A DNA stretch of 64,000 nucleotides. It comes from an uncultured Actinomycetes bacterium. Lineage in GTDB: Bacteria > Actinomycetota > Thermoleophilia > UBA2241. Location: positions 45,331-109,330 of the forward strand of contig CAWHYB010000006.1 in NCBI GenBank assembly GCA_963833555.1, read 5' to 3'. The notes below the pieces were generated by a model. That model ran no database searches, was not told the origin of the DNA, and saw only the letters and a list, made by a program, of their open reading frames with translations. Positions 1 to 64,000 of this stretch are shown here, one piece after another; within the stretch, counting starts at the first letter, position 1, and every line of letters begins with the position of its first letter. A program made the translations under genes and the position numbers.

Positions 1-63
1 GAGGTCATCGCCGGCGTCCACGACAAGTACGTCGATCTGGCCCACCGCCTGGCGATCCCCTGA
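1..63 (+). CDS. 3' end of an unidentified gene truncated by the window edge
   Basis: Open frame EVIAGVHDKYVDLAHRLAIP* from base 1 with GC3-rich codons; too short to identify. Confidence 0.55.
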   Translation, partial: EVIAGVHDKYVDLAHRLAIP

Positions 64-110
64 GCACGACTTCCGTGTCGGCGGCGGCCGCAGGCCGCCG
101 CCGTCATCGG

Positions 111-1178
111 CTAGAGCAGGTGGTCGAAGTTGCCGGTCCCCCAGGGCGACGCCGCCACAGCGTGGGACACGGCGATCGCGTCGTTTCCGGCCCGTAGCGC
201 GGCGAGGATCTTCTCGTAGTAGCCGTTGTGCAGGGTCGTGATCGTGGCGCGGAAGCCCTGGGCCCAGCTCAGATACGCCTTCACACCCACTGAGTTCATC
301 GAGGTCGCGCCGGGCTCGGGCTGGGTCGTGTTCAGCGGGTTGTAGTGGGCGCTGTTGTGCCAGTGGCCGCCTTCGGCCATCTCCCAGGCAGTGACCGCGG
401 CGACGTTGGCGCCGGTCAGCGGCATGCCGATCTGCTGCAACAGGGCCTTGGCCCAGGTCAACGGCGTGTAGTGGCCGTTGAGCGGCACGGGCTGGCCGAT
501 CGGCGCCGACCCGGGCCGGTTTGCTTCGATGATCGCCTCGATCTTGCGCGTGAGGTCGTCGAGGATCGCCCGGCGCTGGGCGATCCGGTCGTTCATGTCG
601 AGACGGCGCGCATCGATCTCGTCCTGCGCGGCGCGGGCGTCCTGACGCTGCTTCTCGAGGGCGCGCTCGATGCTGAGCACCTGTTCGTTGAGCCGGGCGA
701 GACCGGCGCCGTTGCGTTCGTCCTGCTGTGAGATGCGGCGGAAGAAGACGATCTGGCTCTGCACGTCTGTGAGGCTGGCGGAGTTCGCCAACACGTCGAC
801 GAGGTCGAGCCTGCCCACCTTGTACATCGTCGCGAGCCGCCGCGCGACGAGCACCGTCTGGAGGTCAAGCTCGGATTGGCTGCGGGCGAGCTCGAGACGG
901 GTGCCCGCGAGCTGGCTGTTGACGGCGTCGAGCCGGCCGGCGGCGGCCTCGAAGCGCTGCTGGATGAGCTTCATCTCGGCCTGCAGGCGGTTCATCTGCT
1001 TGCGCGAGTCGGCGGCCGCCGCCTCGAGACCCTTGAGCGTCGTCGGCGCTCTCGTCGCGACGATGATCGTGTCGGCGTGCGCCAGGGAGGTCGCAAGGAC
1101 GCCGAAGAGGACGGCGGTGGCGATCGCCACCGCCGTCCTCTTCCGTCGTCTGCTGTCGCGGCCGGCGTTCATGTTCAC
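111..1178 (-). CDS. Secreted peptidoglycan hydrolase-like protein (PcsB/CwlO-type coiled coil plus lysozyme-like C-terminal domain)
   Basis: Signal peptide (basic N-region, hydrophobic core, AHA cleavage), about 180-aa heptad coiled coil, Pro-rich linker, then a domain with WEMAEGG and YNPLNTT motifs. Confidence 0.7.
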   Translation of the reverse strand: MNMNAGRDSRRRKRTAVAIATAVLFGVLATSLAHADTIIVATRAPTTLKGLEAAAADSRKQMNRLQAEMKLIQQRFEAAAGRLDAVNSQLAGTRLELARSQSELDLQTVLVARRLATMYKVGRLDLVDVLANSASLTDVQSQIVFFRRISQQDERNGAGLARLNEQVLSIERALEKQRQDARAAQDEIDARRLDMNDRIAQRRAILDDLTRKIEAIIEANRPGSAPIGQPVPLNGHYTPLTWAKALLQQIGMPLTGANVAAVTAWEMAEGGHWHNSAHYNPLNTTQPEPGATSMNSVGVKAYLSWAQGFRATITTLHNGYYEKILAALRAGNDAIAVSHAVAASPWGTGNFDHLL

Positions 1179-1251
1179 TCGGTGTATCGGTCGTCCGCTG
1201 AGGGCCTTTACACCTTGCGTCGTGACGCTCGGCCGGGAGCGGCCGCCGGCG

Positions 1252-1698
1252 CTAGGCGCGACGCCGCTCCGGACCCGAGTGAGACACCTGGCTCAAACGA
1301 CGGTCGTCGACGAGATGTGGCAGCCGGATCTCTTCGGCCGGATGCAGGTAGCCGTCTCCGCCGCGTCGTGCCGAGGCCAGCGAAAGGTAGAGCAGCGTGA
1401 CGACGTCGTCGTCGGGCCCGTTCAGCCAGGTGGGCCCGGCCTCGGCGCCGCGAGCGCCCACCGGCACGAGCGTCTCGACCTCGCGCCAGACGTCACCGTC
1501 TTCGAGCAGCAGATAGCGCTGGCCTCCGATCGTCACTCGACGGTCGCTGAGCAGCCAGCCCGCGGCGTCGCTGCGACCCGGGTCGCCGAACGCGACCTCG
1601 CAGTTCGGACCGTGACCCAGCAGCCGCATGTCGCCCATGTATTTGGTCACCACCTGGCGGAGCTTGCCCCGCGGGAACCTGGGCTGGTAATAGCTCAT
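1252..1698 (-). CDS. Hypothetical protein
   Basis: ATG at 1698 (MSYYQPRFPRGKLRQVV...), protein-like composition with aromatic residues; no family recognised. Confidence 0.55.
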   Translation of the reverse strand: MSYYQPRFPRGKLRQVVTKYMGDMRLLGHGPNCEVAFGDPGRSDAAGWLLSDRRVTIGGQRYLLLEDGDVWREVETLVPVGARGAEAGPTWLNGPDDDVVTLLYLSLASARRGGDGYLHPAEEIRLPHLVDDRRLSQVSHSGPERRRA

Positions 1699-1877
1699 CG
1701 TGACCCCCCTCGTACGACGACGCTGCAATTGTAAACCCTTCGTACGCAGCGGCCAGTGTGACCGCGCTATATCATCGCCATAAGGTCGACGCGGCGAGAG
1801 AGAGGGAGTGCGATGGATCGACAGTGTGACGCTAACGAGACGAGCCGCAGAACCGGACCATCGCGGGCTGTGGCGGC

Positions 1878-3095
1878 ATGAACGGCGTTCCTTCCGGCGA
1901 GCTTGAGCGATACGCCGACCTGGTGCTGAGCACAGGGGTGAACGTCGGCGACGGTCAACCGCTGCTGATCGCCGGCTGCGCCCAGCATGCCGATCTCATG
2001 GCGGCGATCGCCGAGCGGGCGTACGCGCACGGGGCGAGCCGCGCCGAGACCTACTTCTTCGATGATCGCGTGCGCGCGGCGCAGGCGGGCCAGGCGCCGA
2101 GCGACGCGCTGGCCGCGCAGGTGGCCCCGTGGTACGAGCAGATGTACCGCACGGTGGTCGACGAACGCTGGGCCCGCATCCGCACCCTCGGCGACCCGTT
2201 CGACGACCCGTACCGCGGCGTGCCGGCCCATCGCGCGAGCGCGCTCGACACGGCGCTGTTCGAGCCGGTGCTCGCCACGATCGAAGCCGGCCTCAACTGG
2301 TGCGTGTGTCCCTGCCCGACCGCCGGCTGGGCTCGGCGGGTGTACGGCGAGCCCGACATCGCGCGGCTGTGGCGCGACCTCTGGCACGTGCTGCGGCTCG
2401 ACGAAGCCGATCCGGCGGCAGCCTGGGAAGCCCGTCGCGCCGAACTCACGAAGCGGGCGGCGAAGCTCGACTCGTCGAGCTTCGCCGCCCTCCACTTCAA
2501 AGGCGGCGGCACCGATCTCGTGGTGCCGCTTCACGCCGACGCCGTCTGGCAGCCGGCCTGGCTGACCACGCCCTGGGGACAGACCTATCTGTGCAACCTG
2601 CCCAGCGAAGAGGTCTACACGGCGCCCGACTTCCGAGGCGTTCATGGCATCGCCGTCGTCACGCGTCCGGTGACCATCAACGGCACCACGGTCGAAGGGC
2701 TTGTCCTGCGCTTCGAGCGAGGGCGCATCGTCGCCGTCGAAGCCGACGTCGGCGCCGACACGGTGCGGGCCCACGTCCGCGAGGACGCCGGTGCATCTCG
2801 GCTTGGCGAGGTGGCGCTGGTCGACGGCTCGTCGCGCATCGGACGGCTCGGCACGGTGTTCAACGAGGTGCTGCTCGACGAGAACGCCGCGTGTCACATC
2901 GCCTGGGGGGCAGCCACCAACGACTCCTTCCCCGGCGGGCTCCCCGCCGGTGAGGCGGCGCTCGAGGCACGCGGCGTCAACCACTCGAAGGTCCATCAGG
3001 ACGTGATGATCGGGGGACCTCAGGTCGACGTCCTCGGGGTGACCGTCGGCGATGAGGAACTGCCGGTGCTGACCGGAGAACGCTGGCAGATCTAG
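1878..3095 (+). CDS. ampS: Aminopeptidase, peptidase M29 family (AmpS/PepS/AmpT type)
   Basis: Motifs NLPSEEVYTAP, LGEVALV, LLDENAACHIAWG, NHSKVHQDVMIG. Confidence 0.92.
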   Translation: MNGVPSGELERYADLVLSTGVNVGDGQPLLIAGCAQHADLMAAIAERAYAHGASRAETYFFDDRVRAAQAGQAPSDALAAQVAPWYEQMYRTVVDERWARIRTLGDPFDDPYRGVPAHRASALDTALFEPVLATIEAGLNWCVCPCPTAGWARRVYGEPDIARLWRDLWHVLRLDEADPAAAWEARRAELTKRAAKLDSSSFAALHFKGGGTDLVVPLHADAVWQPAWLTTPWGQTYLCNLPSEEVYTAPDFRGVHGIAVVTRPVTINGTTVEGLVLRFERGRIVAVEADVGADTVRAHVREDAGASRLGEVALVDGSSRIGRLGTVFNEVLLDENAACHIAWGAATNDSFPGGLPAGEAALEARGVNHSKVHQDVMIGGPQVDVLGVTVGDEELPVLTGERWQI

Positions 3096-3096
3096 A

Positions 3097-3125
3097 GAGG
3101 GCGGGCGGCGTCCGCCGCCCGCCTC
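3097..3125 (+). terminator. GC-rich hairpin after the aminopeptidase stop
   Basis: GCGGGCGGCG (3101-3110) / CGCCGCCCGC (3113-3122) perfect inverted repeat 5 nt after the TAG; no U-tract. Confidence 0.6.
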
Positions 3126-3339
3126 CGTGAGTGAACGGGGTCAGGGGACCGAGCGAATATGGCAGCGCTCGAAGCCTGCGACCAGATCAGGAATCGAGAC
3201 CCCCTCAGAGTGCGCACGGTGCCTATCCTCCCTGGGAAGCGGTCTGACCGACGTTCGCAGTGACGGGGGAGGTCCGGACCGCCGGCCCGGCCTGGGCAGC
3301 CCCCGTCGTCAGGCTGGACGGCAGACCGGAGGATGACCG

Positions 3340-3759
3340 ATGAAGATCGTGATCGCAGACGACAATGAGATCTCTCGGCTAGTGCTCAGCGTGCTGCTCC
3401 GCCAGTGGGGTCACGAGGTCGTGATCGCCCGCGGCGGTGTCGAGGCGCAAGCCCATCTCCTTGACGGTGCCGACCTCGGCCTGCTCGACATGGAGATGGC
3501 TGATCTCGACGGACTGTCGGTCTGTCGCAAGCTGCGAGAGCGGCGCTCGACAGGAGGTCCTTATGTCGTGCTGCTCACGCCGATCGGCGCCAAGGTCGAC
3601 ATCCGCTCAGGTCTGCACGCGGGCGCAGACGACTTCCTGACCAAACCGTGTGATCCCCGCGAGCTGCTTGCTTGCCTCGACGTCGCCGCCCACTGCCTGC
3701 GCCCGCTGACCGTACACCGCGCCGTCGACCGGCGGCTGAGGGAGGAGACGCTCCGATGA
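3340..3759 (+). CDS. Single-domain response regulator (REC)
   Basis: IVIADD acidic pocket, LLDMEM phospho-Asp, T, and FLTKP Lys; stop overlaps the next start (ATGA). Confidence 0.88.
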   Translation: MKIVIADDNEISRLVLSVLLRQWGHEVVIARGGVEAQAHLLDGADLGLLDMEMADLDGLSVCRKLRERRSTGGPYVVLLTPIGAKVDIRSGLHAGADDFLTKPCDPRELLACLDVAAHCLRPLTVHRAVDRRLREETLR

Positions 3760-4700
3760 AAGTCCTGATCGCCGAAGACAGCGCGACGTCGCGGCTGCTG
3801 CTCGAGCGGGTCCTGTCGACGTGGGGCTATGACGTGGTCGAGGTCGCCGACGGCACGACGGCTTGGGAGATCCTGCAGTCCGAAGACGCACCACGGCTGG
3901 CGATCCTTGACTGGATCATGCCGGGCATGGACGGCATCGACGTGTGCCGGCTGGCGCGGCAGGGCCAGACCGACCAGCCGCCGTACATCATCCTGTTGAC
4001 GGCGCTGGGCAGCAAACAGGACCTCGTCGCCGGCCTTCAGGCCGGTGCCGACGACTTCTTGTCCAAGCCCTTCGATCCGGACGAGCTGCGCGCCCGCATG
4101 GAGGTCGGCCGCCGCCTGGTCGCGGCGAACGAACGTCTCGCCGACGCGCACCACAGGCTAGGCCTGCTGGCCAGTACAGATGTCCTGACAGGGGTGTTCA
4201 ACCGGCGCGCCATCCTCGAACGGCTCGAGGTCGACATGATCGACGCCTCCCGCAGCGGCACGCGCGTCAGCGTGGGGCTGCTCGACGTCGATCACTTCAA
4301 GCGTGTCAACGACGGCATGGGTCACGCCGCGGGCGACGCCGTCCTGCAACAGGTCGTCGCGCGGGTCGCCGAGGTGCTCGACGGCGACGCCGTCTGCGGC
4401 CGTTTCGGCGGCGAAGAGTTCCTGATCCTGCTGCCGGGCAGGGGCCAGTGTCAGACGCTCGAGACCCTGGAGCGCGTGCGGGCCGCCGTGGCAGCCGCCC
4501 CCTTCGAGATCGATGGTCGCTCACTCACCGTGACCGTGAGCCTGGGCGGAGCGACCGGCTGGAACGAGCCCGTCGACAAGCTCATCGGGCGCACCGACAC
4601 GGCGCTCTACGAAGCGAAGGAACAGGGTCGCAACCGCGTCGTGATGTCACGGGCGTCGCGTCTGCGGTTGGCCGGCTTCGAGATGGAACTCGCCGTCTGA
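3756..4700 (+). CDS. REC-GGDEF diguanylate cyclase (WspR/PleD-like)
   Basis: REC (LIAED, ILDWIMP, SKPF), DVLTGVFNRR, DVDHFKRVNDGMGHAAGD, RFGGEEF, ALYEAKEQGRNR; ATG at 3756 coupled to the upstream stop. Confidence 0.93.
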   Translation: MKVLIAEDSATSRLLLERVLSTWGYDVVEVADGTTAWEILQSEDAPRLAILDWIMPGMDGIDVCRLARQGQTDQPPYIILLTALGSKQDLVAGLQAGADDFLSKPFDPDELRARMEVGRRLVAANERLADAHHRLGLLASTDVLTGVFNRRAILERLEVDMIDASRSGTRVSVGLLDVDHFKRVNDGMGHAAGDAVLQQVVARVAEVLDGDAVCGRFGGEEFLILLPGRGQCQTLETLERVRAAVAAAPFEIDGRSLTVTVSLGGATGWNEPVDKLIGRTDTALYEAKEQGRNRVVMSRASRLRLAGFEMELAV

Positions 4701-4706
4701 TCACGG

Positions 4707-5486
4707 CTACGCCGCGGCGGCATCGTCCTGGGCGAGGGGGAACCCCGGCGTCGTGCGTACCACGCCAGATGAGTCGACGATCAGGCCGCTGTAGCCGCGC
4801 AGCCCCGCGACGCGCGCGAGGGCTTGGCCACCGGACGCGTACAGGCCCGTCGCCAGCGCGTCGACGAAGGCCAGGTCGGGTCCCACCACGGTCGCGGCGA
4901 GCAGCGAGTGCGCGGGCTCGAGCGTGCTCGGGTCGAACACGTGAAGCCCGCGCTCGTAGCTGCCCGAGGTGGCGACCGCGCGTGCGCTCCCGCTGAGCTC
5001 GACCACGGCCATCAGCGCGTCCGCCTCCTGCGGATGACGCAGTCCGACTCGCCAGGGCTGCCCGGGCTCGGGTTCGCCGTACGTGGCGATGTCGCCGCCC
5101 GCGTTGATCATGGCCGCGGTCACGCCGCCGCGGCGGAGCTCGGCGAGCGCCAGCTCCGCCGCCCAGCCCTTGACCAGCCCCGTCGGATCGACGCCGCCGG
5201 GCAGGCGCCAGGGGTCGAACCAGCCCCCCGACGCCTCTTTGGCGCGGCGGCAGAGCTCGAGCACCCAGGCGATGTCGGGCGGCGCGGCGTCGAGTGCGAT
5301 CTCGCCGCGCCGCACGCGGCTCATGGGGCTATCGGGCTGCCAGGTGCTGAACACGCCGTCGACGTAGTGCAGCTCGTCGACGGCGCGAGCCAGAGCGGCC
5401 TCAGATGTCTCAGTTGTCGTTGCCGCCTCCGTCGCCACCAGCGACAACGACACCACCGTGCCCATTACCTGCTCCGAGTGTTGCAT
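4707..5486 (-). CDS. apbE: FAD:protein FMN transferase (ApbE family)
   Basis: MGTVVS start, DPTGLVKGWA, INAGGDI, AVATSGSYERG, ADALATA-like FVDALATG; GGAGG RBS. Confidence 0.92.
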   Translation of the reverse strand: MQHSEQVMGTVVSLSLVATEAATTTETSEAALARAVDELHYVDGVFSTWQPDSPMSRVRRGEIALDAAPPDIAWVLELCRRAKEASGGWFDPWRLPGGVDPTGLVKGWAAELALAELRRGGVTAAMINAGGDIATYGEPEPGQPWRVGLRHPQEADALMAVVELSGSARAVATSGSYERGLHVFDPSTLEPAHSLLAATVVGPDLAFVDALATGLYASGGQALARVAGLRGYSGLIVDSSGVVRTTPGFPLAQDDAAAA

Positions 5487-5927
5487 TCGCTCCTCCCGTC
5501 GCGGCGATCTTGACGAGCGCGGCCTGCAGTGAGCTGCCGTAGGCCTGGCTCGTGTACGTGGCGCCGGAGACGGCGTGGATCGGCCCGCCGTTCGTCGCCA
5601 TGGTCTGCTGGATGAGCTGTGGGATCACGCTGCCCGATGATCTGCCCCGATTGCGGGCCCGTGGACGTTGAGCTTGGCCAGGCCCACACTGGTGAGCTTG
5701 CCGTTCTGGGCACTGACCCGGACCTGGATGTCGCCGAGCCCACCTGCCAGCGGCTGGTCTGTGCCCACCGCGGTGACGCCCGCGCCCGTTCCGGCGCTGG
5801 CGCCGACCTTCAGGCTCGCCGGCAGACCGGCGGTGGCGCCGCCGGACGGGTGGTAGCCGAGCACGAGGCCGAGGCCGACGGCGGTGGCCACGATTGCGGC
5901 TCCCGGAATGGCTGCGGAACGTCTCAT
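5410..5927 (-). CDS. Membrane-anchored FMN-binding (flavinylated) protein; frameshift near 5630
   Basis: N-terminal TM helix, GDIQVRV strand, then in a second frame IPQLIQQT...AVSGATYTSQAY with the [S/T]GA[S/T] flavinylation motif. The 3' end is uncertain (the as-read frame overlaps apbE). Confidence 0.85.
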
Positions 5928-5949
5928 GGTCTTCCTCCTAGCTCCTTCC

Positions 5950-7378
5950 TCAGAAGGCGAAGTCTTCGTGGTGGATGCGGCCGTCGGGCACGCCCAGCGA
6001 ACGGGCCGTGCCGACGAGGTTCTCCATGAACCCGCCGGGGCCGCACACATACACATCGCGTTCGGCGATGTCGGGCACCAGGCGCCGCAGATGCTGGGCG
6101 TCGAGCGGCTCCTGCGAGCGCGGTCCGACGACTTCATGAAGTCGTCCACCGCGCTCCCCGACCAGCAGCGCGATCTCGTCGCGCAGCACCAGGTCGTGCT
6201 CCTTTGAGCCGCGCAGGATCACGACCACATCGACGTGCTCGGGCAGGTCGTCGAGCATGGCCCTCACGGGGGTCGCGCCGACGCCGGCACCGACCAGCAG
6301 GACGCGGTCGGTCCCGCGGTGGTGGTGGGTGAAGGCGCCGTACGGCCCTTCGATCGCCACCGGCGTTCCCGGGGTCAGCTCGGCCAGCGCCGCGCTGTGG
6401 TCGCCACCGGTCTTGACGGTGAAGCGCATCTCGTTGCCCGCGGGCAGCGCCGACAGCGAATAGGGGTGCGCCTGCCACCACATGCCGGGCTTGAGGATGC
6501 GCCAGTGCAGGAACTGCCCGCCGGCCACGTCCAGACGCTCGAGGTGACGGCCGCGCACGACGACCGACACGACGCCCGGCGACTCCTGCTCGACGCGCGC
6601 CACACGGAGGCGGTGAGCAAGGCTGCGCACGATGGGCAGGCCGATGCGGTAGCTGAGCACGACGCCCGCGGTCAGCAGCCAGAGGCTGATCCAGAAGGCG
6701 GTCGCCAGCGGGTGGCCCAGGAACGGCGCGCCGGTGGCGATCTGGTGGGGGAACGACACCGCCGCGGCGAGGTACGTATAGAGGTGGACGTTCCACCATG
6801 TCTCGTAGCGCATCCTGCGGCGCACGTTGCGGTACGAGGTGACGCCGGCCAGGACGAGCAAACCCAGGCCGACGACGGCGCCGAGCATGCCGGGGAAGGT
6901 GGTGATGAGCACGGCGGCCTCGTGTAGCAGGCCGGTGTGCAGGCCCAGCGCGTAGCCGAGGGTGATGAGCAGTCCGTGCGCGACGAGCAGGATGATGACC
7001 CAAGGGCCCGAGGCGGCGGTGCCAGCGCACGAGCCGGTCCTGGCCGAGTGCCCGTTCGACGGCAGGGATCCTCCCGATCAGCAGGATCGTGACGAGCATG
7101 AGGTAGGTGCCGACCATCCCGGTGAACCGCCCGAGCGCGGTAGCGAGGCCGCCGGGCGCGACGAGATCGTGCATGGTCGTGACGGGCACGACGAGCGCGA
7201 CGCTCACCGCCGCTCCGGCCCAGGCCAGGAAGGTGAACAGCCGCGCCCACGCGCGCCGCGGCTTGGTGCTGGCGTCGCGGCGGGGGTGGGCTAGGGAGCG
7301 TGGGCGTGAGCGCTCGCGCTCACGCCATCCGCCTATATCGCCGTCCGCAACGGCCGGCGCGTCCCAGTCCTCTTCCAC
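5950..7378 (-). CDS. Ferric-reductase-like (MsrQ-like) transmembrane protein fused to an FAD/NAD(P)-binding oxidoreductase domain; frameshift near 7000
   Basis: TM helices with heme His (WHRR, HGLL, WNVHLYTY, HQI), HPYSLS FAD motif, EGPYGAF, GAGVGATP, VCGPGGF, C-terminal HHEDFAF. Confidence 0.9.
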
Positions 7379-7533
7379 AGTGCCCGACTCCGTCCGCGCG
7401 GGCCGGTGTCCGCCGGCCCGCGCCCCGCTGTTCTCAATGGTCGGGGTGGTTGTGGCCGCAGACGATGAAGAGACGATGAAGGGGCGCTGAGAGCGTGGCG
7501 CCGGCGAAAGGAGCCGGCCGGATCGCCGGCCCT

Positions 7534-7809
7534 CTAGCGCTTGACCAGGATCACGTCGTCGCCGAACAGCGACACGCGCACCTTGTCCTGCACGCCTCCG
7601 GCACGGATCGCCTTGCGGAGCGCCGATCGTACCGTCTCGGGCTTGCGGCCTATCTTCGCGACGTCGACGTCCATGGCCGACTCACCGGCGTCGACGAACG
7701 CCTGGACGAGATCGGGATAGAACGTCGACGCACGACGTCCCCTTCGGGGCGCCAATGTTGCTGGGTCTCTTGGGCGCAGATAATCGCGCGGGTCCAGGTT
7801 CTTGGCCAT
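7534..7809 (-). CDS. Small basic hypothetical protein, possible DNA-binding protein
   Basis: 91-aa ORF with GGAGG-type RBS; Arg/Lys-rich with helix-turn-helix-like segment KIGRKPETVRSALRKAI. Confidence 0.65.
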   Translation of the reverse strand: MAKNLDPRDYLRPRDPATLAPRRGRRASTFYPDLVQAFVDAGESAMDVDVAKIGRKPETVRSALRKAIRAGGVQDKVRVSLFGDDVILVKR

Positions 7810-8108
7810 CGTGCCCTCCGTTTCTGTAACGGTTTCTCTGTGCCAGCATACCCTCTGGTTTGCGTCGTTGTCTCTAGAGTCCGTTCTTCCACCACGGGCA
7901 CGTGGCGGGAACGATGGACTCGGTTCCCGCCGTACAGGCTGTCTGCCCGTGTACCCACCAGATCAAGCTCGTCTTTCTGGCCCGACCTGGCTCGCCGCCA
8001 TTTCGTGCCGTCGCCTGGTCCCTTGACGCGGCGCTCGAATGGGGCGAGAGTTGGCATGTCCAAGGAACACATCTCGGCTCGCCGGCACGCTTTGCGGTCC
8101 GCAAGGGG

Positions 8109-8574
8109 GTGGAAGAGCTGGGCAGGGGGGGTCCGGCTGGGGACGCGCGCCAGCCGGTCATCATGCGGCAGTCCACGGGCGCCCGCTCCGACCTGGTGCC
8201 GATGCTGCAGCGGGCTCAGGCCGAGCACGGCTACCTGTCGCCCGAGTCAGTTGGGCGCATCGCACGTCACCTCAGGGTCACCGACAACGAGGTCTACGGC
8301 GTCGCGAGCTTCTACGCGCAGTTCAGGTTCACCCCGCCCGGCCGTCACAGTCTGCGGGTCTGTCTGGGCACGGCCTGTCACGTGAAGGGCGGCGTGCAGA
8401 TGCTCGAGACGCTCGAGCGCCGGCTTGGCGTGGCTCCAGGCGAGACGACGCCCGACGGTGAGTACGACCTCGAGCGCGTCGCCTGTCTCGGCTGCTGCGC
8501 GCTCGCCCCGGTCTTCAGTCTGGACAAGACGATCTACGGCCAGATGAGCGTGCTCAAGCTGCAGGGGATCCTGG

Positions 8575-8594
<20 letters not shown>
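8109..8594 (+). CDS. NuoE/HydC/BfuC-like [2Fe-2S] subunit
   Basis: LQRAQAEHGYL, VYGVASFYAQF, CLGTACHVKG, VACLGCCALAP. Start codon uncertain. Confidence 0.92.
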
Positions 8595-10476
<1,882 letters not shown>

Positions 10477-10480
<4 letters not shown>

Positions 10481-12713
10481 GCGGGGCGAGCGGCGCGCCG
10501 GCCCGGCCCGGTCTGCGTCTGGAGATCGACAATCACTCCGTCTCGGTGCCGGCCGGCACGACCGTGCTGCGTGCCGCCGAGCTTGCCGGTATCGCGATCC
10601 CGTCGCTGTGCGCTCATGAGGAGCTCGCGCCCTTCGGCGGATGTCGCCTGTGTATGGTCGAGATCGTCGGTGTGCGCGGCTACCCGCTGGCGTGCAGCAC
10701 GGCCGCGCAGGACCGCATGCAGGTCACGACCGACAACGCGGCGCTGACGAGCGCTGCGGGGCGAGATCCTGGCGCTCATCCTGTCTCAGCACCCCTCGAG
10801 CTGCCTGCTGTGCGACGAGCGCGACGCGTGTGCCCGCAACCAGGCGACGATCCGCAAGGCCGGCGTGACCACAGGCTGCCGCAGCTGCCCGAGCGACGGC
10901 GGTTGCGAGCTGCAGGAGGTGGCCGCGATGATCGGGACCGGGGCCGGCGAGCCGGGCGCTTCCGCCGGGACGAACGCCGCCCAGACGGTCTCGTACCCGG
11001 TCGCCTATCGCGGCCTCGAGGTCGAGCACGACGACCCCTTCTTCGATCGTGACTACAACCTCTGCATCCTGTGCGGACGGTGCGTGCGCATGTGCCAGGA
11101 GGTGCGCGGCGCCGCGGTGCTGGCGTTCACTGAGCGTGGCCCGAGGACGCTGGTGGGACCGGCCTTCGGCCGGTCCCACGTCGAAGCGAATTGTGAGTTC
11201 TGCGGGGCCTGCGTGTCGGTCTGTCCCACCGGCGCCCTTGCCGACAAGGTCTCGAAATGGGACGGCCCGCCCGAGGCTGTCGTGGAGTCCGCCTGTCCCC
11301 TGTGCGGGCTTGGCTGCCGTCTCGAGCTCGCGGTGGCGGGCGGAGCACTGTCGTCCGCCCGCGCCGCCCGCACCGAAGGGGGCAGCAGCAGCCAGCTGTG
11401 CGTGCTCGGGCGCTTCTGTCTGCCGGAGACGACCCATCACCACGATCGCCTCCGGCGGCCGATGGTGCGCCGCGGCGGATACTTCCGCGTCGCCGACTGG
11501 GACGACGCGCTCGATGAGGCGGCGCGACGGCTGGCGGGGGTCGACGCAGCGGCGGTTCGCCTGCTCGTCTCCGGCGATCTGACCAGCGAGAGTCTCTACG
11601 CCGCGCAGCGGTTCGCCCGCGGGGCGCTTGGGCTCGCCGGCGCCGAATCGGCGACCCTGGCGGGTCTGCCGGGGGGCGCCGCCGCCTGGCGCCGCCTGCT
11701 GAGGCTGCCCGTCGCGCTGGATGCGATCGCAAAGGCCGATCTCGTGATCACCTGCGGCATCGATCCGCGCTACGCGTTCTCGCCGGTCGCGGTGGAGGTG
11801 CGGCGCGCCGTGAGGCGCGCCGCCACGCTCATCGCGGTCGACGCCCGCGAGTCGTCGCTCACGCGGATGGCCGACCAGTGGCTGCGCGCGCGCCCCGGCG
11901 ACGAGGCGCGCGCTCTGACAGGCATGCTCGACCGTCTGGATGCGGTCGCCGTCGCGCCGAAGGAGCGTCGCGGCAGCCCCGCAGTGGCCGTCGTCATCGG
12001 GCCGCGCGTCTTCGACACCGCGGGGGTCGACGGCCTGATCGGTCGGCTCGAGGGGCTCGCGCGACGCCCCGGGTTCAGCGTGCTGCCGCTCGCGCCGGGC
12101 GCCAACGTGCGCGGGGCGCTCGCGCTCGGCCTGCTGCCGGCGGCCCGGGTCGGCGCCGGTGACGGCGCCGACCCGGGTGCCCACGCCGGCGTGGCGCCCC
12201 ACGTCCTCTACCTCGCCGGCGACGTGCCCTTCACCTGGCGTCCCGCCTGCGACGTGGTGATCGTGCAGGATCTCTACCTGCCCCCGTTCGATGTCGACGT
12301 GTTCCTGCCGGCGGCGTCGTTCGCAGAGGCCGCCGGCACGCTGACCGATCTGGCGGGCGGTGTCGGACGCCCTGGCGGCCGTCGAGCAAGCCTTGAGGCC
12401 GCGACGGCGCCGGGGAAGACGGGCCGCGACCGGACTGGGAGGTCTTCGCGGAGCTCGCCGCTCGTCTCGGCCATCCCGGTCTGCGGTTCGCGGACGTCGC
12501 GGCGGTCCGGGCGGCGATCCGGACGCCGACGGCCGACTTCGCGGCCTCCGGGCCGTCGACTCTGCCCGCGACCGCGGTTCCGCTCGACGACAGCGTCGCG
12601 GGCGCGGCGCTTCACCCTCGTGCAGGTGCACCCGGCTTTCGCCATCGCGGCATCGATCTGGCGGGCGTCGTCGAGGGTCTTGCCGATCTTGAGCTCGAGG
12701 AGGGGGCGCATGA
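10477..12713 (+). CDS. NuoG/FdhA-like (BfuA-like) Fe-S subunit with a degenerate molybdopterin-oxidoreductase domain; frameshifts near 10760 and after 12350
   Basis: IPSLC...CRLC...LACST [2Fe-2S]; HPSSCLLC...C; DYNLCILCGRCVRMC and CEFCGACVSVCP; CPLCGLGC...LC; no Cys/Sec-His active-site segment. End position approximate. Confidence 0.85.
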
Positions 12714-12932
12714 ACCCCGACGACATCGCGCGGCTGCGGGTGGCGCGGTGAGAGCGTCGGCCTCGCCGTCTCCGGCAACACCGGCGATCCGGACCGCCCG
12801 CCACGGCGCCGGCTCGTCGTTCCCGCGGAGGCCGGTCGCGACTGCCGGGCGGGCGCCGCCTACCTGCGGTCGGCCCCGCCGGTGCGGCTCCGGTCGGTGA
12901 GAGCCCGGATCAGTCGCGCGCGGGAGGGCCGC

Positions 12933-13768
12933 ATGGTCCCCGTCGTCGAACGCCGCATGATCGTCCCCAACCTCCACCTGCTCACGGTCGAGGCGCCGGA
13001 GGTCGCCGCGGCGGCGCAGCCCGGCAACTTCGTCATCCTGCGGCCGGACGACAGGGGCGAGCGCATCCCGCTGACGATGGCCGACTGGGACGCTGACGCC
13101 GGGACCGTCACCTCGATCTTCGCAGGTCGGCGCGTCGACGGCGAAGCTCGCGCGCCTCGAGCCGGCGACACGATCCCGACCTACGCCGGGCCGCTCGGCA
13201 ACGAGACCGAGATCGAGCGCGTTCGGCACGGTCCTGCTGATCGGCGGCTGCTACGGCATCGGCAGCATCTACCCGGTCGCCGCGCGCTCTGCGCGCGGCC
13301 GGCAACGCGGTCTATCGTCCTGATCGAGGCGCGCAGCGCGTACCTGCTCTACTGGGAGGAGCAGCTGCGCGCGCGTCTGCCGAGCGCGTCATCGAGATCA
13401 CCCGCGACGGCAGTCGCGGCTACAAGGGCCACGTGACGCGCCTGGCCGAGATCCTCACGCTCGAGGGGATCAGGCCCGACCGCATCATCGTCCACGGCTG
13501 CACCTTCCAGATGATGGAGGTCGTCGCGGCAGACCGGCCGCTGGGCATCAAGACGATCGTCAGCATGAACCCGATCATGATCGACGGCACCGGCATGTGC
13601 GGCGTCTGCCGGCTGACCGTGGCCGGCAAGACGAAGTTCGCCTGCGTGGACGGCCCCGAGTTCGACGGCCACGAGGTGGACTGGGAGGAGTTCCTCGCGC
13701 GGCGCGAGAGCTACAACCCCGAAGAGGTCGAGCCCCTCCGCACGAGCGGATGCGCCTCTCACTTCTGA
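12933..13768 (+). CDS. nfnA: NfnA / SudB-type flavoprotein (small subunit of NADH-dependent Fd:NADP oxidoreductase); several indels
   Basis: AQPGNFVIL, GERIPLTMAD, GPLGN, LIGGCYG-type motif, SMNPIMIDGTGMCGVCR, CVDGPEFDGHEVDW; GGGAGG RBS. Confidence 0.88.
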
Positions 13769-13788
13769 GAGGCGAGGTCGAGGCGCAG

Positions 13789-15202
13789 GTGGCCCAGAGA
13801 TCGACCACATGCAGGCGGCCGATGCCGAAGCAGGAGCCCGTTCGAGCGCGTCCGCAACTTCGACGAGGTGGCCCTCGGCTACACGCCCGAGCTGGCCGCG
13901 CGAGGAGGCCGCGCGCTGCCTGGCCTGCAAGAAGCCGGGCTGCGTCGACGGCTGCCCCGTCGGCATCGACATCCCCGGCTTCGTCGGCCTGGTCGCGGAG
14001 GGCGACTTCGCCGGCGGCGATCCGCAAGATCAAGGAGACCAACGCGCTGCCGGCCGTCTGCGGCCGCGTCTGCCCGCAGGAGGAGCAGTGCGAGAAGCGT
14101 CTGCGTGCTCGGCAAGAAGGGCGAGCCGGTGGCGATCGGCCGGCTCGAGCGCTTCGTCGCCGACTGGGAGGCGGCGCAGGGCGGCGGTCGAGCGCCCGCG
14201 TCTGCCGCCCCGCAACGGCAAGAACGTCGCCGTCGTCGGCTCCGGGCCGGCCGGCATCACCGTGGCCGCGCGACCTCGCCCTGCGCGGCTACGCAGGTCA
14301 CGATGTTCGAGGCCCTGCACGAGGCGGGCGGCGTGCTGACCTACGGCATCCCCGAGTTCCGGCTGCCCAAGGCGATCGTGCGGCGCGAGGTCGAGTACGT
14401 GAAGAGCCTGGGCGTCGAGCTGCGGCTCGACTATCGTGGTCGGCAAGACGCGCACCGTCGACTGCGCTCTGCTGCGAGGACGTTCGACGCCGTCTTCGTC
14501 GGCGCCGGCGCCGGGCTGCCCTGGTTCCTCGAGATCCCCGGCGAGAACCTCAACGGCGTCTACTCGGCCAACGAGTACCTGACCCGCTGCAATCTGATGC
14601 GCGGCTTCCGCTTCCCCGCCTACGACACGCCGCTGAAGCGGGCGCCGCGAGTCGCGGTCTTCGGCGGCGGCAACGTGGCCATGGACTCGGCGCGCACCGC
14701 GCTGCGGCTGGGCGCCGACGAGGTGCACATCGTCTACCGGCGCAGCCACGAGCGAGCTGCCCGCGCGCGCCGAGGAGGTCGAGAACGCCGAGGAAGAGGG
14801 CGTCATCTTCGACTTCCTCACGCTGCCCGGTGCGCCTCATCGGCGACGAGCGCGGGCTGGCTCACCGGCGATCGAGTGCCTGCGCATGGAGCTGGGCGAG
14901 CCCGACGCTTCGGGCCGCCGCCGGCCCGTCGAGATCCCGGGCTCGGAGTTCACGATGCGCGATGGACGCCTCGGTCTGCGCCATCGGCAACAGTCCCAAC
15001 CCGCTGATCCCCATGACGACGCCGGGACTCGAGGTGGGCAAGAGGGGCAACATCGTCGCCGACGAGGAGACCGGCCTGACGTCGCGCGAGCGCGTCTGGG
15101 CCGGCGGCGACGTCGTCACCGGCGCGGCCACGGTGATCAGCGCCATGGGAGCCGGGCCGCAAGGCGGCCCGCTCGATCGACGAGCTGCTGACGGGCGCCT
15201 AG
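13789..15202 (+). CDS. nfnB: NfnB / SudA (GltD-like) bifurcating flavoprotein; several indels
   Basis: NFDEVALGY, EAARCLACKKPGCVDGCPVGIDIP, CGRVCPQEEQCE, VVGSGPAG, YGIPEFRLPK, GGGNVAMDSAR, YRRS, AGGDVVTGAATVI. Confidence 0.9.
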
Positions 15203-15253
15203 CGGCGTCGGCGAGGTCGGGTCGGACGACGCCGGGGCCGCCCTGCGGCGCGA

Positions 15254-17749
15254 TCAGCCGGTGTGGACCGGCGTGAGCCGCCGGGGCTGCTCGCGGCTGT
15301 CGTCCAGACGCAGCAGCATGCGCACCGTCGTGCCGTGACCGCCGGAGACGATCTCGACATCGTCGGCCAGATGCCGAATGAGGAACAGTCCCCGACCGCC
15401 GACCTTCAGCGGGTCCGGTGTGGCTTCGAGATCGAGTGTGCGGACATCGAAGCCGCAGCCGCTGTCGCTGACCTCGACGACGACCGCATCGTCGCTCACC
15501 TGGGCCGAGACGACGATGCGGCCGTCGTCGTCGCCGGCGTGCAGGATGGCGTTGGTCAGCGCCTCCTCGGCGCACAGGACGGCCTGCTGTTCGGGCCGGC
15601 CGGAGATGGCATGACGCGCGAGGTAGGCGGAGAACACCCCGCGCAACTCGCCCGCAGAGGCCCCGCGCGAGGCGAACGAGACCTCGAGGACATCGGGTTC
15701 GGCAATCGCTGGGCCCGCCCCCGGCGTCATGGCCGCGAGCTTCGGCCGCACCAGGAGGACGGCGAGGTCGTCGGCGGCTCGCCGTCCCACTCGCCGCACG
15801 TGATCGAGCACGTCGTCGAGCTGCTCGATCGTCAATGGGTCCGCCCGGTCTTGCGGGCTGGTCTCCGCCGGGTCACGACCTCCTCCGCGTGCCTGCTCGA
15901 TCAAGGCTAGCACGCCCGACAGCCCCACGCGCTGGCGGCCGCGGGCGAAGGCGAAGCAGTCGGGCAGGCCGTCGGTGTAGAAGAGCAGCGACCAGGCGGG
16001 CGGCAGGTCCACGGTCGTGACCGGCCATTCGGGATCGTCGCTCACGCCGAGCGGCACGCCGTGCCTGGCCGCCACCTCGACGACGTCGTTCGGCGTCGCG
16101 AGCAGCGGCTGCGGGTGGCCGGCGAGCGCCAGTGTCAGCCGCGCCTCGGTGGCCGCGACGCAGGCGAGGCAGACCGTCGCGAACTGGCCGTCCTCGGCCC
16201 GCTCGGCAGTGAGCACGTCGTTGAGACGCGACAGCAGCTCGTCGAACGGCGTGCCCTGCATGGCGAGCCCGTGCCACGCGGCGCGCAGCATGGCGCCCAG
16301 CGCGGCGGCGTCCGGCCCGTGGCCCGTGACGTCGCCGATGATCAGACAGATGGAGCCGTCGGGACGGGTCGCCGTGTCGAGAAAGTCGCCGCCGATCAGC
16401 AGATGGCGCTCGCCGGGGACGTAGCGATAGTCGACGGCGAGCCGTTCGCTCTGCACCGCCATCTTGGGCAGCAGGCTCTCCTCGAGCCGACGGTGGAGGC
16501 GCGCCGCTTCTCGCTCGGCCGCCATGCGCTCAGCTCGCTCGATGGCGATGGCGGCCTCGTCCGCGAAGCGGCGCGCCACCGAGAGCAGCTCTTCACCGGG
16601 TCGGTCGATCGGCTCGGTCCAGGCGAAGAACAGCAGCGATCCGACCTGTGACCCATAGGCGACTGGCAGAGCGAGCAGTGACCGGTAGCCGCGCGCCTTG
16701 AAGTAGGCCTGCAATTTGGTCGGCCTCTCGGACGGGCCGGGATCCGTCGCGGCGAAGTGGACGTGGACGTCACTGACGAACAGCGGCTGCCCGGAGCGGA
16801 CGACGCCCCCCAGGTCGGCGAGCTCGTCGAGCGTCCAGCGGTCCTCGCTCACCGTCTCGGGCGCGCGAGCGAGCAGGCGGACATCATCGCCTTCGACGCT
16901 CCAGAACGATGTGGTCGAGCAGCCGAACAGGCCGATGGCGGTACTGCAGAGCTCCGCGGCGACCTGGGCTGGGCTCGCCGTCAGAGCGAGACCGCTGAAG
17001 ATCGCCAGGACTCGTTCGATGTCGCGGCGCAGCCGCACCGACGCGGTGACGTCGGTCAGGGTGAGATGGAGCACGTGGCCCGTCGCATCGGCGAGGCAGT
17101 GCGCAGTCAGCGCGACCACCGGACCATCGTCGGCCAGCCTGACCTCGTTACGCTGCACTTCGGCGCCGGTCGCCGTCGCGCAGGCGAGCAGCGCGTCGAG
17201 CACGTCGGCGGGCAGGTCCGGGAGCAGACCGGCCAGCGGCCGGTCGTGCCAGCCCTGCCCGCCGTCGGCGCCGCGGCGCGCAAAGAGTCCGCGCAGGCGG
17301 GCGTTGGCGTCGTCGCAGCGCAGGTCCGGGCCCGAGAACAAACCCACTGCGGCGGCCGTCGATTCGAGCGTGTCGTGCACGCGCATCTCGCGTGACTCGA
17401 GTTCGGCGAACGACGTCGCGAGGCGCCGCCGCAGGCCGCCGGCCGCCGAGCCCGCGATCGCGGCGATGCCGATCCAGATGAACGCAGTCGCGACGGACGC
17501 CGGGCCTGAGATCTGGTGCGGCGGGTTGGCCACGAGAGTCACGAAGAAGAGCCCCGCTCCGGTCGCCGTGATGAGCGCCGGGACGAGCCCGGCGGTCACG
17601 GCGACGACGATGGCGACGGCCGTGGCAAGGGCGCCCGGCATGCCGAAGTAGGGGGTGGGATCGCCGAAGGCGAAGGGTGTCAGCACACAGATCTCGGCGA
17701 CCACGCCGACCAGCGCGGCCAGCCACGGCCGGCGCTGGCCGCTGCTCAT
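15254..17749 (-). CDS. Membrane-bound SpoIIE/RsbU-type PP2C phosphatase with PAS/GAF domains and a C-terminal RsbW-type anti-sigma kinase domain
   Basis: Four N-terminal TM helices; GGDFLD, GDVTGHG, YTDGL, DDLAVL; then EALTNAILHA, VSDSGCGF, GGRGLFLI. Confidence 0.9.
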   Translation of the reverse strand: MSSGQRRPWLAALVGVVAEICVLTPFAFGDPTPYFGMPGALATAVAIVVAVTAGLVPALITATGAGLFFVTLVANPPHQISGPASVATAFIWIGIAAIAGSAAGGLRRRLATSFAELESREMRVHDTLESTAAAVGLFSGPDLRCDDANARLRGLFARRGADGGQGWHDRPLAGLLPDLPADVLDALLACATATGAEVQRNEVRLADDGPVVALTAHCLADATGHVLHLTLTDVTASVRLRRDIERVLAIFSGLALTASPAQVAAELCSTAIGLFGCSTTSFWSVEGDDVRLLARAPETVSEDRWTLDELADLGGVVRSGQPLFVSDVHVHFAATDPGPSERPTKLQAYFKARGYRSLLALPVAYGSQVGSLLFFAWTEPIDRPGEELLSVARRFADEAAIAIERAERMAAEREAARLHRRLEESLLPKMAVQSERLAVDYRYVPGERHLLIGGDFLDTATRPDGSICLIIGDVTGHGPDAAALGAMLRAAWHGLAMQGTPFDELLSRLNDVLTAERAEDGQFATVCLACVAATEARLTLALAGHPQPLLATPNDVVEVAARHGVPLGVSDDPEWPVTTVDLPPAWSLLFYTDGLPDCFAFARGRQRVGLSGVLALIEQARGGGRDPAETSPQDRADPLTIEQLDDVLDHVRRVGRRAADDLAVLLVRPKLAAMTPGAGPAIAEPDVLEVSFASRGASAGELRGVFSAYLARHAISGRPEQQAVLCAEEALTNAILHAGDDDGRIVVSAQVSDDAVVVEVSDSGCGFDVRTLDLEATPDPLKVGGRGLFLIRHLADDVEIVSGGHGTTVRMLLRLDDSREQPRRLTPVHTG

Positions 17750-17814
17750 CCAGCGCGACTCGAGGAGCTCGTAGAAGCGACCGGTGAGAGCGCCGCCGCG
17801 GGCGCGCGTTGCAG

Positions 17815-17844
17815 AGTGACTGTTTTCACTGTACACATAGTGAA
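17815..17844. promoter_or_regulatory. AT-rich palindromic operator-like sites upstream of the PP2C gene
   Basis: AGTGA-N6-TCACT (17815-17830) overlapping TTCACT-N8-AGTGAA (17825-17844) in an AT-rich patch. Confidence 0.4.
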
Positions 17845-17909
17845 TAATAGGCGATTGGCGGCTCGTCACAAGGGGCAGTCGCGTTGGCTACGGCGAACAA
17901 GCCGGGGCT

Positions 17910-18830
17910 TCAGCGGCGGTCCGGTCGCGGCGGCGGCTGGTAGGTGTGGTCCTTGGCGTCCCAGCCGCCGATGCTCACCGCGACACGATAGACGCTGTTC
18001 AGGAACCCGAGCAGCACGACGCCCGGATCGTCACTCTTACGCACCTCGTCGTAGGGCAGGAGCCATTCGCCCATCGCCTCGACCCAGCCCGCCTTCGCCG
18101 GTTCGATGGGCACGGTCGCACAGCCGTCGGGGCGAGGGTGGAGGTAGGCGTAGAAAGCGGCGTGCGGGGATGAGTCGTCGCCCGGCCACAGGCCAGCGTT
18201 CAGATGTTCGGCGTCGAGGTCGTAGCGCATGATGTAGCCGCGGTCGTCTGGCGGGTGGACGTGCCTGCCGCTGAAGAGCAGTACCGCGAGATCGAACGCG
18301 CCCCACCAGAACTGCACGCCCGTGCGGCCGAAGAAGCCAGAGCGGAACTCGTCGAAGACCTCGCCGATCGAACAGAGCGCACGATGGAACCGCGCCGCCT
18401 GCCCGGTGTCGAAGGCGCGGTCATGGGTGTTGGCCGAGAAGAGCGTGGCGTCGGCCATCTCCTGGGGCTTCTCCCAGATATCTGCGACCACCTGCAGCCG
18501 CGCCAGTCCAGCCCGGAAGTCGCCCCAGACGTCGGCCACGCTGCGGTCGCCCGTGAGCGGGACCATGACCGCCGGGTCGCTGCCGGCCCGCAGCCACAGG
18601 ACGCCGTCGACCACGTCGATGCCCGCGTCGACGGCGCGACCGCCCGTGAGCAGCGGGCCGGTCACGAAGCCACGGGAATCGAGCTGCAGGCCGGTGTGCA
18701 GCCACTGCGGCAGAGGTGGCTGCAGGGCGAGCTTGAGCTTGCCGAGCATCTGGGTGTACTGGTGCAGCGTCTTGCTGGTCGGCGCCCACTCCGCATAGGG
18801 GAGCGGCGGCCACGTCGTGTGATCGGCCAT
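17910..18830 (-). CDS. DUF5996 family protein
   Basis: WPPLPYAEW..T..TLH..TQMLGK, FRSGFFGRTGVQFWWGAFDLAV, GLWPGD, AFYAYLHPRPDG. Confidence 0.85.
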   Translation of the reverse strand: MADHTTWPPLPYAEWAPTSKTLHQYTQMLGKLKLALQPPLPQWLHTGLQLDSRGFVTGPLLTGGRAVDAGIDVVDGVLWLRAGSDPAVMVPLTGDRSVADVWGDFRAGLARLQVVADIWEKPQEMADATLFSANTHDRAFDTGQAARFHRALCSIGEVFDEFRSGFFGRTGVQFWWGAFDLAVLLFSGRHVHPPDDRGYIMRYDLDAEHLNAGLWPGDDSSPHAAFYAYLHPRPDGCATVPIEPAKAGWVEAMGEWLLPYDEVRKSDDPGVVLLGFLNSVYRVAVSIGGWDAKDHTYQPPPRPDRR

Positions 18831-18857
18831 CGTGCCCGACTCCTGTTCGCCAGACGA

Positions 18858-20081
18858 TTACTTGCCCGGGCCGGGCAGCAGGCACTCCATCATCGCCACG
18901 GCCGATGAGCAGTCCCAGGAGTAGAGCGGCCCGGTGACGGGCGGCTTCATCCAGTCCCAGCCGGCCAGTCCGCGAGCGTTGCGGTGAGCCCAGGCGACCG
19001 CTGCGTTCAGGCGGAACCAGGAGTCGAACGTCGTCATGCGGTCGGCGCGCGTGAAGGCGATCGCCCAACGCGCAAAGATCCCCTTGAAGCCGCCCTCGTC
19101 CTGGTCGGCATGGACCGCATCGTTCTGCAGGATGCCGTGGGTGGTCAGATCCGTCCTGGTGTACTCGAGGGCCCGGAGTGCGTCGGCATCGTAGGTGCGG
19201 TCGCCGGTGACGGAGTAGAGCAGGTGGCCGGCGCCGATGAACGATCCCTGGTCGTAGGTGAACTTGATCCGGTTGACCGTGGCGGAGCCGCCGCCCGTGG
19301 GTTTCAACGCGTCGTAGACCTGGCCGGTCGTCGGGTCGAAGAGGTGGGCACGCATCCAGGCGTAAACGCCCTGGGCCTTGGCCAGGTACGAGCCGTCGTG
19401 CGTCGCGCGGTAGATCTCGCAGGCTGCGATGACGGCCGGGGCGTTGGTGGTCGCGTTCTTCTGGGGCAACACGTATGAAGTGCGCCACCACAACCCGCCG
19501 CCCAGATCCATGCTCCAAGCGCGCGCGTAGACCTGGTCGAAGTTCGTCTTGGCGATGTCGAGGTAGCTCGTGTCGCCCGTGATCTGGGCGGCGCGGGCGA
19601 ACGCGATGATCATCCACATGGCGTCGTCATTGGCCCGCGGATTGGGCAACACTCGCCCCGTCTGCGACAAGAGCACGAGCCAGTCAGTCCTATACCTGTG
19701 GAGGACACCGCGGCACAGCGCCACGACGAGCTGCCGATAGGCGGGCTTGCCTGTGAGCTGCGCGTAGTCCTCGACCGTCTCGATCATCTCCGCCTCGCGC
19801 CAGAAGTCAGCAGCGTGAGTGCCGTTCATGTAATCGACGTAGTAGCCCAGACTGGGGGCGCTGACATAGAAGGCCGCATTGAACGACGCGAGGGCTGCGG
19901 CGGCATCGGCGGCTACCAGATGCGGCAGGTGAGCGGGAATATCGACGGTCGCGCCGCCCCCGCCGCCCCCGCCGCAGCCGGCCACGCTCAGGGCGACCGT
20001 CGCGGCGACGAGCGCCACCTTGGCGAAGCCGGCGAGAGTACGGATTCGTCTGGTCACGGTGCGGAGCCTACCCGGTAGCAA
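18858..20081 (-). CDS. Glycoside hydrolase family 76 lipoprotein (alpha-1,6-mannanase-like)
   Basis: Lipobox LSVAGC plus Gly linker; NDDAMW catalytic Asp pair, GGGLWW, KNATTNAP, TYDQG, GGFKGIFARW. Confidence 0.88.
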   Translation of the reverse strand: MLPGRLRTVTRRIRTLAGFAKVALVAATVALSVAGCGGGGGGGATVDIPAHLPHLVAADAAAALASFNAAFYVSAPSLGYYVDYMNGTHAADFWREAEMIETVEDYAQLTGKPAYRQLVVALCRGVLHRYRTDWLVLLSQTGRVLPNPRANDDAMWMIIAFARAAQITGDTSYLDIAKTNFDQVYARAWSMDLGGGLWWRTSYVLPQKNATTNAPAVIAACEIYRATHDGSYLAKAQGVYAWMRAHLFDPTTGQVYDALKPTGGGSATVNRIKFTYDQGSFIGAGHLLYSVTGDRTYDADALRALEYTRTDLTTHGILQNDAVHADQDEGGFKGIFARWAIAFTRADRMTTFDSWFRLNAAVAWAHRNARGLAGWDWMKPPVTGPLYSWDCSSAVAMMECLLPGPGK

Positions 20082-20114
20082 ACGGTCGCCGCTCGCACGG
20101 CGACGCCGGGTGGC

Positions 20115-20576
20115 TCAGGCGCGTCGCACACGACGGCCCCAGCGCAGTCCACAGAAGTGCTGCACCGCGGGGGTGATGCTGAGCAGCCCGATCAGCGCCC
20201 CGACGGGCCCCCAGATGAGTTGCTGGAAGTTGTAGCCGACGACCAGCAGCTCGACGACCTCGAAGATGACGAGCGCGCAGCCGATCGCGAACGACCCGAA
20301 CCACGCCCAGGGACGACGTCGCCACAGGCCGGCTGCCACGATCAGAGGCGCGATGCCGAGCAGCACCAGCAGGACGAGACCAGGCACGAGGAAGTCGGCG
20401 AACGGCGAGGGATCGACCGAACCGGCCATCTGCAGCAGCTTGCCGCTCGGGTCGAGCGTCAGGGCTGCGCCTCCGAAGATGCCGCCGATGCCCTGCAGGA
20501 CGAGCAGGACGAGCAGGGGCCAGACGAGCAGGGGCCGGCGCACCCTGCCGAGGACGAAGAGCGGGGGCTTCGTCAT
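20115..20576 (-). CDS. Hypothetical membrane protein (4 TM)
   Basis: Four hydrophobic helices; conserved-looking SPFADFLVPGLVL segment. Confidence 0.75.
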   Translation of the reverse strand: MTKPPLFVLGRVRRPLLVWPLLVLLVLQGIGGIFGGAALTLDPSGKLLQMAGSVDPSPFADFLVPGLVLLVLLGIAPLIVAAGLWRRRPWAWFGSFAIGCALVIFEVVELLVVGYNFQQLIWGPVGALIGLLSITPAVQHFCGLRWGRRVRRA

Positions 20577-20729
20577 GATCTCCTCTTGAGCCTGTGACTT
20601 GGAAGCGGACCGATGAGCAGGATAACGTGGCGGCCGGCTGCTTTCACCCCGGGCGCCGCGAGCGCCAGCGAGGCGAGCGAGGTGCGCGCCGGCTCCAGCG
20701 GGCATACTGTGGCATAAGCTCGGAGGTGC

Positions 20730-21506
20730 ATGCTGGACCTGTTCGACATCGGCATCTCGACCGGCGCGTACGCTCAGCAGCCGCTCGCCGCAGCACTGCT
20801 GCGCATCGCGGAGCTCGCGCCGGCGGCCGAGATCTTCTCGTTCGGGCGCCACTCGCTGCTCCTGCCCGGCAATGCGCTCGCCGTCGCCACGATCGGTCTG
20901 CCGTTCAGCGTGCATGGACCGTTCACGCACTTCGAGTTCGCTACCACTTCCAACGGCAGGCACCGCGCCGCAGTCGAGCTGCATCGGCGTCACATGGAGG
21001 TAGCCGCGGAGCTCGGCGCCTTTCTCTACATCGTCCACCCTGACCTGCATCGCCGGCCAAGGCTCCGGAACCCCAAGATCGTCGCAGCCCTGGAGCGTTC
21101 GTTCGAGGAACTCCGGGGCCTCCAGGACGAGCTCGGCATCGATGTCGCCGTCGAGAACATGCCGCTGACCGGGCACTCGCACTTCACGGCGCCCGGCGAC
21201 CTCGACCTTCATGGCCTCGGCCTCGTCCTCGACGCCGGTCACGCCGCTCTCACCGACACGCTTGCCGAGTGGCTGGCCGAGCCGCAGGCTCTTCTGAAGC
21301 ACGTACACCTCCACGACAACGGGGGCCGCGGCGACGGCGACCGGCACGAAGCCGTGGGCAGCGGCGTGGTCGATGCCGCGGCGGTGCTGGCCGTGGCCCG
21401 CGCCGCCGGTGCAACCATCGCCCTGGAGCTGACCAACGAGGCCGACGTGCTCGCGAGCCTCGACTACCTGCGTGCCCACGACCTTCTCTCGTTGTACGTC
21501 CGGTAG
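20730..21506 (+). CDS. Sugar phosphate isomerase/epimerase family TIM-barrel protein
   Basis: VHP, AVENMP, LDAGHA, HVHLHDN..RGDGDRH...GSG, LELT metal-binding pattern; GGAGG RBS. Confidence 0.85.
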   Translation: MLDLFDIGISTGAYAQQPLAAALLRIAELAPAAEIFSFGRHSLLLPGNALAVATIGLPFSVHGPFTHFEFATTSNGRHRAAVELHRRHMEVAAELGAFLYIVHPDLHRRPRLRNPKIVAALERSFEELRGLQDELGIDVAVENMPLTGHSHFTAPGDLDLHGLGLVLDAGHAALTDTLAEWLAEPQALLKHVHLHDNGGRGDGDRHEAVGSGVVDAAAVLAVARAAGATIALELTNEADVLASLDYLRAHDLLSLYVR

Positions 21507-21519
21507 GCTGGACTCCGCC

Positions 21520-23379
21520 ATGACTCCGCAAAGCGGCCGACGAACAGCGACCTCCGCGGTCACGAGCGCCGGGAAGATCAAGGAGCGCATCCGGTTCCTG
21601 TCGGATCTGCAGCCCTTCAACGGGCTGAGCAAGCTCGAGCTCGAGCGAGTGGCGCGGTCGATCGTCGAGCGTGTCGTCGGTGCCGGCGAGGCCGTTCTGG
21701 TCGAAAGCGGTGTCCCGGGCACCGAGCTCTACGTAGTGCGCGGCGGCACCTTCGAGCTCGTCCACAAGGAAGCCATGGTCGCCCTGGTCACGCGCGGCGA
21801 GGTCTTCGGCCATCCGACGCTCCTCACGGGCTTGCCGCCCGAGTTCACCACGCGCGCGCGCAGCGACGCGACCCTCTACTGCATCCCCAAGGACGTGGCG
21901 ATCGGCCTGCTGAGCCACCCCGAAGGGCTTGTGTGGCTGGCCGGCAACCAGCGCGAGCGCCTGATCCAGGCGGCACGGACCATGCGCGCCTTACCGGACG
22001 TGCGCAATCGCCCCGTCACTTCGCTCATCCGCAGTGCTCCCCTGTTCTGCGAGCCCGAGACGCCCATCCGCGAAGCCGCAAAGTTGTTGGCCAGCGCAGG
22101 GCGCAGCGCGCTTCTGGTGCGGCTGCGCGAGGGTCTCGGCATCGTCACCGACGTCGACTTGCGCGACAAGGTCGTGCTCGCGGGCGTGTCTCGAGACGCG
22201 CCGGTATCGGCCATCATGACGACGCCCGTGCACACCATCGGAGCTGACGTGCTGGCGCCAGAGGCGAGCATCGCGATGATGGCATCCGGCGTGAACCACC
22301 TGCCGGTGCTCGCCGCCGACGGCACAGTGCTCGGTGTCCTCTCGGCAAGCAACCTCATGGCGCTCGACGCGCGCAGCCCGTTCGCCCTGCGCCGCTCGCT
22401 GCAGACGTCGGCCAGCCAGGACGACCTGGTGCAGGCCGCCGCCGACGCGCCGCGCCTGTTCGTCGACCTGGTCGACGCGCACCTCGACGCGCCGGCGCTG
22501 ATGCGCGTCGTGACCGTGCTGAGCGACGCCATGACCTCGCGCCTGCTCGAGCTCGCCATCGACCGGCACGGCCAGCCGCCGGTGCCCTATGCCTGGCTGG
22601 CCTTCGGCAGCAGCGCGCGCAGCGAGCTGACGCTGGCCTCGGACCAGGACAACGGCCTCGCCTACGCCGACACCGACGACCCCGCGGTCGACGAGTACTT
22701 CCGGCTCGTGGCCGAAGAGGTCAACGAGGGGCTGCGCCGCTGCGGCTTCGCCCTCGATCCGCACGGCGTGCTGGCGCGCTACGGGGAGTGGCGCATGACG
22801 CTGTCTGCCTGGAAGGACGTGTTCGCCGACTGTCTCGAGGGCAAGGACCTGGAGCGTCTCGCGCGCGCCAGCGTCGCCTTCGACTTCCGCCAGGTGGCCG
22901 GCGAGCTGTACATCGACCTCGCACTGACCGAGATCATGCGCCAAGCGTTCGCCCACAAGAGCTTCATGCGCGGGCTGGCGAAGCTGGGCACGCGCATCCG
23001 CGCGCCGCTCGGTTTTCGCCAGCGGCTCGAAGGCTGCATCGACATCAAGAAGCACGGCCTGGTCCCGGTGCAGAACCTGGCCCGCTACTACGCCTTCGCC
23101 CGGGGCATCACTGCGCACTCGACTGTCGAACGCCTGATCGCGGTGAGCGAGGCGAACGGCGAGGAGACCGTCGCGGAGCGCTCGCTGCGCGAGGCCTACA
23201 TCAGCATGGCGCAGCTGCAGCTGCGCCATCACGCCAACGCCATCCGCGACGGCCGGCCGCTCGACAACACCATCGACGTGGCGACGCTGCGCCCGCTGAC
23301 CAAAGCCACTCTCCAGGAGGCCATGCGCGAGGTCGCCGCCGAGCAGAGCAGGTTCCCGCGTCTCGCTGCGTTGCGCTGA
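21520..23379 (+). CDS. cNMP-binding / CBS-pair / DUF294 nucleotidyltransferase-like protein
   Basis: cNMP domain (GEVFG), two CBS motifs (GIVTDVDLR, HLPV), GSSARSE...SDQDNGL, C-terminal IDIKKHGLVPV. Confidence 0.9.
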   Translation: MTPQSGRRTATSAVTSAGKIKERIRFLSDLQPFNGLSKLELERVARSIVERVVGAGEAVLVESGVPGTELYVVRGGTFELVHKEAMVALVTRGEVFGHPTLLTGLPPEFTTRARSDATLYCIPKDVAIGLLSHPEGLVWLAGNQRERLIQAARTMRALPDVRNRPVTSLIRSAPLFCEPETPIREAAKLLASAGRSALLVRLREGLGIVTDVDLRDKVVLAGVSRDAPVSAIMTTPVHTIGADVLAPEASIAMMASGVNHLPVLAADGTVLGVLSASNLMALDARSPFALRRSLQTSASQDDLVQAAADAPRLFVDLVDAHLDAPALMRVVTVLSDAMTSRLLELAIDRHGQPPVPYAWLAFGSSARSELTLASDQDNGLAYADTDDPAVDEYFRLVAEEVNEGLRRCGFALDPHGVLARYGEWRMTLSAWKDVFADCLEGKDLERLARASVAFDFRQVAGELYIDLALTEIMRQAFAHKSFMRGLAKLGTRIRAPLGFRQRLEGCIDIKKHGLVPVQNLARYYAFARGITAHSTVERLIAVSEANGEETVAERSLREAYISMAQLQLRHHANAIRDGRPLDNTIDVATLRPLTKATLQEAMREVAAEQSRFPRLAALR

Positions 23380-23436
23380 CTTGCTCGACCGACATACGCG
23401 CGGGGGTCGGCCTCCGGTATGCTCTGACGCCCGTGG

Positions 23437-24810
23437 ATGAGGAGTCCGGTGGACGACGGACCCGATCAGGGCCGGGAACCAAGAGAACCAGGCGATATCG
23501 TGCCGGCTGCGGCGCCGGCCGACGAGGCGGGACGCCTCACGCCGGCGCCGCCCGTAGCCTCGGCTTGGCCGTGGCGCCTGCTCGGCCACGTGGTCGTCGA
23601 CGTCGGACCGCTGCGGCGTCATCGCGACTTCCGCCTGCTCTGGCTCGGGCAGGCCGTCACGCTCCTGGGCTCGATGGTCACCTACGTGGCGATCCCCTAT
23701 CAGGCGTACCAGCTCAGCCACTCCTCGCTGGTGGTCGGCCTGCTCAGCGCCGGCGAGCTCGTGCCGCTGCTGACCATGGCGCTGGTCGGCGGGGCGTTCG
23801 CCGACGCCATGGACCGGCGCCGGCTGGTCTTGCTCGCCGAGGCGCTGTTTGCCGCCGCCTCGGTCGCGCTCCTCGTCAACGGCCTGCTGCCGCATCCACG
23901 GCTCTGGGTGCTCTTTGTGATCGCGGCGGTCATGGCGGGGCTGGACGGTCTGCAGCGTCCGCCACTCGATGCTCTGCTACCGCGCCTCGTCGATCGCGAC
24001 GAGCTGACGGCCGCGGGCGCTCTCTCGGGGCTGCGCGGCACGGTCGGCACGATCGCTGGGCCGGCGTTGGGAGGAGTGCTCATAGCATCTGCCGGGGTCG
24101 GCGCGGCGTACGCGTTCGACGTGGCGACGTTCACCGTGTCCATCGTCGCTCTGGCGCTGATGCACGCCGTGCCACCGCCCACCGACGCCGAGCCGCCGAG
24201 CCTGCGCCGCATCGCCGAAGGCCTGCGCTACGCCGCGAGCCGCCAGGAGCTGCTGGGCACGTACGGCGTCGACATGATCGCGATGTTCTTCGGCATGCCG
24301 ATGGCGCTGTTCCCGGCGCTCGCCCAGCGCTTCGGTGGCGCGGGCGCGCTCGGGCTCCTCTACGCCGCGCCCGAGGTCGGCTCGCTCCTCGCGACCGTGA
24401 CCAGCGGCTGGAGCGCCCGCGTTCATCGCCACGGGGTCGCTGTGTGTCTGGCGGCCGCCGGCTGGGGCGCGGGCATCGTCCTTCTGGGCCTTGCGCCGAC
24501 CCTGGCGTGCGCACTCGTGGCGCTGGTGATCGCCGGCTTCTTCGACATGATCAGCGGCATCTTCAGGATGGTCATCTGGAACGAGACCATCCCCGACCGC
24601 CTGCGCGGCCGCCTGGCGGGCATCGAGCACATCTCGTACTCGACCGGTCCCGTGTTGGGCAACGTCGAGGCGGGCGTCGTCGGCTCGATCGTCGGCTTGC
24701 GCGCGGCGATCGCCTCGGGCGGGATCCTGTGCGTGGCCGGCGTCGGTGTGGCCGCCGCGCTGCTGCGCGGGTTCTGGCGCTATGACTCTCGTCGGGCGGA
24801 GCAGCCTTGA
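23437..24810 (+). CDS. MFS transporter (EntS-like / transmembrane secretion effector family)
   Basis: 12 TM helices, RDFRLLWLGQ, GAFADAMDRRR MFS motif A, PDRLRGR. Confidence 0.9.
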   Translation: MRSPVDDGPDQGREPREPGDIVPAAAPADEAGRLTPAPPVASAWPWRLLGHVVVDVGPLRRHRDFRLLWLGQAVTLLGSMVTYVAIPYQAYQLSHSSLVVGLLSAGELVPLLTMALVGGAFADAMDRRRLVLLAEALFAAASVALLVNGLLPHPRLWVLFVIAAVMAGLDGLQRPPLDALLPRLVDRDELTAAGALSGLRGTVGTIAGPALGGVLIASAGVGAAYAFDVATFTVSIVALALMHAVPPPTDAEPPSLRRIAEGLRYAASRQELLGTYGVDMIAMFFGMPMALFPALAQRFGGAGALGLLYAAPEVGSLLATVTSGWSARVHRHGVAVCLAAAGWGAGIVLLGLAPTLACALVALVIAGFFDMISGIFRMVIWNETIPDRLRGRLAGIEHISYSTGPVLGNVEAGVVGSIVGLRAAIASGGILCVAGVGVAAALLRGFWRYDSRRAEQP

Positions 24811-24827
24811 AGACGGAGGCGAGGACC

Positions 24828-25649
24828 CTAGTCGCGAGCCTCGTGCCCCGTGAACTCGTCCATGGCAGCGGTGACGCCGAAGAAGTCGGCGAGGCGGTCG
24901 AACGCCCACAGCGGCAGCACGCGCATCGCCGGCAGCGTGCGCACCATGAAGGGCATGAGCAGCTTCACCTTGTCGCGGCGGATCGCATCGATGATGGCGT
25001 CGACGACCTCGTCCTCGGCCAGGATCGGCAGGAGCAACGGGAAGCGGGTCTTGACGCCGGCGAACATGCCCGTGTCGATGTAGAAGGGACAGACGACGGT
25101 CGTGCGCACGCCGGGAGCGCTGCGTCGCAGTTCGAAGCGCAGCGCCTCGGTGAACCCGACCGCGGCGTGCTTGCTGGCGGCGTAGTCGGTCTCGCGCGGC
25201 GAGCCGATGAGCCCGGCTGCCGAAGCGACGGTGACGATGTGCCCGCCGTCGCGGGCGACCATGGCCGGCAGGAACGCTCGCGTCACCCAGAACGGCGCCA
25301 AGGCGTTGACCGCGAAGGTCGTCTCGATCTGTTCGTCGCTCAGGTCGAGGAGCGATTCGCCGCTCACCACGCCGGCGTTGTTGACGAGGATGTCGACCGG
25401 GCCGAGCTCGGCCTGCACGCGCTGAGCGACCGCGGCCACCTGGCCGCGGTCGCTTACGTCGCAGGCATAGCCGGCCGCTCGGGCGGCGCCCAGGGCGGCC
25501 GCCTCGGCGGCCGCCCTCTCGGCGCCGCCCTCGTCGAGGTCGAGGATGCTGACGACCGCGCCCAGGGTGGCGCAGCGCAAGGCCAGCCCGCGGCCGATGC
25601 CCGACGCGCCGCCGGTGATGAGCACATGCTTCGTGGCGATGAGTGTCAT
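24828..25649 (-). CDS. Short-chain dehydrogenase/reductase
   Basis: ITGGASGIG, NNAGV, YAASK catalytic YxxxK. Confidence 0.93.
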   Translation of the reverse strand: MTLIATKHVLITGGASGIGRGLALRCATLGAVVSILDLDEGGAERAAAEAAALGAARAAGYACDVSDRGQVAAVAQRVQAELGPVDILVNNAGVVSGESLLDLSDEQIETTFAVNALAPFWVTRAFLPAMVARDGGHIVTVASAAGLIGSPRETDYAASKHAAVGFTEALRFELRRSAPGVRTTVVCPFYIDTGMFAGVKTRFPLLLPILAEDEVVDAIIDAIRRDKVKLLMPFMVRTLPAMRVLPLWAFDRLADFFGVTAAMDEFTGHEARD

Positions 25650-25665
25650 CGTCGTCCCCGCGCCG

Positions 25666-27306
25666 TCAGTCGATGCCGGGCACGTGCTTGAGCACGCGCA
25701 GCGCGAGGCTCATGAAGGCCGCGTACTGCTCGTGCTTGGCGAACGGCGGCGTGTCGATCGCCATGAACCGCTCAGTCGCCACGGTCTGTGCCTCGGTGTA
25801 CTTGAGGATCCCGGCGGCGCCGTGACGGCGCCCCAGCCCCGACTCCTTGAAGCCGCCCATCGGGCTTGCGGCCGAGCCCCACGTGGCGGCGTAGGCTTCG
25901 TTGATGTTGACGGTCCCCGCCTGCAGACGCTCGGCGATCTCGCGGCCCGCGCGCGCGTCGCGCGTCCAGACGCTGGCGTTGAGGCCGTAGCCGGTGTCGT
26001 TGGCGCGCGCGACCATCTCGTCGATCGAGTCGCAGCGGTACACCGCCGCGACGGGACCGAACGTCTCGGCGCGGCAGAGTGTCATCTCCTCGGCGACGCC
26101 GCTCAGCAGTGTGGGCTCGTAGAAGTAGGGGCCGAGGTCGGGGCGGGCCCGCCCGCCCGCGAGCACCTCGGCCCCCTTGGCCACAGCGTCGTCGACATGC
26201 GCCTGGACCGTGGCGAGCTGCTCCGCGCTGATCAGCGAACCCATGTCGGCGCTGAAGTCGAGCCCCGCGCCGAGCTTGACCTCGCCGAGCGCCTGGGCGA
26301 GCCTGGGCACGAACGCGTCGTAGATGTCGGTGTGCACGTAGAGGCGCTCGATGCTGATGCAGAGCTGCCCCGCGTTCGAGCAGATGCCGCGCACCGCACC
26401 GCGCACGGTCGTGCCGAGGCGCGCGTCGGGCAGCACCAGCAGCGGGTTCTTGCCGCCGAGCTCCATCGAGCAGTCCTTGAGCCGCTCGGCCGCCTGCGCC
26501 GCGACGATGCGTCCGGTGGCCGTCGAGCCGGTGAACATGAGGAAGTCGGTGGCGTCGATCAGCGCCCGGCCGAGCTCGGCGCCGCGGCCGGTGACCACCT
26601 GCAGCAGACCGCGCGGCAGACCGGCCTCGGCGAGCAGCGCCGAGGCCCACAGGGCGGTGTACGGCGTCTGGGCGTCGGGCTTGAGGACGACGCCGTTGCC
26701 GGCCAGCAGCGCCGGGATGGCGTCGCCGATGCTGAGCGAAAGCGGGTAGTTCCAGGGGGCGATCATGCCGATCAGACCGCGCGGGTGGTGCAGCTCGAAG
26801 GTCCTGGTGAGCAGCGGCAGCGCGCCCTGGCGGCGGCGCGGACGCAGGTAGTCCGCCGCCGTGTGGGCGTAGTAGCGCGCCTGGATGGCGACGTCGAGGA
26901 TCTCTTCGAAGGCGTGACGGCGGGCTTTGCCGGTCTCGAGCTGGATGACGTCGAGCGCCTCGCGGGCGTTGTCGATGATGAGGTCGTGGAACCGCAGGAA
27001 GACCGCGGCGCGCTCGGCGGCGGGCCGCCGTGCCCAGGCCGCCTGGGCCGCTCTCGCGGCCGCGGCGGCCTGGGCCACGTCGGCGACCCGCCCCGTCGGC
27101 ACCTCGCCCAGCGTCTGGCCGCTGAAGGGCATCTCCACTGGGGTCGTCTCGACACGTTCGGCCTCGCCTGGCAACGCCTCGCCTGGCGGCGACTCGCCGG
27201 GTCCGGCCACAGCGGCGCGCGTCGCGAGGCGCGCAAGCATGGCCGAACTCACCCGCGCCGACCACTGTCGATCCTGTACGGCGTCGTCGGTGACACCCGT
27301 CGCCAT
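25666..27306 (-). CDS. gabD: Aldehyde dehydrogenase, actinobacterial succinate-semialdehyde dehydrogenase (GabD2-like)
   Basis: APWNYP, FTGSTATG, ELGGKN, AGQLCISIER, ETFGPV, YGLNASVW, GGFKESGLGRRHG. Confidence 0.85.
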   Translation of the reverse strand: MATGVTDDAVQDRQWSARVSSAMLARLATRAAVAGPGESPPGEALPGEAERVETTPVEMPFSGQTLGEVPTGRVADVAQAAAAARAAQAAWARRPAAERAAVFLRFHDLIIDNAREALDVIQLETGKARRHAFEEILDVAIQARYYAHTAADYLRPRRRQGALPLLTRTFELHHPRGLIGMIAPWNYPLSLSIGDAIPALLAGNGVVLKPDAQTPYTALWASALLAEAGLPRGLLQVVTGRGAELGRALIDATDFLMFTGSTATGRIVAAQAAERLKDCSMELGGKNPLLVLPDARLGTTVRGAVRGICSNAGQLCISIERLYVHTDIYDAFVPRLAQALGEVKLGAGLDFSADMGSLISAEQLATVQAHVDDAVAKGAEVLAGGRARPDLGPYFYEPTLLSGVAEEMTLCRAETFGPVAAVYRCDSIDEMVARANDTGYGLNASVWTRDARAGREIAERLQAGTVNINEAYAATWGSAASPMGGFKESGLGRRHGAAGILKYTEAQTVATERFMAIDTPPFAKHEQYAAFMSLALRVLKHVPGID

Positions 27307-27392
27307 CGCGTTCTCCCTTCCGCAGACTGGACCCGGACCGGTCACGGCGCACAGCGTACACCCGCGGAGGCGCCTCCGGCTTGTACGAGCGG

Positions 27393-27656
27393 CTACTCCG
27401 CGAACGCCTCGTCGATGAAGCAGTAGCGCCACGTCTCGCCCGGCTGGAACGAGCGGATGACCGGGTGGCCCGTCTCGTGGGCATGCGCCGTCGCGTGCTT
27501 GCCGATCGAGTCGTCGCAGCACCCGACGTGCCCGCAGCCGAGGCACTTGCGCAGATGGACCCACTGCTGGCCGATCTTGAGGCACTCCTCGCAGCCTTGC
27601 GTGCCCGCTTCAGGTTCGGGGACCGGGACCGAGTCCATGTGCTCACACTCCGCCAT
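27393..27656 (-). CDS. UBP-type zinc finger protein
   Basis: CEEC...WVHLRKCLGCGHVGCCD...HATAH...HPVIRS..PGETWRYC. Confidence 0.92.
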   Translation of the reverse strand: MAECEHMDSVPVPEPEAGTQGCEECLKIGQQWVHLRKCLGCGHVGCCDDSIGKHATAHAHETGHPVIRSFQPGETWRYCFIDEAFAE

Positions 27657-27707
27657 GGTGCTTCCTTTCGTCGGGTTCACGCGTCGTGTCCCCGGTAGCC
27701 CCCAAGC

Positions 27708-28112
27708 TCAGTCGCGGGCCGGCCCCTGCTGGACTGCCCAGCCGTTGCCGTCAGGGTCGCTGAAGAAGACGAACGAGCTCCAGTCCCCGCCGGGGCCGTC
27801 GAGCGGCACACCGTTCTCGAAGTGCTTGACGTCGCTGACCGGCACGCCGCGCTCAACGAGCTCTCTGTGGGCCGCCTCGATGTCGGGCACGACGAGCTGC
27901 AGGCCCTTCACCGAGCCCGGCGGCATGTCGACGAGCCCGACGCCGAAGGCGATCGAACAGGCCGAACCGCGGGGCGTCAGCTGTACGACGCGCGCCGTCT
28001 CGCTCATGCGATTGTCGTGGTCGAGCACGAAGCCGACCTGCTCGCTGTAGAAGCGCTTCGCCCGGTCGACATCCGCAACGGGGATGACCACCACCTCAAG
28101 CTTCCAGTCCAT
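27708..28112 (-). CDS. VOC (glyoxalase/bleomycin resistance) family protein
   Basis: LEVVVIPVADVDRAKRFY, QLTPRGSACSI, FFSDPDGNGWAVQ. Confidence 0.92.
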   Translation of the reverse strand: MDWKLEVVVIPVADVDRAKRFYSEQVGFVLDHDNRMSETARVVQLTPRGSACSIAFGVGLVDMPPGSVKGLQLVVPDIEAAHRELVERGVPVSDVKHFENGVPLDGPGGDWSSFVFFSDPDGNGWAVQQGPARD

Positions 28113-28153
28113 ATCGCCTCCGTCCTTTCACACAATGCCGCCCGCCGCTTCGG

Positions 28154-29023
28154 TCAGGCACGTCGCCACGTCGCGACGTACTCTACGCCGCGCTGGGGCA
28201 CGCCGACATCCGGTTCGTCGCGCCGCCAGCCGCCGGTCAGCCCCAGCTCGCCCGCGGCAAGCTCGAAGTGGCACATGGCGATGCCCAAGTCGACCCGCTG
28301 CAGGTCGGCGAGGCGCAGCAGCGCAAAGAGCGCGCTGCCCTTGCCGTATCCCTTGCTGCGCTGCAGATAGAAGTGCCAGTCGGCGCCGTGGCGCACGATG
28401 CGCCAAGGCTGCTTGTTGGTCGCCGACGGCGCCATGCGCACGCTCTCGAGCACGACCCCGAACCCGTCGGCCGTGTCGGCCGCGTCGAGCGCGAGCGGCC
28501 CGCCGAACCGTTCCGCGAAGAAGAGGGAGGAGGCGGGCAGCCTGCGGCTGCCCGCCTCCCGCTCGCGGATGCGCTCGGTGCCGTCGTCGCCGCGGTAGCC
28601 GAGCGACACGACGGCGGGCATCGTCTCGTCGCGCTCGAGCCCGCCCATGCGCGCCGCGAAGCTGCCCTTCGTGAAGGAGCCCCCCAGCCAGCACGTGCCC
28701 AAGCCGAGACCGGTGGCGTACAGGATGGCCTGCTCCACGAGGTAGCCGTAGTCCTCGAGGTCGTTGGGCGCACGCCGCACGGCGCCGACGAGGAAACCGG
28801 TCGCCCCCTTGATGAAGCCGTAGGTGCCGAGACGCTTCAGCGCCGCCGAGTCGCCGGGAGAGGCGGCGACCACCGCGAACCGCGCCCGCGAGCCCAGCGG
28901 CCCGACGGCGTGGGCGGCCAGGTACGCCTCGAGGGCAGCCTTGTCGGGCGGCGCGATCGTCTCGGCGCGGTACGTGCGGCACGAGTAGCGTGCGTTGATC
29001 AGGTCGACTACAGGTGCCTGCAA
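28154..29023 (-). CDS. Nitroreductase family protein (two-domain)
   Basis: RYSCRTY, GLGTCWLGG, RMAPSATNKQPW, DLGIAMCHF. Confidence 0.88.
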   Translation of the reverse strand: MQAPVVDLINARYSCRTYRAETIAPPDKAALEAYLAAHAVGPLGSRARFAVVAASPGDSAALKRLGTYGFIKGATGFLVGAVRRAPNDLEDYGYLVEQAILYATGLGLGTCWLGGSFTKGSFAARMGGLERDETMPAVVSLGYRGDDGTERIREREAGSRRLPASSLFFAERFGGPLALDAADTADGFGVVLESVRMAPSATNKQPWRIVRHGADWHFYLQRSKGYGKGSALFALLRLADLQRVDLGIAMCHFELAAGELGLTGGWRRDEPDVGVPQRGVEYVATWRRA

Positions 29024-29064
29024 CGGGTCAGCTCCTCAGCGTGTGTCCAGAGGCGGTGGCTTAC

Positions 29065-29508
29065 CTACTCGTCGAGCCCGTCTCGCTCGTCGGCCCGGAC
29101 GAACGCATCGAGCTTCTCCTCGAGGTCTTCGAACAGCTCGTCGAGCTTGTCGTCGAGTTGCGCGAGCATCTCGTCGATCTGCTCGTCGTCGTCGTTCCAG
29201 GAGTCGATCTCTTCGTGGCGGCTCTCGACGGTGGCCAGCGATTCCGGCGCGAACAGCGCCGCGACGTAGTCAAGGCAGGCGACGACGGCCGGCGCGCGGA
29301 GCATCCGCAGCGCCGCCCGGCACTCGTCGAGGTTGTCGGCGCCCGAGCCGTAGAAGTAGCTGATCAGCCCGCCGTTGCGGGTGTCGTCGATCAGCGTCCG
29401 GACCGTCACCCAGGCGGCTTCTCGCGGCGTCAGGCTCTCGTAGCCTGCCCGCTCGATCTTGTCGCAGAGCCGGTCCCAGGCTCGCGCGACGCCGTCATCC
29501 ATTGACAA
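29065..29508 (-). CDS. DUF4375 / DMP19 family acidic protein
   Basis: Y..LT..E, NGGLISYF.GSG motif, strongly acidic C-terminal helices. Confidence 0.72.
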   Translation of the reverse strand: MSMDDGVARAWDRLCDKIERAGYESLTPREAAWVTVRTLIDDTRNGGLISYFYGSGADNLDECRAALRMLRAPAVVACLDYVAALFAPESLATVESRHEEIDSWNDDDEQIDEMLAQLDDKLDELFEDLEEKLDAFVRADERDGLDE

Positions 29509-30193
29509 CTCCCGGATCCGTTGTTGCGGCGCCCCAGGCGAACGGTTTGCCGTGGCCCGGATAGACGGTCACGACGTGCAGACTCCGCAGCTTCTCCATG
29601 CTCGCCTTGTGGGCGGCTTCGTCATCGATGATGGGCACGCTCGGCTTGCGCCAGTTGTAGAGCAGATCGCCGCAGACCAGGTCGCCGGCGGCGGTGAGTA
29701 CTCCGATCGAGCCCTTCGAGTGTCCCGGCAGGTGCAGGATCCGTGCGTCGAGTCCGTAGCTTCCAAGTTCGAAGTCCTCATCGACGAGAAGGTCGGGCGC
29801 GAACGTCTCGAGGGCGACGCCTCTGCGTGAGAGCTCCATCAGCGTGCCCGCGACCCGGATGAAACGGCCCGTCAGGGTCATGCGGTCGGGCTTGGGCTTG
29901 CGGTTCCAGTCCGTGTCGCCGGTCTCGACCATGCCGGCGTCGTCGGGATGCACAGCGACCTTCACGCCATACGTCGTGCGCAGATGAGCCGCGTTGCCGG
30001 CGTGGTCGACGTCGCCGTGGGTCAGCACGATGAGCTTGAGCCTGCCGGGCACGCAGCCCGCACGCGCGAGCTCTGTGTCGAGCGTGGCGCGCTTGGTGGC
30101 GAGCCCCGTGTCGACCAGGACGAACCCTTCGCCGGCCGCCAGCAGGTAGCAGTTGACGCCGCCCAGGCCGATGGTCTTGATCGCTTCCGTCAT
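29495..30193 (-). CDS. MBL-fold metallo-hydrolase
   Basis: LVDTG, THGDVDHAG, PGHSKGS, GD, YPGHG. Confidence 0.92.
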   Translation of the reverse strand: MTEAIKTIGLGGVNCYLLAAGEGFVLVDTGLATKRATLDTELARAGCVPGRLKLIVLTHGDVDHAGNAAHLRTTYGVKVAVHPDDAGMVETGDTDWNRKPKPDRMTLTGRFIRVAGTLMELSRRGVALETFAPDLLVDEDFELGSYGLDARILHLPGHSKGSIGVLTAAGDLVCGDLLYNWRKPSVPIIDDEAAHKASMEKLRSLHVVTVYPGHGKPFAWGAATTDPGVVNG

Positions 30194-30204
30194 GGCCTCC
30201 TCCT

Positions 30205-30826
30205 TCAGCTCAGACGCTCGATGAGCTCGGCCGTCGTGACGATCTCGGCGAAGCCTGCGCCGAGCGCGGTGAGCGTACTACGAAGGACCTCGTCGTGCGG
30301 CACGGGGCGGCCCGACGGCGTCTTCGAGGTCGGGCCCCTCGTTCGCGTCGGCGACGAACAGCACCTCGTAGTCGCGGCCGTGGGCGTCGCGGGCGGTCGT
30401 CTCGCAGCAGAAGCTCGTCATGAGGCCGCACACGACGACCGCCCGCACCTGCGCCGTGCGCAGCACCGCCTCGAGGTCGGTCCCCAGGAAGCTGCTGTAG
30501 CGGCGCTTCACGATCCTGACGTCGCCGGGCTCCACGTGCAGTTCGGGGATCAGCTCGACCCGCGGCGTGCCTTCGACGAACGAGTCCTCCTCGTCGGGCG
30601 CGGAGAAGTCGCCCATGCGGCCGGCGTCGCTGCCGTCGGAGCGGTTCATATGCTGCATGAAGACGATCGGCAGGCCGTGCACACGGAAGGTGTCGATCAG
30701 GTGGTTGACGTTGCCCAGGATGTCGGCGGCGTGTTCCACGAACGCCGGACCGTCGGGGTCGAAGTACTCGCGCTGCACGTCGATGACGAGCAGCGCCGTG
30801 CGGCCGTGGCTGAGGTCGTAGATCAT
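30205..30826 (-). CDS. Isochorismatase-family cysteine hydrolase; frameshift near 30300
   Basis: LLVIDVQREYF, KRRYSSF, GLMTSFCCETTARDA; second frame gives HDEVLRSTLTALGAGFAEIVTTAELIERLS*. Confidence 0.88.
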
Positions 30827-30927
30827 GATGGCTCCTCCGGGCGAGGTGGTCGTCCTCCAGGATCGGGGTACTCATGGGAGACGATACCTCAGCGCGCAAC
30901 GCCCAGAGGAGCGCGGGAGCTTCAGGG

Positions 30928-30960
30928 GGGCGGTGGGGCCGCAACGCGGCCCCACCGCCC
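30928..30960 (-). terminator. Perfect 15-bp hairpin after the pyridoxamine-oxidase-family gene
   Basis: GGGCGGTGGGGCCGC-AAC-GCGGCCCCACCGCCC, 10 nt from the stop at 30970. Confidence 0.65.
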
Positions 30961-30969
30961 TGCCCCCGC

Positions 30970-31404
30970 CTAGAACCGGATCCTCTCCAGGTCCCGTTCC
31001 TTCAGGATGTCCGTCAACGTCCAGAAGTGGGCTTCGCCGGAGCCGATGCGGAACACCTCGGCGATCGGCTCGAGCGGCCGGCCGACGATGCCCTCGAGGG
31101 CGGCTCGCTCCGCGGCCACCTTCCTGGTCAGATCGGCATCGTCAACGAACTCGATCTCGCCGGCGACCCTCATCATCCTTGCGTCGGGCAGGTCGGCGGC
31201 CCCGTTGTAGAAGCACACCTCCACGCGAGCATCGCGATGCAGCTGGGCGCTGAGGCTCTTGGGCGACATCGTCATGAAGTAGAAGCCTCGCTTGTCGGCA
31301 AACCACAGCAGCAGGGCCCGCACACGCGGCCGGCCCTCATCGGTTGTCGCCAGATAGCACACCGGATGCTCGGTGGCGAAGGCAAGACACTCGTCGAGAC
31401 TCAC
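30970..31404 (-). CDS. Pyridoxamine 5'-phosphate oxidase family (FMN split-barrel) protein
   Basis: CYLATTDEGRPRVR, FYFMT..K...QL....VEVCF; AAGGAG RBS with GTG start. Confidence 0.85.
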   Translation of the reverse strand: MSLDECLAFATEHPVCYLATTDEGRPRVRALLLWFADKRGFYFMTMSPKSLSAQLHRDARVEVCFYNGAADLPDARMMRVAGEIEFVDDADLTRKVAAERAALEGIVGRPLEPIAEVFRIGSGEAHFWTLTDILKERDLERIRF

Positions 31405-31426
31405 GGCCTTCTCCTTTGCCGGACGC

Positions 31427-32419
31427 CTATCTGAGGGGCAGACCGCGGACCCCCACGGCGAGAGCCGCGATGTTCGGGGTCCCCGCCTCAAACGATCCGT
31501 TGGCGATGTAGAGCATTGTGCGCAGCCCCGCCACGGTGCCGAAGACAGGCATCGTAGGATAGTCGAGCCAGCCGGGGTCGGTCGCGATGGCTTTGAGGCC
31601 GCCCGACGGTGTCAGTCGCAGGAGTCCGTTCTCGTTCGTCACGATCCACAGGCCGCCGCTCCTGTCGAACGCGATGCCGTCGGCACTCACGAGCTCGGGC
31701 TTCTCGGCCACGACGACGGGTGTGCCCGCGGAGCCGTCGGTCCGCATGGGGACTCGCACGATCCGCCCGGCATCGGACACGGCGATGGTCAGGGCGCTTT
31801 GGCGGAAGGCGATGCCGTTGGCACCGAGTCCGGTGTCGCCCGGCAGCAGCAGGTCGTCCTGCAGCCAGGGCTTCGTGGGGCTGACCGTGCGGCCGGGCCG
31901 CACCCGCCACACCGCGCCGACTGAACTGTCGGAGACGTACAGACGGTCGCTGTGGAAGGCGAGCCCGTTGGGGAAGCTGGTGCCCGGCAAGGTCAGCACC
32001 CGCGTGAGCGATCCAACGCGCATGCGGAACACGCCGGGCGTCGCGACCGCCGGGTCGGCGAAGTCGGCCAGGCCGACGTAGAGCCGTCCGAGGTCGTCGA
32101 ATGCCAAGCCGGTGAGCATGCCTGTGGGACCGATGTCGGCCGTCGCCACAAGGCTCTTGCGGCCGCCCGGCGTGATCCTCCAGATCTGGCCCGTGTTGGA
32201 ATCGAGCCCCCAAACGGTCAACGACGCGAACAGGTTGCCGGCTTGGTCGGCGGCCATGCTTTCGAGGAACGAGCCGTTGTCGCCGGGGTCGAACACGGCC
32301 ACGATGCCCGGCTGGATCCAGCAGCCGAGCCGGACCTGAGCCGGTGAGGCGGCCCGGGCCGGCGCCGCTGCGGCGAGCAGGGCTGCCGTGACCGCGAGAA
32401 TGATGAGCATTCGTTTCAT
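31427..32419 (-). CDS. Secreted SMP-30/gluconolactonase/LRE-like beta-propeller protein
   Basis: Signal peptide (ARA), FLESMA, FPNGLAF, LYVSDS, GANGIAF, ADGIAFD. Confidence 0.85.
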   Translation of the reverse strand: MKRMLIILAVTAALLAAAAPARAASPAQVRLGCWIQPGIVAVFDPGDNGSFLESMAADQAGNLFASLTVWGLDSNTGQIWRITPGGRKSLVATADIGPTGMLTGLAFDDLGRLYVGLADFADPAVATPGVFRMRVGSLTRVLTLPGTSFPNGLAFHSDRLYVSDSSVGAVWRVRPGRTVSPTKPWLQDDLLLPGDTGLGANGIAFRQSALTIAVSDAGRIVRVPMRTDGSAGTPVVVAEKPELVSADGIAFDRSGGLWIVTNENGLLRLTPSGGLKAIATDPGWLDYPTMPVFGTVAGLRTMLYIANGSFEAGTPNIAALAVGVRGLPLR

Positions 32420-32548
32420 CTGGTCCCCCTTGTTGATGGCGATGAGCGCCGGCGGTCGCGCCGGGCTTCGTCCTGGTTCGTGATGGGGACAGTGTGAGGG
32501 GAAGGGGCGGCAGAGGTCGTCACACCGAAGGTGTGATTCTCTGCCGCC

Positions 32549-34783
32549 CTAGCGGTCGCCGGTCGGCGGCAGGAGCCTGAGCTCGCGCGCCCGCTCGACC
32601 GCGGCGGTGCGGGTCGTCACCTCGAGCTTCAGATAGAGACGGCGCATGTGGGTCTTCACCGTGTTCCGCGAGACGAACAGGCGCGCGGCCATCTGTCCGG
32701 CGGTCAACTGCGTGGGCAGGAGTTCGAGCACACGGCGCTCGGCCGCCGTCAGCGGGTCGCTCATCCGGCGCTGCTCGAGGGCCTGGCGCAGCCGCTGCGT
32801 GCGGCCGCGCAGCATCCCGCTGTCGGGCTGCGACCTGAGGACGGACTCGGCTCGTGCGGCCCAGCGCTCGGCCTCGGCGAGGTCGTCGTGCTGCAGTGCG
32901 GCTTCGCCCAGGACGACGGACAGGAGCAGGATGCGCCATTCCACCTGGGGGACCATGTCTGCCAGGTACTTCTCGGTACGGCTCCGCCACTCAGGCCACT
33001 GCGGATCTCCGCGCTGCGCAAGCACACGCGTCCGCGCGAGCAGCATAGGCAGGGCGAGGAACATGCCGGGTGAGATGTCGAGCGTCATCGACGGCGACAG
33101 CTCGGCGGCGCGGGCGTCGAGCTCGGCTGCGTCGTCCCAACGGCCCTCGTCGCCGGCGATGAGGGAGAGGAAGGCTGCGGCGTAGGCCTTTGTCGGAGGG
33201 TCTTCGGCTTCGTTGACGACGTCGTCGAAGAGCCGCCGCGCGCGGGCGTATCGACCGTTGAGGTACGTGGCGACCCCGAGGACGCGCTTGGACTCGGCGC
33301 GGGCCGCCATCGGCAACTCCCCGGAGAGCGTGCAGGCCAGCTCGGCGTCGTCCAGCATCGCCTGGAGGCCGTTGGGCGCGAGAAACGCCCTGAGTCCGAG
33401 CTGGAGCGTGCGCCAGGTCCCTCCGCCGCCGGGCAGGAGGCCGTCGTCGGTGCGAGCCGCGCAGGCCGCCCGTCGCCAGCGCTCCCCGCGTGCACGGTCG
33501 TCGAGCACGGTGCCGTAGAGCCAGCCGGCAGCCATGGTAAGCGGCAGGTGGCTCTCGATCTGCTGATCGGTGAAGCGGTCGAACATGAGGCGCGCTGTCT
33601 CGACCTGGCCGCGGTCGACGTACTCCCAACAGGCTTCGAAGGCGGGCTCGGCGGCGGCGGCGGCATCGTTCGCCGCCAGCCAGTGGCGGACCGCCAGGTC
33701 GACTCTGTCGTGCTCGTGGTACCAGACCGCAGCCCTGCGGTTGAGATCGACCAGCCGCTCCGGCTCACGGCGCTCGAGCTGAGCGCCCAGCAGCTCGCGG
33801 AACAGGTGGTGGTAGCGGTACCACTCGTCGCGGTCGTCGAGGGCGGCGACGAAGAGGTTCTCGCGCGCAAGGCGCGCGAGGACCTCGCCCGCGTCGCCGC
33901 CCTCGACGACCGCCGTGCACAGGGGCGCGGAGAGCTCGTCGAGCAGCGAAGTGCGCGTCAGGAAGCGCTGCACGTCCGCCGGCTGCCGATCGAGGACCTC
34001 GGCGCCGAGGTAGGCGGCGATCTCATGCAGGTCGCCGTGCACGTGCGGTAACCAGCCGCCGGTGTCATGCCCCTTCCCGGCGAGCACCGCGAGATAGAGC
34101 CCCGTGGGCCAGCCTTCGGTCACGAGCAGCAGGGCATCGAGGGTCGCGTCGTCGCAGGTGGACCCGTGGAGGCTCAGAAGCTCGCGCGCCTCGCGCCGGC
34201 TCATCGCAAGGCTCTCATTGCGGAACTCGGCGAGGCGGCCGGCCGCCCTCAGCCGAGCTAGCGGCAGTGGGGGATCCTCCCTGGTCCCGATCGCCACTTG
34301 CGAGCCGCCCGGGAGCTCATGGAGCACGAAGTCGATGTGGCGCCAGCAGGCGTCGCTGTGTAGCAGGTGGCCATCGTCCAGCACCAACAGGAACGGCTGC
34401 GCGTCCGCCAGCGCCGCGGCGATCTCGGGCAGCACCTGCTCCTCCACGGGTGGATGCCGCTGCGACAGCAGGTCGGCCACCCCCGGGTCGACCGGCGCAA
34501 CTTCGCCGAGGGCCGCCGCGAGGTAGCTCAGCAGGACGACCGGATCGTCGTCGGCGGAATCGAGGTGCAGCCAAGCGGTGGGCCGATGGTCGTTCGCCGC
34601 CCATTGGGCGAGCACCGTGCTCTTGCCGTAGCCCGCGGGCGCCGACACCAGCACCACCGGTGTGGTGCAGTGCAACAGTGAGTCGACGAGGTCGTCGCGA
34701 CGGACCAGCTCGAGGTGGGCCCGTGCGGGCCGCAGCTTCGAGCGCAGCGGCCGGAACGCGACGGCAGTGTCTGGCCTAGACAA
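32549..34783 (-). CDS. MalT-like (LAL) ATP-binding LuxR transcriptional regulator
   Basis: APAGYGKST Walker A, LVLDDGH, GWPTGL, YRYHHLF, C-terminal LuxR HTH (LFVSRNTVKTH). Confidence 0.93.
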   Translation of the reverse strand: MSRPDTAVAFRPLRSKLRPARAHLELVRRDDLVDSLLHCTTPVVLVSAPAGYGKSTVLAQWAANDHRPTAWLHLDSADDDPVVLLSYLAAALGEVAPVDPGVADLLSQRHPPVEEQVLPEIAAALADAQPFLLVLDDGHLLHSDACWRHIDFVLHELPGGSQVAIGTREDPPLPLARLRAAGRLAEFRNESLAMSRREARELLSLHGSTCDDATLDALLLVTEGWPTGLYLAVLAGKGHDTGGWLPHVHGDLHEIAAYLGAEVLDRQPADVQRFLTRTSLLDELSAPLCTAVVEGGDAGEVLARLARENLFVAALDDRDEWYRYHHLFRELLGAQLERREPERLVDLNRRAAVWYHEHDRVDLAVRHWLAANDAAAAAEPAFEACWEYVDRGQVETARLMFDRFTDQQIESHLPLTMAAGWLYGTVLDDRARGERWRRAACAARTDDGLLPGGGGTWRTLQLGLRAFLAPNGLQAMLDDAELACTLSGELPMAARAESKRVLGVATYLNGRYARARRLFDDVVNEAEDPPTKAYAAAFLSLIAGDEGRWDDAAELDARAAELSPSMTLDISPGMFLALPMLLARTRVLAQRGDPQWPEWRSRTEKYLADMVPQVEWRILLLSVVLGEAALQHDDLAEAERWAARAESVLRSQPDSGMLRGRTQRLRQALEQRRMSDPLTAAERRVLELLPTQLTAGQMAARLFVSRNTVKTHMRRLYLKLEVTTRTAAVERARELRLLPPTGDR

Positions 34784-34911
34784 TGCAGGTCGCTAGTCGT
34801 GCGGTCTCTGCCGTCTGCTCCATCGAGCCCCCTCCGCGTGATTCGCCTCGCTGGAGTATCGTAGCGCGAGCGCTACGGCGGCAGCCAGACCAGGGAACCA
34901 GGGAGGGGGAC

Positions 34912-35436
34912 ATGCCCGACGAAACGGCGCGCGCCAGCGCCATCCGCCCCTGTACCGCCGCCGACTTCGCGGCGGTGGCGGCGATCATCAACGCGGCGGC
35001 CACCGCCTACGCCGGCGTGATCCCCGCCGACCGCTACCACGTTCCGTACATGGCGCCCGCCGAACTGTGCCACGAGATCGAGTCGGGCGTGCGGTTCTGG
35101 GGCTGGCATGAAGCAGCCGGACGGCTGGTCGGCGTCATGGGCAGCCAGGACGTCGACGACGTGACCCTGATCCGCCACGCCTACGTCGTGCCGGCAGATC
35201 AGGGCAAGGGAGTGGGCAGCGCGCTGCTTGCGCGGCTCGTGGATCTCGCCAGGCGGCCGCTGCTGGTCGGCACGTGGGCGGCGGCGGATTGGGCGGTCCG
35301 CTTCTACGAGCGTCACGGCTTCGCCCTCGTGACGCCCGTCGAAAAGGACCGCCTGCTCCGCCGCTACTGGGACATACCCGAACGGCAGGTCGAGACGTCG
35401 GTCGTCCTGCGGCTCACGGGGCGGGGGGCGCTGTAG
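34912..35436 (+). CDS. GNAT N-acetyltransferase
   Basis: IRHAYV....QGKGVGSAL, WAVRFYERHGF; GGGAGGGG RBS. Confidence 0.9.
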   Translation: MPDETARASAIRPCTAADFAAVAAIINAAATAYAGVIPADRYHVPYMAPAELCHEIESGVRFWGWHEAAGRLVGVMGSQDVDDVTLIRHAYVVPADQGKGVGSALLARLVDLARRPLLVGTWAAADWAVRFYERHGFALVTPVEKDRLLRRYWDIPERQVETSVVLRLTGRGAL

Positions 35437-35443
35437 CCGCCGC

Positions 35444-36449
35444 TTAGACCGGCGTCCCCAGCACCTGCAGCGCCTTGAGCGTGACCCAGCGGCTGGGCTC
35501 GCCCTTGGTCTCGATGTCGACCACGAAGCGGCCGTTGAAGGTGTCCTGGAGCTTCCAGCGGCCGTCGGCGTCGGCTTTGCCGGCGACGAGCGCGCGCGCT
35601 TCGCGCGCGCGCTCGTCGCCCGCCTCGCCCGAGCCTCGTCGAGGATCCCGAGGATCTCGAGCACGTCGGTCTGGTACATGAGCGGGAAGCCGAGTCGCTT
35701 CCAGCCCGGCTTGGAGTCGCGCGCAAGGTCGTGGCTGCGCTTGTGGACGTGGTGGCGCAGCATGAACTCCGCGCCGTCGTCGAGCATGCGCCGCACCGCG
35801 GGCGAGCGGCGCTCCGGCGGGATCTCGGCGAGCGCCTTGAGCGTCTTGACGACGCCCATGTGGCAGGTGTGGCGTCCCCAGCACATCTCCCAGGGCTCGT
35901 AGGGCCAGCCGGTCGGCGCCTCGCCGTCGCCGTCGTCGAAGCGCGCGTAGGTCGTGAGCCAGTCGATGCCGGCCTGCACGCGCGGGTCGTCGAGCATGCC
36001 CAGGCGGATGAGGCTGAAGACCAGGTTGCCGGTCAGGCAGGGGATGACGCGGCTGTGCAGGCCGCCGCCCTCCTTCTTGGCGCGGTCGGTGGCAAAGCCG
36101 CCGGAGAGGCGGTCCTGCGCGTCGCGCAGGACCGCCTCGCACCCGCGTCGCACGCGCTCGTCGGCGCCGTCGGCGCCGAGCTCGGCGAGGATGAGGAGCT
36201 GCCAGACCGTGCCGCTGTACTTGGCCGTGTAGAAGCGGTCGCGGCCCTCCCAGTGGCCGTCCTCGCCCTGCGCGGCGAGGATCGCGGCACGGCGCCGCGC
36301 GACATGATCTCGCGCCGTGCCGCGGTCGCCTCGGGTGAGTCGGGCGACGATCCGAGCAGCCCGGTCAGGGTGAAGAAGCGCACCGACGGATCGTCGCCCG
36401 CGAGCAGCCAGGAGAAGATCTCGGAGCTGTCAGCGCTCGTCGTGACCAT
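35444..36449 (-). CDS. Prenyltransferase/squalene-cyclase-repeat-like alpha-barrel protein of unknown function; frameshifts near 36300 and 35640
   Basis: WLLAGDDPSVR, AQGEDGHW...YTAKYSGTVWQL, PCLTGN, LGFPLMYQTDVLEIL, GRWKL, SRWVTLKAL. Confidence 0.75.
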
Positions 36450-36599
36450 AGTCGGCATCCTACTGCTGCGCGTATCGACGACGTCTCAACACCGCCTCAT
36501 CACGCCGCCGTGCGATTCCGTATGATGAAGCGACGTTGTCCGGCGGTAGACTCGGGCGAGAGAAGCCGTGAGCCAGAAGCCATCGAGCCACCAGAGAGC

Positions 36600-38274
36600 A
36601 TGAGTGAGCGTCGCCTTCGCCGAGCGTTGACCGGGCTCGCCGCGGGCGTCCTGCTGACCGCCATCCTCCTCGGCGTGTCGGCTGTCGGCGCGCGCTTCGG
36701 TGCTCCGTCGATCCCCTACAGTCTGTTCGAGTGGCTCACGCGCGTGCTTCCCGGTCGCCTCGTCATCTTCGGGCTCGAGACGACCGTCCACGTGCTCGAG
36801 GGTCTCGGCCTCAACATCAAGAACACGGCCAAAACGACCGAGGAGGTGCTCGCGCTCACCGGGCTGCTCGTCGCCGGGGCGGTGACCGGCCTGCTGTTCT
36901 TCAGCTTCGTTGCGGCGACGGATCGCCGGCGCGTGCGGCGCTACGGTCTGGCCCTCGGCGCGCTGCTGGGAGTCTTCTGCCTCGTCATCGCGCTGATCGA
37001 GTCGCCGGCGGCGACGCTGGGGGGCGACATCGCCGGCGGCGTGTGGATCGTAGGCGTGCTGCTCCTCTGGGGCTGGGCTCTTGCCCGTATGTTCCTGGTC
37101 GTCGCGGCGCCGGCCGTCGCTGAGCCGCCTGCCACTGCGCCGGCCGCTCCGCCATCATCCACACTGCCGCCCGTCGCGCCCTCGCCCGAGGCCTGGGCCG
37201 CGGCCGCCACGATCGACCGCCGCCACTTCATGATCAGGGTGGGCGGCGCAGTGGCCACGTTCGTCGTCCTCGGGGCCGAGCTGAGCGACATCCTCAGGGT
37301 CGAGAGCGGCGCCGGGGTGGTGCGACCGGTCAAGGCGCCGATCGCGTTCCCGAACGCGGACTCACCAGTGCGGCCGGTGCCGGGCACGCGCCTCGAGTAC
37401 ACGCCCGTGGCCGACCACTACCGTGTGGACATCGATCTCTCAGCCGCCGCTGATCGACCCGCGTCCTGGCGCCTGCAAGATCAGCGGGCTGGTCGACCGA
37501 CCGCTCTCGCTCACCCTGGACCAGCTCAAGACCGACTACCGATCCAGCGACCAGTTCATCACCCTCTCCTGCATCTCGAACCCGGTCGGCGGGCCGCTGA
37601 TCGGGACCACCCTGTGGACCGGCCCGCCGTTCCGCGACGTGCTGGCCGAGCGCGGGGCCGCAGCCGCAGGCGCGCTACGCGCACCTGCTCTCGCAGGACG
37701 GCTTCGACGAGGTCGTCGATCTGCGGATGATCCAGAGCGACGACCGCATCGTGCTGGCCCACGCGTGGAACGGGCAGCCGCTGCCGCGCCGAGCACGGCT
37801 TCCCGCTGCGCGTCTACGTGCCCGACCGTCTACGGCATGAAGCAGCCCAAGTGGATCACCGACGTCGTGCTGGTGGCCGATTTCATCCCGGGCTACTGGG
37901 TCAAGCGCGGCTGGGACCGGACGGCCATGATGAGGACGACCTCGGTGATCGACGTCGTGGCGACCGATGCGCTCGTAAAGACCGATGGTCAGACGTTCGT
38001 GCCGGTGGGCGGCATCGCCCACGCCGGCGACCGCGGCATCTCGAAGGTCGAGGTCCAGGTCGACCAGGACGCCTGGGAGCCGGCCGAGCTGCGGGCGCCG
38101 CTCTCGGGGCTCACCTGGGTGATCTGGCGGTACGACTGGCCGTTCAAGGCAGGCGAGTCACGTGTTCGCCGTGCGCGCCTACGACGGCTCCGGGCAGCTC
38201 CAGGCGACCCAGGGGCAGGCGTGTTCCCCTCGGGCGCCACGGGCATCGTCACCAAGTCGGCGATCGTGACGTAA
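36600..38274 (+). CDS. Membrane-anchored sulfite-oxidase-family molybdoenzyme (MsrP/YedY-like); several indels
   Basis: Five TM helices with internal RRHF; TLSCISNPVGG (Mo-Cys), HGFPLR, YGMKQPKWI, C-terminal Ig-like dimerisation domain (ISKVEV, LTWVIW). Confidence 0.87.
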
Positions 38275-38319
38275 CGAGAGGGATCGGGGTCCGCAGAACC
38301 TCGGTGCTCTGCTGCGCGC

Positions 38320-38544
38320 ATGGACGCCACCAAACCGCGCCTCAACCAGAGCCGCTATCTCGAGGCGCTGCGCCGGCTGAAGCCGGAGCAGCGCCTCCTC
38401 TAGGCCTTCGAGCTCACCGAGCTCTCGCGACAGGCGTTCCGCGACGGCCTTCGCGCCCGGTTTCCGCACGCCACCGTCGACGAGCTCGAGCGCCTCTACC
38501 TCGAGCGGCTCGCGCTGTGTCGCAACAGACCCTCCTGGGAGTGA
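38320..38544 (+). pseudogene. Small conserved-looking hypothetical gene with an in-frame TAG at 38401-38403
   Basis: YLEALRRLKPEQRLL*AFELTELSRQAFRDGLRARFP...LYLERLALCRNR reads as one helical protein across the stop. Confidence 0.6.
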
Positions 38545-38572
38545 CCGAGCTGCTGGCGCAGCCCAAGCAACG

Positions 38573-38896
38573 AACCCAGCGGACGTCGCGGTCGGCGACC
38601 AGTTCAGGCTCCATCCCGAGGTCGCGCTCGAAATCGCGGCCGTCGAGCCGGGGCGAGCGCTCGTCGTTCGCGGCGGCGTGCCCATGGGCGACACGGCGCC
38701 TCCCTACGACTTCAGCTGGGCCTTCGTGCTCGGCGAGCAGCCCGACGGGACCGTCCGGCTGCTGGTCCGCGAACGCTACGGCTACACGCGCTTGTGGTCG
38801 GCGTTGCTGGTCGAGCCGGTCGAGGCGGTGAGCTTCGTCATGAGCCAGAAGATGCTGCGGGGGATCAAGGGGCCGGCGGAAAGGCGCCTGGGCTAG
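38573..38896 (+). pseudogene. 5'-truncated remnant of an SRPBCC-like gene
   Basis: VAVGDQFRLHP...VEPGRALV...FSWAFVL...TVRLLVRER...FVMSQKMLRGIK; lacks the N-terminal half and any RBS/start. Confidence 0.6.
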
Positions 38897-38927
38897 ACGC
38901 GCGCCGCCCGCCGGGAGTCGCTTCCGC

Positions 38928-39371
38928 CTACGGCTCGAGCAACTCCAGGCCCGTCGCAGAGTCGACGCGCCGCGCCGCCTCATTGCCGACGAGCTCCAGG
39001 ACAACAGCCTCGGCCACGAGCCAGGTGGTGACCCCGGTGCGGATACAGCCGACCATCGCAGCGTCGTCACGTCCGAAGGCAGCGTGCAGATGCAGCACCG
39101 GTCGGCCTTCGGCGTCGGGGAAGATCGTGCCGGCGCCGGCGATCTCGTGCACGTCGTGGAGAACGCGGCCGATGGGAGTGATGGGGAGCGCGCGGCCGTT
39201 CTCGGGACCCGCGACGATCCGGCTTCCGCGGTCGGCGCCGCCCAGCAGGATCACGACTGCGCGCGCGACATGCTCGCGACGGGCAGCTTCCTCGATGCAC
39301 TCGTGGACCACGTCGCCGTCCTCGAGCCGGATGACCAAAACACGGCCCAGTTCAGCCTTTGAGTACCTCAC
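38928..39371 (-). CDS. PPC-domain (DUF296) putative DNA-binding protein
   Basis: IRLEDGD, EIAGAGTI, LHLHAAFG motifs. Confidence 0.85.
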   Translation of the reverse strand: MRYSKAELGRVLVIRLEDGDVVHECIEEAARREHVARAVVILLGGADRGSRIVAGPENGRALPITPIGRVLHDVHEIAGAGTIFPDAEGRPVLHLHAAFGRDDAAMVGCIRTGVTTWLVAEAVVLELVGNEAARRVDSATGLELLEP

Positions 39372-39532
39372 CAGCGACTCCGCTCGTGTCCCGCCTTATT
39401 GCCCGCGAACGACATGATAGCGGATGGCGCGACGGCCAGCCCGGGCAGACAGCGCCGCAGATGCCGCGCGGCCCCTGGACATGCGGCAGCGCTTGGCCTA
39501 GGTTCTCCGGGCAGCCAGAAGGAGGACATCGC

Positions 39533-40549
39533 GTGTACACCGTCGTGCAGACCGACAGGGGAACGTCCGATCGGCTCATCGAGGATGCCGTCTTCGAGGA
39601 GTCGCGTCTCGACATCCGGTTCCTCAAGTACGAGCTCGAGACCGAAGACGAGCTGATCGAGTACTGCTCTGATGCAGCCGCTCTCATCCCGGCCTATGCC
39701 CCCGTCACGAAACGCGTGCTCGAGAGGCTGGACTCGTGCCTGATCGTGGCGTTCATGGCGACCGGCTTCAACAGTGTCGATCTTGCCGCCGCGACGGAGC
39801 GGGGGATCGCGGTCACCAACGTGCCCGACTACTGCACCGCCGAGGTCGCCGATCACGCGATGGGGTTCCTCCTCAACCTGGGCCGCAATATCGGTCTGCT
39901 GCGGGACAGCGTCCGCGAGGGGCGCTGGGATTTCGAGGCTGCGGGCAGGCCGGGCCGCACCTGCGAGCAGAGTCTGGGCCTCATCGGCTTGGGGAGGATC
40001 GGGAGCGCCGTGGCGCGGCGCGCCCAGGCGTTCGGCCTCGAGGTGAGGGCCTACGACCCCTACGTCGGCCGTGAGTATATGGCGGGGATCGGTGTCGAGA
40101 AGAGCGAGCTCGACGCCGTCCTCGCGTGCGACTACGTCTCGCTTCACTGTCTTCTCAACCAGGACACATACCGCATCATCGACTCTCGGGCACTGAGCGT
40201 CATGAAGCCGGGCGGTTACCTCATCAACACGGCGCGCGGCGCCTGCATCGACATCGAAGCTCTGACCGAGGCGCTGCAGAGCGGCAAGCTCGCGGGGGCG
40301 GCGCTCGACGTGCTGGATCCCGAGCCGCTCCCCGCTGGTCATCCCCTGCTCTCCCTGCCGAATGCTATCGTGACTCCGCACGCCGCGTTCCTGTCGAGCG
40401 TCTCGGAGCGCGAAGTACGGCAAAAGACCTGCCTCGAGGTCGTCCGCGCGCTGCGGGGTGAGACGCCCCACTACCTCTGCAACCACGAGGTTCTCGACAC
40501 CGAGGCGTGCCGCTTCATCTCGCTCGCGCGCGGCCACTCGGCGATCTGA
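39533..40549 (+). CDS. D-isomer-specific 2-hydroxyacid dehydrogenase (CtBP-like)
   Basis: NVPDYCTAEVADH, GLGRIG, SLHC, INTARG, LDVLDPEP, TPHAA; AGGAGG RBS with GTG start. Confidence 0.92.
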   Translation: MYTVVQTDRGTSDRLIEDAVFEESRLDIRFLKYELETEDELIEYCSDAAALIPAYAPVTKRVLERLDSCLIVAFMATGFNSVDLAAATERGIAVTNVPDYCTAEVADHAMGFLLNLGRNIGLLRDSVREGRWDFEAAGRPGRTCEQSLGLIGLGRIGSAVARRAQAFGLEVRAYDPYVGREYMAGIGVEKSELDAVLACDYVSLHCLLNQDTYRIIDSRALSVMKPGGYLINTARGACIDIEALTEALQSGKLAGAALDVLDPEPLPAGHPLLSLPNAIVTPHAAFLSSVSEREVRQKTCLEVVRALRGETPHYLCNHEVLDTEACRFISLARGHSAI

Positions 40550-40558
40550 GGTCGACTC

Positions 40559-41248
40559 CTAGGGGCGCGAGAAGGGCTCGACCCCGGCGATAGTCGTATT
40601 TATGATCTGCTCCACAAGTTCGAAGGCCGGCTCGAGGTCGGGGTCGTCCGGATCAAGCAGCGACTGGATCGCCAAGCCATCGATGGCGGCGACCATGAGC
40701 ATTGCGAGGCCGCGCAATTGCCGGCTGGCCGTTTCTTGCTCGACGCCAAGCCACTGGAAATTCAGCGCTCGATACCAGGCGTACTGATTCACGACACGCT
40801 CCCTGAGGGCGTCGCTGCGGATCACGTGCGGCAGGAGTTCGAAGAACGAGCGAAACGATTCGGTGTCTTCGGTCATGCGCCGGATGCCGGATACCAGGAG
40901 GCGGATCCGCTGATCGGCGAGGTCCTCGGACTCGGTCTCGGCGATCAGCCTCTGACAGGCGTCGTAGGTGTGAGAGTCGATGAGCGCCCGGACGAGTCCG
41001 GCCTTGCTGCCGAAGTGGTAGCGGATCGAGGACCGGTTCTCGCCCGACTCCTGCGCGATCGCTTCGAACGTGAGGGCCGAGAAGCCACTTTCGGCGACGA
41101 CCCTTCTGGCCGCGGCAAGGATGCTTCGCCCGGTCGGCGACATAGAGGAGAGTGGGTCGGGGAACGGGAGCTCTGCTGAGGTGTCTTCTGGGCTCATCTG
41201 GTTCTCTGGTTCCGTTGCTGCATTCCCCGTCCGGCGGTCCCTGCTCAT
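40559..41248 (-). CDS. TetR/AcrR family transcriptional regulator
   Basis: ILAAARRVVAESGFSALTFEAIAQESG....IRYHFGSKAGL; start uncertain (41197-41255). Confidence 0.92.
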   Translation of the reverse strand: MSRDRRTGNAATEPENQMSPEDTSAELPFPDPLSSMSPTGRSILAAARRVVAESGFSALTFEAIAQESGENRSSIRYHFGSKAGLVRALIDSHTYDACQRLIAETESEDLADQRIRLLVSGIRRMTEDTESFRSFFELLPHVIRSDALRERVVNQYAWYRALNFQWLGVEQETASRQLRGLAMLMVAAIDGLAIQSLLDPDDPDLEPAFELVEQIINTTIAGVEPFSRP

Positions 41249-41268
41249 CGGCCACAGCCTACTCCTCC

Positions 41269-41317
41269 TTGCAGCGATGCTAGTAGTCCCGTAAGATTCA
41301 GTCAATTGGTTGACTGA
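41269..41317. promoter_or_regulatory. Overlapping divergent sigma70-type promoters with a TetR-like operator
   Basis: + strand TTGCAG(41269)-N17-TAAGAT(41292); - strand TTGACT(41305)-N17-TAGCAT(41282); inverted repeat TCAGTCAA-TTGG-TTGACTGA at 41298-41317. Confidence 0.8.
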
Positions 41318-41376
41318 CAGGAGCGACGTGCAGGGAGCCGTGTGTGCAAACCGAGTGCGGGCAGTCCGCGGTGAAG

Positions 41377-42834
41377 ATGAACGAGCTTAGGGCCGAGCCG
41401 ACCAGTGATGCTGTGCACCTGCAACAGATCGGGTACGAGCAGACGCTGAAACGCGAGTTCGGCTTCTGGTCGGCGTTTGCGGTCGGATTTGCCGACATCT
41501 CGCCGATGGTCGGCATGTACGGCATGTATGCCTTGGCCCTCGCCGCGGCCGGCCCCGTGTTCCTGTGGGGTTTCTTGCCGGTCCTCTTCGGCCAGATCAT
41601 GGTCGCCCTGGTGTTCGGAGAGGTGGCCAGCAACTGGCCGGTCGCCGGCGGTGTCTACCAGTGGACCCGCTGCCTGGTCGGCAAGCGGGTCGCCTGGTTC
41701 GCCGGATGGTCGTACCTCTGGACGCTCACGATCGCCACCGCGGCCCTGGCTCTGGGGGCGGCCAGCTTCCTGGCGCCGGTCCTCGGACTGCACCGGGCCG
41801 GCTATCACACGTTGCTGCCCCTATCCTTGGCGATCCTTGTCTTCGGCAGCCTCGCCAACAGCCTTGCGCAGTGGGCTCTCAGGCTCTTCATGGCGCTGAG
41901 TATCGGCGCCGAGATCATTGCGTCCGGGGTCATCGGCACGCTCTTACTGCTCTTCTACCGTGAACAGCCGCTGTCGCAGCTCTTCACTGGGCTGGGAAGC
42001 GCGCCGAGCCATGGCCTTCTTGGACCCTGGCTCGGCGCGGTCGCGTTCATCGGCTATTCGTTTGTCGGATTCGAAGCGGCCGGGGCGATCGCCGAAGAAG
42101 TCCGGCGCCCCGCCCGGGTCGTCCCGCTCGCGATCGTGCTCGCACTTGTCACGGTAGCGGCGGTGATCATGTACTCGGCTCTTGCTGTCACCCTTGCCAT
42201 CCCGGACCTGAAGCAGGCCATGTCGGGCAACGTCGCCGACCCGGTCGTGGAGACCCTGCGCTACCACTTCGGGCCCGCGGTGACGAGTCCGGTGCTCGCC
42301 ATGATCGCCCTGGGGTTCACGGCGAGCATGGTCGCCGTCCAGACTGCGGTGTCGCGCACTGTCTTTTCTCTTGCCCGAGACGACATGCTGCCTGGATCGA
42401 GATGGCTGCGCGGCCTCCGTGAAGGCAGCCGGCTGCCCGCCCGAGCGATCGTGGTGGTGGGAGCGATCTCGGCGGCGTTTCTGCTGATCTCCAGCACCGA
42501 TCTCTACCAGACCCTCATCTCGTTCACGACATTCGGGTTCTATGTGTCGTTCGCATTCCCAGTCCTGGCTGCTTTGTCCGTTCGTCTGCGACATCGATGG
42601 CGTCCAGGGCCGTTCAGCCTGGGTCCGTGGGGGATCGTCGTCACAGTGGTTGCGTCGGCATGGCTGCTGTTCGAGTGTGTGAACGTGGCGTGGCCGAGGT
42701 TCGACGAGCTTCCCTGGTACCAGAACTACGGGGTCCTCCTCATGGCGGGCACGGTGGGCATGCTGGGGGTCGTCTTGAGTCTCCTGCGGACCGACGTTCA
42801 AAGCGAGGGCCTGGCACTGCCTGGCGAGCGCTGA
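41377..42834 (+). CDS. APC-family amino acid/polyamine permease
   Basis: GYEQTLKREF, PVAGGVYQW, VGFEAAGAIAEEV, SRTVFSLARD, PGPFSLG; 12 TM helices. Confidence 0.93.
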   Translation: MNELRAEPTSDAVHLQQIGYEQTLKREFGFWSAFAVGFADISPMVGMYGMYALALAAAGPVFLWGFLPVLFGQIMVALVFGEVASNWPVAGGVYQWTRCLVGKRVAWFAGWSYLWTLTIATAALALGAASFLAPVLGLHRAGYHTLLPLSLAILVFGSLANSLAQWALRLFMALSIGAEIIASGVIGTLLLLFYREQPLSQLFTGLGSAPSHGLLGPWLGAVAFIGYSFVGFEAAGAIAEEVRRPARVVPLAIVLALVTVAAVIMYSALAVTLAIPDLKQAMSGNVADPVVETLRYHFGPAVTSPVLAMIALGFTASMVAVQTAVSRTVFSLARDDMLPGSRWLRGLREGSRLPARAIVVVGAISAAFLLISSTDLYQTLISFTTFGFYVSFAFPVLAALSVRLRHRWRPGPFSLGPWGIVVTVVASAWLLFECVNVAWPRFDELPWYQNYGVLLMAGTVGMLGVVLSLLRTDVQSEGLALPGER

Positions 42835-42982
42835 CCCCGCGAGCGGGCGAATGCCGTTGTGATCGTCGCGGGCCGGCGGTTCTGCAACGCCGTGAAGTCG
42901 TGGTCCAAATCGGGCACAAATCCGACAGTCCACGACAGAAGTCGGCAGCGGCAGCCACAAGCACAGACGGGAGACGATCACA

Positions 42983-43801
42983 ATGGACACCGTCACATCT
43001 CACGACGGGACGACCATCGCCTACGACGCGCGGGGCGATGGGCCCTCTCTGATCCTCATCGACGGCGCCATGACGAGCAGGGCGAGCGAATCGAAGACCG
43101 AGCTCGTCGCCCTCCTGGCGCCGCACCTTACCGTCTACGCCTACGACCGCCGCGGACGCGGCGACAGCGGCGACACGCCGCCCTACGCGGTCGAGCGCGA
43201 GATCGACGACATCGAGGCGCTGATCGACCGCGCCGGGGGCTCTGCCTTCCTGTACGGTCACTCCTCGGGTGGCTGTCTCGCTCTTGAAGCCGCCAGGGTG
43301 CTCGGCCCGGGCAAGGTCGTCAAGGTCTCAAGCTACGAGGCGCCCTACAACGACGATCCGGCTACGCAGCAGGCCTGGAGCGAGTACCTCCGGGAACTCA
43401 CCGAGGCGCTGGCGGAGGGCCGTCGGGGCGACGCCGTCGCGCTGTTCATGGCCTACGTGGGGACACCGCCCGAACAGATCGCCGGCATGCGACAGGCGCC
43501 CTTCTGGCAGGGCCTCGAAGTGATCGCCCCGACGCTGCGCTACGATCATGCCGGGATCATCGGCCCGACCAACGCGGTGCCGGCGGAGAAGCTGGCCAAG
43601 GTGACGGTGCCCGTCCTCGCCCTGTGCGGCGGCGCGAGCTATCCGTTCATGTGCACGACGGCGCGGACCATCAGCCAGGCCGCCCCTCGTGGCGAGGTCC
43701 GCACACTCGACGGCCAGACCCACGACGTGCAACCGGCAGTCCTCGCCGCGGCGCTGATCGAGTTCCTCACCGCCGGGGCGGAGGGGGCCAAAGCGGCCTG
43801 A
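42983..43801 (+). CDS. Alpha/beta hydrolase
   Basis: SHDGTTIAY, YDRRGRGDSG, GHSSGG nucleophile elbow, GQTH. Confidence 0.92.
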   Translation: MDTVTSHDGTTIAYDARGDGPSLILIDGAMTSRASESKTELVALLAPHLTVYAYDRRGRGDSGDTPPYAVEREIDDIEALIDRAGGSAFLYGHSSGGCLALEAARVLGPGKVVKVSSYEAPYNDDPATQQAWSEYLRELTEALAEGRRGDAVALFMAYVGTPPEQIAGMRQAPFWQGLEVIAPTLRYDHAGIIGPTNAVPAEKLAKVTVPVLALCGGASYPFMCTTARTISQAAPRGEVRTLDGQTHDVQPAVLAAALIEFLTAGAEGAKAA

Positions 43802-43865
43802 CGCCGCTGCCCGATGATGATGTCCCATCGGCGCGTGGCTGGCCAGCCATCGGTGAGGAGGGGCC

Positions 43866-45071
43866 ATGAGCGTGCGGACGCTTGAGGGGCAAGTACGGGC
43901 GCCGGGGGCCGTCCCGCGTCCCGAGGGGCGCGGCATCCGTCTGCACTACATCGACTGGTTGCGCGTGCTGGCCGTGCTGCTGCTCTTCCCGTTCCACACC
44001 TTGCGCGTCTTCAACGCCGACGACCCTTTCTACGTGAAGGCCGCACCACCTGTCGATGGCGGTCACCTACCTGCTCGACTTCATCTCCGTCTGGCACATG
44101 CCGCTGCTCTTCCTGCTGGCCGGCGTCTCGACCTACTTCGCGCTCGGCAAGCGCAGCACCGGGCAGTACGTGGGCGAACGTTTCAAGCGGCTGGGGATCC
44201 CGTTCGTCTTCGGCTTCCTCGTGCTGATCCCGCCGCAGACCTGGTACGGAGGACGCGCTTCAACTCGGGGTACGGCGAGTCGTTCTGGCACTACATGATC
44301 AGCGGCGACTTGCTCAAGTGAACCACGTCAAGGACGGCGGCGACTACTACGGCGGCTTCGGGATCGGCCACCTCTGGTTCATCGCGCTCCTGCTGCTGAT
44401 GTCGCTCGTCGTACTGCCGCTGTTCGTGTGGGGGCGGGGTGGGCGAGGCGGCGCGTTCCTGCAAGGCTTCTCTCGCCGCCTCGCCCACCCCGCCTGGTGG
44501 CTGCTGGCCGCGTTCCTGCTGTTGCGTCTTCCAGGCGCTGCCCGACCCGACCGGCCTCGGGTTCTTCTACTACCTGGTGTTCTTCGTGCTCGGCTACCTG
44601 GCCGTCTGCGATGCCGCAGTTCATGGAGGCCGCCGAGCGCTTTCGCCTGCCCGGCGCTGGCGCTCGGCATCCCGCTGTCCGCATTCTGGTCTGTCAGCGT
44701 CAGAACTACCGCGACGCGCTGCCCGACCCCTCGTGGCGGCTTGCGGGCTTGATCTTCCTCGGCATGCTGGCGTCGTGGCTGATGATCGTCGGGCTGCTGG
44801 GCTACGGACGGCACTACCTCGACCGCACGTCGCCCGCGCTCGCCTACCTGGCCGAGGGGTCGTACCCGGTCTACATCCTGCACCAGACGGTGATCGTGGT
44901 CATCGCCTTCTACGTCGTCGGGATGCCGGGACCGGAGCCGCTGCAGTGGCTCGCGCTGCTCGCGGTCGTCGGTGGCCGTGCACGTTCGCCCTCTACGAAG
45001 GCGTGCGGCGCTGGGCGGGCACGCGCTTCCTGTTCGGGATGCGGCCCAAGAAGATGCGCGCACCTGGATGA
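43866..45071 (+). CDS. Acyltransferase family 3 (OpgC/MdoC-like) membrane protein; several indels
   Basis: RLHYIDWLRV, WHMPLLFLLAG, ERFKRLGIP, HLWFI, SYPVYILHQ. Confidence 0.87.
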
Positions 45072-45112
45072 CGTCGTCTTCCGCCGGAGCAGGTTCCGGC
45101 AGCGGGGAGCGC

Positions 45113-45144
45113 GAGGGGGCGGGGATCTCAATCCCCGCCCCCTC
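45113..45144. repeat. Palindromic element, copy 1
   Basis: GAGGGGGCGGGGAT-CTCA-ATCCCCGCCCCCTC, perfect 14-bp stem; shares 16 identical nt with 46648-46663. Confidence 0.7.
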
Positions 45145-45198
45145 CTGTACTATGGACATCAGCTCATCCGTTCTCGGTCCGCGTCTAGGGGGTCAACC

Positions 45199-46590
45199 AT
45201 GCGCAGGATCTCGCTCACCCGCTCCCTGTCCACGCTCGTCGTCCTCGGGCTGCTTGCGCTGGGACTGCTCGCCCTGGCGCCGGTCGCCGGGGCGGCCCTG
45301 CCCCCTGCAGGCGACTGGGCCTGGACGACTCCATACGCCCCGGTGTCCGGCCCTCACGCCTTCCGAGCGGCCACCGCCGGCCCGGGCTTCTCGTTCTACA
45401 CGGCCGGAGACGACTGGTCCGGGCAATGGATCGTGAACCGCGTCGACACCGGCGCCGACAGCGAGGGAAGCACTTACTGGACCGACACGCGTACGGGGCC
45501 GGACGGGAACGGCGCGTCGGCCTCGTTTCTCGCGACAGACCGCACCAAGAACCTGTACGTCGTCGGGCAGGACAAGACCCATGGCGGCGACATCTTCCTC
45601 GTGAAGTACAGCCCCGCCGGGGCCGTCCTCTGGCAAAAGAGCTGGGACGGCCCCGCGCACCTGGACGACTGGCCGCAGGGGCTGGCCGTGACCGCCGGCG
45701 GCACGGTGTTCATCGCCGGGAGGATCGGCAAGACCGCGGGCTACGACGACGCCGTGCTGCTCAAGTACAGCGCCGCCGGCCGCCTGCTGTGGAAGTACGT
45801 CATGGCGACGACCCTCTATGACTCGTTCGAGGGCGTCGCCGTCGACGGCACCGGCAACGCCTATGTCACCGGCTTGCGCAACGCCACGGTGGGCTCGAGC
45901 ACGATGGTCACCCTCAAGGTCGACCCGAACGGTCACAAGGTCTGGCAGCGCTCGATCGCCGGCTTGGGTATCTACTACAGCGGCGAGTTCATCAAGCTGA
46001 AGGGCACGGCGGTCTACGTGGCCGGCACCCTCAACAAGTGGGCGACGTGGCCGGTGGTCGCCAAGTACAGCCTGGCCGGCAAGCGGGCCTATGCCTGGAC
46101 GCCGGGCGGCTACGTCGACAGCGTCGACGACATGACGGTCGATGCCAAAGGCCGGGTGGTGCTCATCGGGACCTTCGGCGTCAACCTGGGCGGCGGCGAT
46201 GACATCACGACCTCCTGGGTCGACGTGCTGGCCGCCGACGGGTCCGATCGGATCGCTTCCGGGATGTACTACGCCGACTACGGTGTTGGCAACAGGTATC
46301 CGATCTTCTTCCACGATGTCGCGGTCGACGCGGACGGCAGCATCTACTGCGCAGGCGAGTGGCGTACGAACGCAGCCAGCACCGAGGGCAACGCCCTGGT
46401 GGCCCGGATCCCGTCGCCCGACGCCGGCCTCGGCTTCAGCATGGACAAGATCTGGCGCTTCGATGGTCAGGCCTCGGGTATCGACTCCTTCTGGGGCCTC
46501 ATGATCAAGAAAGCCGATGGGACCTACGCCGTGGGCACGGAGTGGACCGGCACGGGCGCCAAGGCGTTCGCCCACAGGATCCAGCCGTAG
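45199..46590 (+). CDS. Secreted beta-propeller protein (SBBP-type repeats)
   Basis: Signal peptide; repeats of VKYS..G..LW...W/Y and AVDGTGNAYVTG. Confidence 0.8.
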   Translation: MRRISLTRSLSTLVVLGLLALGLLALAPVAGAALPPAGDWAWTTPYAPVSGPHAFRAATAGPGFSFYTAGDDWSGQWIVNRVDTGADSEGSTYWTDTRTGPDGNGASASFLATDRTKNLYVVGQDKTHGGDIFLVKYSPAGAVLWQKSWDGPAHLDDWPQGLAVTAGGTVFIAGRIGKTAGYDDAVLLKYSAAGRLLWKYVMATTLYDSFEGVAVDGTGNAYVTGLRNATVGSSTMVTLKVDPNGHKVWQRSIAGLGIYYSGEFIKLKGTAVYVAGTLNKWATWPVVAKYSLAGKRAYAWTPGGYVDSVDDMTVDAKGRVVLIGTFGVNLGGGDDITTSWVDVLAADGSDRIASGMYYADYGVGNRYPIFFHDVAVDADGSIYCAGEWRTNAASTEGNALVARIPSPDAGLGFSMDKIWRFDGQASGIDSFWGLMIKKADGTYAVGTEWTGTGAKAFAHRIQP

Positions 46591-46645
46591 GCGGGTCAAC
46601 GATACGCGTCTTTGCGATGCCGGCAGCGCCCCGGTGTGGGCAGTG

Positions 46646-46682
46646 GAGAGGGGGCGGGGATCTGGGAGCCCCGCCCCCTCTC
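46646..46682. repeat. Palindromic element, copy 2 (also a candidate bidirectional terminator)
   Basis: GAGAGGGGGCGGGG-ATCTGGGAG-CCCCGCCCCCTCTC between convergent genes. Confidence 0.7.
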
Positions 46683-46714
46683 GCGTCGTCGGTCGAGCGC
46701 AGTTGCCAGCCGAG

Positions 46715-48549
46715 CTACGGCAGGCGCGCCCCGTAGATGTCCTGGTCGAGGCCGCCGGCGTGCGGCGACTGGTCGCCCGACCACGTCCCCGTCGTCGAGT
46801 CGAAGGTCCGGGACTGCACCACGTCGGCCCCGTCGTTGTCGTCGCTTGCGGCCTCTCGCGGATCGGTGCCGGCGACCGTGTTGCGCCAGTCCGTCCAGGC
46901 CGCGAAGCCCGTAGAGCCGACCAGCTCACCCACAGGTAGTCGCCGGCGAACGGCACCGTGCCGGTCGTCGAACTGTTCGCAGTTGGGATTGGACATGACG
47001 TCGGTCAGCTTCGTCGCCGCTGAAGACCACGTCGCGCCCTTGTCGCTCGACGACGAGCTGAAGACGTCGAGCGACGGGCCTGTCATCGCCGGACGCGTCG
47101 TTGCCGACGGGCCGCGCCGGCGAGTACGAGGGATCGTTGCGGCTGTCCCACCAGATGGCGACCAGCCTGCTGCCCGAGACCGCGATGTCCGGGAAGAGCT
47201 GGTGGCCGGCGGCCTGGTCGTCGACGAGCTTCGGCGCCGTCGCCGCGCCGGTGGCGCCGTTCAGGCGGATGAAGTAGATCGCCGGACTGACTGCCCGTGC
47301 CCGACCCGACCGAGCCGTAGGTCGTGCCCGTGGCGACCTCGGTGCCCGGCTTCGTCGGGTCGTAGACGATGTACACGTAGTGGTTGCTCGCCTTCTGGTC
47401 GGCGATCGAGCGCACCTGCGTGTCGCGCCGGAAGAACGTGTAGCCCGACTGCACCGCGTCGGTGACGTCGCCGCCGTCGCGGGCCACCGAGCCGTCGGGG
47501 TAGCGGTCCTCGGCGTCGTAGGGGGTGAAGGTGGTGACGATGCGCGGCATGCTGAAGCGTCTGGCCGCCGTCGGTCGACTTCACGTAGACGACCGCGTCG
47601 GGCTGGCCGCCCTGCGCCCCGTACTGGCGGAAGGTGACGTAGACGTCGCCGTTGCCGGTGATCGCGATGTCGGGGTTCTGGACGTCGTGGATGGACGGCC
47701 GTCAGACCTTCATGGGCTTCGACCACGTCTTCCCGTGATCGGTCGAGCGCACGAAGTAGATGCCCACGCCGCCGTTGCCGGTGAAGCGCGACCACGAGAA
47801 GTAGACGTTGCCCTTGTGCGAGCTCGTCGTGCGGTCGGCCTCGATCGCCGTCTTGTCGTTGAACTTGCCGAGCAGGTTCGGCGCCGAGGAGCCCTTGGCC
47901 ACCGTGACCGAGCGCGACGAAGCGCTTGCCGTCGTTCAGGGTGTTGCCGCCGGGTCCGTCGGGATTGACGAAGGTCGCCACCCACTCGTCGCCGAAGGTC
48001 TTCAGCGAGCCGGCCGGGTCGTCGGAGCTCTCCGAGCCCATGAACACACGGCCCTGCGAGTCCCAGGCGATCACGGGGTCGCCCGACGAGGCGGTACGGA
48101 TCTGGGCGAGCGCCGCGTACGGCGAGGTGTCACCCGGGTAGCCGGGCACGAGCGAGCTCCGGAAGCTCGTCGCCGCCGTTCTCCGAGCGGTAGTAGCCCA
48201 GCCAGATGGGACCGGAGGCGACGAAGTTGGGGAACGTCGAGAAGGCGTAGACCCCGGCGTAGTCGTTCGAGCTGCCGATGATCACCCGCGGATCGCGCGG
48301 GTCGATCTCGACGGCCGGCTCGTTCTGTCGGCCCCGGGCGATCGAGGCCTCGGTGATGACGGGATCGGTATAGGCGATGCCCGTGGCGAGCGTGTAGGCG
48401 CTGATGTAGCCGCTCGCCGTCGGCGAATCGTTGCTCAGGCGGACGTTGCCCGGCACACCGGCGGCGGCGAGTAGCGGGACGAGCAGCAAGACTAGGATCA
48501 ATCCCACGGTGGCTCCGACGAGCACCGCCCAGCGGTGTCTGCGCTTCAT
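46715..48549 (-). CDS. Secreted BNR/Asp-box (sialidase-like) beta-propeller protein; several indels
   Basis: Signal peptide; QNEPAV, RSENGG, SGDPVIAWD, FNDKTAI, RSTDHGKTWS, KSTDGGQT, SSDKGATWS, GDYL. Confidence 0.8.
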
Positions 48550-48689
48550 CTTGACCCCCTTCGGTCGCGAGACGCGTGCCCGATGCGTCTACCCAGATCG
48601 GGCGAAGGTATGAAACGTTGTGTGAGCCGGGCCGCTGGGCGGAGACCGTGCGGATGCTCCGTCCTCGGCCCCGTGCTACAGTGCCGAGG

Positions 48690-50567
48690 ATGAGTGCTCG
48701 ACGACTCATGCTCCCGGCCCTCGTCGTTGCGGCCTTGGCGTTGATCGTGATCGCCGCGGCCCAGGCCACCGTAACGCACCGCACCGCGACCCCCTCGCCG
48801 GCCGACGCCGTGGCGCTGCAAAGCGACCGGCAGCACACGCTCCAGGTGGTCGCCAACGTCAGGGCAAAGCCGCCGAGCGTGCCCGTCGTGTACCTGCTCG
48901 GCGGCACGGGCGCCAGGGAGTGCATCGTGAGCGAGGGGGGCTGGGCCGCCGGCGTCAAGGACGCCGGCGGCCCAGCCGCCCTCACCTACGACCTCGCCTC
49001 GCGCGGGCGCACGACCGCGCTCGACCTCAAGCTCGTGGCCGCGTTGCCCAAGGCGCCCACGGCATCCAAGGCGCCCACGATCGTGTTCATCGGCGTGGAC
49101 CTGGGGCGGTTCACGCCGGCGCCGTCCTCGCCCGCGCTGGCACTGCCGGCGCCTCTCGAGCCGCTGCCGGCCTGGGAACAGCACCACTACTCTGCGCCGC
49201 TCAGCCTCGCCAAAAAGCAGGCGCTCGTGCGCGCCTGGCTCGCCCATCGCTACTCCGCGTTCAAGCGGAACTACGCCTACAACCTGGGGATGCTCGACAA
49301 GCTCATCAAGGCGGTCACGGCCAAAGGCTTCCATCCCGTGCTGCTCGACCTGCCACGCGACAAGGCGGTCATCGGATCTGCGCTCGACGTTCCCATCGCC
49401 CGCTACCACCGGAGCTGCAAGGCGCTCGCAGCGAGGTACGGCATTCCCTGGGTCGACCTGAGCAAGGCGGCGGGGCTCAGGAACAGCGACTTCCACGACC
49501 TCTGGGATCTGGTTGGCCAAGGACGTGCCACCTGGCAGCGGCTCCTGGCGGCGCGCACGGCGACGTTGCTCGCCAGGTACGCAACGACCGAGTTCCAGCC
49601 GTCGGCGCCCTACTATGCGACGTTCCTGTACCCCTGGTACAGGAACGTCGCCACCGATGGCCGCTACAGCTACTGGCAGGACGGAGGCAACCACCCGCCG
49701 AACACCTGGTTCAGCCACTATCTGCCGGACCTCGGCGCCGCGACGTTCGATCCCGCCTCAGAGCTCTACAGCAGCCTCGACTATGCCACCTTCAAATGGC
49801 AGCTCGCCAAGATGGCCGAAGCACGTCAGGAGGTGGCGATCACGTCGTGGTTCGGCCAGGGGACGAAGCAGGACGTCGCCATCGCTACCTACCTCGACGA
49901 CTTCATGAAGCGCCCCGACAACCCCTATCCGAACCTGCGCTTCGCGCTCTACTACGAACAGGAGGGCTTCGGCGATCCGACGGTCAGCCGGCTCGTCGAC
50001 GACCTGACCTACATCAGGAACAGGTACGCATCAAGCCCGTACTTCCTGAAGGTCGGCGGGAAGCCGGTCATCTTCGTCTACGGCAACGGCTCCGACGGCG
50101 CCGCGACGAGCAAGCGCTGGAAGGACGCGAACGCTCAGCTCGGCAACGCCTTCTACTACGTTCTCAAGGTGTACTCGGGCTACGCGGGCGATCCGAACCA
50201 GCCGAGCTCGTGGCACCAGTACGGGCCGTCCTCTCGCTACGGCAGTTTCGGTGGCTACTCGACCTTCGTCAGCCCCGGGTTCTGGAAGGACGCTCCCGGT
50301 GAGACGGTGCGCCTCCCTCGTGACCTCGCTGCGTTCTCTGTCGCAGTCGCTGCGATGGTCAAGGCCCCGACGACCTGGAAGCTCGTCGAGACCTGGAACG
50401 AATGGGGCGAAGGGTCGTCGGTCGAGCCGGGGCAGCAGACGATGATCGACGCGACGGGACGAGAGGTCCTGGACCCGGACGGCGCGCCCTTCGGCAACGC
50501 GTACGTGCGGGCGCTGGCCGACAGTCTGCCCCCCCTGGAGGCGGGCACAGGTACTGTGCAGCCCTGA
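48690..50567 (+). CDS. Secreted fusion of an SGNH/DltD-like domain and a GH99-like glycoside hydrolase domain
   Basis: Signal/TM; N-domain LLGGTGARE...FHDLWDL; C-domain YATFLYPWY, LYSSLD, FALYYE, GKPVIFVY, VSPGF, TWNEWGEGSSVEP. Confidence 0.75.
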   Translation: MSARRLMLPALVVAALALIVIAAAQATVTHRTATPSPADAVALQSDRQHTLQVVANVRAKPPSVPVVYLLGGTGARECIVSEGGWAAGVKDAGGPAALTYDLASRGRTTALDLKLVAALPKAPTASKAPTIVFIGVDLGRFTPAPSSPALALPAPLEPLPAWEQHHYSAPLSLAKKQALVRAWLAHRYSAFKRNYAYNLGMLDKLIKAVTAKGFHPVLLDLPRDKAVIGSALDVPIARYHRSCKALAARYGIPWVDLSKAAGLRNSDFHDLWDLVGQGRATWQRLLAARTATLLARYATTEFQPSAPYYATFLYPWYRNVATDGRYSYWQDGGNHPPNTWFSHYLPDLGAATFDPASELYSSLDYATFKWQLAKMAEARQEVAITSWFGQGTKQDVAIATYLDDFMKRPDNPYPNLRFALYYEQEGFGDPTVSRLVDDLTYIRNRYASSPYFLKVGGKPVIFVYGNGSDGAATSKRWKDANAQLGNAFYYVLKVYSGYAGDPNQPSSWHQYGPSSRYGSFGGYSTFVSPGFWKDAPGETVRLPRDLAAFSVAVAAMVKAPTTWKLVETWNEWGEGSSVEPGQQTMIDATGREVLDPDGAPFGNAYVRALADSLPPLEAGTGTVQP

Positions 50568-50692
50568 CGAGGGTCGTCGTCCGACACACGTAGCAGGCCT
50601 AGTTGACAGTCTTCCCCAGGGCTCCTACCGTGGGTGACTTGCCGCAGTACTTCTCTTCTGCCCCCGCAGATCCGATCAAGGAGGGACGGGCA

Positions 50693-52126
50693 GTGTCTCG
50701 TACCAAACTCAACCTCATCGTCACCGCAGTCGCCGTCGCCGTGCTTTCGATCGCGGCCTTCGCCATGTCGTCGACACACTCGAGTGCGCGCGCCGCGACG
50801 GCCGACCCCGTCGCCTACTCGTTCATCGTGTGGGGCGACATACGGCCCGGGAGCACTGCGCTTCATGCGTCGTATTCAGCCGGGTGGCAACACGTGCGCG
50901 ACAAGATGGCCGCCACGCCGCACGCCTTCGACGTCGTCGTCGGCGACCTGGTCAACATCACGAGCAGCGACAGCCTGGCGACCGACAACGCCAAGTACGC
51001 CGACTTCTTCACGGCGCTGGGCTCGATCAAGTCGATCCCGAAAGCCTACGTGAGCGGCAACCACGAGAGCGTAGGTCAGTCGGCCGCCGCCGCAGCGGCA
51101 TGGGAGAAGAACATCCACCCCGCCCACTACGACGTGTTCACCCACGGCGCCGGCACGGCCGCATCGCCTCGGGTCGTCGTCATCGACCTGGCGACGTTCG
51201 AGGCCGGCTACAGTGGCCGCATCGGCTACGTCGCCGAGGGGAGTGCGAAGAACAGCGCCCAGGCGAACTGGCTCGTCGATCAGCTTCGCGCCCACGCACA
51301 GGACGCGCACACCTTCGTGGTCATCAACATGCATGTGCCGCTGGCCGACCCGAAGCCGGGCGAGTACTACGTCTCCAGTCCCGAGCGGCCGGCTCTCGAG
51401 ACGCTCTTCGCCAAATACGGTGTCGACCTGGTCGTCGCCGGCCACGTCCACGCCTACATCCGCCACATGATGCCAGACGGCACGCCGTACATCGTCCAGG
51501 GCATGGCGGGCGCCGACCCCGTCGGCGAGTCCTACGCCACGGCAACCTCGCCGGGCACCGACGCCATCCGCATCGGCTCGGACTCCACGGGCAAGCAGTA
51601 CGGTTTCACCAAGTTCGATGTCACGACCACCGGTCGGCTGCTTGCGACGACCTACGTCACGAAGGACACGAACTGGGCCTGGCGCATCGGCGACACGTTC
51701 GAGGTCCCGCAGCAGCCCCAGACCAGCCCCAGTCCCAGCCCGAGCCCGACGCCGACCACCGTGCTGGTCTCACGGGGCCAGCCGGCCGGAGCCTCGAGCA
51801 TTCGCACCGGCCACGGGGCGAGACGCGCCAACGACGGCCTCGTCACGACGCGCTGGGCGGCATCGAGCAGGAAGTTCCCCCAGTGGTGGAGGGTCGACCT
51901 CGGCAGTGCCCAGACGGTGATGCGGGTGCGTGTACGGTTCTACGATCCCGCCGGCACGCCGCGCACCTACGCCTACAAGATCCAGCGCTCGCGCGATCGA
52001 CAGACGTGGACGAAGTGGAACTCTGGCCAGTCGGCCCGCTACATACGGATCTACGTCACCGGACTTCGCAAGGGCCGGGGGGCCGCCTCTATCGTCGAGG
52101 CCAGAGTCTTCGCACCCGCGCCGTAG
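50693..52126 (+). CDS. Secreted metallophosphoesterase with a C-terminal F5/8 type C (CBM32/discoidin) domain
   Basis: WGD, VGDLV, GNHE, MH, AGHVH; PS-repeat linker; ANDG...TRWA...PQWWRVDLG...ARYIRI; AAGGAGG RBS. Confidence 0.87.
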   Translation: MSRTKLNLIVTAVAVAVLSIAAFAMSSTHSSARAATADPVAYSFIVWGDIRPGSTALHASYSAGWQHVRDKMAATPHAFDVVVGDLVNITSSDSLATDNAKYADFFTALGSIKSIPKAYVSGNHESVGQSAAAAAAWEKNIHPAHYDVFTHGAGTAASPRVVVIDLATFEAGYSGRIGYVAEGSAKNSAQANWLVDQLRAHAQDAHTFVVINMHVPLADPKPGEYYVSSPERPALETLFAKYGVDLVVAGHVHAYIRHMMPDGTPYIVQGMAGADPVGESYATATSPGTDAIRIGSDSTGKQYGFTKFDVTTTGRLLATTYVTKDTNWAWRIGDTFEVPQQPQTSPSPSPSPTPTTVLVSRGQPAGASSIRTGHGARRANDGLVTTRWAASSRKFPQWWRVDLGSAQTVMRVRVRFYDPAGTPRTYAYKIQRSRDRQTWTKWNSGQSARYIRIYVTGLRKGRGAASIVEARVFAPAP

Positions 52127-52225
52127 GAGTCCGTGCGGCTGGGCTACAAACTCGCCGTCTACTGCTCCGATGAGGCAGGCAACGCGCAGGCGAAGGTCAC
52201 CTGGGCGAGGTTCACGGTGAGGTAG
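52127..52225 (+). pseudogene. Orphan C-terminal remnant of a surface-protein Ig-like module
   Basis: YKLAVYCSDEAGNAQAKVTWARFTVR* (DxAGN terminal-strand pattern) in frame directly after the phosphoesterase TAG; no start of its own. Confidence 0.5.
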
Positions 52226-52244
52226 GGAAGAGGGGGCGCGCAGG

Positions 52245-53915
52245 CTACGCCCCGATCACCCTGCTGAATGACGACAGCGTCTTGGCGTGGTCGGCGTCGC
52301 TGTGGACTGCCTGGACCTTCCATTTGTGGTAGTTGAGCGTGTTCGGCAGCGATACGTTGGCCTGGTAGGCGCTGTAGGTGCCGTAGTCGTGCAGGCGCGC
52401 CGTGACCGACGAGCGCAATACCCAGCTGGAATCGCGCCAGTCCCACGCGTAGACGCGCAGTTTGACGGCGCCCGAACCGGACGCGTGGTGCGGCTTGAGG
52501 TAGCCGGTGCACCGGTAATCCCAGCTAAGGATTCCGTTGCTCTCGCGAATGCGAGCCAGCGAGGGCCGTGTCAGCAGCGCCTCCGGCTTGATCGTGAGCG
52601 ACACCGGTGTCGCCGCAAGGTGGGCGGCGTTCCCGCCGAAGGAGAACTTCACGCCGATCTTGCGCTGGACATTGGGGAAGGAGACCGCGAAGTTCCCCAG
52701 GGAGTCGGTCGTCAGCCGCTTGGTGCCGCCGAAGCCGGTCTTCCCGACCGTCGCGCCGGCGATGCTGTTCAACTCCCCCGAGAGCGCTCCCTTGATCTTC
52801 ACCGTCGAGTTGTAGGCTGGGGTGCCCGAGGGTCCGCCGGCCGACAGCAGCGGGATCTCGAACAACCCCTTGTACACGTCGGGGTCTCCGTTGCGGCCGT
52901 CCGTCCACACGACCTCCTCGTTGCCGATCGACGGCTCAGTCTGGGCGGCGGGGTCGTTCGTCATCCGGCGTTCCTTCTTCGTCGCCAGGTCGTACAGGTA
53001 GATGTCCGAGCTCCCGTTGCGGTCGTCCTGGTAGGCGACCAGTACGTGGGGCTTGTTGCCGATGACCAAATTGCCGCGAGGGGTCTCGAAGACAAACGAG
53101 TGGGTGAAGATCTGGGGCGCCGTCTGGTTGTGGGCGTTCGTGGTGAGGCGCCGTTCGAGGCCGGCCTTGAGGTCGTAGGCGTAGATGTCCCAGTTGCCGT
53201 TGCGGTGGTCTTCGTACACGACCCAGTTCCCGCTGATCTGCGGGCAGCGCTGATCGGCCTTGCTGGTCGTCAGGCGCCGCGTCTTCAGGGTGCTCAGGCT
53301 CGTGAGGTAGATGTCCCAGTTGCCGTTGCGGTGGTCGGCGTAGACCACCGAGTCGCCCGAGATGGCCGGATCGATCTGATCGGCCGTGTTTGTCGTCACC
53401 GCTCCGCCGGTCGAGGACGACAGATCGAACCAGTGGATGTCCCAGTTGCCGTTCGGGGCGTCCTCGTAGACGACGGTCGAGCCGCTGATCGCCGGGTCGA
53501 GCTGGTCGCCGAGTCCGGTCGCGACCGGGGTCTCGGACGGCGCGACGGTCGGTGCGGGGGCCGGCGGCGGCGTGACCGTGCCGGCGTAGATGTCCCAGGT
53601 GCCGTCGCGATCGTCCTCCCAGACGATGGCGCCGCCCGCCGACGCCGGATGCCGCTGATTGCCGGCCGTGGCGTCGAGGAGGGTGGGGTCGGGAACCGTC
53701 AGCCAGAGGTGCCAGCCGAACTCGGTGCCCTCCTCCCACAGCGTCTGCCCGAAGCCGTACGCGCACGGAGCGTCTTGAGTGGTCGGTCCTGTGGCGAGCG
53801 GCGTCTCGGTGACCCAGGGCACGGCCGCGTGGGCGGGACCGGCGGCGAGTGCGACACCCAGGGCTGCGAGCAGGACGCAGACAGCAATCGAGACAGATCG
53901 GACGGAGCGCGACAT
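52245..53915 (-). CDS. Secreted TolB-like beta-propeller protein (Methanosarcina-type repeats) with an unnamed C-terminal module
   Basis: Signal peptide; six repeats of Q..P.I.G..VV(W/Y).D.RNGNWDIY; C-terminal GYLKPHH...WKVQAVH.DADHAKT domain. Confidence 0.82.
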   Translation of the reverse strand: MSRSVRSVSIAVCVLLAALGVALAAGPAHAAVPWVTETPLATGPTTQDAPCAYGFGQTLWEEGTEFGWHLWLTVPDPTLLDATAGNQRHPASAGGAIVWEDDRDGTWDIYAGTVTPPPAPAPTVAPSETPVATGLGDQLDPAISGSTVVYEDAPNGNWDIHWFDLSSSTGGAVTTNTADQIDPAISGDSVVYADHRNGNWDIYLTSLSTLKTRRLTTSKADQRCPQISGNWVVYEDHRNGNWDIYAYDLKAGLERRLTTNAHNQTAPQIFTHSFVFETPRGNLVIGNKPHVLVAYQDDRNGSSDIYLYDLATKKERRMTNDPAAQTEPSIGNEEVVWTDGRNGDPDVYKGLFEIPLLSAGGPSGTPAYNSTVKIKGALSGELNSIAGATVGKTGFGGTKRLTTDSLGNFAVSFPNVQRKIGVKFSFGGNAAHLAATPVSLTIKPEALLTRPSLARIRESNGILSWDYRCTGYLKPHHASGSGAVKLRVYAWDWRDSSWVLRSSVTARLHDYGTYSAYQANVSLPNTLNYHKWKVQAVHSDADHAKTLSSFSRVIGA

Positions 53916-54029
53916 CGGTGACCCCCCCTGTGGCGTTGACCCTAGTCCGATTCTATCTCCTTCGGAGACTGTCTGCTCCGGCCCGAGCTACCGCCGAGCG
54001 CCGCCCCGCACCCGACCGTCCTCGTCAGG

Positions 54030-54074
54030 GCGGGGTGGGCGGGCCTGGTCTTTGGCCAGGCCCGCCCGCCCCGC
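54030..54074 (-). terminator. Long GC hairpin after the ester cyclase gene
   Basis: GCGGGGTGGGCGGGCCTGGTC / GGCCAGGCCCGCCCGCCCCGC inverted repeat (2 mismatches). Confidence 0.55.
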
Positions 54075-54095
54075 GACAGCGGCGGCCTGAGGAGC

Positions 54096-54524
54096 TCAGG
54101 CCGCCGCCGGCAGCTCGGCCAGGCCGAGCTGCGTGAGGAGCCCGAGCATGTCCATCTGGCCCCAGTGCTCGGCGAGCCGGCCATTGCGGAAGCCGATAAT
54201 GTCGACCGACTCCCAGCTTGCTGACTTGCCTGTCGGCGGATTGCCCAACAACGAACCCGTGTTTGTCCCGGAGAAGGTCTGGCGGACGCAGACCTGGTCG
54301 CCCGAACTGATGGTGTCGTCGATCTTGAGGAGCAGGTCCGGGAAGGCCTGGCGCATCATCCGGATGAGGTTCTTGAGCCCCTCGAGGCCGCTGCCCATCC
54401 CCGGCATCTCTTCGTGTTCGATGAAGTTCGGCGTCATCGTCTCGTCGAGGGCGCTGAGGTCGCCCTTGCTGAAGGCGTCCTCGACGACCCGCCGGAGCTG
54501 AGCCAGGTTGTCGCTCTCACTCAT
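54096..54524 (-). CDS. Ester cyclase (SnoaL-like, NTF2 fold)
   Basis: AFPDL, GDQVCVR.TFSGT, PPTGK, FRNGRLAEHWG. Confidence 0.92.
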   Translation of the reverse strand: MSESDNLAQLRRVVEDAFSKGDLSALDETMTPNFIEHEEMPGMGSGLEGLKNLIRMMRQAFPDLLLKIDDTISSGDQVCVRQTFSGTNTGSLLGNPPTGKSASWESVDIIGFRNGRLAEHWGQMDMLGLLTQLGLAELPAAA

Positions 54525-54696
54525 GTCGACCATCTCCCGTTCTTCGCTGGTTCACGATGTCCGACCGACCCTCACGTGGCGTGCCGTCACCCAACTTCGG
54601 CGTACCCCGTGGCGGGACCGCTTCAACCGATTGGACCAACGCTTGCACCACGTCCGGGCGTAAGATGCCCGCGACAACGCGAGAAGGAGATGAGCC

Positions 54697-54996
54697 ATGG
54701 ACGAGCAGCTCCTGCGCGACCAGGCGATGCGCCGCCTGAAGAAGAAGCGCGACTTCACCGGCGACGTGATCGCCTACATCGTCGTCAACGCATTCCTCAT
54801 CGCCATCTGGTACTTCGTCGGCGGGCGCGGCTACTTCTGGCCGGCGTGGGTGCTCGGCGGGTGGGGCATCGGCCTTGCGTTCCATGCGTGGGACGTCTTC
54901 GGGCGCCGCGACATCACCGAGGCCGACCTGCAGCGCGAGATGGAGCGCCAGCGCGGCAGGGGACGCGTCTACGACGACTCGGACCTGACGAGCTAG
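54697..54996 (+). CDS. 2TM domain-containing protein
   Basis: A.RRLKKKRDF..D...YIVVN..LI.IW, YFWP.W...GWGIGL.FH; AAGGAG RBS. Confidence 0.9.
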   Translation: MDEQLLRDQAMRRLKKKRDFTGDVIAYIVVNAFLIAIWYFVGGRGYFWPAWVLGGWGIGLAFHAWDVFGRRDITEADLQREMERQRGRGRVYDDSDLTS

Positions 54997-55028
54997 CGGC
55001 CGGGTGCGGCCCGGTTGGGGTTCCGTCG

Positions 55029-55856
55029 CTACGCGGCTGTGTCCTGGCGGGCTTCGGCGCTCGCCGGGCGCACTCGTTCTGCCAGGAACTCTTCCCAGGT
55101 CCGCCGGCCCACGGCGCGGTCGGGAGCCAGGTTCGCACCCGCGCGAATGGCGCGCGCGGCCTCGCCCGGGATCCAGACCGGCACCATCGTGCGCCGCATG
55201 CCGCGCGCCTGCAAGTACGCTCGGAGCAGGTCGTCTACCCCGTAGATGCGCGGGCCCGCAACATCGGGCACGAGCCCGGACGGCGAGCCGAGCGCCAGCT
55301 CCACGAGTCGGTCGGCGACCTCAGCGGCGTCGATCGGCTGGAACCGCATGCCCGCCGGGACCGGCAGCACCGGCAGCTTGACCATCTGCCGGGCCACCAC
55401 GAGGATCAGGTCGAAGAACTGGGCGGCGCGCAGCGCCGTCCAGGGCAGGCCGCTGTCGGTCACGACCCGCTCGGTCGCCTGCTTGGTCCCGAAGTAGCCG
55501 AACATGGTCCGGTCGATGCCGCTCGCCATCGGCACCCGGTCGGCGCCGATGACCGAGATGTAGACGAGGTGGCGCACGCCGGCCCGCGACGCGGCCCGGA
55601 CCAGGTTACGGGTCGCTTCGTCGTCGCCCTTTCTGCCCCCGGCGCAGTGCACGACGATCTCCGCTCCGTCCACCGCGGCGTCGATCCCCGCGCCGGTCAG
55701 CAGGTCGCCGACCACGTACTCGACGTCCTTGTCGGACGGGTGACTGCCGCGGCTGACAACCCGTGCCTGGCGATCGGCGTCCCGTAGACGCGCGACCACA
55801 TGACTCCCCAGGGTTCCCGTGCCGCCCGTGACGAGGATGAGAGGACCAGTGCTCAT
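55029..55856 (-). CDS. Atypical SDR / NmrA-like NAD(P)H-binding protein
   Basis: ILVTGGTGTLG, HLVYISVIG, YFGTK, LRAAQFF, QPIDAAEVA. Confidence 0.9.
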   Translation of the reverse strand: MSTGPLILVTGGTGTLGSHVVARLRDADRQARVVSRGSHPSDKDVEYVVGDLLTGAGIDAAVDGAEIVVHCAGGRKGDDEATRNLVRAASRAGVRHLVYISVIGADRVPMASGIDRTMFGYFGTKQATERVVTDSGLPWTALRAAQFFDLILVVARQMVKLPVLPVPAGMRFQPIDAAEVADRLVELALGSPSGLVPDVAGPRIYGVDDLLRAYLQARGMRRTMVPVWIPGEAARAIRAGANLAPDRAVGRRTWEEFLAERVRPASAEARQDTAA

Positions 55857-55945
55857 GACGGCAACCTCCACGGATGTCGATGGCTGTTTGAGGTCAGTAC
55901 CCATGGCTGCTCTGTTGCAGACAAGCGCGCTGAATGAAACCGGCG

Positions 55946-56034
55946 GCCTAGAACAGGTCGGTGACCGTCGCTGAGATCGCTTCGTCGACGCGCTCGGGGC
56001 AGTCGGTGGCCGTGACGTCGCAGAAGCTGCGCTC
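55946..56034 (-). pseudogene. Orphan 3' end of a paralogue of the Cas4-like nuclease at 60436-61080 (diverged direct repeat)
   Basis: SFCDVTATDCPERVDEAISATVTDLF* vs AWCDVTASDCPERVDEALSVTVTDLF*; 71/89 nt identical to 60434-60522 by manual alignment, including the stop codon. Confidence 0.85.
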
Positions 56035-56167
56035 GCCTTGCCTTGAGCGTCCTGGCGGCCAACACGGAATGACGACAAGTCCTGGGATCCCATGGTCACG
56101 AGCAGCGTTTCGTCGTCTTGGGACCGCTCCGATGCCCGCGAGCTGGGTGGCGCCGTTGTCAGCCCCG

Positions 56168-56198
56168 TTGACAACGTGAGACATGGCGACTGTATGCT
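56168..56198 (+). promoter_or_regulatory. Candidate sigma70-type promoter for the amidohydrolase leader
   Basis: TTGACA (56168)-N19-TATGCT (56193); the spacer is longer than optimal. Confidence 0.5.
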
Positions 56199-56460
56199 AC
56201 GGGCGTGTCAAGTGGGGGTCTGACCCGAGAGAGCGGCGTCTTACCGCACGATCGGGTCGCCAGGGGGGTAACGAGCGGTGCAGGTCCATCCCGTCGCCTT
56301 GTCGCCGAGGCTCGTTCGACTCAAAACGCCTTCGTTTCCGACCACGTCGTGAGCTCCCGCTCAGCGTGGTCGGCGGCCTGAACCTTCCTGAGGAGGTGCG
56401 ACGGCTGATCGCCGTCGCTCCCAGCAGGACCGGTAACTCGAGCCACGGAAGGTGATCTCA

Positions 56461-58330
56461 GTGAGTCAACGTTTCACGCGTCTCGCGCTGCTTCTGGCGC
56501 TGGCGCTCGTCGTTCTTGCCCTGTGCGCACCCCTCGCGCAAGCGAAGCCCCGGGCCGCCGACACGGTCTTTCTGAAGGGACGCGTCGCCGCCTACCAGGG
56601 CTACAAGACCGACTCCAGCAACTGGAGCTGGCAGAGTGCCGTCGCCGTGAGGGACGGCAAGATCGTCTATGTCGGCACACAACGCCGAGGCCCGGCGCTT
56701 CGTCGGCGCCGAGACGGAGGTCGTGAACCTCAAGGGCAAGATGATGATGCCCGGCCTGGAAGACGGACACACGCACCTGCAGGGGTACGTCGCCTGCAAC
56801 ATGGATTACGAGGGCGGCACGATCGACTACATCCTCGGCAAGATCAAAGCCGCTCTCGAGAGGTCCGACCAGGCCGACATGCTGCACAGCAACTTCGTGC
56901 TGACCTGCAGCTACCTAAGCGGAGCTTCCATCCTGCCGTCCGGCACCCAGCTGACGAGCCACGACCTCGACCGTCTGAGCCTGCCCCTTGACTCCGGCGA
57001 TGCCATGGCGACGGGCACGACTCGCCCGATCGTCGTGACCGATCTCGACGGGCACAAGAAGTGGGTGAACAGCCAGGCGATGCTCAACGCCGGCATCGAT
57101 GCCGACACACCCACGCCGCCTGGCAGCACCATCGGCCACTACCCCAACGGCGAGCCCAACGGCTTCTTCTCCGACTACACCCCGCCGGCGCCCTGGGGAG
57201 ACTCGACGGCGGCGAACGACAAGTACGCGGGGTTCGTGACCTCGCTGCAGCTCTACAACGAGACGGGCACGACCAGCATCGAGAAGGCCAGTGGTGTGCT
57301 GGCCGACCTGCCCGTCTGGAAGCAGATCGCAGACGACGGCAAGCTCACCATGCGGGTGAACTCGCAGGTGACGGCCGCCTGGGTCCATGGAATGACAGAC
57401 CCAACTGCAATCCAGGCAAAGATCGACGAGATGAATGCGGCCAGAGCCGAGTACAGCGGCTACAAGAGCCCCAACAGCCCGGGCTCGTTGACGGTCGACA
57501 CCGCCAAGATCTTCGCCGACGGCGTCGCGGAGTATCCGGCACAGACGGCCGCCATGCTGCAGCCCTACAACATCAACATCGGCACCGACGAGAACCCTCT
57601 CTGGGTGATCGGCTCGAGCCGCGGAGCGGACCCGACGGTGACCGATGCCGTCCCCGGCTTCCTCGCCCTCGATGTCAACCACTGGACGATCCACGTGCAC
57701 GCCATCGGCAACCGCGCCGTGCGCGACACGCTCGACAACTACGAGCTCATCGAGCAGACCAACCCGAAGTGGGACCGTCGCGAGCAAATGGTACACGTGC
57801 AGTTCGTCGACCCGAAGGACATGCCGCGTTTCGGTCAGCTGGGCGTCGTTCCCGACATGCAGCTGCAGTGGGCCGAGAACGACAGCTACACGATCGATGC
57901 CCTGCAGCCCTTCGTGAGCCCGCTGGTCTACAAGACGATGTACCCGACGCGCAGCCTCATGCTGGGCGGCGCCGTCCTTGCAGCCGGCAGCGACTTCCCC
58001 GTCGATGCGCTCGCCCCATGGCGGCAGATCGAGCAGACCGTGACGCGCGCCGGGGTGCCCGACGAGAACATGGGCATCTATCCGGGCGCACTCCTCTACA
58101 AGGAGCATCTCACGCTGAAGCAGGCCCTGCGCATGGCCACCATGGGCACGGCCTATCAGCTGCATCAGAACAAGGTGACAGGCTCGATCAAGGTCGGGAA
58201 GTTCGCCGACCTCATCGTGCTGAACCAGAACCTGTTCAAGATTCCGGCGAGCAAGATCCGGGACACCAAGGTCCTCATGACCATGGTCGGCGGCAAGGTT
58301 GTCTGGCAGGATCCATCGAACCCGCTGTGA
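56461..58330 (+). CDS. Secreted YtcJ/NfdA-like amidohydrolase (amidohydrolase 3 family); frameshift near 56690
   Basis: Signal peptide (AQA), AVAVRDGKIVYVG, PGLEDGHTH, KIFADG, HVHAIGNRA, HVQ, AGSDFPV, GSIKVGKFADLIVL. Confidence 0.9.
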
Positions 58331-58399
58331 CTGACTCGCAGCGCCGCTAGACAAGTCGCCCACCGCACCGGCGTCTGATTGGCGGCGGCCATGGTCGAT

Positions 58400-58437
58400 G
58401 GGGCGGGGTGAGGGCCGCGAGGCCCTCACCCCGCCCC
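58400..58437. terminator. Perfect 17-bp hairpin between convergent genes
   Basis: GGGGCGGGGTGAGGGCC-GCGA-GGCCCTCACCCCGCCCC with a GNRA loop. Confidence 0.75.
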
Positions 58438-58464
58438 AAGTAGCGCGGGGGACCGGCGCGGCAT

Positions 58465-58980
58465 TCAGAGACCCGCCAGCGTCCTTCGCACGTCCTTCAT
58501 CAGGATCATGAGCTGGAGTGGGTTCGCCGGCGACGGCTCGAAGCCGTGGCGCAGGTAGAAGGTCCGCGCCCGCTCATCCTTCGCGTGGACGACCACGATG
58601 CGTGCGCCGAGAATGACCGCAGCCTCGGCGCAACGCGCGAGCGCCTCGATCAGCATCGCGCTGCCGATACCGCGGCCCTGCTCGGTCCGGTCGACGGCCA
58701 AGCGGGCCAGAAGGATCGCCGGGATGTCGTGTGGCCCTTGCCCCTTGGCGGCTCGCTCGGTCGCGTCCTCTGCGGCCAAACTCGTCGCCGCCAGGCTGAA
58801 GTACGCGACTACGCGGCCGTTGCGCACGGCCACGTAGGTCCTCGACTTGCCGGCCCGTTGATCGGGGAGCGCCTGCCCGGTCAGGTAGTCGTTGAGCGGG
58901 CCGACGCCGCAGTCGAAGGCTGCGATCTCATGTGAGGGGTCGAGTGGGGAGGGACCGAGGAAGGGGTCAGCCGTCGGCAA
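58465..58980 (-). CDS. GNAT acetyltransferase toxin (TacT/AtaT/KacT type)
   Basis: FDCG..LNDYL, LLARLAVD...GRGIG, VHAKDERARTFYLRHGF; TTG start overlapping the antitoxin stop. Confidence 0.9.
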   Translation of the reverse strand: MPTADPFLGPSPLDPSHEIAAFDCGVGPLNDYLTGQALPDQRAGKSRTYVAVRNGRVVAYFSLAATSLAAEDATERAAKGQGPHDIPAILLARLAVDRTEQGRGIGSAMLIEALARCAEAAVILGARIVVVHAKDERARTFYLRHGFEPSPANPLQLMILMKDVRRTLAGL

Positions 58981-59242
58981 ACGGGCTGCGCCTAGAGGCG
59001 GCCTCGCGCAGACCGGGGAGGACGCGCGCGGGGCGGTCGAGGCGGGCGACGAACTCATCCCACTTGTCGGCGGGAACGACGAAGCGCGTCTGGTCGGCCA
59101 GCACTTCTTCGGCGGCACGCAGCGTCGCCTGCAGCATGAACTGACTGAGCGGCATGTGGCTGAGGCTGGCGGCCTGCTCGACGACCGCCTTCTCATCCTC
59201 GGTCACCCGGATGTTCAGAGATTTGTCCTTCACGACCGCCAT
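58967..59242 (-). CDS. DUF1778 ribbon-helix-helix antitoxin (TacA/AtaR/KacA type)
   Basis: LNIRVTEDEKAVVEQAA...LSQFML...AAEEVLAD...WDEFVARLDRP; GGAGG RBS. Confidence 0.92.
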   Translation of the reverse strand: MAVVKDKSLNIRVTEDEKAVVEQAASLSHMPLSQFMLQATLRAAEEVLADQTRFVVPADKWDEFVARLDRPARVLPGLREAASRRSPFADG

Positions 59243-59280
59243 GGCGGCATGACCTCCGACTGGATTTGACTGCGCGGACA

Positions 59281-59309
59281 GTGTACCCACAGGTGGTGGG
59301 CATGTACAC
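59281..59309 (-). promoter_or_regulatory. TA operon promoter/operator with GTAC half-sites
   Basis: Inverted repeat GTGTAC(59281)...GTACAC(59304); on the - strand TGTACA-N17-TACACT, so the half-sites coincide with the -35 and -10 boxes. Confidence 0.65.
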
Positions 59310-59398
59310 ACAATGTCAACACAAGCTTGCGACAAGACCAGTAGCGGCTCGGCCTCGTCGCCGTCGTCTTTACGGCTTGAACTTGGTGAGTAGCTACC

Positions 59399-59536
59399 TC
59401 CCTGAGCTACCTCTCACTCGAGGGCCTGCAGGACGCCATCGGCCTGCCCGCCGAGCTGTTCACGCGCGAGGGCTTCACCTGCGAGTATCCCGTCCCCGTC
59501 CCAGAGCAACCGGAGATGGAGAAGCTGCGCTTCGGG
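59399..59536 (+). pseudogene. purF: Degenerate 3' fragment of amidophosphoribosyltransferase
   Basis: SLSYLSLEGLQDAIGLPAELFTREGFTCEYPVPVP...EKLRF matches the PurF C-terminus (DSLxYLSLEGL...CxACFTGEYP); the Cys ligands are lost and there is no upstream gene body. Confidence 0.75.
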
Positions 59537-59615
59537 CGTGGGGCGGCCTGATCACAACACGGGAGCCGTGCACGGCGTAGTCGACTGGAGGTCTGTTGAC
59601 GATTCGCCTCGCCCG

Positions 59616-59698
59616 TTGACTTGGCGCCTCAGGAGGGGATAATCACTCCACTGTCCCCGTGCTCGACGCGGGGCGCGAAGCCGCCTCCGGGCGGCTTC
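59616..59698 (+). ncRNA. Candidate short two-hairpin RNA with its promoter, upstream of the NYN gene
   Basis: TTGACT-N16-GATAAT (59616-59643); hairpin 59655-59673; perfect 9-bp hairpin GAAGCCGCC-TCCG-GGCGGCTTC (59677-59698) followed by a pyrimidine-rich tail. Confidence 0.4.
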
Positions 59699-59724
59699 TG
59701 CTTCATCTGGGGGGATTTGTCACC

Positions 59725-60389
59725 TTGACAGAGAGTGTCGAGCTGAAGCCGAGCACCTCCGTGTACATCGATGGCTTCAACTTCTACTACGCGGCTTTCC
59801 ACCGGGCGAACTTCGGCTCCTACAAGTGGCTCGATCTTCCCGCGTTGTGCAAGGTCGCCTTGCCTCGCAACGACATTCAGCTCGTTCGGTACTTCACTGC
59901 ACCACTCAATCCGTCGCACGGGCGGGCGGGTCAGCGCGCCAGGCAGGATACCTACCTCCATGCTCTCCACACGCTGCCCGGGCTCTCGCTCCACTTCGGC
60001 CAGTTCGTCGAGCATGCGAAGACACAGAGGTTGGTTCATCCCCCGAGAGGTGCGGCGAGAGCGGCCGAGGTGTGGGTGCCAGAGGAGAAGGGCAGCGACG
60101 TGAACCTCGCCACGTACTTGCTGCTCGATGCGTTCAAGGCCGCGTGTGACGTGGCTGTGGTCGTGTCGAACGACGCTGACCTGCTGGAGCCGGTGCGGAT
60201 CGTGCGTGAGGAACTCGGGCGAACTGTCGGCGTGTTGCGGGTCGAGGGCGGTCAGCGACGCTGCATATTCGCCGGACGCGTCGACTTCATCCGGCCCTTG
60301 CGCGAGCGGCATTTCGCTGTAAGCCAGTTGCCCGCAGTCGTGGCCGACTCAAGAGCAAGCAGTTCAGGTGCCCGCCAGAATGGGCATGA
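59725..60389 (+). CDS. NYN-domain (PIN-like, LabA/DUF88 clan) ribonuclease; indel near 60352
   Basis: YIDGFNFYY, YKWLDL, VRYFTA, EEKGSDVNLA, VVSNDADL; the shifted frame gives the natural end KQFRCPPEWA*. Confidence 0.87.
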
Positions 60390-60435
60390 ACTGCCGCCGC
60401 CCGTATGGGCGGCGGATGTAGCGTCCTTCGCCCGC

Positions 60436-61080
60436 CTAGAACAAGTCCGTGACGGTCACCGACAGCGCCTCGTCGACCCGCTCGGGGCAGTCGGACGCAG
60501 TGACGTCGCACCACGCGCACTCCGAGGCGCTCGCGGCCTTCGGCGGCGCCTCGGCGGCCGCGGCGACGTCCATGTACTCCTTCAGCATGGCGCGGAAGCG
60601 GTCGTCGACCTCGGACGCCGCGATCGCGACCGCGTCGTCGCGGTACTGCACCTCGCCGCGCAGCCGCCGGCCCCGGCAGTGCACGACGCTGGCCGGCAGC
60701 GCGACCATGTAGGTGAGCACCTGCAGCTTGTCGGAGGTGCGCTCCTTGCCGGTCTTGCAGTCGATCACGAAGGCGTCGTCGCCCTTGACGGCCACGATGT
60801 CGGCCTTGCCGGCCAGCGTGGCCCCGCTGGCGCCCTTGAGCTTGAAGGCGTTCTGGCCCTCGAGGTAGACCGCGTAGCCCTGCGCCCGCAGCTCGTCGGC
60901 GCGGGCGTGGAGGAGCTGCGTGTGCTCGGCCGTCCACCTGGCCAGGTCGAAGTCGCTGGGCAGCTTGGCGTAGGAGTGGTTGGCCCGGAACCAGAGCTTC
61001 CAGCGGCACGACTCCTCGCCGGCCATCTGCTTGGTCAGCCAGGTGACCCAGACGTAGGTGCTCGATCGTGGTTCGGCCAT
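60436..61080 (-). CDS. PD-(D/E)XK (RecB/Cas4-like) nuclease with a four-Cys Fe-S staple
   Basis: N-terminal SCRWKLW Cys; GKAD, IDCKTG, QVLTY motifs; C-terminal CAWC-x6-C. Confidence 0.85.
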   Translation of the reverse strand: MAEPRSSTYVWVTWLTKQMAGEESCRWKLWFRANHSYAKLPSDFDLARWTAEHTQLLHARADELRAQGYAVYLEGQNAFKLKGASGATLAGKADIVAVKGDDAFVIDCKTGKERTSDKLQVLTYMVALPASVVHCRGRRLRGEVQYRDDAVAIAASEVDDRFRAMLKEYMDVAAAAEAPPKAASASECAWCDVTASDCPERVDEALSVTVTDLF

Positions 61081-61184
61081 GGCGTGACTCCCGGGATCGC
61101 CGCAGGGACTACAAGGCTACTCGCGGGCGGGGACGGAAGAAAGGGGCGCCGCCGGCGGCGAGTTCGGCGAGGATGAGCTGCCAA

Positions 61185-63191
61185 CTACTCGGCGGAGAGC
61201 ATACGGATGCCGCACTCCTGCAGCCAGCCTGCGGTCTCATCGAGTTCGGGCATCGGCGGGATGAAGATGATCGAGCAGTCACGCCCGCGGGTGAGCAGCA
61301 CGCGATAGGCGTTCAGGCGGAGCTGGAAGGGATCCCGAACGTGAGCTGAACGAGCGTGCCGTTTCGCCCAGGCGTTGGACCACCGGCTACGAGCGCGCAC
61401 GAGGTCCAAGCCCCACGCGAGCAGGACGCCGTCGAGCTCCAGCCCCTGGGCGCCGAACTCGGTCACGCAATCTCGCAGATGGCGACAGGAGTACTGACTC
61501 GCGTGTTCGTTGTCGCCGTACCACGGTCCGAGGCGCAGGTTCTTCGTGTCATGCCATCCGTTGCGCACGCCCCAGTCTTCGAGCGCTTTGTCTCGGGATG
61601 AGGCTAGCAGGCCGAAACGAGCCTCCGGCGCGTCCGCGTAGCGAGCGCGCAGATAGTGACGCGCCTCGTTGAGGTCGCGCGTCATGCGCAGATGGTAGGC
61701 CTGCTGTTCAAGGCGGCTGGCCAGCTCGCGACAGTGCGCGGCGACTGAGCCCGCCTCGCCTTCGCACACCTCGTCCGGCCAGGCGCGATCATCCGCCAGT
61801 AGCCCGTCGACCCAGGCGTCGAGATCGGAACAGAAGTGGAAGCGGAGTTCGACTTGCAGGTCCAGCGCCTCGTCGGCAGTCAGCAGGGCGGGAAGGGTGG
61901 CGCCATCGCTATCGTCGCCGGCAAAGAACTCATCCAAGACCCGCTGTGGCGCATGGACAGTCCAGTCGTCGGGTCGACCGGCCTCAGCGAGCGCGCCGCG
62001 CCACTGTCCGAGACCCGCCTCCTCTCCGGTGTTGATCTCCTGGCCGGAACCGATGAGCCCAACGAGCACGCACCATTCCGGGATGCGCTCGCCGAATTCC
62101 ACGAACGCCTCTGGTTCAGAGCGGTGCTGACGCAGCTCGGGGTGCTTGGCGATCACCTGATCAAGGTCCCAAGCACGCTGTGCCTCGTCGTAGACAATCA
62201 CGTGCTGCGGAGGCACCGCGGCCTTGTCGCCGAGGTACTGCTTGACGTAGTTCTTCACGTCGCGAACGAAGGTCTTGCCACTGCCGCCAGCGTCGCGCAG
62301 CTCGTACTGCAGCACCTGCACCAGCGGTCCGTTCCCCGAGAGGAAGATCGCCGGCGCGGACGGTTTGCCGCCAGCACGCTCCACCGCGAGGTCATCCAGA
62401 GCGGGGTTGTGGACGGCGCTGAGCCCGACAAGGGTCTTGCCCGACCCGGGTACCCCCGTGACGAGCACGAGATGCCGTGAATGCGTGTGCGCGGCCTCGT
62501 GGGCGATGCGAGCGATCTCATCGATGGCCGGCTGGGTTGCGGCGCGGGCACGATGAATCGGTCTGATCTTGTTGTCCAAGAACAGCTCGCGAGCGGCCTG
62601 GACGAGAGTGGGGAGTGGGCAGTACGCGTCACGCGCAAGGAACTCATCGGCGGTCAGTGCACCATCGTCCCACGGTCGCTGGAGATCCTGGATCAGCTCG
62701 TGGAGGGCGTCGGGGCCGGCGATGTGAACGCCATCGTGCACCCCTGCGTACCCGTGCGCCCGCGTCGGCACGACGACCGCATGAACTTCTCGTTCGGCAC
62801 AGTGTCGGTGATAACAGCGAAGGTCGCGCGCATACGCGGCCGCTTGGTCGAGATCCGCCTGTTCGGGTTCTTGCTTGCCCTTGAGCTCGAGGACAACGAT
62901 CGCGCCACTGACGAGCAGCACGACGTCGGGTCGCCGCGACTCCATCGGCAGTTCGTACTCGAGAATGGCAGTGTAGGAGTCGGCGAGGTCGTCGAGGACG
63001 ACGACCTCGCCGACCTCATGCTGGAGTTTCGGAATCGACTCGTCCCAGGCGAAGACTTGCGACTCGCTCACATCGGCGAGGAAATCCTCGAGCGAGATGC
63101 GGACGATCCTGGGCTCGGTCTGCGAGAACGTCGGGAAGTCGCTCTCCCAACCGCAGCGAGCGCGTGCCGCGTCACTCGGCTTGATCACCAC
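61185..63191 (-). CDS. DUF2075 (Schlafen group 3-type helicase) protein with an N-terminal PD-(D/E)XK nuclease domain
   Basis: RRPDVVL...LELKG...QAAAY nuclease; GVPGSGKT Walker A, YDEAQRAW Walker B, GSGQEI, EFGAQGLELD, NAYRVLLTRGR. Confidence 0.88.
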   Translation of the reverse strand: MVIKPSDAARARCGWESDFPTFSQTEPRIVRISLEDFLADVSESQVFAWDESIPKLQHEVGEVVVLDDLADSYTAILEYELPMESRRPDVVLLVSGAIVVLELKGKQEPEQADLDQAAAYARDLRCYHRHCAEREVHAVVVPTRAHGYAGVHDGVHIAGPDALHELIQDLQRPWDDGALTADEFLARDAYCPLPTLVQAARELFLDNKIRPIHRARAATQPAIDEIARIAHEAAHTHSRHLVLVTGVPGSGKTLVGLSAVHNPALDDLAVERAGGKPSAPAIFLSGNGPLVQVLQYELRDAGGSGKTFVRDVKNYVKQYLGDKAAVPPQHVIVYDEAQRAWDLDQVIAKHPELRQHRSEPEAFVEFGERIPEWCVLVGLIGSGQEINTGEEAGLGQWRGALAEAGRPDDWTVHAPQRVLDEFFAGDDSDGATLPALLTADEALDLQVELRFHFCSDLDAWVDGLLADDRAWPDEVCEGEAGSVAAHCRELASRLEQQAYHLRMTRDLNEARHYLRARYADAPEARFGLLASSRDKALEDWGVRNGWHDTKNLRLGPWYGDNEHASQYSCRHLRDCVTEFGAQGLELDGVLLAWGLDLVRARSRWSNAWAKRHARSAHVRDPFQLRLNAYRVLLTRGRDCSIIFIPPMPELDETAGWLQECGIRMLSAE

Positions 63192-63445
63192 GTTGTCGCG
63201 ACTGTCCGCCCCCGGTTCACGATAGTGACCCTACGGCAGCGCCGCTACGACGGCAATCGATCTGTTCTCCACAAGGGTTCCGATCATCGTCAACTGCTTG
63301 ATAGAAGGCTCGCTCCCAGTGGGCCGACGGGGCTCCGAGCGGTTCGCTCTGCGATACAGCCGATCGCACTGTGCACTAGACGATCCTATTTTGATCGTGG
63401 GAGACTCGCCCCAGGCGGACCGAACCCCGAGCCGAGGAGGTTTCC

Positions 63446-63958
63446 ATGGGCGAGCTTCTCGCAGTCGCGTGCGAGTCCTGCGATGACCCGATGATCCCCA
63501 ACGTCAGCACACTCGACGACGATGGTTGCGGCTGGATCTGCATCAACCCGGTCTGTCCGCAGCAGCATGCCGAGGAACTCGAGCCCGGCGACCTCGTGGA
63601 GGCTGGCGTGCCCGCCTACCTCGCCGGCAGGCTGGCGCGGCTTATCGACTCCTATGTGGAGCGCGATCGGGTGCCATTCAGCTCTCACGAGCGGGCGCGG
63701 GTCGTCAGTGTGTCGCTCATCGATCAGGTTCGCGAGCTGCGGCGGCGCGCGGGACGCGCCGCCGCAGACGCCGAGCGGCTCGGCGACGACCTGGTGGTGC
63801 CATTCACGAGCAACGACTTCAGTGTCGCACAAGAGAGCAAGCAGGCCTTGGCCATCGCCGCCGCGCTCTGCCGTTCGTTGCAGCGTGGCGCCGAAGATGT
63901 GGAGCAGCATCTGACTTCGATCGATCCGCAGCTCGACGGGCTGCAAGGTTGGGTCTAG
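63446..63958 (+). CDS. Hypothetical protein with an N-terminal zinc-ribbon-like motif and a helical C-terminus
   Basis: AGGAGG RBS 5 nt upstream; CESC...CGWICINPVC; amphipathic/coiled-coil C-half. Confidence 0.7.
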   Translation: MGELLAVACESCDDPMIPNVSTLDDDGCGWICINPVCPQQHAEELEPGDLVEAGVPAYLAGRLARLIDSYVERDRVPFSSHERARVVSVSLIDQVRELRRRAGRAAADAERLGDDLVVPFTSNDFSVAQESKQALAIAAALCRSLQRGAEDVEQHLTSIDPQLDGLQGWV

Positions 63959-64000
63959 GGACCCGCCTTTGTTCTGGCGGTCAGTAGCAATGGGCAGCTC

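Follow-up and report, generated by a model that had tools for sequence, protein, structure and literature searches.

A diverged, directly repeated 3' end of a Cas4-like nuclease gene in an uncultured actinomycete is probably not the footprint of one integrated element

For defence and variable-region hotspots it is established that islands can exchange their cargo through homologous recombination within the conserved genes that flank them. A different arrangement is that of e14 and phage 21 in the icd gene of E. coli, which involves the 3' pseudogene icdC (Hill, Gray and Brody, 1989, summarised in PMC13626634). There, a direct repeat of the 3' end flanks the insert, the gene is intact with an alternative tail whose differences are mostly synonymous, and the far end of the insert is marked by the C-terminal fragment that was displaced. 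The locus described here is part of a 64,000-nt stretch of contig C6 of an uncultured Actinomycetes bacterium (hereafter, the window). It resembles e14/icd in having a repeated 3' end, an intact gene with an alternative tail and a distant C-terminal fragment, but differs in that it has no integrase, encloses backbone DNA, and has a stub whose tail is not of the resident type, and in that no empty site was seen. Of the reciprocal chimerism of the e14/icd type, the first half (resident body with element tail) holds here, in the intact gene; the second half (element head with resident tail) fails at the tail of the stub.

The locus also has much in common with the gene-fragment relics of bacterial islands: a short in-frame 3' fragment with a sharp break beside foreign DNA, an opposite edge with a second, unrelated purF-like stub, the lack of a recombinase, and neighbours of a modular kind (TA pair, NYN and DUF2075). 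Unlike such relics, it has an intact copy with a recombinant tail, and this parent gene stands 4.4 kb away on the same strand, which is why the locus mimics an attachment-site duplication. As in flank-mediated cargo exchange, the tail of the intact gene switches allele and the downstream genes differ (NYN versus DUF3800), although that process by itself leaves no duplicated stub. The gene has the PD-(D/E)XK signature and four-Cys Fe-S pattern of Cas4 and of solo Cas4-like or RecB-family nucleases; unlike CRISPR Cas4, it has no adjacent cas genes, nor a conserved neighbour in 80 loci. The features of the locus, in window coordinates, are:

55029-55865, minus: NmrA/YbjT-like gene, an anchor in the backbone (81-85% aa identity with relatives; homology at the DNA level stops at 55884)
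55948-~56037, minus: 3' stub of a putative second Cas4-like gene, last ~30 codons and stop, a pseudogene relic
56038-56214, no strand: 177-nt spacer from the stub to the amidohydrolase module, self matches only
56215-58398, plus: amidohydrolase (YtcJ-like) module, leader and gene at ~56420-58330 (Amidohydro_3, Pfam E = 1e-64)
58399-58438, no strand: GC-rich palindrome, perfect 18+18, REP-like or terminator-like, between the amidohydrolase and GNAT genes
58465-59242, minus: TacAT module (Pfam), GNAT toxin at 58465-~58980 and TacA antitoxin at 58967-~59242
59386-59554, plus: 3' relic of a purF-like paralogue, about 50 codons
59616-60321, plus: promoter-like site and NYN-domain gene (PADLOC HEC-09, E = 6e-32)
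60436-61080, minus: intact solo Cas4-like PD-(D/E)XK nuclease gene, 214 aa, four Cys
60436-60462, minus: recombinant tail of the intact gene, last 8 codons and stop
61081-61144, minus: conserved promoter and leader, the 5' edge of a ~710-nt Cas4-like unit
61185-63191, minus: DUF2075/Schlafen-group-3 helicase, a backbone anchor (PADLOC PDC-S41; 80-85% aa identity in relatives)

The repeat of 55946-56034 at 60434-60522, from which the original prediction started, was recovered as described (71 of 89 nt identical, and 65 of the first 77), and a repeat search returned it as 55941-56022 and 60429-60510 (83% over 82 nt, same strand). The pair contains a 16-nt identical core. When the intact nuclease gene was compared by blastn with the whole 2.5-Mb genome, the stub was matched at E = 2.6e-17 and the next match was at 2e-5; the repeat is therefore far above chance. 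At the protein level the stub matches the intact gene at E = 2.6e-9. It covers only positions 185-214 of the family HMM (i-E = 2.9e-7), and such a partial match to the family, ending abruptly, is as for a pseudogene fragment. The differences had been described as mostly synonymous, and among the 25 shared codons eight differ synonymously only and three by replacement (S>T, L>I and V>A), an excess based on just 12 differences. The substitution of Arg for the first Cys of the C-terminal CxxC, an Fe-S cysteine, is likewise present. Homology had been described as stopping at this motif, which is correct for the comparison of the stub with its own partner, but against the family consensus SECRFCD it extends for four more codons, GAG CGC AGC TTC (E-[C>R]-[R>S]-F), and the break is thus at about 56037-56040. 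No other remains of a second nuclease gene were found upstream of the stub in a six-frame HMM search of 55-60.5 kb. At its other end, the stub reaches precisely to its stop codon, which is intact and stands 83 nt before NmrA; the 63 nt from this stop to the start of NmrA homology had no match to anything, and the 3' flank of the stub had no homology to that of any orthologue. None of the 18 other family genomes with the nuclease gene has a 3'-only fragment.

The nearest allele to the stub is that of metagenome contig L152 (84.8% over 92 nt). In comparisons of small samples (24-72 nt), the stub has 12/72 mismatches to its partner, 11/72 to L152, and 11-17/72 to most other alleles, including those of other genera. 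As the stub is about as far from its partner as from other alleles, with mostly synonymous changes, it is best viewed as the remnant of a different, once-functional allele and not as a local duplication. Its tail has nine mismatches in 24 nt to the resident type (L028, L151 and G003) and four in 24 to L152, and its 5' part has the non-resident states Phe and CGC.

The intact nuclease was matched by PDDEXK_1 (PF12705; E = 4e-9, 37 bits) and, slightly above the cut-off, by Cas_Cas4 (PF01930; 23.3 versus 22.7 bits) in Pfam, and by the Cas4 models of PADLOC (E = 6e-9). Its cysteines C25, C188, C191 and C198 do not vary among 27 sequences. There is no CRISPR-cas adaptation module beside the gene: no cas genes adjoin it, and it stands between DUF2075 and NYN. 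No conserved neighbour of the nuclease was found in 80 loci that represent many phyla, the largest neighbour cluster having seven loci. Our searches of the available literature, one for DUF2075 together with Cas4 and one for PDC-S41, found no paper.

Divergence of the intact gene from L028 and L151 is 38-42% in its final 24 nt but 3-4% in its body (Fisher p = 1e-6), and the nearest counterpart of this tail is that of L152 (12.5% diverged). These divergences indicate that the last 24 nt are recombinant, with the switch of allele directly after the best-conserved tract of the gene (DCPERVDEA). More generally, alleles of the Cas4-like gene repeatedly exchange their last ~25-70 nt. The question of which 3' end is nearer to orthologues has a divided answer: the intact gene has an L028/L151-type body with a foreign tail, but the tail of the stub is not the resident one and a simple swap does not fit.

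At the 5' edge of the gene, homology of the leader with G003, L029, L152 and L153 begins 59-66 nt before the ATG and includes the shared motif CTTCCGTCC..CGAGTAGCCT. The nuclease units of G003 and L029 are 93% identical over 709 nt and have unrelated DNA on both flanks, which implies that the nuclease travels as a sharply bounded unit of ~710 nt. Its placements within the neighbourhood vary: after DUF2075 in L028 and L151, directly after SnoaL in L153, L162 and L163, and 4 kb after TacAT in G025 and G019. From the stop codon of the nuclease on, the DNA is different in every lineage. The gene that follows is NYN here and DUF3800 in L028 and L151, even though these alleles are 93-94% identical, and in the G009 orthologue a convergent tyrosine integrase lies 70 nt after the stop. 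Such an integrase is within 10 kb of the nuclease at one of the 80 loci (tblastn, three integrase queries). The suggestion that the gene is an insertion hotspot thus agrees with the variable DNA after the stop, the recombinant tail and the G009 integrase, but not in the form of a single element inserted into the gene. Second copies of the nuclease, all of them whole or decayed paralogues, occur in two of the 80 loci: L120 has two full copies, and L100 one intact and one decayed copy, in each case a few kb apart on one strand.

The genes predicted to lie between the repeats are all present, namely Amidohydro_3, the TacA1/GNAT pair, a PurF-type C-terminus of 44 codons and NYN. The amidohydrolase gene is frameshifted in the present assembly, and among 60 relatives no orthologue of it exceeds 36% identity. 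Homology of its module with Logan contigs begins at 56215, and copies with 99% protein identity are found in six 2.3-kb contigs with a different left flank. The TacA1 antitoxin was matched in Pfam at E = 2e-20. TacAT is in G019:C9 and is missing from G019:C6, loci that are 94.5% identical, and in other relatives it adjoins NmrA. By these comparisons, the amidohydrolase and TacAT are independently mobile modules, each moving separately in relatives. Since the amidohydrolase has no close orthologue and TacAT varies in presence, the 3.35-kb stretch that holds them is considered foreign and modular. No terminal repeats, whether inverted or direct, rose above shuffled controls where this stretch begins and ends. 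Two further observations are that GC-rich REP-like hairpins flank TacAT in G019:C9 and the Cas4-like gene in L153, and that the genome has a single Y1/HUH transposase.

The purF relic has a different history. It is 87-88% identical in nucleotides and 84-89% in amino acids to the 3' end of the purF-like gene that adjoins SnoaL-NmrA in L123, L124, L129 and L130, versus only 46% aa identity to the other purF of this genome, on C3. The order in relatives is purF-like (minus), SnoaL (plus), NmrA (plus), with DUF2075 further on (plus in that orientation, which is the reverse of the window). In two independent lineages of relatives, NmrA/SnoaL and DUF2075 have the purF-like gene between them, with an order and orientation that agree with those of the window. 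As the relic matches this gene in both place and orientation, the block between the repeats includes old backbone. The nearest relatives belong to a different genus (81-85% aa identity), and the ancestral order is therefore an inferred one. A nuclease copy directly upstream of NmrA was found in none of five NmrA contexts, that position being occupied by SnoaL or an abhydrolase, and in the sole lineage in which SnoaL is followed by a Cas4-like gene the next gene is not NmrA.

We consider it somewhat likely that the stub is the 3' relic of a diverged second Cas4-like copy that lay just upstream of NmrA and was truncated when the amidohydrolase/TacAT stretch replaced the DNA beside it. The original prediction had allowed for a lost second paralogue as a caveat, and it is this reading that is now favoured. 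The starting state would have been a full second unit of ~710 nt directly upstream of NmrA. Illegitimate recombination, in one replacement or a few steps, would then have imported window positions ~56038-59385, which comprise the spacer and both the amidohydrolase and TacAT modules. The replacement would have cost the second nuclease its 5' ~560 nt and the purF-like gene its 5' ~1.4 kb, with the loss of SnoaL as well, leaving behind the Cas4-like stub (55948-56037) and the purF-like stub (59386-59554) with their cut ends facing the insert. Supporting this expectation is the fact that the cut 5' ends of both stubs do face the same 3.35-kb stretch, as expected from one replacement across divergent genes, and a single event may have made both. 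Also in favour are the purF-like backbone relic, the foreign and modular nature of the stretch, the mobility and varied placement of the nuclease unit, the paired copies in L120 and L100, the origin of the stub from another allele, and the lack of recombinases, tRNA genes and terminal repeats. The intact nuclease beside DUF2075 would be a distinct copy of the unit that shares its strand, and with two unit copies in one accessory island the bracketing direct repeat would be a by-product and not an attachment-site pair. Counting against a truncated second copy are the five NmrA contexts without a nuclease upstream, the SnoaL lineage in which NmrA does not come next, the indel errors and incompleteness of the MAG, the 177-nt spacer, which it leaves without explanation, and the chance that the stub may have been already cut on arrival.

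This last point leads to a different origin, which we regard as unlikely, in which the stub was never a full gene here but is the cut edge of an imported fragment, joined illegitimately just upstream of NmrA, from a donor with a Cas4-like gene near TacAT or an amidohydrolase. G025 and G019:C9 have such a layout, with TacAT, ~4 kb of opposite-strand genes and a Cas4-like gene on the strand of TacAT, which corresponds to TacAT, the opposite-strand amidohydrolase and the stub in the window; the nearest allele to the stub is the foreign L152, and the matchless 63 nt between its stop and NmrA homology are also in keeping with an import. However, a stub that closes precisely with an undamaged stop codon, 83 nt short of NmrA, better fits a whole unit, a single fragment is not evident when the amidohydrolase and TacAT move separately, and the G025 and G019 alleles are no nearer to the stub than others. 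Very doubtful, in our view, is a further proposal, that the Cas4-like unit from promoter to stop (~710 nt) is a mobile cassette whose conserved 3' tract (coding for DCPERVDEA) and tail would serve as a recurrent site of recombination for swapping or adding downstream cargo, and whose footprints would be stubs of the present kind; for such a cassette, the REP-like hairpins and the Y1/HUH transposase could point to the machinery.

Integration as in e14 seems to us quite improbable at this locus. It would have had a circular element enter at the 3' end of the resident nuclease, through a site-specific recombinase or a single homologous crossover, bringing its own last ~75-90 nt and displacing the resident end as the stub, with later loss of the recombinase and gain or loss of cargo. 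Several observations are of the expected kind: the 3' end is directly repeated on one strand with a 16-nt identical core, the intact gene is a chimera that joins a body of the L028/L151 type to 24 foreign nt at its end, the 5' part of the stub has the non-resident Phe and CGC, the orthologue in G009 is followed 70 nt beyond its stop by a convergent tyrosine integrase, and the downstream DNA is unlike in every lineage. Against it, the single element of the original prediction, with a replacement 3' end, does not accommodate a block that holds a purF-like backbone relic in ancestral position and orientation together with at least two separate modules. That model also predicts a stub tail of the resident type, whereas the tail is 9/24 from that type and 4/24 from L152, and none of the five NmrA contexts showed its empty site, in which NmrA would come straight after the nuclease. 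No stub occurs in the 18 other genomes and a tyrosine integrase within 10 kb is found at 1/80 loci only. C6 has no match to the tyrosine integrase family (PF00589), all five matches being on C2, C5 and C7, and the whole MAG, which is 52% complete, has none to serine recombinases (PF00239) or rve transposases (PF00665). As for integration targets, the window has no tRNA genes and no Rfam RNAs. Nothing was found in favour of the idea that the nuclease takes part in cargo capture. It is more improbable still that a chimeric long-read MAG contig joined two nuclease 3' ends from different strains or loci. While the assembly is very prone to indel errors (52 gaps in 2.2 kb versus short-read contigs, and several frameshifted genes) and the MAG incomplete, the 83% identity between the copies is too low to cause misassembly, the stub has unique flanks, and the gene order on either side agrees with the backbone of relatives.

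The repeat is thus probably not the footprint of one mobile element integrated in the nuclease gene. The surroundings of the stub are most likely a heavily reshuffled accessory region, and the stub the leftover tail of a second copy. The locus offers a caution, in that two diverged copies of a gene's 3' end, directly repeated on either side of cargo, can mimic an attachment-site pair; it was comparison with relatives that revealed the enclosed DNA as a patchwork which includes old backbone. The bounded ~710-nt unit, its exchanged tails and the variable DNA downstream may be useful for the study of how defence-type genes are shuffled in uncultured Actinomycetota.

The direct repeat of a Cas4-like nuclease gene's 3' end that had been called at this locus was borne out: 71 of 89 nucleotides are identical, with 65 of 77 in the part proximal to the stop codon, and a repeat search paired 55941-56022 with 60429-60510 at 83% identity, both copies being on the minus strand. 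Searched against the 2.5-Mb genome, the intact gene matches, after itself, the copy at 55948-56037 (the stub) far better than anything else (blastn E = 2.6e-17; next match 2e-5). The stub also matches the intact gene at the protein level (E = 2.6e-9) and spans positions 185-214 of an HMM built on 27 family members (i-E = 2.9e-7). The 25 shared codons include 8 with purely synonymous differences and 3 replacements, in keeping with the mostly synonymous divergence described earlier, and codon by codon the first Cys of the C-terminal CxxC motif is indeed Arg in the stub. The homology edge had been placed at this motif, which holds against the intact partner, but the match to the family consensus continues for four codons more (E-[C>R]-[R>S]-F), and the break therefore lies at about 56037-56040. 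Apart from the stub, no further piece of the nuclease gene was found in 55-60.5 kb. The features of the locus are as follows.

Features of the Cas4-like nuclease locus (window coordinates, strand)
55029-55865, minus: NmrA-like gene
55948-56037, minus: Cas4-like stub
56038-56214, no strand: spacer without matches, 177 nt
56215-58330, plus: amidohydrolase leader and gene, frameshifted in the present assembly
58399-58438, no strand: GC-rich perfect palindrome, 18+18
58465-59242, minus: GNAT toxin and TacA antitoxin (TacAT)
59386-59554, plus: PurF-type 3' fragment (purF stub)
59616-60321, plus: NYN gene (PADLOC HEC-09) with promoter-like site
60436-61080, minus: Cas4-like gene, intact, 214 aa
61185-63191, minus: DUF2075/Schlafen-type helicase (PADLOC PDC-S41)

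The MAG is 52% complete, with nine contigs totaling 2.5 Mb, and the locus is on the 145-kb contig C6, of which the window covers positions 45331-109330. The reading frame of the amidohydrolase (56452-58330) is broken into two and that of the purF gene on contig C3 (37.6-39.2 kb) into several. Comparison of the amidohydrolase region with short-read contigs revealed 52 gaps in 2.2 kb, so the assembly is full of indel errors and its frameshifts are not evidence of pseudogenes.

Contigs of relatives that bear an NmrA orthologue (81-85% aa) reveal the ancestral gene order which, with DUF2075 taken as plus, is DUF2075(+), a variable stretch, abhydrolase(-), purF-like(-), SnoaL(+), NmrA(+) and sometimes TacAT(+), although the nearest genomes compared belong to other genera. 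The purF stub is located between NmrA and DUF2075 in the orientation of the relatives' purF-like gene, and has 87-88% nucleotide and 84-89% amino acid identity to the 3' end of that gene, versus only 46% identity to the other purF of the genome, on C3. Based on the agreement in identity, position and orientation, this fragment is a relic that has stayed where it was, and the interval separating the two 3' ends of the nuclease does not consist of a single foreign insert. The single cargo element of the original prediction did not hold up, since the purF relic is backbone and the amidohydrolase and TacAT modules are each mobile separately.

The amidohydrolase is independently mobile. No orthologue of more than 36% identity was found among 60 relatives, and six ~2.3-kb contigs that come from other samples (L142-L147) carry a copy with 99% protein identity; in these, homology to the window begins at 56215 and the left side is a different, divergent ORF start. 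In the first ~170 nt of these contigs this ORF begins MPRKTYRPEEIIAKLRE, and all six stop there; this very short stretch may resemble the start of IS3-family OrfA transposases. TacAT is also independently mobile, being present in contig C9 of the relative G019 and missing from its contig C6, where the flanks of both loci are 94.5% identical. The filled and empty sites for this ~1-kb module are at ~5866-6921 of L023 (C9) and ~5384-5420 of L022 (C6). The empty locus has a single GC-rich palindromic hairpin, GGGCGGGGCGGCGAGCT..AGCTCGCCGCCCCGCCC, which in the filled locus is duplicated, with one copy on each side of the module. The perfect palindrome after the GNAT gene in the window is related, and ~4875-4910 of L024 is listed with these hairpin sites.

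The Cas4-like gene itself behaves as a unit of ~710 nt, from its own promoter to its stop codon. Homology between the window and the relative G003 or the compared loci L029, L152 (a metagenome contig) and L153 starts at a common promoter-like motif 59-66 nt ahead of the ATG and stops at the stop codon or at most 16 nt past it. Between G003 and L029, identity is 93% across 709 nt, and the DNA flanking this stretch on either side is unrelated. The closest alleles, L028 and L151, have the DUF2075 end upstream in common with the window, but in them a DUF3800 gene follows directly after the stop. All ten 3' flanks compared (the two window copies and eight orthologues) are unrelated, and no conserved neighbor was found across 80 loci from many phyla. 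Within this one neighborhood the unit occupies three different positions: after DUF2075 in the window, L028 and L151, directly after SnoaL in L153, L162 and L163, and 4 kb after TacAT in the relatives G025 and G019. Two copies on the same strand, a few kb apart, are present in L120, where both are full and share 48% identity, and in L100, where one has decayed.

These last pairs are Dehalococcoidia/SAR202 paralogues (48% aa) at 5671-6312 and 9947-10636 of L120 and 9917-10648 and 17707-18297 of L100; in L100 one member has a frameshift or has decayed, and in L120 one is without the N-terminal Cys segment. DUF2075 and the Cas4-like gene are adjacent (60436-63191) only in the window, L028 and L151; DUF2075 (80-85% aa) is kept without the nuclease in other relatives (L123-L130), and the two are therefore not an obligate two-gene system. 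In L153/L162 the unit after SnoaL lies between two GGGGCGGGG..CCCCGCCCC-type hairpins (~270-320 and ~1030-1070). The only Y1/HUH (IS200/RAYT-type) transposase of the genome is at C3:4127-4459. The gene upstream of the unit in L029 (460-1551) is annotated with SRA_ScoMcrA and NmeDI_C domains in a precomputed table; our own scan of this frame gave no Pfam match at E <= 0.001.

Compared with L028 and L151 (93-94% nucleotide identity), the intact gene differs by 3-4% in its body and by 38-42% in its last 24 nt, with 10 of 36 mismatches within the last 30 nt (p = 1e-6), and its tail is nearest to that of L152 (12.5% difference). These comparisons of tails, which draw on 24-72 nt, indicate that the intact gene is chimeric. 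A second, independent 3'-end exchange is found in G003, where the body is L029-like (6%) and the end L028/L151-like; thus tail exchange recurs in this gene family. Most differences between G003 and L029 crowd into the last 150 nt (gene positions 495-640). Exchange through homologous recombination within a conserved tract at the flank could account for the mosaic tail.

The original prediction tentatively explained the repeat by an element that integrated into the nuclease 3' end and supplied a replacement tail. In form, the case most resembles the insertion of e14 into icd, which leaves the icdC fragment, as described in PMC13626634 (citing Hill et al., 1989). In G009 a tyrosine integrase is convergent with the nuclease 70 nt past the stop codon, the best single argument that the nuclease 3' end serves as an attachment site somewhere in the family. 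This was the only one of 80 loci from many phyla with a tyrosine integrase within 10 kb (tblastn, three integrase queries). The tail of the intact gene is foreign, as the model holds, and its chimerism is the predicted first half of a reciprocal pair, but the stub should then carry the resident tail and instead has 9/24 mismatches to the resident-type L028 versus 4/24 to L152. Furthermore, no tyrosine integrase was found on the whole of C6, beyond the window included, no serine recombinase or rve transposase in the whole MAG (52% complete), no tRNA gene in the window and no terminal repeats at the edges of the inserted stretch. None of the relatives' NmrA contigs showed the empty site, in which NmrA would come immediately after the nuclease, and they have SnoaL or abhydrolase upstream of NmrA; the purF relic makes the enclosed DNA partly backbone; and among the 19 gene carriers in 89 family genomes the present genome alone has a 3'-only fragment. 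A recombinase, wholly foreign content and a reciprocal chimera, which define e14/icd, all fail here, and we consider integration of this or the Campbell type, followed by decay, improbable. The G009 integrase (6845-8134 of L025/L046, G009:C95, PKYG01000088) has Phage_integrase and SAM-like domains and a zinc-ribbon-like CxxC..CxxC insert; the contig ends inside the gene.

It is somewhat less doubtful, although still unlikely, that the stub was imported already cut, as the edge of foreign DNA. An assembly chimera gains some credit from the error-ridden MAG and the gaps noted in the amidohydrolase comparison, and we regard it as very improbable. The reading we favor, at slightly better than even confidence, is that the stub derives from a second Cas4-like copy upstream of NmrA that was cut down by the amidohydrolase/TacAT replacement. 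Of this reading, it was observed that the purF-like gene persists as a relic, that the modules move separately and that recombinases are absent, as were the allele relations, including that the stub overall is nearest to L152 (84.8% over 92 nt). A full copy of the unit, of the L152-like allele type, would have stood directly upstream of NmrA. Replacement of ~56038-59385 would have brought in the amidohydrolase and TacAT modules and taken away the 5' ~560 nt of the second copy, SnoaL, and ~1.4 kb at the 5' end of the divergently oriented purF-like gene. One event, rather than several, may have made both cuts, based on the fact that each of two unrelated genes retains only its 3' end and is cut on the side toward the same stretch, the geometry of a single replacement. 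The locus is consistent with ordinary gene-fragment relics in accessory islands.

Follow-up and report, generated by a model that had tools for sequence, protein, structure and literature searches.

A short RNA gene that folds into two adjacent hairpins precedes a gene for an NYN domain nuclease in the window (the whole 64,000-nt stretch of DNA analyzed here), and this RNA accompanies nucleases of the same family in a wide range of other bacteria. From covariation and conservation we conclude that the two-hairpin element is a real, structured, uncatalogued RNA gene under selection, and that it is not a chance fold; comparison of loci likewise ties it to NYN genes in layouts that are compatible with action in trans. 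We consider it an evenly balanced proposition that the RNA and NYN together form an RNA-controlled nuclease module of a type III-like or AbiF/RCd22-like kind, in which the RNA would serve as the antitoxin. By analogy with those systems, the RNA most likely acts by binding NYN, which would be toxic, and the pair would defend or stabilize its carrier. As a member of the family the window's copy is unremarkable, and it is partly degraded, with a frameshifted nuclease gene and a variant loop in the first hairpin (P1). The features of the locus, in window coordinates, are these:

59596 to 59601, + strand: second TTGACG box, 14 nt 5' of the -35 element, conserved in the window's subclade
59616 to 59643, + strand: sigma-70-type promoter of the small RNA, from consensus scoring against shuffles
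59650 to 59708, + strand: predicted small RNA of about 59 nt, from covariance model and fold, both ends inferred
59655 to 59673, + strand: hairpin P1, with a 7-bp stem CCCCGUG / CGCGGGG and loop CUCGA in the predicted fold
59675 to 59708, + strand: hairpin P2, a predicted intrinsic terminator, from predicted fold and covariation
59709 to 59715, + strand: G-run GGGGGGA, likely Shine-Dalgarno sequence of NYN, from direct sequence reading
59725 to 60351, + strand: NYN (PIN-like) nuclease gene of the HEC-09 family, from its TTG start to the frameshift, by the PF01936 and HEC-09 profiles
60352 to 60358, + strand: 1-nt gap (frameshift) by comparison with all close relatives, position approximate, from DNA alignment and two-frame translations
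60353 to 60389, + strand: remnant of the normal C-terminus, ending in KSKQFRCPPEWA and a stop codon, in the +2 frame, from translation comparison
60394 to 60415, no strand assigned: 9-bp GC hairpin CCGCCGCCC, loop GTAT, GGGCGGCGG, from direct sequence reading

The promoter of the small RNA, which an earlier sequence-only reading of this DNA had called near-consensus, consists of TTGACT (59616-59621), a 16-nt spacer and GATAAT (59638-59643); it has 10 of 12 consensus matches, and no other sigma-70-like site is found on either strand over 1.4 kb, where shuffles lead one to expect 0.1. The TTGACG box 5' of it is kept at the same distance, as GGTTGACRTT, in the subclade members L082, L085, L086 and L089, and is inverted in the second and third copies of L089; its role may be that of an operator or of a second promoter element. 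The RNA itself begins with the 5' tail ACUGU and continues through P1, a one-nucleotide spacer, P2 (the terminator) and a U-rich tail. The two adjacent hairpins that had been described, the second with a perfect 9-bp stem and a pyrimidine tail, are borne out by the fold energy of the element, -41.4 kcal/mol (z = -3.1 against dinucleotide shuffles). The perfect stem of P2, GAAGCCGCC / GGCGGCUUC at 59677-59698 with loop UCCG, is extended across a bulged U by the pairs G59675-C59701 and C59676-G59700, and its tail UGCUUCAUCU, with the terminal part UUCAUCU, ends at 59708. In the family consensus P1 has an 8-10 bp stem closed by a UNCG loop such as UUCG, which makes the window's CUCGA a variant; a UCGA-type loop is also found in the second copy of L089, and the window's RNA gene is otherwise intact. 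The RNA is almost entirely paired and has no variable, guide-like segment. The covariance-model match spans 59644-59713 and scores 63.9 bits with model R2 and 79.6 bits with model R1, which was built from 7 sequences with the window among them; a scan of the window's 2.49-Mb genome finds this one copy. A coding reading of the hairpins was rejected: the GTG that P1 contains shares the NYN frame in the window and L082, but in L086 it does not.

Aligning NYN homologues for covarying twin hairpins, a check that the sequence-only reading had itself proposed, turned out in favor of the RNA: the hairpins are conserved, and double changes occur at all 17 pairs (8 in P1 and 9 in P2) among 79 sequences. 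Paired cells amount to 97.6%, against 78.9% in shuffles (none of 500 as high) and 34-57% with the partners slid, and in P2 to 99.6%; these percentages are inflated, the alignments used for pair counts having been fitted to the model structure. The compensated changes were first noticed in sequences that had not been fitted to the model, and P1 compensation can be read directly among close relatives (CCCCGUGC/GCGCGGGG, CCUCGCUC/GUGCGAGG, CCCGGGC/GCCCGGG and CCUGAGC/GCUCAGG). UUCG occupies 53 of the 79 P1 loops, and 68 of the sequences have a U-rich tail. The G/C pairs flanking P2 hardly vary, being kept in 76-77 of the 79 at columns 66/67 and in 73 at columns 119/120. Identity to relatives is 70-86% in the RNA, 63-69% in the coding sequence and 47-57% in the flanks. 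Rfam 15 gave nothing on the window's element at E <= 10, and nothing at E <= 1 on the canonical copies L160, L107 and L098, its abiF motif included. The literature searched likewise held no description of this RNA or of an NYN-based RNA-antitoxin system, in agreement with the earlier remark that no NYN-based example was known.

The Shine-Dalgarno G-run starts straight after the terminator tail, and the TTG start codon at 59725 is 17 nt past the RNA tail; this leaves no room for a separate NYN promoter, so NYN transcription needs read-through. A ribosome-binding site followed by an NYN nuclease with all of its catalytic Asp residues had been seen from the letters, and this stands: the G-run occupies 59709-59714, and D16, D125, D150 and D152, invariant in 47 sequences, are all present in the window. 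The protein matches the NYN domain PF01936 over residues 11-173 with a score of 26.6 bits (cut-off 24.2), and this was the only family given by the Pfam scan (E <= 0.01); the PADLOC scan gave HEC-09 alone (PDLC04163; E = 4.4e-32, profile positions 5-146 of 203). An intact relative, P0001, covers positions 5-202 of the 203 in that profile (E = 3.8e-36), and amino-acid identity of the window's protein to 217-aa relatives is 75%. A sequence search of the PDB with a family profile gave no relative, and matches came from the fold search alone: the AF2 model (pLDDT 94.8, pTM 0.88) finds VPA0982 (2qip; E = 1e-7) as its best Foldseek match, together with the NYN domain of MARF1 (5yaa/6fdl; E = 1e-4, target TM 0.6). 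By profile, fold and acidic metal-binding residues the protein is an NYN domain nuclease, its activity being predicted.

On the end of the gene the earlier reading was mistaken, placing it at 60389 and missing the frameshift. The TGA at 60387-60389 is out of frame with the NYN start, and the in-frame ORF continues to 61176, antisense through the neighboring gene. The frameshift is about 14 codons ahead of the family's usual stop and deprives the assembled gene of the nearly invariant C-terminal G..P..W (in at least 90% of 47 sequences). Relatives end in KPxEW before the stop codon, and the window's KSKQFRCPPEWA in the +2 frame holds the P..W motif; a full-length HEC-09-type ORF (about 205-225 aa, ending in KPxEW) is thus absent from the window as assembled. 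Either the toxin half has begun to decay or the indel arose in assembly, a possibility raised by a second apparent frameshift in the window at about 56672-56682. A look-up via the neighboring Cas4-like protein found no independent assembly of the locus on record. As had been stated, no protein antitoxin adjoins NYN in the window: upstream of the RNA gene lies a divergent, complete TacA/GNAT pair (PDC-S41 is also in the window), and downstream of NYN lies a convergent gene for a Cas4-like nuclease. The hairpin at 60394-60415, between the convergent NYN and Cas4-like genes, is probably a bidirectional terminator; by the covariance model it lies outside the RNA family.

Close relatives, whose NYN genes are 56-75% identical and which lie on unrelated contigs among other neighbors, have the same promoter, P1, P2 and tail. 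Of 80 distant genome loci (<=47% amino-acid identity, 14 named phyla), about 76 have the RNA adjacent to NYN by the covariance model; the phyla number at least 14 named, or 16 counting Bacillota and Leptospira plasmids. The RNA was also found in 32 of 40 viral contigs, in 4 of 4 plasmid loci and in the 1 prophage locus scanned (host Mycobacterium), with a weaker variant that has a longer hairpin at two further plasmid loci. The pair is carried on plasmids of E. coli, Klebsiella, Xanthomonas and Leptospira; one ColE1-type plasmid of 3461 bp (NZ_CP091696.1 type) is identical in four E. coli genomes and was found in Serratia too. One relative, L089, has three cassettes, two of them with a broken NYN. 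Among the relatives' neighbors are AbiE, RhuM, DUF3800, ParE and integrases; in the window and in relatives, the neighbors of NYN modules are toxin-antitoxin and defense genes.

Across 98 copies, the RNA lies upstream of NYN on the same strand in 72, downstream and convergent to it in 22 and divergent from it in 3; in the remaining one it is a second copy, on the same strand downstream of an NYN gene. Because the RNA is also found convergent or divergent to NYN, it is an independent gene and not merely a 5' leader. A promoter scoring about 9/12 or better is present in 62 of these 98 copies from other loci, with every arrangement represented, and the best-scoring -10 ends 0-5 nt ahead of the RNA model start in 73. 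The 72 same-strand upstream copies have the terminator between the RNA and NYN, and the NYN start codon follows 0-20 nt past the U tail, often without a Shine-Dalgarno sequence. Many relatives have none at all, and convergent NYN genes look leaderless; in convergent loci the RNA terminator abuts the NYN stop codon or overlaps it by 0-10 nt. A repeated origin of the convergent layout was considered and set aside: parsimony counts 5 changes, and repeated rearrangement is not shown because well-supported tree branches force only 1.

The two halves of the pair are lost asymmetrically. In a 151-genome sample of the phylum, 15 strong RNA matches comprised 8 by an intact NYN, 3 by NYN stumps and 4 alone, and 10 of the 11 intact NYN genes in the same sample had the RNA or a weak variant of it. 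That the RNA outlives NYN, and that intact NYN is rarely without the RNA, is the pattern a toxin-antitoxin pair predicts. More stumps and orphans occur in L221, L136, L223, L119 and L165, and orphan RNA copies score 42-65 bits. A pattern scan of viral sequences gave 6 true matches among 80 stretches checked (109 fitted the pattern), namely one with an intact NYN, one with a stump, two strong orphans and two weak ones; a stricter pattern gave a single match. The idea that phage-borne orphan RNAs act in counter-defense was dropped, these being too few cases to rely on. Orphan RNA persistence would fit an RNA function of its own equally well, and in this respect it weighs against the antitoxin reading.

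If the RNA is an antitoxin, the pair would work as a self-contained module, in which an RNA gene of about 60 nt (strong sigma-70 promoter, short C-rich 5' tail, P1, spacer, P2 terminator and U tail) is followed by a HEC-09-type NYN gene. Most transcripts would end at P2, which would provide abundant free RNA; the NYN message would exist only on read-through transcripts, and therefore little nuclease would be made. The RNA would bind the NYN protein and keep the nuclease inactive, as ToxI does with ToxN or RCd22 with AbiF, and the pair would serve as a toxin-antitoxin, addiction or abortive-infection module on defense islands, plasmids and prophages.

A possible objection is that the RNA is instead a positive partner of the enzyme, whether as an obligatory subunit, scaffold, sensor or substrate of a ribonucleoprotein effector or as an RNA that NYN processes; we regard this as somewhat unlikely. 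G66, C67, G119, C120 and the UNCG cap hardly vary, as for a specifically recognized shape, and the scores that orphan RNAs keep suggest use without NYN. The passages on HEC-09 mention no toxicity, and the protein did not defend E. coli against the phages tried. The NYN domains of PRORP take as substrate a helix preceded by a single-stranded 5' leader, and the RNA shares both elements with PRORP targets, a likeness that we take as a lead only. An RNA that is almost wholly paired and has no guide-like variable segment speaks against such a partnership, however, as does a promoter-terminator layout that would yield RNA in large excess over protein. The asymmetry of loss, with NYN decaying while the RNA stays and intact NYN seldom found without RNA, fits an antidote better than a cofactor, because a cofactor could go together with its enzyme. 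It is unlikely, too, that the RNA is an integral subunit of a new RNA-dependent nuclease particle, its rigid two-helix form positioning, gating or sensing; in such a particle it may, for example, sense RNA-modifying enzymes of phages or be a pseudo-substrate freed on infection.

Hairpins that act as a leader in cis only, as an attenuator setting or gating NYN transcription without any trans-acting RNA, would suit the 72 of 98 copies in which the element lies between the sole promoter and the NYN start, and in the same-strand layout the terminator necessarily throttles NYN, because the start codon comes so soon after the tail and often without a Shine-Dalgarno sequence. The 22 convergent and 3 divergent copies have their own promoters and cannot be leaders, however; they also contradict the earlier suggestion that the transcript attenuates the RNase, insofar as a purely cis mechanism was meant. 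Orphan copies are kept without a downstream NYN, and the fold has no evident antiterminator pairing and no conserved upstream competitor, so that control in cis alone strikes us as decidedly unlikely. The window's sole downstream complement to a terminator arm, at 59741-59751, was tried as an antiterminator and rejected, as it is missing in L082 (one relative, compared by eye). We hold it very unlikely that the RNA is a type I-like antisense, pairing with the NYN mRNA to block translation or trigger decay, either by its C-rich 5' tail on the G-rich ribosome-binding site or by 3'-end overlap in convergent loci. In its favor, the window and its subclade have GGGGGG as the ribosome-binding site of NYN, a C-run occurs in the RNA, and the predicted fold pairs CUCCA with UGGGG; in convergent loci the RNA terminator meets the NYN stop (0-10 nt), which recalls par/fst of pAD1, a convergent type I locus. 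Yet where the RNA precedes NYN on its strand, as it most often does, it reads in the sense of the mRNA leader and is not antisense to it, and its C-run is mostly inside P1. Anti-Shine-Dalgarno pairing as a general mechanism was rejected, since many NYN genes have no G-rich Shine-Dalgarno sequence and the convergent ones look leaderless. Finally, a functionless terminator or promoter remnant of a generic kind, hitch-hiking with a mobile NYN gene, would suit a cassette that is mobile and often degenerate, but it is hardly credible for an element with compensated pairs over 14 phyla, conserved above the coding sequence, that has kept its own promoter and survived in three orientations.

The RNA constitutes a new, very widespread structured family, absent from Rfam and from the literature searched. 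If it controls the nuclease, the pair would be the first RNA-antitoxin-type module on an NYN/PIN-like nuclease; this would explain why the HEC-09 defense candidate looks like a lone toxin gene, and RNA-protein toxin-antitoxin biology would no longer be confined to AbiF and the three classical type III families. If the RNA is instead part of a nuclease particle, an RNA-dependent nuclease module would be spread over most bacterial phyla via mobile elements. The natural E. coli plasmid with the pair (3461 bp, identical copies) makes the question directly testable.

Among known systems, VapC of type II toxin-antitoxin loci is a PIN-domain toxin neutralized by the VapB protein antitoxin encoded upstream. 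The NYN protein resembles VapC as a small, solitary, PIN-like and predicted Mg-dependent RNase on mobile elements; unlike VapC, it has an RNA gene upstream, and it is NYN, not PIN proper. HEC-09, a PADLOC candidate, is presented in the passages devoted to it as a single protein gene, without mention of an RNA or of toxicity, and these passages report that, cloned with its native promoter region, it gave no defense in E. coli against the phages tried (Payne et al. 2024, bioRxiv 10.1101/2024.01.29.577857). The window's protein belongs to this same family, sharing its NYN/MARF1-like fold and its three or four Asp residues, and to it we add the RNA partner.

Type III toxin-antitoxin loci (ToxIN, CptIN, TenpIN) consist of a promoter, an antitoxin RNA, a terminator and an RNase gene, with no protein antitoxin; read-through of the terminator leaves the RNA in excess, and the loci are found on plasmids, prophages and defense islands (PMC3401426, PMC8860590). 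The pair described here is like them in gene order, in having no protein antitoxin and in its carriage on mobile elements, with RNA excess predicted from the layout; a terminator likewise separates the RNA from the toxin gene, P2 and its U-rich tail lying 17 nt before the start. The antitoxin of type III is made of tandem repeats processed by the toxin, whereas the RNA here is a single two-hairpin unit: no tandem direct repeats were found in 59400-60500, and the two tandem copies in L059 are whole RNA genes, not processed repeat units. Type III toxins are ToxN/AbiQ, CptN and TenpN, whereas the protein here is an NYN/PIN-like, predicted metal-dependent nuclease, and unlike type III the RNA gene also occurs convergent or divergent to its partner. 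Lacking repeats and having a nuclease of another fold, the pair does not belong to classical type III. The type III-like RNA/RNase module of the sequence-only reading accordingly survives in part, strongly supported in its general form by conservation with covariation, fixed promoters, the three orientations and the RNA outliving NYN, and given up as type III proper on account of repeats and kind of toxin.

Another parallel is AbiF/RCd22 of a Clostridioides difficile prophage, where a non-repeat structured RNA lies just upstream of a solitary RNase-type toxin gene and acts both in cis, by lowering transcription, and in trans, by direct binding to the protein (PMC12373285). The pair described here has the same plan, a non-repeat structured RNA upstream of a solitary gene for a predicted nuclease. 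It differs from AbiF in the protein, which has an NYN and not an Abi_2 fold, and in the RNA, which belongs to a different family (no Rfam match, abiF motif included); it also has a far wider taxonomic range and occurs in three gene orientations.

The sequence-only reading had placed at this locus a promoter, two adjacent hairpins (the second with a perfect 9-bp stem) and an NYN nuclease with no protein antitoxin next to it, and these elements were all recovered. A signal scan of 59300-60700 found a sigma-70-like promoter (TTGACT at 59616-59621, a 16-nt spacer, GATAAT at 59638-59643), the sole such site on either strand of this 1.4 kb, where 0.1 was expected from shuffles. The ~60 nt 3' of it are predicted to fold into two adjacent hairpins, P1 and P2 (-41.4 kcal/mol, z = -3.1). 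Beyond a bulged U the P2 stem gains two more G-C pairs; UGCUUCAUCU comes next, and the ORF opens with a G-run (59709-59714) and TTG at 59725. No candidate protein antitoxin for NYN was found among the neighbouring genes. The features of the locus are as follows.

58465-59335, minus strand: TacA-like antitoxin (PF08681) and GNAT acetyltransferase toxin, a complete type II pair, divergent from the small-RNA promoter
59596-59601: second TTGACG box, 14 nt upstream of the -35 box, a distance kept in the window's subclade
59655-59673, plus strand: P1, stem CCCCGUG / CGCGGGG, loop CUCGA
59677-59698, plus strand: P2, perfect 9-bp stem GAAGCCGCC / GGCGGCUUC
60436-63191, minus strand: Cas4-like PD-(D/E)XK nuclease gene, then SLFN group-3 helicase matching PADLOC candidate PDC-S41 (E = 3e-118)

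The setting is a toxin-antitoxin/defence island, in which the Cas4-like nuclease and SLFN helicase genes, convergent with NYN, possibly make up a two-gene defence unit. The second TTGACG box, inverted (GTCAAC) in two copies on the metagenome contig L089, may be an operator or an additional promoter. We also observed at 59406-59552 (plus strand) a short stop-to-stop frame (..LEGLQDAIGLPAELFTREGFTCEYP..GAA*) with gene-like codon usage and without a start codon, perhaps the surviving C-terminal end of a gene lost from between TacA and the RNA promoter.

On unrelated metagenome contigs whose gene neighbours differ (RhuM, DUF3800/SLFN, AbiE, TacAT, ParE, integrases), NYN genes sharing 56-75% identity with that of the window are all accompanied by the same module (-35 and -10 boxes, short tail, P1, spacer, P2 with U tail). 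Identity between the window and these relatives is 70-86% in the RNA, 63-69% in coding sequence and 47-57% farther upstream, and P1 pairing is kept despite sequence change (CCCCGUGC/GCGCGGGG, CCUCGCUC/GUGCGAGG, CCCGGGC/GCCCGGG, CCUGAGC/GCUCAGG). Two successive covariance models, R1 from 7 sequences and R2 from 79, were run over the loci, and among 80 genome loci with proteins at most 47% identical to the window's, about 76 had the RNA next to the NYN homologue; RNA-NYN loci come from 14 named phyla, plus one Bacillota MAG and Leptospira plasmids. The covarying twin hairpins proposed as a check are present: both partners change in each of the 17 modelled pairs of the 79-sequence alignment. Paired cells reach 97.6%, against 78.9% in shuffles (0/500 as high) and 34-57% with partners slid, figures flattered by the fitting of this alignment to the model, the compensations having first been noticed in raw sequences. 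The consensus reads A-Y-N-CC, P1 (8-10 bp), one pyrimidine, P2 (2 + 9 bp with bulge) and the end UGCUUUUU; the P1 loop is UUCG in 53/79 and UNCG-type in most others, and where P1 meets P2 two G-C pairs hardly ever vary. On this comparative evidence, the two hairpins belong to a conserved RNA gene.

Among 98 scored RNA copies, 72 lie upstream of NYN on the same strand, 22 downstream on the opposite strand (abutting or overlapping the NYN stop codon) and 3 (L060, L062 and L079) are divergent; the remaining one is a second copy, on the same strand 3' of an NYN gene. Of the divergent copies, L060 and L062 have a textbook TTGACG-17-TATAAT promoter. A promoter-like site scoring about 9/12 or better accompanies 62/98 copies, convergent ones included, and in 73/98 the -10 with the best score ends 0-5 nt 5' of the model start. 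The RNA is therefore an independent gene and not a leader alone. In the NYN tree the convergent layout occurs mainly in Actinomycetota-type clades, and parsimony counts five layout changes on this tree, only one of them forced by strongly supported branches. At same-strand loci NYN starts 0-20 nt past the U tail, often without a Shine-Dalgarno sequence, so that its transcription must be terminator read-through, and it is probably poorly translated. A general anti-SD mechanism is ruled out by the frequent absence of that sequence there and by the leaderless appearance of convergent NYN genes. One Dehalococcoidia MAG locus (L059, 3869-4054) has two tandem RNA genes, each with its own promoter, before one NYN gene.

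NYN and the RNA each occur once in the window's genome, and in 30 relatives strong matches to the two are mostly co-located. Across 151 evenly sampled genomes of the phylum there were 15 strong RNA matches, of which 8 adjoin intact NYN, 3 adjoin NYN stumps and 4 are alone; the 11 intact NYN genes of these genomes comprise 8 with a strong RNA, 2 with a weak variant and 1 with none. At L229 (G126:C1:402118-402442, in one sampled genome), which is counted among the stump cases, two RNA genes 250 nt apart form tandem cassettes, each convergent with a C-terminal NYN stump only: the nuclease was deleted and the RNA kept, two times over. Further RNAs beside a stump or alone occur at loci L221, L136, L223, L119 and L165. 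Contig L089 (1837-5300) carries three RNA-NYN cassettes in 3.5 kb, the first intact, the second with a frameshifted C-terminus and the third with a broken N-terminus, among neighbours including DUF3800, SLFN helicase and ParE/RelB genes. From the sample counts and the stump and orphan loci, it follows that the RNA outlives the nuclease and that the nuclease rarely occurs without the RNA, an asymmetry expected if the RNA were antidote and the protein poison.

The pair is also mobile. NYN is encoded in 129 plasmid records (Xanthomonas, Escherichia, Klebsiella, Leptospira and others), and the RNA is present in 32/40 NYN-encoding viral contigs. The convergent layout recurs on a Paenarthrobacter plasmid and the Mycobacterium prophage prophiGD43A-1. 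Four E. coli genomes share an identical 3461-bp ColE1-type plasmid, which also occurs in Serratia and has the RNA directly upstream of NYN. Apart from an HTH protein and a VbhA-family antitoxin-like gene, the RNA-NYN pair is all the cargo annotated on it (L107, the whole plasmid, NZ_CP091696.1; RNAI at 2248-2349), making it a natural test bed. Weaker variants with a longer P1 lie 5' of plasmid NYN genes in Xanthomonas citri (L219, 1883-1974; an insert of 32 nt in place of 12) and Granulicella tundricola (L220, 1897-1983), so the RNA family is broader than the present covariance model.

The window protein is a member of NYN (PF01936, 26.6 bits, cut-off 24.2) and of PADLOC candidate family HEC-09 (E = 4e-32). 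Fold matches to its AlphaFold2 model (pLDDT 94.8) are VPA0982 (2qip) and the MARF1 NYN domain (5yaa, 6fdl), and, as had been read from the sequence, the catalytic aspartates are there, the invariant acidic residues D16, D125, D150 and D152 all being kept. The gene end had been misplaced: TGA at 60387-60389 is out of frame with TTG 59725, and the in-frame ORF extends to 61176, antisense across the Cas4-like gene. Relatives, numbering more than 4,500, are for the most part ~217 aa long, with ..KPxEW* as their C-terminus. The window's +2 frame encodes ..KSKQFRCPPEWA*, and DNA alignment with four close relatives places a single-base gap at ~60352-60358; NYN as assembled is therefore frameshifted ~14 codons before its normal stop and lacks the C-terminal G..P..W residues, which are almost invariant. 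The genome, a MAG of 9 contigs, is 52% complete, and 3.7 kb upstream an amidohydrolase gene (56452-58330) is apparently split between two frames at ~56672-56682, its first ORF holding the signal peptide and ..DGKIVYVG and its second the entire Amidohydro_3 domain. This second apparent frameshift points to gene decay or to an assembly prone to indels, and makes an assembly indel as plausible as real decay for NYN.

Sequence comparison establishes the existence, structure, selection, linkage and layout of the RNA gene; RNA-NYN binding, NYN toxicity and the trigger are what we infer. We give about an even chance to the best-supported reading, a module resembling type III systems or AbiF/RCd22. 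The strong promoter and built-in terminator would yield an abundant ~60-nt RNA, with slight read-through into NYN; RNA binding would hold NYN inactive, and loss of the RNA supply, by phage shut-off or plasmid loss, would free the nuclease. That the RNA is instead a cofactor, substrate or ribonucleoprotein particle partner of NYN seems unlikely. A purely cis attenuator, contradicted by the convergent and divergent copies with their own promoters, is less probable again, and antisense control we consider very unlikely. Absence of function is scarcely credible given the compensated P1 pairs and an RNA identity of 70-86% against 63-69% in coding sequence.

An RNA-antidote module of this kind would be new among RNA-controlled RNase modules both in its nuclease fold and in its RNA family; the window's copy is a typical, partly degraded instance of an interesting family. 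The claim that no NYN-based example had been described agrees with our literature search, which found no paper linking NYN to an RNA partner, and with Rfam 15, none of whose families matches either the window's RNA or any of three canonical copies. HEC-09 gave no defence in E. coli in the one published test, and the passages on the family retrieved from that preprint make no mention of RNA (bioRxiv 10.1101/2024.01.29.577857). The proposed type III-like character stands in part: the terminator layout is that of classical type III systems, but the locus falls outside that class, as it has no tandem repeats and its nuclease is not of a type III toxin family. AbiF/RCd22, in which a non-repeat structured RNA can act on an RNase toxin in cis and in trans (PMC12373285), has the combination of non-repeat structured RNA and RNase toxin proposed here for RNA-NYN.

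Follow-up and report, generated by a model that had tools for sequence, protein, structure and literature searches.

Two genes that lie close together in the same orientation, one encoding a nuclease-helicase and the other a Cas4-like nuclease, raise the question of whether they form a two-gene anti-phage system, as the initial annotation of this locus proposed, or whether they became neighbors by chance. Gene A occupies positions 61185..63191 (minus strand, 668 aa) of the window, the 64,000-nucleotide stretch of DNA that was analyzed, and gene B positions 60436..61080 of the same strand (214 aa). Both open reading frames (ORFs) are intact, and the gap between them measures exactly 104 nt, in agreement with the initial description. 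The source genome is a 52%-complete metagenome-assembled genome (MAG) with assembly errors, which makes absences from it, such as those of Cas1 and SRA described below, weak evidence. Between 50 and 64 kb of the window, a search for RNA genes turned up neither a tRNA nor a credible match to an Rfam family.

Gene A encodes a fusion protein in which a RecB-type PD-(D/E)XK nuclease is followed by a DUF2075/Schlafen-group-3 SF1B helicase. Residues 239 to 645 match PF09848 (SLFN-g3_helicase, formerly DUF2075) in Pfam with an E value of 1.1e-53, and in profile searches Cas4 models match residues 75 to 124 weakly. The nuclease core (residues ~74 to 127; 62811..62972, minus strand) carries the motifs E78/E80, D89, E102-x-K104, and Q116...Y120, which show no variation in an alignment of 21 sequences of A homologs (alignment A1). 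The Walker A motif (G246-V-P-G-S-G-K252-T253; 62433..62456, minus strand), the Walker B region (VIVYDEAQR, with D335-E336 and Q338-R339; 62175..62201, minus strand), and the R635/R637 motif are likewise invariant, so that the intact nuclease and SF1-like ATPase motifs noticed at the outset hold up well. The AlphaFold model (pLDDT 82.6) places three strands (74-79, 90-94, and 97-104) and a helix (111-127) in the nuclease core, and its best matching folds in the PDB are SLFN11, SLFN14, RecD, UPF1, nsp13, and Dda, while a sequence search of solved structures with gene A matched none. Gene A also matches the PADLOC PDC-S41 profile PDLC05014 (3e-118, 393.9 bits) over residues 17 to 654 and model positions 8 to 633 of 657, and it is a full-length member of this single-gene candidate. 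The family is therefore already catalogued, and the copy described here is a further actinobacterial member. PADLOC lists its PDC entries as candidates because of their genomic context. We know of no PDC-S41 member that has been tested under that name, and a literature search for "PDC-S41" found no paper naming the family.

Gene B belongs to a separate, uniform family of 214- to 216-aa proteins and is, as had been supposed, a solo Cas4-like (RecB-family) nuclease. It matches Pfam PDDEXK_1 at 4e-9 and Cas_Cas4 at 7e-5, the latter with a score marginally above the gathering score (23.3 versus 22.7), as well as PADLOC Cas4 models at about 6e-9; against the curated NCBIfam equivalog TIGR00372 it stays below the cutoff (34.2 bits versus 65). 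Among 105 members of the family, C25, E74, D94, D107-x-K109, Q120...Y124, and C188-x2-C191-x6-C198 are invariant or at least 95% conserved, and the three C-terminal cysteines (60487-60519, minus strand) make up a four-cysteine cluster with C25. Searching solved structures by sequence gave a marginal Cas4 match alone (4r5q, E = 0.064). The 113 homologs of gene B are uniform in length, come from several phyla, and are patchily distributed in environmental bacteria; a search of 50,697 phage records for B gave no hit. Cas1 (PF01867), found in seven control genomes, was not found in the 52%-complete source genome, and no cas genes were seen at any of the eight other B loci (three inspected via Pfam tables and five by reading ORF translations), whose surroundings all differ. 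The codon usage of gene B is native (GC3 0.98) versus a GC3 of 0.78 in gene A, which bears out the less GC-biased codons initially ascribed to the latter. Downstream of B, at a distance of 4.5 kb, lies a stub that duplicates its 3' end (last ~36 codons; 55941..56058, minus strand). It was detected as a direct repeat (D4, 82 nt, 83% identity), as a protein match to residues 179 to 214 (67% identity), and with the B-family HMM (6.5e-6). As a side observation, gene B seems to be a hot spot beside which islands insert.

Are the two genes a pair? We searched for B by tblastn at 21 A loci and with an HMM built from the 105 B sequences in six-frame translations of 29 and then 33 loci, which together comprise 29 A-family loci (21 close and 8 distant) and 33 further PF09848 loci. 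Within 6 kb, a B-family gene was found at none of these 62 other A-family/DUF2075 loci, and A was near none of the eight other B loci. A whole-genome search detected B anywhere in 3 of 20 A-carrying genomes, never adjoining A, and missed it in the other 17; conversely, whole-genome searches were possible for two genomes with B (84% and 76% identity), and neither of them contained PDC-S41. The DNA across the A-B junction, used as a query, had no match in 40 relatives. A regular-expression scan for a RecB motif with CxxCx(4-7)C returned one other RecB-like gene, 4.6 kb from an A homolog and from a different, 400-aa family. Since adjacency, co-occurrence, and junction are all unconserved, a two-gene system is not supported, and the pairing is a chance juxtaposition seen only in this genome. 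The initial annotation had itself named lack of conservation as grounds for giving up the pair, and unconserved is what the pair turned out to be.

In the spacer (61081..61184, minus strand), two pieces of separate inheritance meet. In blastn comparisons, homology with one B locus (L022) extends from gene B up to 61139, and homology with A orthologs stops at about 61190-61210. An alignment of the regions upstream of B (alignment A3) reveals an element conserved in front of B homologs, from ~61140 to ~61105 on the minus strand, in genomes that lack A; it may serve gene B as a promoter of its own, in which TAGCCT would be the −10-like hexamer. Taken together, the 62 A loci without B, the differing contexts of B, its own upstream element found without A, the B-carrying genomes that lack A, and the unmatched junction indicate that gene B is independent. 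In this organism B may still be cotranscribed by read-through from A's promoter, given the co-orientation and the 104-nt gap. A GC hairpin with a T-rich tract, suggested earlier to separate the two transcripts, does exist (61160-61147, minus strand, in a terminator scan), and its T-rich tail falls within the conserved element upstream of B. Such a site is no more than chance would give: two terminator-like sites were found versus 2.0 expected in shuffled sequences, and the fold of the gap is not more stable than that of shuffles (z = +0.96), so we rejected an intergenic terminator between A and B.

Gene A itself looks imported. Its GC3, the patchy spread of PDC-S41 (just 10 of 401 Actinomycetota genomes), the full-length homologs (32% identity) carried by Bacillus cereus-group plasmids, and its neighborhoods elsewhere all indicate a mobile, horizontally acquired gene. 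On a B. cereus plasmid, a second DUF2075 gene adjoins a MazG-like pyrophosphohydrolase gene and an HNH gene, in keeping with the remark in the initial annotation that DUF2075 usually accompanies MazG-like or methylase genes. A loci elsewhere are surrounded by HicAB-like, VapBC-like, RelE/ParE-like, and HEPN/nucleotidyltransferase-like genes, as named from ORF translations only, and by Pfam-confirmed NYN and AAA_21/SMC_N ATPase genes. In the window, too, the surroundings of A and B are variable and island-like, with many toxin-antitoxin and defense genes. The two neighbors pointed out initially are confirmed here: a pair of a TacA antitoxin (PF08681, 2e-20) and a GNAT, TacT-like toxin (PF13508, 3.5e-11) at 58465..59335 (minus strand), and an NYN-domain gene at 59659..60389 (plus strand, convergent with B), which matches PF01936 at 1.3e-6 and PADLOC HEC-09 at 6.4e-32 and which, compared with homologs, has a frameshift near 60345, in a MAG that has assembly errors. 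No gene is common to all 29 A-family loci, so that PDC-S41 stands alone, with no obligate partner. That gene A works alone is also indicated by its homologs at 38 to 58% identity, which have no B, C (a small gene described below), or NYN gene close by, and by the 17 of 20 A-carrying genomes without B.

A further clue to the target of the family comes from its orthologs. A SAD_SRA domain (PF02182, 2.6e-45) is joined to A orthologs at four other loci in total: at two of them (L015 and L011, with orthologs of 73% identity) it is fused to the C terminus in one open frame, and at the other two (L020 and L014) the SRA module is placed after A. Because SRA is fused to or follows these orthologs, the gene A family appears to target DNA, and the joining points to DNA-directed, partly modification-dependent restriction, with DNA as the presumed target of PDC-S41 and modified DNA as that of some of its members. 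No SRA domain was found in the window or in the source genome, a weak absence in a 52%-complete MAG, and we therefore do not predict modification dependence for the gene A described here, whose protein and source genome are both without it.

Our preferred explanation, to which we assign a probability of about 0.75, is that two independent genes were set side by side by recombination, gene A being an acquired PDC-S41 defense candidate and gene B a resident. Gene A is a plausible anti-phage nuclease-helicase with a presumed DNA target. It would act alone: moving along foreign DNA or unwinding it at the expense of ATP, the helicase would feed the nuclease, which in turn would degrade invading or replicating phage DNA. 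In the SRA-bearing orthologs, the C-terminal SRA would recognize methylated or hydroxymethylated cytosine, making these proteins putative ATP-dependent, modification-dependent restriction enzymes. Gene B would be a resident, putative Fe-S nuclease that processes DNA ends, most likely in repair, recombination, or an unrelated defense, with predicted 5'-3' exonuclease-type chemistry of the Cas4/AddB class. Neither gene would need the other. Of the earlier proposal of an anti-phage system, what stays plausible is thus the part that concerns A, a PDC-S41 member surrounded by toxin-antitoxin and defense genes, while the unconserved combination with B falls away.

Other readings have to be weighed against this one. 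It is tempting to regard A and B as a lineage-specific, newly assembled defense pair, in which B, an additional nuclease dependent on Fe-S, would process the DNA ends made by A, in analogy to AddAB or to pairs of a Cas4-like protein and a helicase. In favor of this are the shared orientation, the spacing of only 104 nt, and the intact catalytic residues of both genes, and there are precedents: Cas4-like (pfam12705) nucleases pair with UvrD-like SF1 helicases and with COG1205 SF2 helicases, the latter family being associated with defense islands (PMC5704561), and Cas4-family ACE1 enzymes work jointly with Argonautes (PMC12094033). These parallels are outweighed by the missing adjacency at all other A and B loci, the A-carrying genomes without B, the difference in GC3, the upstream element that B shares with A-less genomes, and the motif scan, whose single hit belongs to another family, and we consider a recent pair highly improbable. 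Nor does it seem at all likely that gene A is a host nuclease-helicase for DNA repair or replication restart instead of an immune gene. Its layout of a RecB-type nuclease and an SF1 helicase is also found in RecB, AddA/B, and Dna2, and RecD and UPF1 are among its best fold matches; a housekeeping function is nevertheless hard to reconcile with the patchy distribution, the foreign-looking codon usage, the plasmid-borne homologs, the variable, toxin-antitoxin-rich flanks, the SRA fusions of orthologs, and the fact that PADLOC chose PDC-S41 from defense-island context.

If A has a partner, gene C is another candidate. This gene (63446..63958, plus strand, 170 aa) diverges from A and encodes an N-terminal cysteine zinc ribbon (C9, C12, C28, C32, and C37; alignment A2) followed by a long helical hairpin. 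It has no match in Pfam, PADLOC, or NCBIfam, and a fold search of the PDB with its model (pLDDT 80) returned nothing significant; all that it gave were helical hairpins of a generic kind (E > 0.8). Upstream of C, at 63377..63406 (plus strand), a palindrome (ACGATC-N7-GATCGT) surrounds a −10-like TAnTTT; the block is invariant in ten loci whose flanks diverge (alignment A5), and every blastn match to C loci starts at 63376-63379, making the element a candidate promoter plus operator of C. The functional unit could then be A with C, possibly together with the NYN/HEC-09 RNase, C acting as a regulator, sensor, or inhibitor of A. C is the most frequent neighbor of A elsewhere, lying divergently upstream at 11 of the 21 close A loci, and A is upstream of C at 13 of 30 C loci; the two share a similar, non-native GC3 (0.78 and 0.81). 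NYN orthologs (68 to 70% identical) adjoin A at two loci (L005 and L019), NYN/HEC-09 genes come after C in about eight, and the HEC-09 profile is matched both by the NYN gene beside A in L005 and by an NYN paralog in L071. In one clade, then, A travels with the small zinc-ribbon protein and NYN genes. However, C is missing from the four closest A orthologs (81 to 85% identity; L001-L003 and L016) and from all eight distant A loci with homologs of 38 to 58% identity, at least ten C loci have no A within 4 kb, many C copies are frameshifted, C has no recognizable fold or family, and the co-location in a single clade of Thermoleophilia-type MAGs may reflect a shared island only. We therefore regard a unit of A and C as rather doubtful. 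A broader version, which we judge unlikely, would place the PDC-S41 enzymes, as motor and nuclease, at the core of a modular restriction system that depends in part on modification. Some members would read modified cytosine via a fused or adjacent SRA, and SRA-less members such as the window copy would be steered by C, with its GATC-containing palindromic operator, and by NYN (HEC-09) RNases, so that the undescribed system would be A with C, and perhaps NYN, and not A with B.

With two independent genes as the preferred explanation, the main value of the analysis is that a false lead has been cleared: an attractive nuclease-helicase plus Cas4-like system proved to be a case of chance neighbors. 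Its by-products, namely, the SRA fusions, the company of C and NYN genes, and the hot spot at B, could guide work on PDC-S41.

How does the locus compare with known systems? Gene A is the same as PDC-S41 of PADLOC-DB v2.0.0 over its full length, also as a stand-alone gene, with no architectural difference except that the window copy has no SRA tail of the kind that some orthologs carry. Gene B shares the RecB motifs, QxxxY, and the 1+3 cysteines with the solo Cas4/pfam12705 nucleases of Hudaiberdiev et al. (2017; PMC5704561) and, like them, is patchy and lies outside CRISPR-cas loci, but the UvrD-like and COG1205 helicases reported there do not accompany it. From CRISPR-associated Cas4, whose motifs and four Fe-S cysteines it possesses, it differs in scoring under the TIGR00372 cutoff and in having no cas1 found with it. 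The helicase of gene A falls into the Pfam family SLFN-g3_helicase, and its top structures are the human Schlafen group 3 proteins SLFN11 (7zel) and SLFN14 (9jr9), although global TM-scores are low (~0.3); its N terminus is a RecB-type PD-(D/E)XK domain and not the Schlafen core RNase, and no Pfam match to the Schlafen core (AlbA_2-type) nuclease was found in it. In overall layout gene A resembles Nhi (SERP2475) of Staphylococcus epidermidis, an enzyme that combines a PD-(D/E)XK nuclease with a DUF2075 helicase and keeps phage DNA from accumulating (Bari et al.; bioRxiv 10.1101/776245). It equally resembles "Nhi-like," a protein of the same layout that Millman et al. validated (bioRxiv 10.1101/2022.05.11.491447). 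Both are single-gene, island-borne defenses, and gene A is, like them, a single chain with an N-terminal PD-(D/E)XK domain and a DUF2075 SF1B-type helicase. At the level of profiles, by contrast, gene A has no match to the PADLOC Nhi profile PDLC02372 at E ≤ 10, and a Bacillus PDC-S41 homolog touches the Nhi/AbiO models at 2e-6 in the P-loop region only. Fusions of nucleases with SRA, PUA, or DUF3427 domains, with DUF2075 NTPases as neighbors, have been described (PMC6765204). Set beside the SRA type IV restriction enzymes, the window's gene A is without the SRA, whereas its 73%-identical orthologs unite reader, nuclease, and NTPase in one chain.

The initial annotation had paired a nuclease-helicase gene, here called A (61185..63191, minus strand, a 668-aa ORF), with a Cas4-like nuclease gene, B (60436..61080, minus strand, a 214-aa ORF), as a candidate two-gene anti-phage system. 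Its description of the locus holds exactly: both ORFs and the 104-nt gap between them are present as claimed, codons are less GC-biased in A (GC3 of 0.78 versus 0.98 in B), and the neighbors are an NYN gene and a toxin-antitoxin pair, which Pfam identifies as TacA (antitoxin) and GNAT (toxin). The two-gene system itself finds no support in any of five conservation tests. Loci of A orthologues from other genomes (n = 21, 60 to 85% identity, flanks of up to 6 kb, one genome searched per species) contained no B homologue by tblastn, and B was likewise absent around distant A homologues (38 to 58% identity, 6-kb flanks). An HMM of 105 B proteins found no B in six-frame translations of these 29 A loci, its lone marginal match being A's own nuclease domain, and no B-family gene in 33 further loci of the helicase family PF09848 (best E = 0.13); as positive controls, the same HMM recovered B at 1e-84 or better and a 36-codon stub of it at 6.5e-6. 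A motif search for any RecB-like nuclease whose tail carries CxxCx(4-7)C returned a single gene, of 400 aa and from another family, at a distance of 4.6 kb from an A homologue; chance would yield about as much. Over all 62 loci, Cas4-like genes show no enrichment near A or other DUF2075 genes. Seen from the other gene, A is missing from five B-orthologue loci (70 to 84% identity) and from three distant B loci. At the level of whole genomes, B occurs in just 3 of 20 A carriers and is adjacent to A in none; one MAG has the two on the same contig, 17.5 kb apart (loci L001 and L026), and another has them on separate contigs. PDC-S41, the PADLOC candidate defence family that includes A, is absent from both B-carrying genomes that were searchable whole (n = 2). 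When 1 kb across the A-B junction served as the query, A-only or B-only pieces were matched in 14 of 40 relatives, and the gap was crossed in 0 of 40.

The spacer was also compared with other genomes. Homology with A orthologues gives out within 5 to 25 nt of A's stop codon, and homology with the B locus L022 extends from B to 61139. An alignment with five other genomes reveals a shared element upstream of B at ~61140-61105 (...TTCCGTCCCC...GCGAGTAGCCTTG...). Since this element is conserved whatever gene lies upstream, it belongs to B and is plausibly its candidate promoter, with TAGCCT as the -10-like hexamer. The weak hairpin plus T-rich tract that had been suggested to separate the two transcripts is indeed present in a terminator scan (61160-61147, minus strand), but a role as separator is unsupported: terminator-like sites are no more numerous than in shuffled sequence, and the gap folds no better than its shuffles (z = +0.96). 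The T-rich tail of the hairpin overlaps the B-linked element. The 104-nt spacer is thus a seam joining two pieces that were inherited separately. Read-through transcription into B is possible. A GC-rich spacer piece of ~40 nt (61145-61183) has 85 to 93% matches at a second site of this genome (C6:81493-81534, equal to window 36163-36204). Several relatives have such matches too, in some cases within a few kb of homologues of A or B; the piece may represent a short dispersed repeat, or the matches may reflect chance.

B matches PDDEXK_1 at 4e-9 and, marginally, Cas_Cas4 at 7e-5 in Pfam, and several PADLOC Cas4 models match it at ~6e-9. The residues conserved in at least 95% of its family (alignment, n = 105) are C25, E74, D94, D107-x-K109, Q120, Y124, C188, C191 and C198, which make up the full Cas4/AddB nuclease signature, with cysteines in the one-plus-three arrangement of a [4Fe-4S] cluster. 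Against the NCBIfam Cas4 equivalog, B scores 34 bits where the cut-off is 65, and Cas1 was not found in this 52%-complete MAG; we therefore rejected B as a CRISPR component and regard it as a solo Cas4-like nuclease. Its family comprises 113 members at E <= 1e-3, nearly all of 214 to 216 aa, from Planctomycetota, Chloroflexota, SAR202, a cyanobacterium and actinobacterial MAGs, as far as the few sources that name an organism tell. Other B loci show no fixed partner: the neighbors, named in part from ORF translations alone and in part from annotation, include corrinoid-methyltransferase-like genes, an XRE/ImmA operon, an NmrA-like gene, and a Vsr-like gene accompanied by VapBC-like ones. Solo Cas4 genes have been described as mostly vertically inherited, with a repair or defence function unknown, and as associated in some cases with helicases of the UvrD-like or COG1205 kind, but not with DUF2075 (Hudaiberdiev et al., PMC5704561).

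A second copy of B's final ~36 codons lies 4.5 kb downstream of the gene (55941-56058 versus 60429-60546, 83% nucleotide identity), and this repeat brackets an amidohydrolase gene, TacAT, a conserved fragment (59393-59551) and the NYN gene. Near the 3' end of B in two other loci lies an integrase gene, immediately after it in L025 (read from translation) and ~400 nt away in L032 (annotated as PF00589). The bracketing repeat and the integrases suggest that the 3' end of B is an insertion site for elements or islands. B looks like a resident anchor gene with accessory DNA on both sides, which would explain why a defence-type gene adjoins it. Pieces of A's own 3' end (residues ~490-665) recur two to four times downstream of intact A in several genomes (loci L020:8816-13457, L013:7718-7975 and L021:9544-9735, and contig C11 of one genome, G442:C11:415873-421859); they resemble stubs that remain after serial insertion or cassette replacement at that end.

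Divergent from A lies gene C (63446..63958, plus strand, 170 aa, GC3 of 0.81), an uncharacterised zinc-ribbon and helical-hairpin protein with no family match and no significant solved-fold match. Its cysteines C9, C12, C28, C32 and C37 are invariant; in the model of the protein (pLDDT 80), small beta-hairpins precede a long helical hairpin. An invariant palindrome, ACGATC-N7-GATCGT, sits ~55 nt upstream of C, surrounds a -10-like TAnTTT (63377-63406) and is likely the promoter/operator of C; blastn matches to other loci upstream of A all start at one point, 63376-63379. This divergent arrangement is seen at 11 of the 21 A loci. A C profile picked up 30 loci, 13 of them with A upstream, and C recurs beside A and/or before NYN genes of the PADLOC candidate family HEC-09 in about 30 Thermoleophilia-type MAG loci. 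Given that C was not found in the four closest A orthologues or in any distant one, and that it also occurs without A, the A-C link is recurrent within one clade and not obligate. C is often followed by a paralogue of the NYN gene, and the sole one scanned (L071) matches HEC-09. The window's NYN gene (59659-60389, plus strand) matches HEC-09 at 6.4e-32, and its orthologues adjoin A in L005 and L019. Its ORF overruns the stop of its homologues and continues antisense across B as far as 61176, with a homologue-like C terminus (...PPEWA and a stop) in another frame; the shift near 60345 reflects a frameshift or else an indel in the assembly, the MAG being error-prone and 52% complete. Elsewhere, tandem 126-nt coding repeats (52987-53659, minus strand, 4 to 5 copies, 63 to 80% identity) suggest a '...NGNWDIY...'-type repeat protein, and a similar one, a 792-aa ORF, lies just beyond C at window coordinates 64035-66413, partly outside the window.

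Within A, PF09848 (SLFN-g3_helicase, once DUF2075) covers residues 239-645 at 1.1e-53. When A is aligned with homologues of other genomes (n = 20, 38 to 85% identity), several N-terminal residues are invariant (E78, E80, D89, E102-x-K104, Q116...Y120) and identify a RecB/Cas4-type PD-(D/E)XK nuclease with a QxxxY motif. Equally invariant are helicase residues of Walker A (G246-T253), of Walker B (D335-E336) and of the arginine-rich R635/R637 motif. The AlphaFold model from these 21 sequences is confident (mean pLDDT 82.6, pTM 0.82), and its closest solved structures, human SLFN11 and human SLFN14, RecD, UPF1, coronavirus nsp13 and T4 Dda, place A among SF1B-type helicases. Orthologues in two loci, 73% identical to A over the shared part, run on into a C-terminal SAD_SRA domain (PF02182; L015:5986-8679, 2.6e-45; L011:6004-8595, 2.5e-44), and in two others a SAD_SRA module directly follows A (L020:8020-8692; L014:6769-7440; all ~1e-45). 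Such orthologues combine a nuclease, a helicase and a modified-cytosine reader. SRA domains, which recognize DNA cytosines that are methylated or hydroxymethylated, are a signature of modification-dependent restriction enzymes, beside which DUF2075 NTPases have been noted (PMC6765204). The SRA modules argue for DNA as the substrate of the A family and for some of its members being ATP-dependent type IV-like enzymes; SRA is absent from the window's A, and none was found in this 52%-complete MAG.

The reading of A as a defence-type nuclease-helicase is supported, but the family is already catalogued: over its full length A belongs to PDC-S41, labelled a single-gene phage defence candidate in PADLOC (3e-118, residues 17-654 on model positions 8-633 of 657). 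The PDC-S41 profile was positive in 10 of 401 sampled Actinomycetota genomes, and PF09848 genes of any kind occurred in 42. Full-length A homologues of ~32% identity are carried by Bacillus cereus-group megaplasmids, one of them itself PDC-S41 (2.3e-115). The B. cereus plasmid NZ_CP095378.1 (locus L081, 1-2556) carries another DUF2075 gene ('DNA/RNA helicase domain') in a string with genes for a MazG-like nucleoside triphosphate pyrophosphohydrolase and an HNH endonuclease; the PDC-S41 homologue lies ~3.5 kb away. A's other PADLOC matches at E <= 10 are just weak Cas4 ones on its own nuclease motif; the model of Nhi, the staphylococcal anti-phage nuclease-helicase, does not match A even at that threshold, and the Nhi and AbiO models touch the Bacillus PDC-S41 homologue only in the P-loop region, at 2e-6. 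The layout of A is the same as that of the 'Nhi-like' protein validated by Millman et al. and so named for an organization identical to that of Nhi, without sequence identity (bioRxiv 10.1101/2022.05.11.491447).
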